The notes under the pieces: model-generated
The model's database searches: none
What the model saw: only the letters and a program-made list of their open reading frames with translations
What the model was told of the DNA's origin: nothing
Shown: positions 1 to 32,000 of the stretch, piece by piece
Layout of the letters: every line of letters begins with the position of its first letter
How positions within the stretch are numbered: the stretch's first letter is position 1
Made by a program: the position numbers and the translations under genes
Assembly (NCBI GenBank): GCA_902812445.1
Contig: CADDZF010000010.1
Coordinates: forward strand, 1-32,000
DNA length: 32,000 nucleotides
Source of the DNA: Methylococcaceae bacterium
GTDB taxonomy: Bacteria; Pseudomonadota; Gammaproteobacteria; Methylococcales; Methylococcaceae
Reading direction: 5' to 3'

Positions 1-227
1 ACCATGCCATCGACCCGGAGACGTTGGACGAGTGGCTGGTCCATCATCGATTGGTCCTGATGCACCTGCCGCCCTACAGTCCGGAGCTGAACCTGATCGA
101 GAGGGTTTGGAAGCACGCCAAATACCACTGGCGTCGCTTCGAAACCTGGGCCAAGGAGCAGGTCCGTGAGGAAGTCATCAACCTCATGCACGGCTTTGGC
201 ACCTCTTACAAAATCAGTTTCGCGTGA
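1..227 (+). mobile_element. IS630-family DDE transposase, C-terminal fragment (5' part lies outside the window)
   Basis: The frame is open from nt 3 to the TGA at 225-227. The translation ...HLPPYSPELNLIERVWKHAKYHW... is the hallmark C-terminal catalytic-Glu segment of IS630/Tc1-type transposases. An AT-rich stretch (about 230-290) follows. Confidence 0.8.
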
Positions 228-489
228 ACGCTTAAAACAATAATAACAAGGAAAACAACTAAAACAAGAAATGTTCCACTAACGAGCAAGGTGCCAGCAC
301 GAAGGCCCAGGGTTCGCTACGCCCGCCATCCCTGGCCGGCTCGCTCTGGATAGCTTATCGGTCGGGCGCGGGTCGGAAGCGCCATCCTGGGCGCTCAGGC
401 CATGCGCTGCAAGGCCAGCAAATTGAAATCCTTTATTCGATTAGCCTGCGGTAGCTAGGGAGACGACCATCGGCAAGGGCCGCTAGGCC

Positions 490-622
490 CCCTCACCCTC
501 GCCCGCCCTGCAAACAGTCGGCCACGAACGCCCTGGCTCTGTAAGGGACGCTGCGCTGTAAACCCCCTTGCAGAGCCAGAGCGCCCGCGACTGATCGACT
601 GCACGGCGAGTGAGGGTGATGG
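490..622. repeat. Long imperfect inverted repeat: arms 490-541 and 571-622, 29-nt spacer
   Basis: I aligned the left arm by hand against the reverse complement of the right arm and found 37/52 matches. These include the perfect blocks CTGGCTCTG/CAGAGCCAG and TCACCCTC/GAGGGTGA. No convincing ORF covers it. Confidence 0.6.
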
Positions 623-836
623 TGCTGGCAGGAGGAACATGAAGAAACCTACACTTGTAAGGCCCCGTAGGCGGACGGCTTTTGGCGATCTCGAAATTTT
701 CCATCGCATTCGACGGCTTTCTCGCGGCTTGGCGGCAGAAGTCCAAGGTCTGGATGTTAGAAAGTCGCCAAGCCATCGGCTGAACCCCTGACACGCATCG
801 AATGCGGTCGAGGAGGTTTCGCGGTGTTATCGATAT

Positions 837-1175
837 TCAGCCCCCATTTTTCTCCATATAGCTCATGTACTCCTTCCTGGATACCCGTTTATCGGCGTTC
901 GTGTCCATGTCCTGGAACGCTCCCATGATGCGGGTTGCCCGAATATCCCGGTCGGAGGTCGGAGCGGTGGAACTGAGATGGTTGGATGCCGCAAATTCCC
1001 CACGTGTGATGAGACCGTCTCCATTCAAGTCGGTCTTGTGAAAGCTCATTGTCCTGAGCTGCGCAGGACTCTTTGGTCTGGCCGTTTCTCTCGGATCGGC
1101 CGCATGGCTAGCTGCCGAGGCCGCCGTCATCCAAGCCGCGCCTAACAACAACAGATACTGGTTTACCGTCTTCAT
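837..1175 (-). CDS. Small exported EF-hand calcium-binding protein (two EF-hand loops)
   Basis: There is a signal-peptide-like N-terminus, MKTVNQYLLLLGAAWMTAASAASHA. Two 12-residue EF loops are present, DLNGDGLITRGE (canonical DxNxDGxIxxxE) and DTNADKRVSRKE. An AAGGAG RBS lies 8 nt upstream of the ATG at 1175. Confidence 0.75.
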   Translation of the reverse strand: MKTVNQYLLLLGAAWMTAASAASHAADPRETARPKSPAQLRTMSFHKTDLNGDGLITRGEFAASNHLSSTAPTSDRDIRATRIMGAFQDMDTNADKRVSRKEYMSYMEKNGG

Positions 1176-1202
1176 GATGGGATCTCCTTCTTGGGATGGT
1201 GA

Positions 1203-2399
1203 CTAAAACAGGCGTTGGACGGGTGGGCAGTTGACGATGACCCCACTGGAGCCGAACGGGCTTCCACCGGGGCCCGTCAAGAAGCCGTTCTGCACTAGGG
1301 TGAGGATTTGAAATTCCTCGCGCAGCTGCGAGCGGTAGCCCTGTGCGATGGCGTCGGGGGTCCATTCGAAAATGTTCATATCCCACAGCGGGCTGTAGTC
1401 GTTGGCGAGGGTCGGAATGCCGCCGAAGGTGTTGTTGGGGCGATGACCGTCCGTCAGCGCGGCGAACAGGCCCTGCCGCTGCGGGTTGGCGCAGTCCCCT
1501 GGGCCGTTGAGGGCGGCAAACAGCCTTTCCACCGGACTGGTGAAGGAATCGTCCCGTCCCGTGGGAATGTTCCGGAGCAGCGGTGCGAAGGTCGCGCCTT
1601 CCACCGCGGCGCCGACAGGATCGTTGACATCGAGCGAGATATACATCAACGCACGGCCAAAGCTGAACCCGTTGACGAGTTGCAGGGTGACCGTCTGATT
1701 TGCCGAGTCGATGGCGACCACCTCATCGTGAACCTTGGAGTAGTCCACGTTCCCCTCCGGAAAGCTGATGTCGCCCTCCTCGACGCCGAAGGCGATGATG
1801 GGCGCGTTGAACACGATGCCGCCGGCGTTGGTCACCTGAACCAAGGGGCTATAGTTCTGGTCTCCCACGGACCCCGCCTGGGCCGATTGGGGCGGGAATG
1901 GACGATCCGAAGGATCCGGCACGACGTTGCGGACGGGGCTGAAGTCCACCCCGCCGGCGTCGAACACCAGGTCGTTGTTCTCGTCGAAGTTCGCGGTTCT
2001 TGCGCCGTTGGTAGCATAGGTGAGCTTGGCGGAGAAGTTGAGCCCCAGAAACGCCGCCTGACTCGCATCGTTCGTGTCGGTCAGGATGTACCAGACCGGC
2101 TTTTTGCCCTGCTTCAGATAACCCTTGTAGAGCGGCAGCGTGACGGTACCCTTGACCACGTCGACCTGACCCGATCTCAGTAACTGCACCGGTCCGACCT
2201 GGGTCTGGTCCAAGGGCGGCGGACCGAAATAGGACAACCCTATGGTCGTGCCTGTGGACGCCGGGGCGGGGAACAAGTCGCATCCGGACCCATCGCCGCG
2301 CGGGCCCGGGCCGGGGCCGTTGGCCGAAACCGGTGGTGAAGCTAATAGCTGATCCGAAACGGTCAGAACTGCTGCGACAGCTGTTGTGTGCAAATTCAT
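1203..2399 (-). CDS. Hypothetical exported protein, about 398 aa, family not recognised
   Basis: A long ORF with coding-like composition. I prefer the internal ATG at 2399 (MNLHTTAVAAVLTV...) because AGGAGG sits just upstream and a hydrophobic signal-like segment follows. It ends 27 nt before the EF-hand gene on the same strand. Confidence 0.6.
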   Translation of the reverse strand: MNLHTTAVAAVLTVSDQLLASPPVSANGPGPGPRGDGSGCDLFPAPASTGTTIGLSYFGPPPLDQTQVGPVQLLRSGQVDVVKGTVTLPLYKGYLKQGKKPVWYILTDTNDASQAAFLGLNFSAKLTYATNGARTANFDENNDLVFDAGGVDFSPVRNVVPDPSDRPFPPQSAQAGSVGDQNYSPLVQVTNAGGIVFNAPIIAFGVEEGDISFPEGNVDYSKVHDEVVAIDSANQTVTLQLVNGFSFGRALMYISLDVNDPVGAAVEGATFAPLLRNIPTGRDDSFTSPVERLFAALNGPGDCANPQRQGLFAALTDGHRPNNTFGGIPTLANDYSPLWDMNIFEWTPDAIAQGYRSQLREEFQILTLVQNGFLTGPGGSPFGSSGVIVNCPPVQRLF

Positions 2400-2582
2400 G
2401 ACTACCTCCTGGTATTCGTTGAAGCTGAAGAGTCGAAACGGAATGTCGCCCGCATTCATGGGGCGCAACCATTGTGCGGTTGGAAAAATCACGAAATCAT
2501 CACGAAGCGTTCAAATAAAAGTGATTGTCCGAATGGCGCGGGCTCGCCGATAATTGGGTACTGAACGGCCCAAGCAACGACC

Positions 2583-3305
2583 ATGATTCCAGCAACCAGA
2601 CGCATCCTGGTGATCGAAGACGATCCCGACATCGGCGAGATGCTTGGGATCAATTTGCGAGACGAGGGTTTTACGGTCGAGATCGCGACCGACGGCACCC
2701 AGGGGCTGAATCGCCTGAACGCCCAGCGCTATGACCTCTTGGTGCTGGATCTGATGCTGCCCGGCATCGACGGCCTGGAGATCTGCCGCGAGGTGCGGCG
2801 TAGGATCCAGTACCAGCCGATCATCATCGTCAGCGCCAAGTCGGCGGAGACCCATCGGGTGCTGGGTTTGGAGCTGGGCGCCGACGACTATCTCACCAAA
2901 CCGTTTTCGGTCCTGGAACTGATCGCCCGGATTCGCGCCCTGTTCCGCCGCATCGAGGCTTTGGAGCGGCAGGCCCAGGCGAAAACCGGCGTGATCGCTG
3001 CGGGCGCACTCTCAATCGATCCGATCGCCCGCGAGGTCACTCTGGCAGGACAATCGATTCCGCTCACCATGAAAGAGTTCGAACTCCTCCTGTTCTTCGC
3101 GCGGCACCCCGGCCAGGCGTTCACCCGAAGTGCACTGTTGGATCAGGTGTGGGGCTATAGCCACGACGGCTATGAACACACGGTGAATTCGCACATCAAC
3201 CGCTTGCGGGCGAAGATCGAGTGCGACCCGGCCCGGCCGGAATTCATCCAGACGGTGTGGGGCGTGGGTTACAAGTTCGTAGGTCGCGGAGAGAGGCCGT
3301 CGTGA
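2583..3305 (+). CDS. OmpR-family response regulator (receiver plus winged-helix DNA-binding domain)
   Basis: RILVIEDDPDIGEML...LLVLDLMLPGIDGLE...DDYLTKPF is a receiver domain. ...LTMKEFELLLFFARHPGQAFTRSALLDQVWG...VNSHINRLRAKIE...IQTVWGVGYKF is a trans_reg_C output domain. Confidence 0.9.
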   Translation: MIPATRRILVIEDDPDIGEMLGINLRDEGFTVEIATDGTQGLNRLNAQRYDLLVLDLMLPGIDGLEICREVRRRIQYQPIIIVSAKSAETHRVLGLELGADDYLTKPFSVLELIARIRALFRRIEALERQAQAKTGVIAAGALSIDPIAREVTLAGQSIPLTMKEFELLLFFARHPGQAFTRSALLDQVWGYSHDGYEHTVNSHINRLRAKIECDPARPEFIQTVWGVGYKFVGRGERPS

Positions 3306-4780
3306 GATTTAGATCCCTTTACAGCCGCATCGCGCTCACCTTCGCCGCCTTGCTTCTCCTGTTCGGCGGGCTTGGGGCCTGGCTCAACGCCGTCGCGGCC
3401 CGGTACCATCAGCAGGAGATCATCCAGCGGCTCAGCCGGGGCCTCGCCGAACACATCGAAAGCCATTGGCCGCTCCTGAAAGCGGACGAGCTCGACCGGA
3501 AGGCGGTGGAGGAGCTTTTCGACATGCTGATGGTGGTGAATCCCAGCATCGAGGTCTATCTCCTCGATGCGAACGGCGTGATCCTCGCCCATCAGGCCCC
3601 GCCCGGGCGGGTGCTGCGGCCGCAGGTGGCGTTGGCGCCCATCCAGTCGTTTCTGGCCGGCTCGCCCTTCCCCATCAAAGGCGAGAATCCGAGAAGCTCC
3701 GACACTCAGGAGATCTTCAGCGCTACCCCTCTTCGGAAGGAAGGCAAAACCGTGGGTTATCTTTACATCGTGCTGGCCGGCGACGACTATCAGCGGCTGG
3801 CCGAGGATGTCTGGCAGGGGCACGTGTTCCAGAGCGTCATGTGGACGGGGGCGGGTGCCCTGCTGCTGACTCTGGGCGTGGGTCTTGGCTTATTCGCGCT
3901 CATTACCCGCCGGCTGAATGCGCTGACCCGAGCGGTGGCGAGCTTCGACGACCTGAGTTTTTCAGGACCCCTGCATCTTCAGCGTTCCTTGAAAGAAAGT
4001 TCCGATGAGATCGGGCGGCTGGCGCGCACCTTCATCCGGATGGCTGAACGTATCGCCGCTCAGGTGCAAGAGATCAAGACCCAGGATGAGCTTCGCCGGG
4101 AAATGGTGGCCAATGTGTCCCACGACCTGCGCACGCCGCTCACGTCGATACAAGGCTACCTGGAAACCCTGCTGCGCAAGTCCGATGATTTCTCGCCCGC
4201 CGACCATCGACGCTACGTGGAAGTGGCCGTGCGCCAAAGTCAGCGGGTGGCGCACCTCGCCCAGGAGTTGTTCGAGCTGGCCAAGCTCGAGTGCGAGGAG
4301 GTGCGCCCCAATTACGAGCGCTTCTGCGTGCAGGAGCTGATTCAGGACGTCGCGCAGAAATTCGAGCTGCCGGCGAACCACCGCGGCGTCCGGATCACGG
4401 CGCAATTTCATGACGACATTCCGCTCGTTGTTGCCGACATCGAAATGATCGAGCGGGTGTTGACGAACCTGATCGACAATGCCCTGCGCCACACGCCGGA
4501 GGGCGGGGAAATCCGCCTGGAACTGTCGCATAATCGAGACGATGCGGTCTTCGTGAGGGTCTCAGATACAGGCATAGGCATTGCGGAGGAATATCTGCCG
4601 AGTCTCTTCGAGCGGCATTCGCCGCTGCGCCAGGTCCCCAGAAAGCACGAGGGCGGCGGCTTGGGCCTGCTCATCAGCAAGCGCATGCTGGAATTGCACG
4701 GGAGCACGATCGAGGCATTGAGCGGCCAGGGTCGCGGCGCGATATTCACCTTCAGCCTGCCCACCATCGCGCCGGCCTGA
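3302..4780 (+). CDS. Sensor histidine kinase (two TM segments, periplasmic loop, HAMP, HisKA, HATPase_c)
   Basis: H-box SHDLRTPLTSIQGYLE, N-box LIDNALRHTP, G-boxes DTGIGI and GGGLGL. The likely start is GTG at 3302, overlapping the regulator TGA (GTGA), rather than the upstream start at 3221 given in the ORF track. Confidence 0.85.
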   Translation: MRFRSLYSRIALTFAALLLLFGGLGAWLNAVAARYHQQEIIQRLSRGLAEHIESHWPLLKADELDRKAVEELFDMLMVVNPSIEVYLLDANGVILAHQAPPGRVLRPQVALAPIQSFLAGSPFPIKGENPRSSDTQEIFSATPLRKEGKTVGYLYIVLAGDDYQRLAEDVWQGHVFQSVMWTGAGALLLTLGVGLGLFALITRRLNALTRAVASFDDLSFSGPLHLQRSLKESSDEIGRLARTFIRMAERIAAQVQEIKTQDELRREMVANVSHDLRTPLTSIQGYLETLLRKSDDFSPADHRRYVEVAVRQSQRVAHLAQELFELAKLECEEVRPNYERFCVQELIQDVAQKFELPANHRGVRITAQFHDDIPLVVADIEMIERVLTNLIDNALRHTPEGGEIRLELSHNRDDAVFVRVSDTGIGIAEEYLPSLFERHSPLRQVPRKHEGGGLGLLISKRMLELHGSTIEALSGQGRGAIFTFSLPTIAPA

Positions 4781-4955
4781 GGGAGCAAGCCCGCCTGGGG
4801 TATTGGTCACCGGCGGTTTATGCGCGACAGTTCTAGCAGAACCGGCGAGCGGCTTAATCGTTGGCGTCCACAATTGCCAACCGACTTTAGTCGGGCTGGT
4901 TTGAGGAAAATGGCTAGGCCCTTAGGGCGTACCAAACTGTTCAAGGCTGCCCCTT

Positions 4956-5237
4956 TTGGGTCGGCAGCGGACGACTGACAGATTCAAATGGCGGCTGGTG
5001 ACACGGCTGTTCGGTCTACTCCAAACGCGCGAGTGCTCGCGCAAGCCCGATGAACTATATGCCCTTATCGAAGCGTGCAGCCCAGGCCCTTGCCTGGAAC
5101 TGTTCGCGCGCGGCGCGCGTGACAACTGGTCGGCGTGGGGCAATGAGGCTTGTGAAAGCGACTATCCGAAATGGGCTGCGTATGCCGACCCTGCGCGCAC
5201 TGAAGCCCTCTCCTTGATCCTATCGCCCAACAGATAG
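4956..5237 (+). pseudogene. Remnant of an MT-A70-family adenine methyltransferase (C-terminal part only)
   Basis: The translation ...CSRKPDELYALIEACSPGPCLELFARGARDNWSAWGNE... matches the conserved C-terminal block of MT-A70 enzymes (hSRKPdE.Y..IE....P.LELFAR....GW..WGNE). No DPPW catalytic block is present, and the frame is closed by a stop immediately upstream. Confidence 0.6.
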
Positions 5238-5285
5238 CCGCTGAGTCAATGGCGTGGGGGATGCGCGATGGTCATGGCGTCGAGG

Positions 5286-6776
5286 TTAAGACTCTTTCCG
5301 CATGTGCGGAAACAGGATGACGTCCCGAATCGAAGGGGAGTCGGTAAAGAACATCGCCAGACGGTCGATGCCGATACCTTCGCCAGCGGTCGGCGGCAGT
5401 CCATACTCCAGGGCGCGGATAAAGTCGGCGTCGTAGTGCATGGCTTCCTCATCGCCCGCCTCCTTCTCTTCCGCCTGGGCGCGGAAGCGCTCGGCCTGTT
5501 CTTCGGCATCATTGAGCTCGGAAAAGCCGTTCGCCAGTTCTTTCCCGGCAACGAACAGCTCAAAACGGTCAGTGACCAGAGGATTTTCATCGTTGCAGCG
5601 CGCCAGGGGCGAAACCTCTGTCGGAAATCCGGTGATGAAGGTCGGCTCCTCCAGAGACTGCTCGACGGTTTTTTCGAAGATCTCGTTCTGGAGCTTGCCG
5701 GGGCCAAAGCTGTCGTCGACCGCGATGCCCAGCTCAACAGCCGCCTGTCTCGCCGTATCCAGGCTGGTTAGAGCGGCCGACGTCAGTCCCGGATTGAACT
5801 GAAGCACCGCTTCTCGCTGCGTCATCCGCCTGAATGGCCGGCTCAAGTCATAAGCCTTGCCTTGGTACTCGATCTTCGTCATCCCCAGGACGGCTTGTGC
5901 CATGCCGCGCAGCAGGGTTTCGGTCAAATCCATCAGGTCGCTGTAATCGGCATACGCCTGATAGAACTCCAGCATCGTGAACTCGGGATTATGCTTGGTG
6001 GACAAGCCCTCGTTGCGGAAGCTGCGATTGATCTCGAACACCTTTTCGAAACCGCCCACCACCAGCCGCTTCAAGTACAGTTCCGGAGCGATGCGGAGAT
6101 ACAGTTCCATGTCGAGGGCATTGTGATGGGTGATGAAGGGTTTCGCGCGCGCACCGCCCGGGATCGCGTGCATCATGGGTGTTTCCACTTCGATAAAGTC
6201 GCGCTCGCGCAGAAACCGCCGGATGAATTCGATCATCGCGCTGCGCACGCGGAATACCCGGCGGGTCTCCTCATTCATGATGAGATCGACATAGCGCTGT
6301 CGGTAGCGCATTTCCTGATCGGTCAGGCCATGAAACTTTTCCGGCAAAGGGCGCAGTGACTTGGTCAGCAGGCGTATCCGGGAGACTTTCACCGACAATT
6401 CACCGGTCCGGGTCTTGAACAGTACCCCTTCCACGCCGACCACATCGCCCACATCCCACGCCTTGAACTGCTCGTAGACGCCTTCCGGCAAACCATCGCG
6501 CTGCAGAAATAACTGTATGCGCCCGGACATATCCTGAAGATGGGCGAAGCTCGCCTTGCCCATCAGGCGTCTGGACATCAGCCGGCCAGCCAGCTTTACC
6601 GTGATGGATTTTTCCTGCAGGGTTTCGCCATCCTCTTGCCCGTGCTGCCGATGTAAGACCTGGGCCAACGCATCGCGGCGGAAATCGTTCGGGAAGGCTC
6701 CGCCCGTTCCGCGCAATTCCTGGAGCTTTTCACGGCGTTGCGCGATAAGCTTGTTTTCGTCCGCTAGGTCCTGCAT
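5286..6776 (-). CDS. lysS: Lysine--tRNA ligase (class II)
   Basis: Full-length class II LysRS features are present, including ...[10 protein letters not shown]..., ...[16 protein letters not shown]... and ...[21 protein letters not shown].... The ATG at 6776 lies 4 nt after the prfB stop. An upstream GTG at 6791 is an alternative start. Confidence 0.95.
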
Positions 6777-6780
6777 CGTC

Positions 6781-7879
6781 TTAGAGTCCACTTTTTAGGC
6801 TTGCTTCAATGAATGGATCGAGATCCCCGTCCAGTACCGCCTGGGGATTGCCGGTTTCGACGCCGGTGCGCAGATCCTTGATACGCGACTGGTCTAGCAC
6901 ATAGGAGCGTATCTGGCTGCCCCAGCCGATATCGGATTTGGTTTGTTCGAGCGCCTGCTGCTCGGCGGAACGTTTCAGCATTTCCAGCTCGTACAGCTTG
7001 GATTTGAGCTGTTTCATCGCCGTATCCCGATTCTTGTGCTGCGAACGGTCGTTCTGACACTGCACGACGATACCGGACGGAAGATGCGTGATGCGCACCG
7101 CCGACTCGGTACGGTTGACGTGCTGGCCGCCCGCCCCGCTGGCGCGGTAGACGTCGACGCGCAGCTCGGCCGGGTTGATCTCGATGTCGATGTCATCGTC
7201 CACTTCCGGGGAAACGAATACGGAAGCGAACGAGGTATGTCGTCGGTTGCCCGAGTCGAACGGAGATTTCCTGACCAGCCGGTGTACGCCGGTTTCGGTG
7301 CGCAGCCAGCCATAGGCGTACTCGCCTTCATAGCGGACCGTGGCACTCTTGACGCCCGCTACTTCGCCCGCGGATGCCTCGATCAATTCAGTCTTGAAGC
7401 CTTTCCGTTCGCCCCAGCGCAGGTACATGCGCAGCAGCATTTCCGCCCAATCCTGCGCCTCGGTGCCCCCTGACCCGGCCTGAACGTCAAGAAACGCATT
7501 GTGGGCGTCCATTTCACCGGAAAACATGCGGCGAAATTCCAGACCGGCGATTTCCGCCTCGGTCTTGTCCAGGTCCAGCACGACCGTTTCGACGCCCGCC
7601 TCATCGCCCTCCCCGACCGCCAAGGCGAGCAGTTCCTCCGAGTCATGGACGCTCCTATCGAGCACATCGAGCTTATTCACCACCGCTTCTAGCCGGCCGC
7701 GTTCGCGACCCAGGCTTTGCGCCCGCTCCGGATTGTCCCATACCTTCGGTTCTTCGAGTTCGCGGAGGACTTCGGTCAGGCGTTCAGCCTTGGCGTCAAA
7801 GTCAAAGATACCCCCTCAGAGCCTCCAGCCGGCTCTTCAAGTCCTTGATTTGGTGGTACAGGGGATTGAGTTCTCGCAT
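6781..7879 (-). CDS. prfB: Peptide chain release factor 2, made by programmed +1 frameshift (25 codons at 7879-7805, in-frame UGA at 7804-7802, then 340 codons at 7803-6784)
   Basis: Frame A reads [25 protein letters not shown] followed by UGA. Frame B continues [12 protein letters not shown]... and carries the SPF tripeptide (RKSPFDS) and GGQ ([16 protein letters not shown]). The joined length is 365 aa. Confidence 0.95.
7801..7816 (-). promoter_or_regulatory. RF2 autoregulatory +1 frameshift site: AGGGGG UAU CUU UGA C
   Basis: The reverse complement of 7801-7816 is AGGGGGTATCTTTGAC. This is an internal SD-like AGGGGG, a 3-nt spacer, the slippery CUU codon, and a weak UGA-C stop. Confidence 0.9.
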
Positions 7880-8040
7880 CTTGTTAAATCCGCAAAATCA
7901 AAAATAATACTATAGATCCCACTTTCCATGCACGTTCAGGAAATGAGCCCAGGCGCCGCTGAACGATACGCCAATCGGCCGTTTGAATTGCGCCATCGTT
8001 GCGCCATAATGCCCGCCCAGCCAACAACTCGAGGACACTG

Positions 8041-8730
8041 ATGATGGACGCTCGCACTTTACTTGACCAGCTCCTGCAATCGGGCCGTGAACTCGCCGAC
8101 AAGGGACAAAACGTCGCGGAAACCAAGCTCGACATTCCCCAAGCCGGCCCTGAGCGCCAGGCCGCACTCTCCGGCATGGGCAAGGGGGCGACGCTCGCCG
8201 GCGTATTGACGTTACTGCTCGGTACGCGCGCCGGCCGGGGCCTTGCCGGGACGGCCTTGAAGCTCGGGAGCCTCGCCGCGGTGGGCCGGCTCGCCTATGA
8301 CGCCTATCAAGGCTGGCAGCACAAGCAAGCAGCCCACTCCGGCGATGCGGGCAAGGCAATCGATGAGCTCACCGGATCGCAGTCCGAGCAACGCAGCCGC
8401 ATGCTGTTGAAGGCCATGATCGCAGCCGCCAAGGCAGATGGACACATCGATGAAGCCGAACGGAGCAAAATCGAAGCATACCTCGAGAAACTAGAACTGG
8501 ATTCCGCCACTCAGCAGTTCATCCAGGACGAAATCGCCAAGCCGGTGGACGCCAGAGAAGTTGCATCAGGCGCGAATTCGGCGGCGGCCGCTGCCGAAAT
8601 CTATCTCACTTCACTGCTGGCCATCGATGTCGACAGCGACCAGGAGCGTGCCTATCTGAATGAACTGGTCCACGCCCTCAAGCTGGCGCCGGAGCTCGTG
8701 GCGCAACTGCAGGCGAAAGCCAACGCTTAA
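8041..8730 (+). CDS. DUF533 / TerB-like (YebE-type) protein
   Basis: The N-terminus is MMDARTLLDQLLQSG.... A hydrophobic Gly/Ala-rich segment follows, then a C-terminal TerB-like block, LLKAMIAAAKADGHIDEAERSKI. The ATG at 8041 is preceded by GAGGA. Confidence 0.7.
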   Translation: MMDARTLLDQLLQSGRELADKGQNVAETKLDIPQAGPERQAALSGMGKGATLAGVLTLLLGTRAGRGLAGTALKLGSLAAVGRLAYDAYQGWQHKQAAHSGDAGKAIDELTGSQSEQRSRMLLKAMIAAAKADGHIDEAERSKIEAYLEKLELDSATQQFIQDEIAKPVDAREVASGANSAAAAAEIYLTSLLAIDVDSDQERAYLNELVHALKLAPELVAQLQAKANA

Positions 8731-8777
8731 ACCCGGCTTCGGGTCTCGATGGGAAGGCTCGGGAGACGAGCTTTCCC
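8731..8777. terminator. Two stem-loops between convergent genes (possible bidirectional terminator)
   Basis: ACCCGgcttCGGGT at 8731-8744 and GGGAAGGCTCGggagaCGAGCTTTCCC at 8751-8777 (11-bp stem with one wobble or mismatch). The flanking U-tracts are weak. Confidence 0.4.
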
Positions 8778-8818
8778 GTCCGCTCAACCCGTTTGCAGCG
8801 GCGTGCCGACAGGGAGGA

Positions 8819-9139
8819 TCAATCCCACCGGTCATCGCGCACCTGGATCATGGCGCCTTTCACGCGGACGGGAAAACAGACGATGTCTTCATAGGCCGGC
8901 GGCGTCAGGACCTTGCCGTTCCTGATGCAAAAGCGCGAACCGTGGCGCGGGCAGACGATCTCATCGCCGTCGAGTTCGCCGCTGGCGATTTCGGCACCGT
9001 CGTGGGTGCAGACGTCCTCGATGGCGTAATACGCCCCATTCAGGTTGAAAACGGCCACTTCGACGCCGTCGATCTCGGCGACGGCGTGCTCACCAGGCGC
9101 GAGCCGGTCTTTTTCGATGACATCAATCCAGTCGGACAC
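8819..9139 (-). CDS. Rieske-type [2Fe-2S] ferredoxin (non-heme iron oxygenase ferredoxin-subunit-like), last gene of the suf operon
   Basis: It carries the Rieske ligand motifs CTHDG...(17 aa)...CPRHGSRF. The likely start is GTG at 9139 (VSDWIDV...), 4 nt after the sufU stop. The longer ORF in the track would overlap sufU. Confidence 0.8.
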   Translation of the reverse strand: MSDWIDVIEKDRLAPGEHAVAEIDGVEVAVFNLNGAYYAIEDVCTHDGAEIASGELDGDEIVCPRHGSRFCIRNGKVLTPPAYEDIVCFPVRVKGAMIQVRDDRWD

Positions 9140-9143
9140 GGCT

Positions 9144-9596
9144 CTATTCGGTTGTAATCGTCGTTTCCTTGTTGGCGAGCGCCGCCTGCAAAGAATGCCA
9201 GGCCAGAGTCGCACATTTGACTCGCGCCGGATACGCGCGAACCCCAGCCAGCACCGCCAGCTTGCCGAGTTCCTCTAGGTTGACAGCCTCGTCCTTGCCC
9301 GTGGTGATGCGATGAAAGGTCTCGAACAGATGCTCAGCCTGCGCCTCGTTCATGCCCTTGACAATCTCGGTCATCAACGAGGCGGAAGCGGTCGAAATGG
9401 CGCAGCCCGCGCCCTGGAAACTGACATCCTTAATGAGACCCTCATCGATTTTGACATAAAGCGTAATCCTGTCGCCGCACAGCGGATTGAAGCCTTCGAT
9501 CTTGCGGTTGGCGTCCTCCATGACCCGGAAGTTCCGGGGATTGCGGTTATGATCGAACACCACTTCCTGGTACAAATCGCGAATCTGATCGAACAT
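9144..9596 (-). CDS. sufU: SUF-system NifU/IscU-family Fe-S assembly protein (SufU-type)
   Basis: YQEVVFDHNRNPRNF, NPLCGDRITLYV, FQGAGCAISTASAS and RVKCATLAW together supply the three Cys and one Asp pattern of SufU. Its ATG shares one nt with the sufS stop (TGATG). Confidence 0.85.
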   Translation of the reverse strand: MFDQIRDLYQEVVFDHNRNPRNFRVMEDANRKIEGFNPLCGDRITLYVKIDEGLIKDVSFQGAGCAISTASASLMTEIVKGMNEAQAEHLFETFHRITTGKDEAVNLEELGKLAVLAGVRAYPARVKCATLAWHSLQAALANKETTITTE

Positions 9597-10861
9597 CAGC
9601 CAAACACCTCGATGACCTCTTTGATGCCATCCATTAGAACATCGATTTCCTCGACCGTGTTATAGACCGCCAACGACGCCCGCGCCGTCGCCGGGATGGC
9701 GAAGAAGTCCATGACCGGCATGGCGCAATGATGCCCTGCGCGAACGGCGATGCCCAGTTGATCCAGCAAGGTGCCAATGTCGTGGGGATGCACTCGGTCC
9801 AGGGTGAAGGAAAGGATCGCACCCTTGTACCGCGCCGTACCGATGATGTTCAAGCCCTGTATTTGCAAGGCCTTTTCAGTCGCATATCGCAGCAACTCGT
9901 ACTCGTAACGGGCGATGGCATCCATGCCGATGGCGTCCACATAATCGATGGCAGCGCCCAGCGCGATCGTGCCGACGATATTGGGCGTGCCGGCCTCGAA
10001 CTTGTAAGGTAACGCGTTATATTCAGTTTTTTCGAAAGTGACGCGTCGTATCATGTCGCCGCCGCCTTGATAAGGCGGCATGGCATCGAGCAGGTCTGAT
10101 TTGCCGTAGAGGACGCCGATACCGGACGGCCCGTAGAGCTTGTGCCCGGAAAAGACATAAAAATCGCAGTCCAGCCTCTGCACATCGACGCTCATGTGCG
10201 GAACCGCCTGCGCGCCGTCCAGCAGCACCGGCACGCCGCGCCGGTGCGCCATGTCGATGATTTCAGCCACCGGGCTGATGGTGCCCAAGGCGTTGGACAT
10301 ATGCACGACCGATACCAATCGGGTGCGATCGGACAAGAGCTTCTCGAACTCCTCCAGCATCAGTTCGCCGTTGCGGTTGATCGGCGCCACTTTCAGCGTC
10401 GCGCCAGTCTGCTCGCACAGCATCTGCCAGGGCACGATGTTGGAATGATGCTCCATGGCGCTGATCAAAATTTCATCGCCGGCCTTCACGTGCTTCCGCC
10501 CGTAGCTCTGTGCCACCAGGTTAATCGCCTCGGTTGCACCGCGAACGAAAACGATTTCATGCGCGTGTCGCGCGTTGATGAAGCGCTGCACTTTTTCGCG
10601 GGCATCCTCGTACAACTGGGTCGAACGCTCGCTGAGCGTGTGCACGCCGCGGTGGACGTTGGAATAATCGTGCTCGTAGACCCGGCGGATACAATCGATC
10701 ACCGCCTTCGGCTTCTGGGTGGTGGCAGCGTTATCAAAATAAACCAGGGGCTTGCCGTGCACGGTTTCGTTAAGGATGGGGAAGTCGGCGCGGATTTTCT
10801 CGACATCCACTCCGGACGCCGGCGAAGTTCTGCGTGGAATCGATCGTATTGCGCTAGTCAT
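9596..10861 (-). CDS. sufS: Cysteine desulfurase, SufS type (class V aminotransferase, group II)
   Basis: FPIL...VYFDNAATTQKP, the PLP-Lys region FYVFSGHKLYGPSGIGVLYG, and the active-site RAGHHCA. The ATG at 10861 forms an ATGA overlap with the sufD stop. The GTG at 10867 in the track is an alternative start. Confidence 0.92.
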   Translation of the reverse strand: MTSAIRSIPRRTSPASGVDVEKIRADFPILNETVHGKPLVYFDNAATTQKPKAVIDCIRRVYEHDYSNVHRGVHTLSERSTQLYEDAREKVQRFINARHAHEIVFVRGATEAINLVAQSYGRKHVKAGDEILISAMEHHSNIVPWQMLCEQTGATLKVAPINRNGELMLEEFEKLLSDRTRLVSVVHMSNALGTISPVAEIIDMAHRRGVPVLLDGAQAVPHMSVDVQRLDCDFYVFSGHKLYGPSGIGVLYGKSDLLDAMPPYQGGGDMIRRVTFEKTEYNALPYKFEAGTPNIVGTIALGAAIDYVDAIGMDAIARYEYELLRYATEKALQIQGLNIIGTARYKGAILSFTLDRVHPHDIGTLLDQLGIAVRAGHHCAMPVMDFFAIPATARASLAVYNTVEEIDVLMDGIKEVIEVFG

Positions 10862-12180
10862 AACCACTCCTGATGTAGATTAGCCTTTGAAAACAATGCT
10901 AAAAGCTGTGCCTGCACGCTGCCGCGCAAGCCATCCAATCGAATGCGGTCGACCATTTCGTTGGCGAACGCGAACGTCAGCATGGTGCGTGCGGCCTGCT
11001 CTTCGATGCCGCGCGTTTGCAGAAAGAACACCGAATTCTCATCCAGCTGGCCGACCGTCACGCCGTGACCGCACTTGACGTCATCGGCATAGATTTCGAG
11101 CTGCGGCTTGGTATCGATCTCGGCGTTCTCGGATAACAAGAGGTTACGGTTGCTCATTTCGGCGTCGGTTTTCTGCGCGTCCTGGTGCACCACGATACGG
11201 CCTTGAAATACCCCGCGCGCGCGCTGGTCTAGTATGCCCTTATAGATTTCCCGGCTGATCCCGAAGGGTTGTGCATGGTGGATCAACGTATGGTTGTCCA
11301 CGTGCTGGCGGCCAAAGGCCAGGAACAAGCCATACAGCAGACATTCAGCGGCATGGCCCAATTCGGTATGAACTTCGTTGCGGACCAACAACCCGCCGAA
11401 GGAAAAATTGTAGTGGCGAAACCGCGCCGATCGCGCCTGCTGCACGTAAGTGCCGCCGAAGTGAAAGGCTTTGGTCGACTCGCTCTGCAGCTTGTAAAGA
11501 TCGAGCGCTGCATTCTCGCCTATGCTGACTTCGGTGACGGCTGCGCTGAGATAGCTCTGTTCGTCCGCGCCAGCATAAGTCTCGACCAGCTCTAGCGCTG
11601 CATTCGGCTCCACGATGATGAGATTGCGCACGGTCGCCAGAGACTCCGGCCGGCTATTGAGGTAAATGATCTGCAAGGGCTTCTTGGGCAGCGCCTGGCC
11701 GCCAGGGGCACGAACGAACGCTCCGTCGCTGAAGAAAGCGGTGTTGAAATGAATGAAGCCGTGATTTTCCCGCCCAGCCGCCAGACCGAGGTGCGACTGC
11801 ACCAGATTCGGATATTTGGTCAGTGCCTCGGCCAGTCCACAGACGATCATGCCGTCCGGCATCCCGTCAAGCCGACAACGATCGGCGGCAACGCGGCCGT
11901 CGACCAGGACCAGGCGCCAGACGTCCTCAAGCTCATAGTTCTTGAGCCAGGATTCGACCGCTGCGCTAGGCTCGCTGATCGGCAACGGCCTGAACCGCTT
12001 CTTTTCGATCGTCGATATATTGGTATATTTCCATTCTTCCTCTCGCGGCGAGGGGAAACCGCCAGCCGAAAACTGCGTCAGCGCCCGCTCGCGCAATTCT
12101 CTCAGCCACGGCAGATGGCCGCCAGGCAAAGCGGCCCCGATTGTCCGGTACTCCTCGACATACTGACTAACCGCGCTCAT
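10858..12180 (-). CDS. sufD: Fe-S cluster assembly protein SufD
   Basis: Position between sufC and sufS, and a SufB/D beta-helix C-terminal region (...NLLLSENAEIDTKPQLEIYADDVKCGHGVTVGQLDE...FFLQTRGI...). It has an ATGA overlap with the sufC stop. Confidence 0.9.
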   Translation of the reverse strand: MSAVSQYVEEYRTIGAALPGGHLPWLRELRERALTQFSAGGFPSPREEEWKYTNISTIEKKRFRPLPISEPSAAVESWLKNYELEDVWRLVLVDGRVAADRCRLDGMPDGMIVCGLAEALTKYPNLVQSHLGLAAGRENHGFIHFNTAFFSDGAFVRAPGGQALPKKPLQIIYLNSRPESLATVRNLIIVEPNAALELVETYAGADEQSYLSAAVTEVSIGENAALDLYKLQSESTKAFHFGGTYVQQARSARFRHYNFSFGGLLVRNEVHTELGHAAECLLYGLFLAFGRQHVDNHTLIHHAQPFGISREIYKGILDQRARGVFQGRIVVHQDAQKTDAEMSNRNLLLSENAEIDTKPQLEIYADDVKCGHGVTVGQLDENSVFFLQTRGIEEQAARTMLTFAFANEMVDRIRLDGLRGSVQAQLLALFSKANLHQEWL

Positions 12181-12941
12181 GCCGCATCCTCCGCCGCTGT
12201 TTGCCGCTCGATCCAGCCATAGCCTTTTTCTTCCAGTTCCAGTGCCAGGTCGGCATCTCCCGATTTGGCGATTTTGCCGTGCACCAGCACGTGTACATAA
12301 TCGGGCCTGACGTAGTTGAGCAGGCGCTGGTAGTGCGTCACCAAGATGAACGCACGGTCGTTCGTGCGCAACGAATTGACGCCGTCGGCGACGACTTTCA
12401 GCGCATCGATATCGAGCCCGGAATCGGTTTCATCGAGAATGCAGAGCCTGGGCTCCAGCACCGCCATCTGCAGGATTTCATTCCTTTTCTTCTCGCCACC
12501 AGAAAATCCCTGGTTCACCGAGCGGTACAATAACTGCTCGTCCATCTCGACCAGCTTGATCTTTTCCTTGATCAATTGCAGGAAATCCAGCGCGTCCAGT
12601 TCGCTCTGCCCGCGATGCCGGCGCATCGCATTGAGCGCGGCCTTGAGCAGATAAATGTTGCTAACGCCCGGTATTTCCACCGGATACTGGAATGCCAGAA
12701 AGACGCCTTCGCGCGCGCGCTGCTCCGGCGGCATGTCGAGCAGGTTCTTGCCCGCGTAAGTGACGCTGCCGGAAGTAACTTCATAGCCCTCCCTGCCCGC
12801 CAGTACGTGGGACAGCGTGCTCTTCCCGGAACCGTTCGGCCCCATTATGGCGTGGACTTCGCCGGCCTTGACCTCGAGGTTGATGCCTTGCAGAATCGCT
12901 TTGCCGTCCACGCGGACGTGCAGATTTTCGATGGTCAACAT
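12177..12941 (-). CDS. sufC: Fe-S cluster assembly ATPase SufC
   Basis: Walker A GPNGSGKST, ABC signature FSGGEKKRNEILQ, Walker B CILDETDSGLD. Confidence 0.95.
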   Translation of the reverse strand: MLTIENLHVRVDGKAILQGINLEVKAGEVHAIMGPNGSGKSTLSHVLAGREGYEVTSGSVTYAGKNLLDMPPEQRAREGVFLAFQYPVEIPGVSNIYLLKAALNAMRRHRGQSELDALDFLQLIKEKIKLVEMDEQLLYRSVNQGFSGGEKKRNEILQMAVLEPRLCILDETDSGLDIDALKVVADGVNSLRTNDRAFILVTHYQRLLNYVRPDYVHVLVHGKIAKSGDADLALELEEKGYGWIERQTAAEDAA

Positions 12942-13085
12942 GGCTGATTGTCTCTATCTACTAATGAAATCTCACGGCACTTCGCCCCGGGCATCGCGCA
13001 GCGACCGAAGCCACCGTCCAGCGCGGCGTTGATCACAACGCACCTTTTTGCTGCCCGCAGGTCGCTTTCAACCCAAATACTCGCC

Positions 13086-14534
13086 TCAGCCGACGCTCCC
13101 TTCGAGACTGATCCCCAGCAGCGCCTGGGCTTCGACGGCGAACTCCATCGGCAGCTCCTTGAATACCTGCTTGCAAAAGCCGTTGACGATCATGGATACG
13201 GCGTCTTCCGCCGAAATGCCGCGCTGCGTGCAGAAAAACAGTTGATCCTCGCTGATCTTGGACGTCGTCGCCTCGTGCTCGACACGGGCCGAAGGCTGCC
13301 TGACCTCGACATACGGGAACGTGTGCGCACCGCATTTATCGCCGATCAGCAAGGAGTCGCACTGGGTATAGTTACGCGCGTTTTCGGCGCCCTTCAGCAC
13401 CTTTACCAAGCCGCGGTAGGTATTTTGCGCGTGGCCCGCAGAAATTCCCTTGGACAGAATCGTGCTGCGCGTATTCTTGCCGACGTGGATCATTTTGGTG
13501 CCGGTGTCGGCCTGTTGGCGATGGTTGGTCACGGCGACCGAGTAGAATTCACCGATGGCGTTATCACCGCGCAAGACGACGCTGGGGTATTTCCAGGTGA
13601 TCGCCGAGCCGGTTTCAACCTGGGTCCAGGAGATTTTCGCATTGGCGCCCCGGCAATCGCCGCGCTTGGTGACGAAGTTATAAATGCCGCCGCGTCCTTC
13701 CTCATCGCCCGGATACCAGTTCTGCACCGTCGAATACTTGATCTCCGCGTTTTCCAGCGCGACCAGTTCAACGACCGCCGCGTGGAGCTGATTTTCATCG
13801 CGCATCGGGGCGGTACAGCCTTCGAGGTAGGACACGTGACTGTGTTCTTCGGCGATGATCAAGGTCCGCTCGAACTGCCCGGTGTTGGCGGCGTTGATGC
13901 GGAAATAGGTCGACAATTCCATCGGGCAGCGCACGCCCTTCGGGATGAATACGAACGAGCCATCGGAGAAAACAGCCGAATTCAGCGCGGCGAAGAAATT
14001 GTCGCCGGGCGGCACCACGCTGCCGAGATATTGCTGCACCAGCTGCGGGTACTTCCGGATGGCTTCCGACATCGAGCAGAAGATCACGCCGGCCGCAGCC
14101 AGCTTCGCCTTGAACGTCGTCGCCACCGAGACGCTGTCGAACACGGCGTCCACCGCGACGCCGGCCAGACGCTCCTGTTCATACAAGGGAATACCAAGCT
14201 TATTGTAGGTTTCCAACAACTTCGGATCGACTTCGCCCAGGCTTTTCGGCTTGTCGCCGCCCTCTTTCGGCGCGGAATAGTAGCTGATGGCCTGATAATC
14301 GATCGGACCATAGTGCACGAACGCCCACTTCGGCTCCTTCATCGTCAACCAGTGCCGATAGGCTTGTAGCCGCCATTCCAGCATGAATTCCGGCTCGTCT
14401 TTTTTCGCCGAGATCGCGCGGACGACGTCTTCACTCAGGCCGGGCGGCAGGCTGTCGGTTTCCAGATCGGTAACGAATCCTTGCTTGTATTCCTGACTGA
14501 TCAGTCTTTCCAGTTTTTCTGCGCTCGCTGCCAT
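13086..14534 (-). CDS. sufB: Fe-S cluster assembly scaffold protein SufB
   Basis: Full-length SufB-like sequence of 482 aa, including ...[16 protein letters not shown]..., ...YSTVQNWY... and ...[22 protein letters not shown].... Confidence 0.95.
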
Positions 14535-14558
14535 GATGTGTGCTCCACTTGAAAAGGG

Positions 14559-15023
14559 CTATCGCTGCTGATGAAGGTAAATACTCTGGGCTGGACGCTC
14601 CACTTCTGCCGGCAGCTTGGCCGCCGGTCTGATCATATCGGCCAAGGTGACCGATGCCAGCGCCGTCTTGACTGCAGTATTGATCGGATTCCAGTTGCCG
14701 CGCAGCGTACAGGATGCCGATTGCTGACAATGATCGTGAGAAATGCCGCATTCAGTCAGTGCGATCGGTCCTTCCAGCGCGCTGATAATGCTGGCTACAC
14801 TGATCTTGTCGGGCAGTTGCGCCAGCTCGTAGCCGCCTTTGGCGCCGCGGGTGGACTTCACCAACTTCGCCCGGGCCAAGATCTTGAGAACCTTACTGAC
14901 GGTGGGCAGGGCCACTCCCGTCGCATCGGCCAGTTGTGTCGCTGCATATAGGCAAGCCACCCGTCTTGCCATGTGGCTCATGATAATGATCGCATAATCG
15001 GTTAGTTTACTGATCCTGAGCAT
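14559..15023 (-). CDS. Rrf2-family transcriptional regulator (IscR/SUF-regulator type) heading the suf operon
   Basis: MLRISKLTDYAIIIMSHMA...VSKVLKILARAKLVKSTRGAKGGYELA is an Rrf2 wHTH. A Cys-rich segment, TECGISHDHCQQSASCTLRGNW, is compatible with cluster ligation. The ATG at 15023 has GAGGA upstream. Confidence 0.85.
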   Translation of the reverse strand: MLRISKLTDYAIIIMSHMARRVACLYAATQLADATGVALPTVSKVLKILARAKLVKSTRGAKGGYELAQLPDKISVASIISALEGPIALTECGISHDHCQQSASCTLRGNWNPINTAVKTALASVTLADMIRPAAKLPAEVERPAQSIYLHQQR

Positions 15024-15052
15024 GGCAATCCTCACTAATTAAGGACTAGTTT

Positions 15053-15081
15053 AGTGCTATTTAATTCCCAAGTAAAGCACT
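15053..15081. promoter_or_regulatory. Candidate operator: inverted repeat AGTGCT-N17-AGCACT upstream of the Rrf2/suf operon
   Basis: It is a perfect 6-bp inverted repeat (15053-15058 and 15076-15081) in an AT-rich region 30-58 nt upstream of the regulator start codon. It was not matched to a known IscR consensus. Confidence 0.3.
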
Positions 15082-15161
15082 CGGATATCCGCCTGGACGC
15101 CAGAAGAAAGCGCAGAATAGGAGGAAGGGTTTCGGCTTAACCGACCCGGCGCGACCGTCTT

Positions 15162-16109
15162 TTACGCTCGAGAGTTGGCGAACCGCCGCACGAGGTAAAA
15201 GCTTGCCATTCCGGCCAATAACAGCGGCGCGCTAGCCGGCAGCGGCACGAGCGCCGCCGCGAATTCATCGCCCAAAATAGCGTGGCCGCGTGCCGTCGGA
15301 TGCACGTCACTCCAAAACAGAAAAGCGCCCGGATCGCAGGCAGGATGACTCAAGCAGGCATCGCTGACGTTGAGAAAGCCGTAACTTGCGGGATTTTGCA
15401 GTACTTCATTGAGAACAGCGAAAGTGTCGAATGGAATGAGGTCTGCCATGAGCGTACTGCCCAGAGTAACAAGCCGTTGTGCGAGAGTCTGATTGAACAG
15501 CTCGGTCAGCGTGGTTAATCCGGCGGCGATGGCAGGACCTTGAGCCAGCCCGAACGGGGTCGCGCCCAGATTTGGCAGATTGGGCACCAGGATATGCTCA
15601 GCGCCGGCGTGTGCCAGATCGGCAATCGATTGCGCCAGATTATCAACGGCCGGACCGATCGTATCGCGCGAGGCGCCCAGAAAAAAATCGTTGGCGCCGC
15701 CCCAGACCACGAATAAGGCCGTGGCCGGATTGAAGCCGGCGCCAGGCCCCAGATCGGTAAAAAGCTCCACCTGGTTGCGAATGCCGGTGCCGCTGAAAAA
15801 AGGAATAAAGTTATCTGTGCCCGTGGTTGCACCACCGATCGCATAATCGGTACCGCCCTGCAGCGAAGGTGCCAGATCGATGCCGAGATTGGCGGCCAGG
15901 CGCTCGACCGCCACCGGCCCGTTAGAAAAGCGACGATCGTTAGGAGGACTTTGCGGAACGATTCCACCGCTCAGGAAATACGCATTGCCGTTATCAGAAA
16001 GACTGTCGCCGAAGACGTAGAGGCGATCGAAGGACAGGATGGAGGCACCTGCCGGTGACGGGATCAGCAGCGGACACAGCAGGCTCGCAAGCAGAATTGC
16101 CCAGTTCAT
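15162..16109 (-). CDS. SGNH/GDSL-family lipase/esterase with N-terminal signal peptide and C-terminal VPLPA/PEP-CTERM-type sorting tail
   Basis: Block I FGDSLSDNGN, block III WGGANDF, block V WSDVHPTARGH. Signal peptide MNWAILLASLLCPLLIPSPAGA. The C-terminus VPLPASAPLLLAGMASFYLVRRF is motif, TM helix and basic cluster. The ATG at 16109 has GGAAGGAA upstream. Confidence 0.8.
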   Translation of the reverse strand: MNWAILLASLLCPLLIPSPAGASILSFDRLYVFGDSLSDNGNAYFLSGGIVPQSPPNDRRFSNGPVAVERLAANLGIDLAPSLQGGTDYAIGGATTGTDNFIPFFSGTGIRNQVELFTDLGPGAGFNPATALFVVWGGANDFFLGASRDTIGPAVDNLAQSIADLAHAGAEHILVPNLPNLGATPFGLAQGPAIAAGLTTLTELFNQTLAQRLVTLGSTLMADLIPFDTFAVLNEVLQNPASYGFLNVSDACLSHPACDPGAFLFWSDVHPTARGHAILGDEFAAALVPLPASAPLLLAGMASFYLVRRFANSRA

Positions 16110-16446
16110 GAGAATTTCCTTCCGGTTAATCGTCGAAACGACTGGCATTCGCGCGTAATGACGATACCTCTAGGGTAAGGAATGCGTCAAGGACCTGACG
16201 CCCTTATTGTTCAGAATCGATGGCCGATGCGGCCTGCAACACTCTCGCGTTCGCCTGGATTCTCTATTCCAGCGCCTGCTGCTGCGCCGATCTCTTCGTC
16301 GCGTATCGCATCTTCGATACGCATCACTCGAGCAAACGAGCGGGCCGGGTGGCCCCGGTCGTCCGCTCCGCGGCTGGAGAAATGATTGCTGTATCGGTCG
16401 TGGGGTGGGATAGAGGACAGTACCGCGGCCCCCCTTGATTACCTCA

Positions 16447-17421
16447 CTATCCGATGAGGCCGGTCTTCTCCGTCGGCAGAAACAGAAGATCCTCGATGCG
16501 GGTGTAGTCGCCCCACCCTTCAAGCAGAGCTGCGATTGAATCGACGGCGACCGTCTCGAAGGATGTCCGGTCGAGTAAATAGAGCCTATAATCAAGGCTC
16601 GCTATCCAGTCGAGGTAGTGCATTGGCGAAACGCCGGAAACGCGCGGCGTCATCTCCACGCTAAACTCGCTGATGATGGCAGGACGGCTGCGCGACAGCA
16701 GCCTCTCGCCTCCCTTCAAGACCTTGTACTCGGCGCCTTCGACGTCCACTTTGATGAGATCGACGTCGGGCAGTTCAAGAGCGTCAAGCGTGAACACCGG
16801 TACGACGCTGCCATGTCCGTGCAGGGCGACGAAGTCCTCGGTTACGAAGCCGCCGTTCGAGCCGATGTGCGATGAAAAATATGCCCAGCCCGGCCGGTCG
16901 GACAAGGCAACCGGCATCAGGTTGACATTCGACAGGCCGTTGCGTTCACAGCCCAGCAGAATCAGCCGGCAGTTTTCCGAGTTCGGCTCGAATGCATAGC
17001 ATTTCCCTTCGCCGCCGACGAGTTGCGCCAGCTTCACCGTGTGATAGCCGACATTGGCGCCGATGTCGAAGGTAACCGCGCCAGGTCGGCAAAGCTTGTG
17101 AAAGCACGCGACGAGGTTCGGTTCCCACGCGCTGGATGCCGCACTCGGGACACAGACGGCGATATCGTGACGGTCGACGGGGCAGTCGACTCCATTGATC
17201 GACGCGAAATGGACATCCTCTGGCGAAAGTCGCACCAGCATCGGCGTCGGAAAAGTCTGCCGGTCGAGCGCCATGGTCACGGCGCGGATGTCACCGACGG
17301 TTTCAACTACCTCTTTGCCGAGAACCTGACGCAGCGTCTGCCTGACGTCTTCCGTCAACGAAGGGTTATCGCCATAGATGAGTTGCAGAAAGTCATTCAA
17401 CGCAATTGCCGGACACATCAT
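16447..17421 (-). CDS. FkbM-family SAM-dependent methyltransferase
   Basis: TFDIGANVGYHTV (SAM-binding glycine motif) and LIKVDVEGAEYKVLKG, typical of the FkbM methyltransferase domain. An N-terminal extension of about 100 aa has no recognised family. Confidence 0.75.
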   Translation of the reverse strand: MMCPAIALNDFLQLIYGDNPSLTEDVRQTLRQVLGKEVVETVGDIRAVTMALDRQTFPTPMLVRLSPEDVHFASINGVDCPVDRHDIAVCVPSAASSAWEPNLVACFHKLCRPGAVTFDIGANVGYHTVKLAQLVGGEGKCYAFEPNSENCRLILLGCERNGLSNVNLMPVALSDRPGWAYFSSHIGSNGGFVTEDFVALHGHGSVVPVFTLDALELPDVDLIKVDVEGAEYKVLKGGERLLSRSRPAIISEFSVEMTPRVSGVSPMHYLDWIASLDYRLYLLDRTSFETVAVDSIAALLEGWGDYTRIEDLLFLPTEKTGLIG

Positions 17422-17472
17422 TGGCCTCCCGGGGCAAAGGATAGAGCGCTCGCTCCGAACGCTATCGGTTGC

Positions 17473-17500
17473 AAAACAGACGGCGGTTGGCGGCCACCGT
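17473..17500 (-). terminator. Possible intrinsic terminator after thiC
   Basis: The minus strand reads ACGGTGGccgccaaCCGCCGT followed by CTGTTTT. The stem has one G-U pair and a short U-tract. Confidence 0.35.
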
Positions 17501-17530
17501 TCGCTGGAAAGTCCACAATACGGAGCCGCC

Positions 17531-19420
<1,890 letters not shown>

Positions 19421-19450
19421 TTAGGATGGGAAACAGGCGCAGGTCAAACG

Positions 19451-19542
19451 GGCTTTCCTACGCCGGTATTGACCGGATCAGGTTCAAAGGGTATGTCTCA
19501 GCCGGCGCGTTGCTTCGCATATCGCGCCCGGCACCCCCAGCC
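19451..19542 (-). ncRNA. TPP (THI-box) riboswitch in the thiC leader
   Basis: The minus strand reads GGCUGGGGGUGCC...GCUGAGA...ACCCUUUGAACCUGAUCCGGUCAAUACCGGCGUAGGAAAGCC. This contains the conserved CUGAGA and ACCUGAUCnGGnUAAUACC-GCGnAGGnA elements, closed by a GGCU/AGCC P1 helix. It ends about 45 nt upstream of the thiC ATG, just before the AGGAGG RBS. Confidence 0.9.
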
Positions 19543-19736
19543 TCGCGGATCAGGACCTAACCTAAAGCAAGCGCGAGATTTTTTCAAGTTGAATTGCCGC
19601 AGAGCGCGTCGGCCATGAGCGCGCCGCGGCTCCGGCATCTCGGAACTGGAACCCGTCGTGCCGTAAGCCGCCCGAACAGGCCGGGAACGTCAGGCAGCAA
19701 ACGCTGAATGCACGGTAACGAACTACGTCGTCTTCG

Positions 19737-21200
19737 CTAGAAGTACCGCGCATTGATCAGGAAATGGGCGGCGATGCTGCCGGCATAGCCGAGAGCGATC
19801 ACCGGCATCCACTTTAGGTGGCTGTTGAAGCTGTAGACTCCCTTGGCCTGGCCGAGAAGTCCCACGCCGGCGGCGGAGCCGATGGCGAGCAGGCTGCCAC
19901 CGACGCCCGCCGTCAATGTAACCAGCAGCCATTGACCTTGAGAGAGGTCCGGATTCATCGTCAATACGGCGAACATGATGGTGCCGTTGTCGATGAACGC
20001 CGAAAAAACGCCGATCAAGATATTGGCCAGGGTAGGATCGATTTCGCCGTAGAGATAGTGCGAGACAAGGTCCAGATAGCCGATGAAGCTCAAGCCGCTG
20101 ACACACATCATCACGCCGTAAAAGAACAGCAACGTATCCCATTCTAGCCGCGAGACGTTGTGGAAGACATCGAACTGCTGATAGCTTTCGTCGATGTAGT
20201 AAGGAATCTCCATTTCGTCCGAATCGGTCATGTGGGCGCCGTTGCGAGCTTCGGCATCCATTCTTGCCTGAGCGGTCTGGCGCAGGTAATAGCTGAAGAA
20301 CTTGATATACGTCAGTCCAGCCAGCATGCCGGCGACCGGCGGCAGATGCAGAAAGTTCTCGAAGCAGACGGCGGTGATGATGGTCAGCAGGAACAGCAGG
20401 ATCACCCGCTTGGCGCCGCGTTTGAGGCGCATAGCTGCGGCCACCGGTTTCGGTTGTTCCCTGGGGATGAAGAAATGCATGATCGCCGCCGGCAGCATGA
20501 AATTGACCAAGGACGGGATCAACAGCGAAAAGAAATCGGCGAAAGGCACCACGCCCTTTTGCCACACCAACAGCGTCGTGATATCGCCGAAAGGACTAAA
20601 GGAACCGCCGGCATTGGTAGCGACCACGACATTCACGCAGGCCGTGGTGACAAAACGCCGATTGTCCTTGCCCATCGCCAGAATCACCGCGCCCATCAGC
20701 AAGGCCGTGGTCAGATTGTTACATACCGCGGAGATCCAGAACGATAAGATGCCGGTAATCCAGAATAATCGGCGATAGCTGAATCCCCTGTTGAGCAGCC
20801 AAACGCGCAGATTCTCAAATACGTTGCGTTCCTCCATCGCATTGAGATAAGTCATCGAGACCATGATGAATAAAAACAGCTCTGCATAGCTTTCCAGGCC
20901 GTTGCGAAACGCCTGCTCGGCGCTGTCATTCATGCCGCCCTGCACGTAGATGGCGGCGATGAATATCCAAATCAGGCTCGCCGCCAGCACCATGGGCTTG
21001 GATTTCCTGAGTTCGGTGATTTCTTCGATCATGGCGAGCAGATAGGCCAGAGCAAAGACGGCCAGCGCAAAGTAACCGACGAAGTGACGGGTCAGATCCA
21101 GCGGCCGCATCGCCTGACTGACCGCCGTGGTCTCGACCGCCCAGGCAAGGTCGGGCAGCGCGCACGCGATGAGCAAAGGCGGCTTGGTGATTCTACGCAT
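19737..21200 (-). CDS. nhaD: NhaD-type Na+/H+ antiporter (ArsB/NhaD permease superfamily)
   Basis: A 487-aa polytopic membrane protein. Its length, N-terminal signal-like segment and overall pattern resemble NhaD antiporters. The call is from recognition only, with no diagnostic motif checked. Confidence 0.65.
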   Translation of the reverse strand: MRRITKPPLLIACALPDLAWAVETTAVSQAMRPLDLTRHFVGYFALAVFALAYLLAMIEEITELRKSKPMVLAASLIWIFIAAIYVQGGMNDSAEQAFRNGLESYAELFLFIMVSMTYLNAMEERNVFENLRVWLLNRGFSYRRLFWITGILSFWISAVCNNLTTALLMGAVILAMGKDNRRFVTTACVNVVVATNAGGSFSPFGDITTLLVWQKGVVPFADFFSLLIPSLVNFMLPAAIMHFFIPREQPKPVAAAMRLKRGAKRVILLFLLTIITAVCFENFLHLPPVAGMLAGLTYIKFFSYYLRQTAQARMDAEARNGAHMTDSDEMEIPYYIDESYQQFDVFHNVSRLEWDTLLFFYGVMMCVSGLSFIGYLDLVSHYLYGEIDPTLANILIGVFSAFIDNGTIMFAVLTMNPDLSQGQWLLVTLTAGVGGSLLAIGSAAGVGLLGQAKGVYSFNSHLKWMPVIALGYAGSIAAHFLINARYF

Positions 21201-21436
21201 GGTTGATCCTCTAAGAGCGAAAGCCTAAGGACTCTGACGAGAGCTGTTTTTGTGCGCCTATTGAACCTGAGCAGCATAGCATGCTTAGCGTCCTCGCAAA
21301 CTGCGCGGACGCCGCCTGAGGCCCCATTGGCAGAGCGTCCCATCTGCCATGGGATTTAGCCGTGGGGACTCGAAAATGTGACAACGCTTCAAGAAGACCA
21401 TGGGGATTCAGTTGTTACTCCGGACATCGATCAAGC

Positions 21437-21442
21437 TATAAT
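21437..21442 (+). promoter_or_regulatory. Possible -10 hexamer (TATAAT) for the methyltransferase gene
   Basis: A perfect TATAAT lies 73 nt upstream of the ATG at 21515. TTACTC sits 16 nt upstream as a weak -35. Confidence 0.25.
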
Positions 21443-21514
21443 GGCGCCGTTGCACTAGAGAACCTTAAAAAATACAAAAGCTTGTCTCCTGCCAGACAAG
21501 GAAGAGGAAATAAT

Positions 21515-22129
21515 ATGCAAGTGGACTCCATTCTCAAATCCTATGCGCGCTATGCTCCGGTTTATGACCATACGTTCGGCTGGCTATTGAGCTTTCGTGG
21601 GCGCTCCATGGCCGCCGGCGTCGCCAACAAGCGTCCGGGCGAGATACTCGAAGTAGGCGTGGGCACCGGCATCAGTCTCGCCTATTATCGCAAGGAACAC
21701 CGGGTTTACGGGGTCGATATATCGCCGCACATGCTGGCCAGAGCGAAGAAACGGGTCGCGCAAAAACAATTGGCGCAGGTCGCCAGCCTCGAAATCATGG
21801 ATGCGCGTGAGATGAGCTTTGCCGACAACACCTTTGATTCGGTTGTGGCCGCTTATGTGATGTCGGTCGTACCCGAGCCGCGCAAGGTGATCTGCGAAAT
21901 TGAACGGGTGTGCAAACCGGGCGGCAATGTCATCATCGTTAATCACTTCGCCGCCGAGAAAGGCCTCAGGCGCACCGTCGAACGCATGCTGGCCCCACTC
22001 TCGGACAAGATCGGCTGGCGCGCCGATATGCGGCTCGATGAGATCCTCGCAAACACGTCGATGCGCGAAGTCAAGCGCTACAAGCTGCCGCCTCTTGGCA
22101 TGTTCACGATGCTGCATCTGAAAAAATAG
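21515..22129 (+). CDS. Class I SAM-dependent methyltransferase, resembling Rhodobacter-type phospholipid N-methyltransferase (PmtA)
   Basis: SAM motif I ILEVGVGTGISL, plus YARYAPVYDHTFG and VNHFAAEKG...GWR...PPLGMFTMLHLKK. About 204 aa from the ATG at 21515, which has GGAAGAGGAAA upstream. The PmtA resemblance is from memory of that family and was not aligned. Confidence 0.6.
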   Translation: MQVDSILKSYARYAPVYDHTFGWLLSFRGRSMAAGVANKRPGEILEVGVGTGISLAYYRKEHRVYGVDISPHMLARAKKRVAQKQLAQVASLEIMDAREMSFADNTFDSVVAAYVMSVVPEPRKVICEIERVCKPGGNVIIVNHFAAEKGLRRTVERMLAPLSDKIGWRADMRLDEILANTSMREVKRYKLPPLGMFTMLHLKK

Positions 22130-22272
22130 CTTAGGGCCCCTTAGCCTCAACGCGCGAACACGCAAGGCTGCCTCCCGCGCGGCCCGGCGCACCCGCGCGT
22201 CGTTTACCTTCCCGGCGCTGGAGTGATACAATTTTTTACCACAGCCATTGACCCACCCCTTCAGTCAGACGG

Positions 22273-23034
22273 ATGCCCGTTAACCCGAGAGAACAGACCG
22301 CACACTCTGCCGTAATGGAACTCAAGGGGGGGTCTATCACACTGCCCGTGCTCAAACTGCTGAGCTCGGATATGCAACGGGTCCAAGATCAGCTGAAGCT
22401 GAAAATCCATCAAGCGCCGGCTTTTTTTCACAATGCGCACATCGTGGTCGATCTTCATGACCTAGCCGCGGGCCATGGCGATCTTGACTTTCCTGCACTG
22501 CTCGGATTATTGCGCAATCTGACCCTCATCCCGATAGGCATCCGGGGTGGCAATGAACAGCACCATCGCGCAGCGCAAGCGGTGGGACTCGCTGTCTTGG
22601 CGGATGGCAGCTACGAAGCCGGCACGTCGCCACCGGCGAGACTATCGCCGCAAGGCGCAGCCAAAGCGCCGGCCCCGAGCCGTTTAATCGATCATCCCGT
22701 ACGCTCGGGCCAACGGGTGTACGCCGCGGGCGGCGATCTCATCATCCTGTCGCAAGTCAGTCCTGGGGCGGAAATCATGGCCGATGGCAATATCCACATC
22801 TACGGTACGCTGCGCGGGCGTGCTCTGGCGGGCGTCAAAGGCGATCAGCAAAGCCGGATTTTTTGCATGGACCTGCAGGCTGAACTGGTTTCCATCGCCG
22901 GACACTATCGCATCAGCGAAAATCTGGACGACTCGGCGCGCGGTAAACCGGTGCAGATTTATTTTCTGAACGATTCGCTGATGATTGAAGACTTGTCAAT
23001 ACCGGCAAGGCAGACTCATCACGGGAGGACGTGA
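22273..23034 (+). CDS. minC: Septum site-determining protein MinC
   Basis: The C-terminal domain LIDHPVRSGQRVYAAGGDLIILSQVSPGAEIMADGNIHIYGTLRGRALAGVKGD...IFCMDLQAELVSIAGHY closely parallels E. coli MinC. The N-terminal start (22273 or 22315) is uncertain. Confidence 0.9.
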   Translation: MPVNPREQTAHSAVMELKGGSITLPVLKLLSSDMQRVQDQLKLKIHQAPAFFHNAHIVVDLHDLAAGHGDLDFPALLGLLRNLTLIPIGIRGGNEQHHRAAQAVGLAVLADGSYEAGTSPPARLSPQGAAKAPAPSRLIDHPVRSGQRVYAAGGDLIILSQVSPGAEIMADGNIHIYGTLRGRALAGVKGDQQSRIFCMDLQAELVSIAGHYRISENLDDSARGKPVQIYFLNDSLMIEDLSIPARQTHHGRT

Positions 23035-23036
23035 AG

Positions 23037-23846
23037 TTGGCAAGAATCATCGTAGTGACGTCAGGCAAAGGCGGCGTTGGGAAAACGACCACCAGCGCCG
23101 CGATCGCCATGGGACTGGCGAAAAAAGGGCATCGCACGGCGGTGATCGATTTCGACGTCGGTCTGCGCAATCTCGATCTGATCATGGGTTGCGAGCGGCG
23201 GGTGGTTTATGATTTTGTCAACGTCATCAATGAAGAGGCTTCGATCAACCAAGCGTTGATACGGGACAAACGCAGCGAAAACCTATTCATTCTGCCTGCC
23301 TCGCAGACCCGCGACAAAGACTCGCTGACCAAAGAAGGTGTCGGCAGAGTGCTCGGCGCGCTGTCCGAGACCTTCGACTATGTCGTTTGCGATTCCCCGG
23401 CGGGCATCGAAAAAGGCGCCACTCTCGCCATGTACTATGCCGACGACGCCATCATCGTCACCAATCCGGAAGTGTCCTCGGTGCGCGATTCGGATCGCAT
23501 GCTCGGCATCCTCGCCAGCAAATCGCGCCGAGCCGAGACCGCCGCCGAGCCGATCAAGGAATACCTGCTTTTGACCCGCTACTCACCGGAGCGCGTCAGA
23601 CTCGGTGAAATGCTGAGCGTCAACGATGTACAGGAAATCCTGTCGCTGCACCTGCTCGGCGTGATTCCGGACTCCAAGGCGGTACTCAATGCTTCCAACG
23701 CGGGTACGCCAGTCATCCTGGACGATAAGAGTGATGCCGGGCAGGCTTATGCGGACGTCGTGGCCCGCTACTTAGGTGAAGAGGTGCCGCATCGCTTTAT
23801 CGAGTTCCAGAAAAGAACCTTGTTCGGACGACTGTTTGGAGGTTGA
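23037..23846 (+). CDS. minD: Septum site-determining ATPase MinD
   Basis: ARIIVVTSGKGGVGKTT (deviant Walker A) and DSPAGIE. The C-terminus ends in an amphipathic RTLFGRLFGG. The preferred start is TTG at 23037, 7 nt after GGGAGGA. The track start, GTG at 23031, is only 1 nt from that RBS. Confidence 0.92.
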   Translation: MARIIVVTSGKGGVGKTTTSAAIAMGLAKKGHRTAVIDFDVGLRNLDLIMGCERRVVYDFVNVINEEASINQALIRDKRSENLFILPASQTRDKDSLTKEGVGRVLGALSETFDYVVCDSPAGIEKGATLAMYYADDAIIVTNPEVSSVRDSDRMLGILASKSRRAETAAEPIKEYLLLTRYSPERVRLGEMLSVNDVQEILSLHLLGVIPDSKAVLNASNAGTPVILDDKSDAGQAYADVVARYLGEEVPHRFIEFQKRTLFGRLFGG

Positions 23847-23850
23847 CGCC

Positions 23851-24129
23851 ATGAACTTGCTTGATTACTTCCGAAAGTCACGACACTCGAGCGCCTCCAT
23901 CGCCAAAGAACGCCTGCAGATCCTGGTAGCGCACGAGCGCGCAGCACGCAACAAGCCCGATTACCTGCCCAAGCTGCAGAAAGAATTGCTGGAAGTCATC
24001 CGCAAGTACGTGCAGGTTGATCTGGACGCCATCTCGGTTACCATGGAGCAGGATGATAAGCGCGAGGTTCTCGAATTGAATATCGTCTTGCCGGATGATA
24101 GAGAGCGAAAACCGGTACAGCAGTTCTGA
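23851..24129 (+). CDS. minE: Cell division topological specificity factor MinE
   Basis: MNLLDYFRKSR...ASIAKERLQILVAHER...YLPKLQKELLEVIRKYVQVD...LELNIVLP parallels E. coli MinE. The ATG at 23851 follows GGAGG. Confidence 0.92.
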   Translation: MNLLDYFRKSRHSSASIAKERLQILVAHERAARNKPDYLPKLQKELLEVIRKYVQVDLDAISVTMEQDDKREVLELNIVLPDDRERKPVQQF

Positions 24130-24196
24130 CGGTTAAAATGATTTTTTACAATCGCCTTGAGGCGTTTATTCAGTAATTGATTGATGGAGCTTGAGC

Positions 24197-24559
24197 ATGA
24201 TGAAAGAAACCAAGGCAAAGAATTCAAGGACGGAAAAAGCGGAGACGTCCGCACCGCTAAAAGCCAAAGAAGTCAAGACCGAAGCCCCCCGGAAGGAAGT
24301 CAAGCCGGAAGCTCCCCGAAAGGAAGCGGCCAGGGAAGCTGTCAAAGCAGAAGATCTCGGTGGGCAGATCGGCGAAGCTGCGGGCTTGGTCTGGCATTAT
24401 CTTAAGGATCACGGCGCGACAAGCGCGAGCAAGCTAAGCGAAGGCACAAACCTCGATCGAGACAGCGTGCAAAGAGCGATCGGCTGGCTGGCCCGGGAAG
24501 GCAAGGTTGCGATCGAGCGCCGGGGACGGAACGACTGTTTTGCGCTAGCCAATCCATAG
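24197..24559 (+). CDS. Winged-helix protein (DUF2582-like) with a Lys/Pro/Glu-rich repeat N-terminal tail
   Basis: The C-terminal part IGEAAGLVWHYLKDHGATSASKLSEGTNLDRDSVQRAIGWLAREGKV fits the DUF2582 wHTH pattern. The tail carries KEVKTEAPRKEVKPEAPRKE. The ATG at 24197 follows GGAG. Confidence 0.6.
   Translation: MMKETKAKNSRTEKAETSAPLKAKEVKTEAPRKEVKPEAPRKEAAREAVKAEDLGGQIGEAAGLVWHYLKDHGATSASKLSEGTNLDRDSVQRAIGWLAREGKVAIERRGRNDCFALANP
24269..24322 (+). repeat. Two tandem 27-nt coding repeats (GAAGTCAAGnCCGAAGCnCCCCGnAAG)
   Basis: 24269-24295 and 24296-24322 are near-identical apart from one single-base indel and two substitutions (about 89% identity). They encode EVKTEAPRK and EVKPEAPRK. Confidence 0.8.
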
Positions 24560-24573
24560 CAGCCGGCTCCGGC

Positions 24574-25098
24574 CTATTGCTGAGGGCTGCTGCAAACAGG
24601 AGGGAGCGAGTGCTTTTTCGGGAAATCGATAAACGCAACCTTCCCGCTGCCCTCCACCACTTTCTTCCATGACGTAACGGGGAACTTCAACGAGATGATG
24701 CCGCAGGTCGGAATATCTTCGATGGGCTGATCGGCCAAGCGGTTTGCCAGATCCGTTAGATCGGGATTGTGCCCGACTAGGATGACGCATGCCTGGTGAT
24801 CGCCTACTGCGTTGACAAGATCGATCAAGCCACCCGCTCCAGCCCTATAAACAGCGTCCCGAATCGCGATTTCGCGCGCGGCGAAATCGAGTTCGCCGGC
24901 AATCATCTCGGCCGTCTTGCGCGCTCTTTTGGCGGGGCTCGAAATGATGAGATCGGGCTTGATCCGCATTTCCCTCAGGCGCTTTCCCATGAAGGGCGCA
25001 TCCCTTTTACCGCGTTTGTTCAATGGGCGGTCGATATCAGCCACGCTCGCCTCTTTCCAGCTCGATTTGCCGTGCCGGACCAGAATCAGGTTTCTCAT
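24574..25098 (-). CDS. Histidine phosphatase family protein (SixA-like phosphohistidine phosphatase)
   Basis: The N-terminal catalytic motif LILVRHGKS (RHG), a later VGHNP (His), and a size of 174 aa are typical of SixA-branch proteins. Confidence 0.75.
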   Translation of the reverse strand: MRNLILVRHGKSSWKEASVADIDRPLNKRGKRDAPFMGKRLREMRIKPDLIISSPAKRARKTAEMIAGELDFAAREIAIRDAVYRAGAGGLIDLVNAVGDHQACVILVGHNPDLTDLANRLADQPIEDIPTCGIISLKFPVTSWKKVVEGSGKVAFIDFPKKHSLPPVCSSPQQ

Positions 25099-25334
25099 TA
25101 CTCACCTCTATGACCAATCGTCAAAAGAATCTCTCCAATGATTTGGATAGCCCCGGCCCGGCATCGTCTAACGCCGTTAAAACGGCCGATAACAAATGAT
25201 GACGAATTGCCTGCATTGGAACAAGCCGATTCTGGAGAGCCTTTTCGCAACTGTGATAGAGTGGTCCCACGGCAGAGGAAGACGCCCTTGCCGCAGCACA
25301 CAAATCCACGGCAACCGCTCTCACGAGGAAAGGC

Positions 25335-26081
25335 ATGGAATTCTTCAGGAACCGCTTTTTCCGGCAGCTCGCGAGCAGCCTGCTCAACCTCCTTCCGATT
25401 GTCACCGTCATCCTGGTATTTCAGATCTTAATCATCCAGGCGCCTGTTCCAGATGCGGCACGCCTGCTGGTGGGCATGCTGCTGGTCGTCCTCGGGCTCG
25501 GCTTTTTCATGCAAGGTCTCGAACAAGGATTGTTTCCGATCGGCGAGGCAATCGCGCACGCGTTCGCCCGTAAAGGCAGCTTGCTCTGGCTGCTGATTTT
25601 CGGATTTACCCTGGGCTTTGGCACCACCGTCGCGGAGCCTGCGCTGATCGCCATCGCTCAGCAAGCCGCTTCCATCGCCGCGGACGGCGGCATGATTTCA
25701 GCGACCGCCGCGGCAAAAGCCAGCTACGCGCTCGGGCTACGGATCACCATCGCCCTGTCGGTCGGCTTCGCCGTCATGATCGGCGTACTGCGCATTGTCT
25801 TCGGCTGGCCGCTGCCCTACGTCATCATCGCCGGTTATTGCGGCGTGATCCTGATGACACTGTTCGCGCCACCGGAAGTGATCGGTATCGCTTATGATTC
25901 GGGCGGCGTCACCACGTCGACCATCACGGTGCCCCTGGTCACCGCGCTCGGTGTGGGATTAGCTTCCGCCATCAAGGGTCGAAACCCAATGATCGACGGC
26001 TTTGGTCTCATCGCTTTTGCCTCGCTAACTCCCATGATATTCGTCATGGGCTACGGAGCTTTCATTAAATGGAATGGCTGA
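25335..26081 (+). CDS. DUF1538-like polytopic membrane protein, paralog A
   Basis: A hydrophobic 248-aa protein with the motifs [15 protein letters not shown] and [27 protein letters not shown]. It is clearly paralogous to the next gene. Its end overlaps the next ATG by 13 nt. Confidence 0.75.
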
Positions 26082-26839
26082 GCCATCTGTGGGCGACGGG
26101 CCTGGGTACCGTCCGCGATGTATTGCCCATAGCCGGCATTATCCTCACTTTCCAGCTACTGGTAATCCGCAAGCCCGTTGCCAACCCGAAAAGGGTACTG
26201 ACCGGCTTTGTCTATGTGTTGATCGGCATCGCCTTGTTTCTGGAAGGACTCGAAATGGCGCTGTTTCCGCTCGGCAAATTGATGGCGCAGCAATTGACCG
26301 ATCCTGTCTTTATCGGCGCCAATTCGGTGGCAGGACACGTCCAGTGGCAAGCCTATTTTTGGGTCTACATTTTCGCCGCGTGCATCGGCTTCTCCTCCGC
26401 GCTGGCGGAACCTTCCCTGATCGCCGTGGCGCTGAAGGCCGAAGAGATCTCGGGCGGGGCGATCAAGGCTACGGGCCTCCGCCTGGCCGTCGCTCTCGGC
26501 GCCGCGCTCGGCATAGCATTGGGCACCTACCGTATCGTGACCGGCACTGCGCTGTATATTTACATCATCGCGGGCTATATCATCGTGATCGTGCAGACGG
26601 CATACTCGCCCAGAGTGATCGTCGGCCTCGCATACGATTCGGGCGGCGTCACTACCTCGACGGTTACCGTGCCTTTGGTCACGGCGCTTGGCATCGGCCT
26701 CGCATCGAGTGTACCGGGCCGGAGCCCGCTCCTCGACGGATTTGGCCTGATTGCGTTCACCTGTCTTTTCCCTATAATCAGCGTTCTCGCCTATTCGCAG
26801 ATTGCCGCGTGGCGCGCCAGGCGCGTCCGCTCGGTATAA
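26069..26839 (+). CDS. DUF1538-like polytopic membrane protein, paralog B
   Basis: It shares [42 protein letters not shown] and DGFGLIAF blocks with paralog A. 256 aa. Confidence 0.75.
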
Positions 26840-26859
26840 ACCGATGAGGAAACATAGTC

Positions 26860-27210
26860 ATGCGTTTCAAACTGATCATCGTATTTGTTGAAGACAGCAA
26901 GACCGACCTGATCATGGACGCCGCCCGCGAGCACGGCGCCACCGGTGCCACCGTCATCAGCAATGCCCGGGGAGAAGGTGTCAAACAGGCACGGACGTTT
27001 TTTGGCCTTACTCTTGAAACCCAGCGCGATGTCCTTCTGTTGCTGGTCGAAGAGCACCTGAGCAGGACCATTCTCGAAGCGATAGCGCGAGTCGCCGAAT
27101 TCGACGAGAAATCAGGCACGGGCATCGCGTTCCAGGTCGATGTCGAAGATGCCATCGGCGTCTTTCACCAAGTAGAAAAACTCGTTCCTGTGGTCGAGGA
27201 AGAAATATGA
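26860..27210 (+). CDS. PII-like signal-transduction protein (non-canonical, short T-loop)
   Basis: MRFKLIIVFVEDSKTDLIMDAAREHGATGATVISNARGEG... has a PII-type beta-alpha-beta layout, and GTGIAFQVDV stands in place of the GDGKIFV B-loop. The loop GEGVKQARTFFGLTLETQ is shorter than in GlnB and has no Tyr. The RBS GAGGAA lies upstream. Confidence 0.65.
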   Translation: MRFKLIIVFVEDSKTDLIMDAAREHGATGATVISNARGEGVKQARTFFGLTLETQRDVLLLLVEEHLSRTILEAIARVAEFDEKSGTGIAFQVDVEDAIGVFHQVEKLVPVVEEEI

Positions 27211-27614
27211 ATGAAAGAAAAGCGGTCATACGGGTTCGCGATGTCATGAAAACCGATTTCGGCACGATTGACGGTATCGCGACCGTCAGCGAAGCATTGA
27301 AAAAAATGAAATCGCTCAGCACCTCGGTGCTCGTCGTCAATAAACGCCACGCTGACGATGAGTTTGGTCTGATCACTTCAGCAGATATCGCCCGCCATGT
27401 ACTGGCCAAAGATCGCGCGCCCGAGCGCGTCAACGTTTACGAGATCATGAGCAAGCCGGTCATTTCGGTACACCCGGACATGGATATCCGCTATTGCTCC
27501 CGCCTGTTCGCTATGCACAATCTGGTGCGTGTCCCGGTCCTGGACGGGCGAAACGTCGTTGGCATGGTCAGTCCCAACGCTCTGGTGCTGGACGGCCTGT
27601 ATAAACTCTGCTGA
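27207..27614 (+). CDS. Stand-alone CBS-pair domain protein
   Basis: Two CBS motifs are present: VRDVMKTDFGTIDGIATVSEALKKM...LVV...GLITSADI, and VYEIMSKPVISVHPDMDIRYCSRLFAMHNLVRVPVLDGRNVVGMVS. The start overlaps the stop of the PII-like gene (ATGA). Confidence 0.85.
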   Translation: MNERKAVIRVRDVMKTDFGTIDGIATVSEALKKMKSLSTSVLVVNKRHADDEFGLITSADIARHVLAKDRAPERVNVYEIMSKPVISVHPDMDIRYCSRLFAMHNLVRVPVLDGRNVVGMVSPNALVLDGLYKLC

Positions 27615-27945
27615 TTTCCCTCTGGCGTCTGCAACCGCGTCGGTTATCAAGTCCCGTGCCGATGGCAAGACTCACTGGCAAACCGATGAGGACTCTGCCA
27701 TCCGCCCAGACACCGCATCCTCCGCGCACCCATAAGCGGACACGCAGCGCTCCACATTGCTAAGCCTTTTGCTAGGACAGCCGCGCCGGAGTGGCGGCAA
27801 GGCGATGAAATCCCCTCATAGCCGACCAAGCCACCATCGGTTTACCCGAGTAGGCAGTGCTGCACGCGATCAGCCAAGTCTGGGTTTGGCGGGGTGGCCC
27901 ATGTTTTATTGTGATTGAATAATTTTACCGGAGGACGATACCACT

Positions 27946-29505
27946 GTGTTGATGCGACTCGGCTCCTACCTTTTGCTCTTGCTATTTGTTGTACCGGCGC
28001 TGGCGCAGGAGCAGGCCGCGGCGCCCGAACCGCAACCGGAAAAGCAACCGTCGGCGAAGCCATTCGATTTTGCGGCCGTCGAGCAGAGCGCCCGGGAACT
28101 GGCCAGCAAGCCGTACGCTAGAGATGACGGCGGCATGCCCGAATTCCTTAATAATTACGATTACGATCAATATCGCGACATTCGCTTCAAACCCGAAAAG
28201 GCGCTGTGGAAAGACGAAGGGCTGCCGTTCCAGGTTCAGCTCTTTCATCGCGGCTTTATGTTCAAAGATCGGGTCGTAATCAATGTCATCGACCAGGGGC
28301 AGGCCAGCAAGATCGCCTATACGCCGGAATTGTTCGACTTTGGCAAAAACAAGCTGCCGGGACCGCTACCGCCCGATCTTGGCTTTGCAGGCCTAAGGTT
28401 CCACTATCCGCTGCGGAAGGATGATATTTTCGACGAGATCGCCGTTTTTCTCGGCGCCAGTTACTTCCGCGCAGTGGGTTTGGGCCAGGCATACGGCATT
28501 TCGGCTCGGGCCTTGGCAGTCGATACGGGACTTCCCAAAGCGGAAGAGTTTCCAATATTCAGGGAGTTCTGGATCGAAAAACCGGCCAAGAATGCCGTCG
28601 CACTCACGGTCTACGCCTTGCTCGACAGCCCTAGCGTCACAGGTGCCTATCGTTTCGTCATGCATCCAGGACTCGACTTGACCATCGATGTCAACAGTCA
28701 TGTGTTTTTCCGCCAGACGGTCGAACGTTTCGGCGTCGCCCCGCTCACCAGCATGTTTTTCCACGGTGAAAATACCGACCGCTTCATGGATGACTTTCGG
28801 CCGGAGGTACACGATTCGGACGGTCTCATCATCGGGCGCCACAATGGCGAATGGATATGGCGGCCGCTGAACAACCCTCGCCAGCTTGGCATCAGCGTAT
28901 TTCAGGATACCAGCCCTGCAGGTTTTGGCATCATGCAGAGGGACCGTACGTTTGATCATTACCAGGACCTCGAAGCGCGCTATCACTTGCGCCCCAGCGC
29001 ATGGATCGAAGCGCTTGGCGAATGGGGCGCTGGCGCGGTTTATCTGATCGAAATACCCAGCGATGCCGAAAAGTACGATAACATCGTCGCATTCTGGGTG
29101 CCCGATCGGCCGACGGGCGAGGGCAAGGACTGGACATTCGATTACCGACTGCACTTTATCTTGAATGAATTCATGGCGGATAACGGCGGCAAGGTGACGT
29201 CCAGCCGCATCGGCGCCAGCGGAACGGACGTGCTGCATAGTGAAAACCGCAAGTTCGTCGTGGATTTCGCCAGCGAGTCGCTGGAACTGCTCAGCGACAA
29301 GGCGCCGGTCGAAGCGGACGTCAATGTGTCTTCTGGACAAATCATGAATTCGGTCGTCCACAAAAATTCCGAGAACGGCACGTGGCGCTTGAGCTTTGAG
29401 CTCGTACCGGATAAGGATCGCAATCCAGTCGAGTTACGCGCTTTTCTGAAAGTCGGCGATGAAGTGCTGACCGAAACCTGGGTCTACCAATGGAGTCAAC
29501 ATTGA
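27946..29505 (+). CDS. opgG: Periplasmic glucan biosynthesis protein OpgG/MdoG
   Basis: There is a signal peptide (LLLLLFVVPALAQE). Long collinear similarity to E. coli MdoG includes LGASYFRAVGLGQAYGISARALAVDTGLP..EEFP.FREFWIE, GVAPLTSMF, HDSDGL...NGEWIWRPLNNP and LRPSAWIE. The GTG at 27946 lies 10 nt after GGAGGA. Confidence 0.92.
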   Translation: MLMRLGSYLLLLLFVVPALAQEQAAAPEPQPEKQPSAKPFDFAAVEQSARELASKPYARDDGGMPEFLNNYDYDQYRDIRFKPEKALWKDEGLPFQVQLFHRGFMFKDRVVINVIDQGQASKIAYTPELFDFGKNKLPGPLPPDLGFAGLRFHYPLRKDDIFDEIAVFLGASYFRAVGLGQAYGISARALAVDTGLPKAEEFPIFREFWIEKPAKNAVALTVYALLDSPSVTGAYRFVMHPGLDLTIDVNSHVFFRQTVERFGVAPLTSMFFHGENTDRFMDDFRPEVHDSDGLIIGRHNGEWIWRPLNNPRQLGISVFQDTSPAGFGIMQRDRTFDHYQDLEARYHLRPSAWIEALGEWGAGAVYLIEIPSDAEKYDNIVAFWVPDRPTGEGKDWTFDYRLHFILNEFMADNGGKVTSSRIGASGTDVLHSENRKFVVDFASESLELLSDKAPVEADVNVSSGQIMNSVVHKNSENGTWRLSFELVPDKDRNPVELRAFLKVGDEVLTETWVYQWSQH

Positions 29506-30005
29506 AGTCAACACAGTCCACTGCGGATGCTCCTGCTGCCGGCCCGGCGGTGGCAACAGCGCCCGACCCGGTGTTGCCGGATATCAAAGCGCGGGTAATT
29601 GCTTACTTGCAGCGGTTGCGAGTACGCGATCCGTCGCTGCTGGAGAGCTTGGCCGACGAGTGTCTGCAGCGGGCGCGTAAGCGCAGCGGCGATGCCGGCG
29701 GCCAGCTGATCAGACAGGCGCTCGAAGAGGCGCGGCGGTGCCTCGATCATGCGCTTGTCCGTGCCGCCCATATGAGCAACGCACAGGAGTGTCCTTTGCT
29801 GGCGGGGCTGCGCACTGCGCTGTTGCTGGGCAAGGCCGGCGTAGCGAGCGATGCACTGATGGGCAACTCTGATCGGCAGGCCGAGATCGGGGCTAGTCTG
29901 CGCACGGCGCTGCCGCAGCCGGTTCCGCCAGAAGCTCACTTGCCCATGCCAGAACAAACGCTGAGTTTTCTATTTTGGAAATCTGTTACCCTGCATGAGT
30001 CCTGA
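29490..30005 (+). CDS. Hypothetical 171-aa protein between opgG and opgH (possibly the detached N-terminal cytoplasmic region of OpgH)
   Basis: Codon usage is coding-like. The start overlaps the opgG stop by 16 nt. The C-terminal segment VPPEAHLPMPEQTLSF resembles the segment that, as I recall, precedes TM1 in some OpgH proteins. It ends 27 nt before the first candidate opgH start, in a different frame. Confidence 0.5.
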   Translation: MESTLKSTQSTADAPAAGPAVATAPDPVLPDIKARVIAYLQRLRVRDPSLLESLADECLQRARKRSGDAGGQLIRQALEEARRCLDHALVRAAHMSNAQECPLLAGLRTALLLGKAGVASDALMGNSDRQAEIGASLRTALPQPVPPEAHLPMPEQTLSFLFWKSVTLHES

Positions 30006-30031
30006 AATATGACCAAGGCAGCCTACAGGCC

Positions 30032-32000
30032 GTGAATGCTCCAACCGTGCCGCCGCATCTCCGCATCTTCCGGAGAACGATTTATTGTGTACTCATAATC
30101 TTAAGCACACTGGCGGCGCTCGGCCTACTCACCAGCTCTTTTCTGCAAGACGGCATTACGCCACTGGAATTACTTTTGCTGGTGCTCTATGCGCTATTGA
30201 TGCTGTGGATAAGTACTTCCTTTTGGGCAGCGACCATTGGATTTTGGATTCTGCTTTGGGGCGATCGCATGGCGATTTCGAGGTTCTTGCCGCACAGCGC
30301 CGAGGATCCGGGCGATGCCAAGTCCCATCGCCGCAGCGCGCTGGTCATGCCGATTTACAACGAAGACACGAAGCGGGTGTTTGCAGGTCTAAAAGCGATT
30401 TACCAATCGCTGCTGGAAACCCGTCGGGCGGATGAGTTCGATTTATTCGTTCTGAGCGACACGCGCGATCCTGACATCTGGGTCGAGGAAGAACTCGCGT
30501 GGTATCAGCTATGCGTCGACATGAGCGCACACGGGAAAATATTTTATCGCAACCGGGAAAAAAACAGCGGCCGCAAAAGCGGCAATCTGGCGGATTTCTG
30601 CCGGCGCTGGGGCGGACGTTATCGCTACATGATCGTCCTAGATGCCGATAGCCTGATGGGCGCGAATACCGTGGTCAAAATGGTCGATTTGATGGAAACC
30701 AATCCGCGCATCGCATTGCTGCAGACGGCACCCCTGCCGATCAATCATGAATCGTTGTTCGCGCGTATCTTGCAGTTCGCGAGCAGTCTATACAGCGATA
30801 TTTTCACCGCCGGCATTTCCTTCTGGCAATTATCGGAAAGCAATTATTGGGGCCATAACGCCATCATCCGCGTCAAACCTTTCGTGGAACATTGCGGCTT
30901 GCCCAAACTATCGGGCCGCGAGCCGTTTGGAGGGGAGATCCTGAGTCATGACTTCGTCGAGGCTGCCCTGTTGCGCAAGGCAGGCTGGGAAGTCTGGCTG
31001 GCCTACGACTTAAAGGAAAGCTACGAAGAGCTCCCGCCGACGCTGATCGATTATGCCAAACGCGACCGGCGCTGGTGTCAGGGCAACCTGCAGCACATTC
31101 GCATGGTATTCGCCCGCGGGCTCTCCGGAATCAGCCGGCTGCACTTTTTGATGGGCATCATGTCGTATCTGTCTTCGCCGCTGTGGCTGTTATTTCTGAT
31201 CATTACCGGCATCGAGGCGTATATCAGAACGCAGACCATGCCGGTTTATTTCTTCGGCGACAATATCTTCCCGGTGTGGCCCGAATCCTATGCCGTCGAG
31301 ATGACGACGGTACTCTTGGTGACCTTGGCCATGCTGTTCCTGCCGAAGATTCTCAGCCTATTGCTGCTTTTTATACGCCGCGAACGGGTCCGGGCTTATG
31401 GCGGCGTTTGGAAGGTTACCCTGAGCGCCGTCCTAGAAACGCTGTTCTCGATACTGACCGCGCCGATACTGATGCTATACCAGAGCAAATTCGTCTTCGC
31501 CATACTGTTACGGCGCAGCACAGGCTGGCCGGCACAGCAGCGGGGCGATCACCGTCTGGGCTTCCGGGAAGCGTTTCGGGCTCATGGCGGGCAGACTTTT
31601 GTAGGTCTCATCGCAGGTACGGCAAGCTATTGGTATATCCCAAATTTCTTCTGGTGGCTCATACCGGTGTTGCTGGGGCTGGTCCTGTCGATGCCGGTTT
31701 CGATCATCTCGAGCAGCACCCGCCTCGGCAGGTTGATGCGTCAAATGGGCTTGTTCTTGACGCCGGAAGAATCGGACCCGCCGCGTATCATTCGCCTACT
31801 GCACGAGAATCTGTCTCATACCTCAAGGCATGCCCCGGATCAGGCGAGCGGAATTCATCATGGGATCACAGATCCCGGCGTTTGTGCCTTACATCTTGCG
31901 CTATTGCCCAATCGGCCGATCAGGAAACGCCAGCGTCATGAGCTAAGGGCGCTGGTCTATCAATTGCTGGAGGAAGGTGTGGAGAATTTGTCGGCGAGTG
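30032..32000 (+). CDS. opgH: Glucan biosynthesis glucosyltransferase OpgH/MdoH (3' end outside window)
   Basis: This ORF is missing from the ORF track because it has no stop in the window. My own translation of this frame (codon starts at 3n+2) has no stop from 29999 to 30660 or in the two later stretches I translated (around 31061 and 31922-32000). The absence of any track ORF in this frame after 30000 supports openness in between. Translated stretches include ALVMPIYNEDTKRVFAGLKAIYQSL...LSDTRDPDIWVEE...RKSGNLADFCRRWGGRYRYMIVLDADSLMG and RDRRWCQGNLQH, the GT2 signature of OpgH. The start is GTG at 30032 or 30047 and is uncertain. Confidence 0.9.
   Translation, partial: MNAPTVPPHLRIFRRTIYCVLIILSTLAALGLLTSSFLQDGITPLELLLLVLYALLMLWISTSFWAATIGFWILLWGDRMAISRFLPHSAEDPGDAKSHRRSALVMPIYNEDTKRVFAGLKAIYQSLLETRRADEFDLFVLSDTRDPDIWVEEELAWYQLCVDMSAHGKIFYRNREKNSGRKSGNLADFCRRWGGRYRYMIVLDADSLMGANTVVKMVDLMETNPRIALLQTAPLPINHESLFARILQFASSLYSDIFTAGISFWQLSESNYWGHNAIIRVKPFVEHCGLPKLSGREPFGGEILSHDFVEAALLRKAGWEVWLAYDLKESYEELPPTLIDYAKRDRRWCQGNLQHIRMVFARGLSGISRLHFLMGIMSYLSSPLWLLFLIITGIEAYIRTQTMPVYFFGDNIFPVWPESYAVEMTTVLLVTLAMLFLPKILSLLLLFIRRERVRAYGGVWKVTLSAVLETLFSILTAPILMLYQSKFVFAILLRRSTGWPAQQRGDHRLGFREAFRAHGGQTFVGLIAGTASYWYIPNFFWWLIPVLLGLVLSMPVSIISSSTRLGRLMRQMGLFLTPEESDPPRIIRLLHENLSHTSRHAPDQASGIHHGITDPGVCALHLALLPNRPIRKRQRHELRALVYQLLEEGVENLSAS

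Follow-up and report, generated by a model that had tools for sequence, protein, structure and literature searches.

The best described relatives of the membrane proteins studied here are UmpA and UmpB of Halomonas zhaodongensis, which form a heterodimeric Na+(Li+,K+)/H+ antiporter (Meng et al. 2017, PMC5484666). Antiport was measured in everted vesicles after expression in E. coli KNabc, complementation of this strain requires umpA and umpB together, and the two proteins co-immunoprecipitate (PMC5484666). Loop III-IV is longer in UmpA, and UmpB has a longer loop II-III together with a hydrophilic C-terminus (PMC5484666). The cloned Halomonas fragment ends at umpB, PII and CBS partners go unmentioned, and UmpAB is active in E. 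coli without these two soluble proteins (PMC5484666). The latter finding suggests that the role of such partners would be regulatory rather than catalytic. The UmpAB assignment comes from this single paper with heterologous expression in E. coli KNabc. Both subunits have NCBIfam models that name them (NF041627 for UmpA and NF041628 for UmpB). An earlier note on the present DNA, which held that the DUF1538 family had no assigned substrate and proposed an uncharacterised transporter, was mistaken in both respects, the family having a member characterised in 2017.

Few signal transducers are as widespread as the PII proteins, whose known targets among transporters serve nitrogen and inorganic carbon, as in the AmtB-GlnK and SbtA-SbtB pairs. 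A partnership of PII and CBS proteins with DUF1538 is undescribed in the searchable literature. We report here a four-gene cassette in which two DUF1538 genes are followed by genes for a PII-like protein and a CBS-pair protein.

The cassette lies on the forward strand of the window, which is the whole 32,000-nucleotide stretch of Methylococcaceae DNA that was analysed. Gene A (positions 25335..26081) codes for a UmpA-like DUF1538 membrane subunit of 248 residues and gene B (26069..26839) for a UmpB-like DUF1538 membrane subunit of 256 residues. They are followed by the genes for the DUF1538-associated PII-like protein, 116 residues long (26860..27210), and for a stand-alone CBS-pair protein of 135 residues (27207..27614). 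As read from the sequence, genes A and B share 13 nt, B is separated from the PII-like gene by a gap of 20 nt with a GAGGA motif 9 nt ahead of the ATG, and an ATGA overlap links the PII-like gene to the CBS gene. The ORF list and the reading of the sequence agree with the coordinates, strand and junctions first proposed for the four ORFs. The presumed promoter region and leader (25099..25334, forward strand) occupies the 236 nt between a divergent SixA-like gene and gene A, with the Shine-Dalgarno sequence GAGGAAAGG right before the ATG. Neither a sigma-70 consensus scan of this leader nor a terminator scan gave anything above chance, and both are neutral on whether the cassette forms a single transcript. 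Rfam families had no match at E<=1 in the window region including the leader, and the sequences ahead of the cassette in 11 related loci gave no riboswitch or leader RNA match either.

Pfam searches confirmed the four family assignments made from the letters alone. A and B score far above the cut-off of PF07556 (DUF1538; 22.6 bits), A with 229 bits (E 1e-68) over profile positions 1-210 of 211 and B with 214 bits (E 1e-63). They share 42% identity (E 4e-59), which establishes them as paralogs and bears out the common sequence blocks quoted for the pair. By sequence comparison they match UmpA and UmpB in an orthologous, reciprocal best pattern: A reaches 348 bits on NF041627 against 194 bits on the UmpB model, and B 329 bits on NF041628 against 199 bits on the UmpA model. 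These scores stay under the equivalog cut-offs of 490 and 500, respectively, so that the same substrate as UmpAB is not guaranteed. Similar values (357 and 345 bits) are obtained on the two models for the pair encoded in a Halomonas MAG (locus L038), and a homolog search from the UmpA of this MAG returned 120 matches, none of which bears the UmpA name. The window pair further resembles UmpAB in being encoded by two adjoining, overlapping genes and in its subunit-specific features. A has a 9-residue insert that corresponds to the UmpA-type longer loop III-IV, and B has a 14-residue insert that corresponds to the UmpB-type longer loop II-III, as well as a basic hydrophilic C-terminus with a RARRVRSV tail. 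It differs in its scores under the equivalog cut-offs and in that the published work covers umpAB alone, with no PII or CBS gene. The idea that A and B form a heteromeric permease is supported by the co-immunoprecipitation of the Halomonas subunits (PMC5484666) and by natural fusions of A and B in one ORF, found in loci L060, L062 and L075 and in most Firmicute-type loci.

The AF2 model of A (pLDDT 84) has 10 helices. No relative of DUF1538 was found in the PDB, either by sequence search or by fold search of the A model. The Gly/Thr-rich motifs of the N- and C-terminal halves had been thought to echo each other as in transporters built from internal repeats. Alignment of the two half-profiles with hhalign gives a probability of only 0.1%, and the repeat was dropped at the sequence level; what stands is that the model places a helix-break-helix element at each motif. 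Two acidic residues only are invariant throughout the family, Glu101 (in 'AEP') and Asp188 (in 'DSGG'), both located in the Gly/Thr-rich tips, and Arg153 is the only other invariant charged residue. These three residues are the likely cation/proton sites.

The PII-like protein scores 45 bits on PF00543 (P-II; cut-off 25) and has no NCBIfam match. Its AF2 model displays the ferredoxin-like beta-alpha-beta-beta-alpha-beta core of the PII superfamily (E3-11, H12-24, E29-33, E55-64, H65-79, E89-94), with the T-loop between beta2 and beta3 and the B-loop before beta4. Foldseek relates this model with probability 1.0 to many PII entries, among which TTHA0516, CPII, GlnK and SbtB are 18-26% identical in sequence. 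A PDB search with the single sequence stops at E 0.12, and with the family profile the PII proteins of the PDB are recovered with an E of no better than about 1e-4. Residues K4, G26, A27, G29, T31, G38, G40, G49, D57, G86, G88, G100 and Q104 are invariant in the subfamily. The Tyr51 uridylylation site of nitrogen regulators (Y-[KR]-G-[AS]-[AE]-Y) is absent, being aligned to T-F-F-G-L-T-L with Leu52 at the position of Tyr51. The T-loop is 5 residues shorter than in canonical GlnB/GlnK and carries a conserved K-T-F-F-G-L tip (K45-L50). In the B-loop, GTGIAF aligns to G-D-G-R-I-F, and the GDGK(I/V)F signature is missing together with Lys90. Arg101 and Arg103 are also absent, G100-V-x-H-Q being aligned to K-I-R-T-G of A. 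fulgidus GlnB. We take the roles of Lys90 and of Arg101/Arg103, the latter for the ATP phosphates, to be those mapped via E. coli GlnB. The glycines of the PII cleft and the G-x-T-G-x-T strand are kept. The earlier note was thus right on the absence of the T-loop Tyr and of the GDGKIF signature, but its wording that the B-loop is lacking was too strong, as the two B-loop glycines are invariant. The protein belongs to a dedicated subfamily with no solved member, and combines a PII fold, as modelled, with a non-canonical ligand site.

Affiliation to better known PII groups finds little ground. The closest structural matches are CPII of Thiomonas intermedia (5d4o and related entries) and TTHA0516 (2cz4), with Foldseek E about 5e-6. 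Both are likewise PII-like proteins outside nitrogen control, but they share only 21-26% identity with the window protein at TM-scores of 0.5-0.6, which does not set them apart from GlnK, and their gene context is different. The arrangement of a PII-fold gene right next to a transporter gene, tightly coupled to it and coding for a T-loop of near-canonical length, is shared with AmtB-GlnK and SbtA-SbtB, by analogy to which a ligand-dependent plugging or modulation of transport would be expected. The window protein differs from GlnK and SbtB in the absence of Tyr51, Lys90 and Arg101/Arg103 and of the C-terminal CGPxGC of SbtB. Its partner belongs to an unrelated transporter family with no solved fold relative and is a heterodimer, not a homotrimer. 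The CBS partner is an additional component, and some DUF1538 relatives have tandem PII domains or transporter-PII fusions. The profile match to SbtB chains has an E of 0.2 over ~40 residues and no SbtA gene adjoins; in the flanks of the loci no amt or gln gene recurs, and DUF1538 is always adjoining. DarA/PstA and DarB/CbpB, the c-di-AMP receptors of Firmicutes, offer a parallel of another kind, as they are stand-alone PII-like and CBS-pair sensors tied to monovalent-cation homeostasis, namely that of K+ along with osmolytes. In PstA the T-loop is short and the B-loop long, whereas the model of the window protein keeps the canonical, unswapped arrangement (about 20 residues between beta2 and beta3 and about 9 in the B-loop), and the profile match to the PstA protein Lmo2692 (4rww) has an E of 0.11. 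Production of c-di-AMP is not known for most Gammaproteobacteria. Two further leads were dropped. The C-terminal helix of the PII-like protein was considered as a feature that goes along with the CBS gene, but is kept in locus L048, which has none, and the paper on the 'PII-like' Borrelia protein BB0017 deals with YitT/DUF2179, not with DUF1538.

The CBS protein matches PF00571 in two stretches (64 bits) and has no other domain in its 135 residues; its first CBS motif reads G-L-I-T-S-A-D. CbpB gives only a fragmentary match to it, with E 0.001. Among solved proteins it is closest to the CBS pair of CBS-CP12 from Microcystis aeruginosa (5nmu; E 1.5e-23 in the PDB search), which aligns pairwise over the full CBS pair with 38% identity in 116 residues (E 3e-31). 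The CBS pair of CBS-CP12 binds AMP specifically, and not ADP, ATP or cAMP, and the protein regulates the Calvin-cycle kinase PRK, not a transporter (PMC6142219). The window protein has no CP12 domain. The CBS pairs of MgtE, OpuA and ClC offer a likeness of function, since here too nucleotide binding by the pair would be expected to act on the gating of the transporter; theirs are fused to the transporter or its ATPase, whereas the window protein is a separate polypeptide translationally coupled to the PII-like gene.

The association of these genes is widespread. Among the 72 GTDB species-representative loci with enough sequence to be informative, 68 have the order A-B-PII-CBS, and one further locus has A-B-PII. 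Their junctions are similarly tight: A and B overlap in 56 of 70 loci, B and the PII-like gene lie 30 nt or less apart in 58 of 67, and the ATGA overlap between the PII-like and CBS genes recurs in 59 of 66. A metagenome scan seeded with three Firmicute C-halves led to a divergent Firmicute-like clade whose proteins are 24-30% identical to those of the window. In this clade PII-like domains, usually as a tandem pair, adjoin the two DUF1538 units in all 75 informative loci, none of which has a CBS gene. On the subfamily profile the best domains of these distant PII proteins reach 52-72 bits each, against about 25 bits for canonical PII. Four loci, including the L141 type, carry both DUF1538 units and a PII-like domain fused in one ORF, and DUF1538 is followed by P-II in the 5 distant plasmid or chromid loci inspected (5/5). 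The PII-like subfamily spans hundreds of 50%-identity clusters, and three look-ups from PII-like proteins all ended beside DUF1538 pairs. Such conservation and fusions strengthen the analogy with PII- and CBS-gated transporters from which the cassette was first interpreted. A UmpA-like gene devoid of downstream B, PII or CBS genes was seen in three loci.

We consider it probable that the cassette encodes a UmpAB-type cation/proton antiporter with a dedicated PII-like gating subunit and an adenylate-sensing CBS subunit. The near-constant company of the two small sensor proteins points to an undescribed switching of ion export by the internal state of the cell. A and B would assemble into a heterodimeric membrane unit, each contributing two predicted helix-break-helix elements, to exchange Na+ or K+ for H+. 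The PII-like protein, a putative ancestral and obligate partner of this transporter family, most likely docks on its cytoplasmic face through the K-T-F-F-G-L tip of the shortened T-loop, and a small molecule bound to it would open or close transport. The CBS-pair protein may have joined the system later, in the gamma-type clade; its synthesis would be matched to that of the PII-like protein, and by analogy with CBS-CP12 it most likely adds an adenylate (AMP-type) input. The expected symmetries do not match one another, PII being trimeric, the CBS pair dimeric and the transporter heterodimeric.

More tentatively, and with somewhat less than even confidence, the reading could be extended to the whole family. 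DUF1538 would then represent a structurally new class of transporters with, across phyla, an obligate subunit from a dedicated PII-like subfamily not recognised so far, to which the gamma-type clade adds the CBS protein to build a three-part nucleotide-gated antiporter. If this holds, monovalent-cation and pH homeostasis would join carbon and nitrogen uptake among the processes under PII-type control, in members of Pseudomonadota, Nitrospirota, Desulfobacterota and Firmicutes, with a cooperation between PII and CBS proteins of a kind undescribed before. It would also correct the routine annotation of these proteins as nitrogen regulators. A four-gene system with one homolog active in E. coli is well suited to study how a trimeric sensor controls a heterodimeric transporter, and since no relative of the transporter has a solved structure, that of the complex would provide a new fold in addition to a new regulatory interface.

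Another reading accepts a transporter but changes its cargo: the true substrate could be bicarbonate, ammonium or another solute related to carbon or nitrogen, antiport by UmpAB in KNabc being a side activity, and the PII-like protein would report carbon/nitrogen or energy status as in SbtB/SbtA, GlnK/AmtB and CPII with its linked carbon transporter. To our knowledge, every well-studied transporter-linked PII protein controls carbon or nitrogen uptake. CPII and SbtB rank high in the fold comparison and the hosts of the cassette include many methanotrophs and sulfur-oxidising autotrophs, but the matches to GlnK, CPII, SbtB and TTHA0516 are equally weak, the profile hardly recognises SbtB, and marine heterotrophs (Colwellia, Thalassotalea, Hahella, Aliikangiella) carry the cassette equally. 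The core DUF1538-PII pair is found also in Firmicute-type loci from gut and digesters, and no carboxysome, RuBisCO, amt or gln genes recur nearby. The unmatched equivalog cut-offs and the single heterologous study behind the antiporter assignment leave room for another substrate, yet the existing direct transport data concern cations (PMC5484666). We regard this reading as unlikely, and the hint at inorganic-carbon homeostasis in the earlier note found no evidence in our analysis.

A and B could instead serve primarily to sense or to anchor, the PII-like and CBS proteins being outputs whose reversible sequestration at the membrane controls other cytoplasmic targets, in the way AmtB-bound GlnK does with DraG or NtrB. 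It is common for a PII protein to act on more than one target, and GlnK-AmtB is a known case of sequestration at the membrane. The fact that the closest solved relative of the CBS protein regulates an enzyme and the activity of UmpAB in the absence of partners fit such a role. However, in all loci examined the PII-like subfamily occurs exclusively next to DUF1538 or in fusion with it, suggesting a dedicated subunit and not a hub, and no gene for a candidate cytoplasmic target recurs nearby. We regard this alternative as improbable. That the PII-like gene codes for an ordinary GlnB/GlnK nitrogen regulator, with the CBS gene an unrelated neighbour and the adjacency to DUF1538 meaningless, agrees with the public annotation of its relatives ('P-II family nitrogen regulator') and with a Pfam match above the cut-off, but is already contradicted by the motif tests (Tyr51, GDGK and Arg101/Arg103 absent, short T-loop, no NCBIfam match, insignificant PDB hit) and by the census, in which the order is kept across phyla with overlaps and fusions, and it deserves hardly any credence.

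NhaD (584 bits), encoded in the same genome about 4 kb upstream of the cassette, OpgG, OpgH and the SixA-like phosphatase (68 bits, under the 74.5 cut-off) are all present in the window as the earlier note had named them, but the argument from context that it built on them fails: in a flank census of 80 loci, no OpgG, SixA or wHTH gene stands beside the cassette. No fifth gene recurs, the largest flank cluster being a generic sensor protein found in 18 of the 80 loci on either side and either strand. The presence of NhaD implies that Na+ extrusion in this bacterium may not need the DUF1538 system. Genes for CPA2-type antiporters lie next to the cassette in L169-L171 and in 5 of the 80 loci; this context speaks weakly for the antiporter reading and should not be given much weight. 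The closest named relatives of the cassette proteins belong to Methylococcales.

The earlier note described four tightly packed genes, and the ORFs found in the window agree: A (25335-26081), B (26069-26839), the PII-like gene (26860-27210) and the CBS gene (27207-27614) all lie on the plus strand. Read from the sequence, the A-B overlap measures 13 nt, the third gene is preceded by 20 nt of spacer carrying GAGGA 9 nt 5' of the PII-like ATG, and the CBS gene starts within the end of the PII-like gene in an ATGA overlap. Pfam assigns A and B to DUF1538 (229 and 214 bits), the third protein to P-II (45 bits, cut-off 25) and the fourth, with two CBS stretches, to CBS. A and B are paralogs (42% identity, E 4e-59), and the sequence blocks quoted in support of their kinship are common to both. 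No Rfam family matched in the leader or cassette, and promoter and terminator scans of the cassette were uninformative.

DUF1538 had been taken for an uncharacterised family, which it is not: it is covered by NCBIfam equivalogs named 'Na,Li,K/H(+) antiporter subunit UmpA/UmpB' and by the work of Meng et al. 2017. A scores 348 bits against UmpA and 194 against UmpB, B 329 bits against UmpB and 199 against UmpA, a pattern of sequence scores as expected for orthologous subunits. Because both lie below the strict equivalog cut-offs (UmpA 490, UmpB 500), A and B are not filed as UmpA/UmpB equivalogs. The umpA and umpB genes of Halomonas zhaodongensis have to be expressed together to rescue E. coli KNabc, the two proteins co-immunoprecipitate, and everted vesicles with UmpAB display pH-dependent Na+(Li+,K+)/H+ antiport (PMC5484666). 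UmpA has a longer loop III-IV, and UmpB a longer loop II-III and a hydrophilic C-terminus (PMC5484666); A and B of the window differ from each other in the same way. The heteromeric permease proposed earlier gains independent support from natural fusions of A and B in one ORF, found in loci L060, L062 and L075 and in the majority of those of a distant clade.

No solved relative was found by sequence. The AF2 model of A is confident (pLDDT 84, pTM 0.75), and comparing it with the PDB gave no structural match (best E 0.74, TM-score ≤0.26). Profile comparison of the two halves of the DUF1538 domain does not bear out the suggested internal repeat (hhalign probability 0.1%). In the predicted structure each Gly/Thr-rich motif, of which there are two, coincides with a helix-break-helix. 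Across 11 half-domains from Gammaproteobacteria, Alphaproteobacteria and Firmicutes, the sole invariant charged residues are Glu101 ('AEP'), Arg153 and Asp188 ('DSGG'). Glu101 and Asp188 are located at predicted helix breaks, and we infer that they are the likely ion and proton sites.

UmpA orthologs (62-74% identity) turned up at 80 loci in a scan of GTDB species representatives, hosted by many Gammaproteobacteria and also by Nitrospirota, Desulfobacterota, Gallionellaceae and Rhodospirillaceae. Among 72 loci whose downstream sequence was long enough to be informative, 68 conserve the order A-B-PII-CBS on one strand; one (L048) has A-B-PII without CBS, and three (L042, L056, L074) have A alone. 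A and B overlap in 56/70 loci, the B-PII gap is at most 30 nt in 58/67, and the 4-nt ATGA overlap of PII and CBS recurs in 59/66. The four-gene order recurs in a cultured Methyloprofundus genome, where independent Pfam tags mark the genes. The UmpA-like genes without detected downstream B, PII or CBS (L042 5289-6020, L074 5977-6711, L056 5989-6717) belong to Ca. Parabeggiatoa and to two MAGs, one of Thiomargarita and one gammaproteobacterial, and may reflect loss, rearrangement or misassembly; unrelated genes follow directly in L042 and L074 (a 1236-aa repeat protein and an RNase R-like protein). In a Halomonas MAG (L038 7502-8640) the order is A-B-PII-PII-CBS, the two consecutive PII-like genes being 46-47% identical to that of the window.

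Hints of function read from the window's neighbours did not hold up: its SixA-like, wHTH and OpgG genes adjoin the cassette in 0/80 loci, NhaD, ~4 kb upstream, is not a conserved neighbour, and no additional gene recurs in the flanks of the 80 loci. In L169-L171 the cassette is flanked by genes for CPA2-type antiporters, which mildly favours an ion-homeostasis setting; a CPA-type gene lies within 6 kb in only 5/80 GTDB loci. The flanking Na_H_Exchanger genes (L169 4504-7968; L170 2476-5940; L171 593-1825 and 5023-6636) mostly carry a TrkA_N domain (CPA2/Kef-type), and in L169 and L170 two of them follow the PII gene and the CBS gene is absent. Rfam places a cspA thermoregulator (L001, 8271-8653) and a c-di-GMP-I-GGC riboswitch (L028, 8627-8703) just downstream of the cassette in two relatives, presumably belonging to the next genes.

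The pairing of DUF1538 with PII extends much further. Nine plasmid or chromid records carry DUF1538 genes 30-36% identical to A. Of the five inspected, the three Firmicutes have a fused DUF1538×2 gene and, overlapping its end, a 'P-II' gene (222-224 aa), and the two Alphaproteobacteria have a pair of DUF1538 genes with a P-II gene (112-122 aa) behind them; a CBS gene is absent from all five. Another 80 loci came from a metagenome scan that used the Firmicute C-half as seed. PII-like domains adjoin DUF1538×2 in 75/75 of those with at least 400 nt of flank, usually as a tandem two-domain ORF, sometimes upstream, sometimes with three or four domains; the five loci that lack PII lie on contigs ending no more than ~300 nt from the DUF1538 pair. 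No CBS gene was found among these loci. The distant PII domains are members of the subfamily to which the PII-like protein of the window belongs: on its profile they score 52-72 bits per best domain, against only ~25 bits for canonical PII in the PDB. Three look-ups started from PII-like proteins all led to DUF1538 pairs, and the profile gathers 564 clusters (50% identity) at E ≤ 1e-10, single-domain and tandem. In four ORFs, each coding for 617-636 aa, DUF1538×2 is fused to a C-terminal PII-like domain (L141 4203-6110; L145 4242-6107; L149 211-2061; L163 3-1898). In sum, DUF1538 and PII form an ancient and widespread pair, to which the CBS gene is a clade-specific addition. A tandem PII gene lies immediately upstream of the fusion in L141 and L145, and L149 has a partial PII-like match at its upstream contig edge. 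In L110 (4248-8060) a single tandem PII gene comes after two successive DUF1538x2 units, and in L093 (1937-3276) four PII-like domains come after one unit.

The PII-like protein has a predicted PII fold (Foldseek probability 1.0) and is about equally far from GlnK, CPII, SbtB and TTHA0516 (18-26% identity), with no NCBIfam match and no significant single-sequence PDB match (E 0.12). Compared with Archaeoglobus GlnB and across 44 family members, it retains the G-x-T-G-x-T strand, two T-loop-base glycines and both glycines of the B-loop. The T-loop is shortened by five residues, Phe-Phe replaces Tyr46-Arg47 of GlnK, and the arginines at positions 101/103 are missing. The lack of the T-loop Tyr (Leu at Tyr51) and of G-D-G-K-I-F (G-T-G-I-A-F instead) was correctly noticed before; to call the B-loop itself lacking would go too far, as both glycines are kept. 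A long C-terminal helix is predicted at residues 95-115. Set against the ligand sites of PII proteins, these features argue against Mg-ATP/2-oxoglutarate sensing, and a nucleotide cleft is possible. The CBS protein consists of a Bateman module and no other domain. Among solved structures it is closest to the CBS pair of CBS-CP12 from a cyanobacterium (E 1.5e-23, 38% identity), a domain that binds AMP, not ADP, ATP or cAMP (PMC6142219).

We favour the hypothesis that A-B would be an UmpAB-type cation/proton antiporter, on whose cytoplasmic face a dedicated PII-like subunit could dock to set its activity, and that in this clade the co-translated CBS-pair protein might add an adenylate input; we infer the binding to A-B, the nature of the ligands and the direction of control. 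The fragment cloned in 2017 stopped at umpB, and PII and CBS are never mentioned (PMC5484666). The activity of UmpAB without them shows that transport as such does not require the soluble proteins, in keeping with a role in regulation. There is a mismatch of symmetry, PII being trimeric, the CBS pair dimeric and the transporter a heterodimer. The gating part of the proposed ligand-gated transporter survives, considerably strengthened by the conserved partnership and the fusions; 'uncharacterised' does not, the family being known. Other searchable papers mention DUF1538/UmpAB as an annotation label or machine-learning feature only, nothing on DUF1538 was found in the searchable PII-like literature, and a PII/CBS-gated DUF1538 transporter is, as far as this literature shows, undescribed. 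Alternatively, the physiological substrate could differ from the monovalent cations carried by UmpAB, since PII partners are traditionally C/N-related, or the soluble proteins could serve in sequestration or output. A canonical nitrogen regulator is contradicted by the motif tests and the gene-neighbourhood census.

Elsewhere in the window, a histidine-phosphatase-fold protein encoded divergently from the cassette (24574-25098, minus strand) is closest to SixA (TIGR00249, 68 bits, below the cut-off of 74.5) and is not conserved next to the cassette in other genomes. Between its gene and minE, a 122-aa DUF2582 winged-helix protein (24191-24559) has a Lys/Glu/Pro-rich repetitive N-terminus, KEVKTEAPRKEVKPEAPRKEAAREAVKAE. 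The opgH region (29490-32000) appears split into a 171-codon ORF without family match (29490-30005), overlapping the opgG stop by 16 nt, and a 667-codon open segment in a different frame, with GT2/OpgH-type motifs, from 29999 to the window end. Combined, they approach full OpgH length, pointing to a frameshift, whether the gene is truly split or was misread in sequencing.
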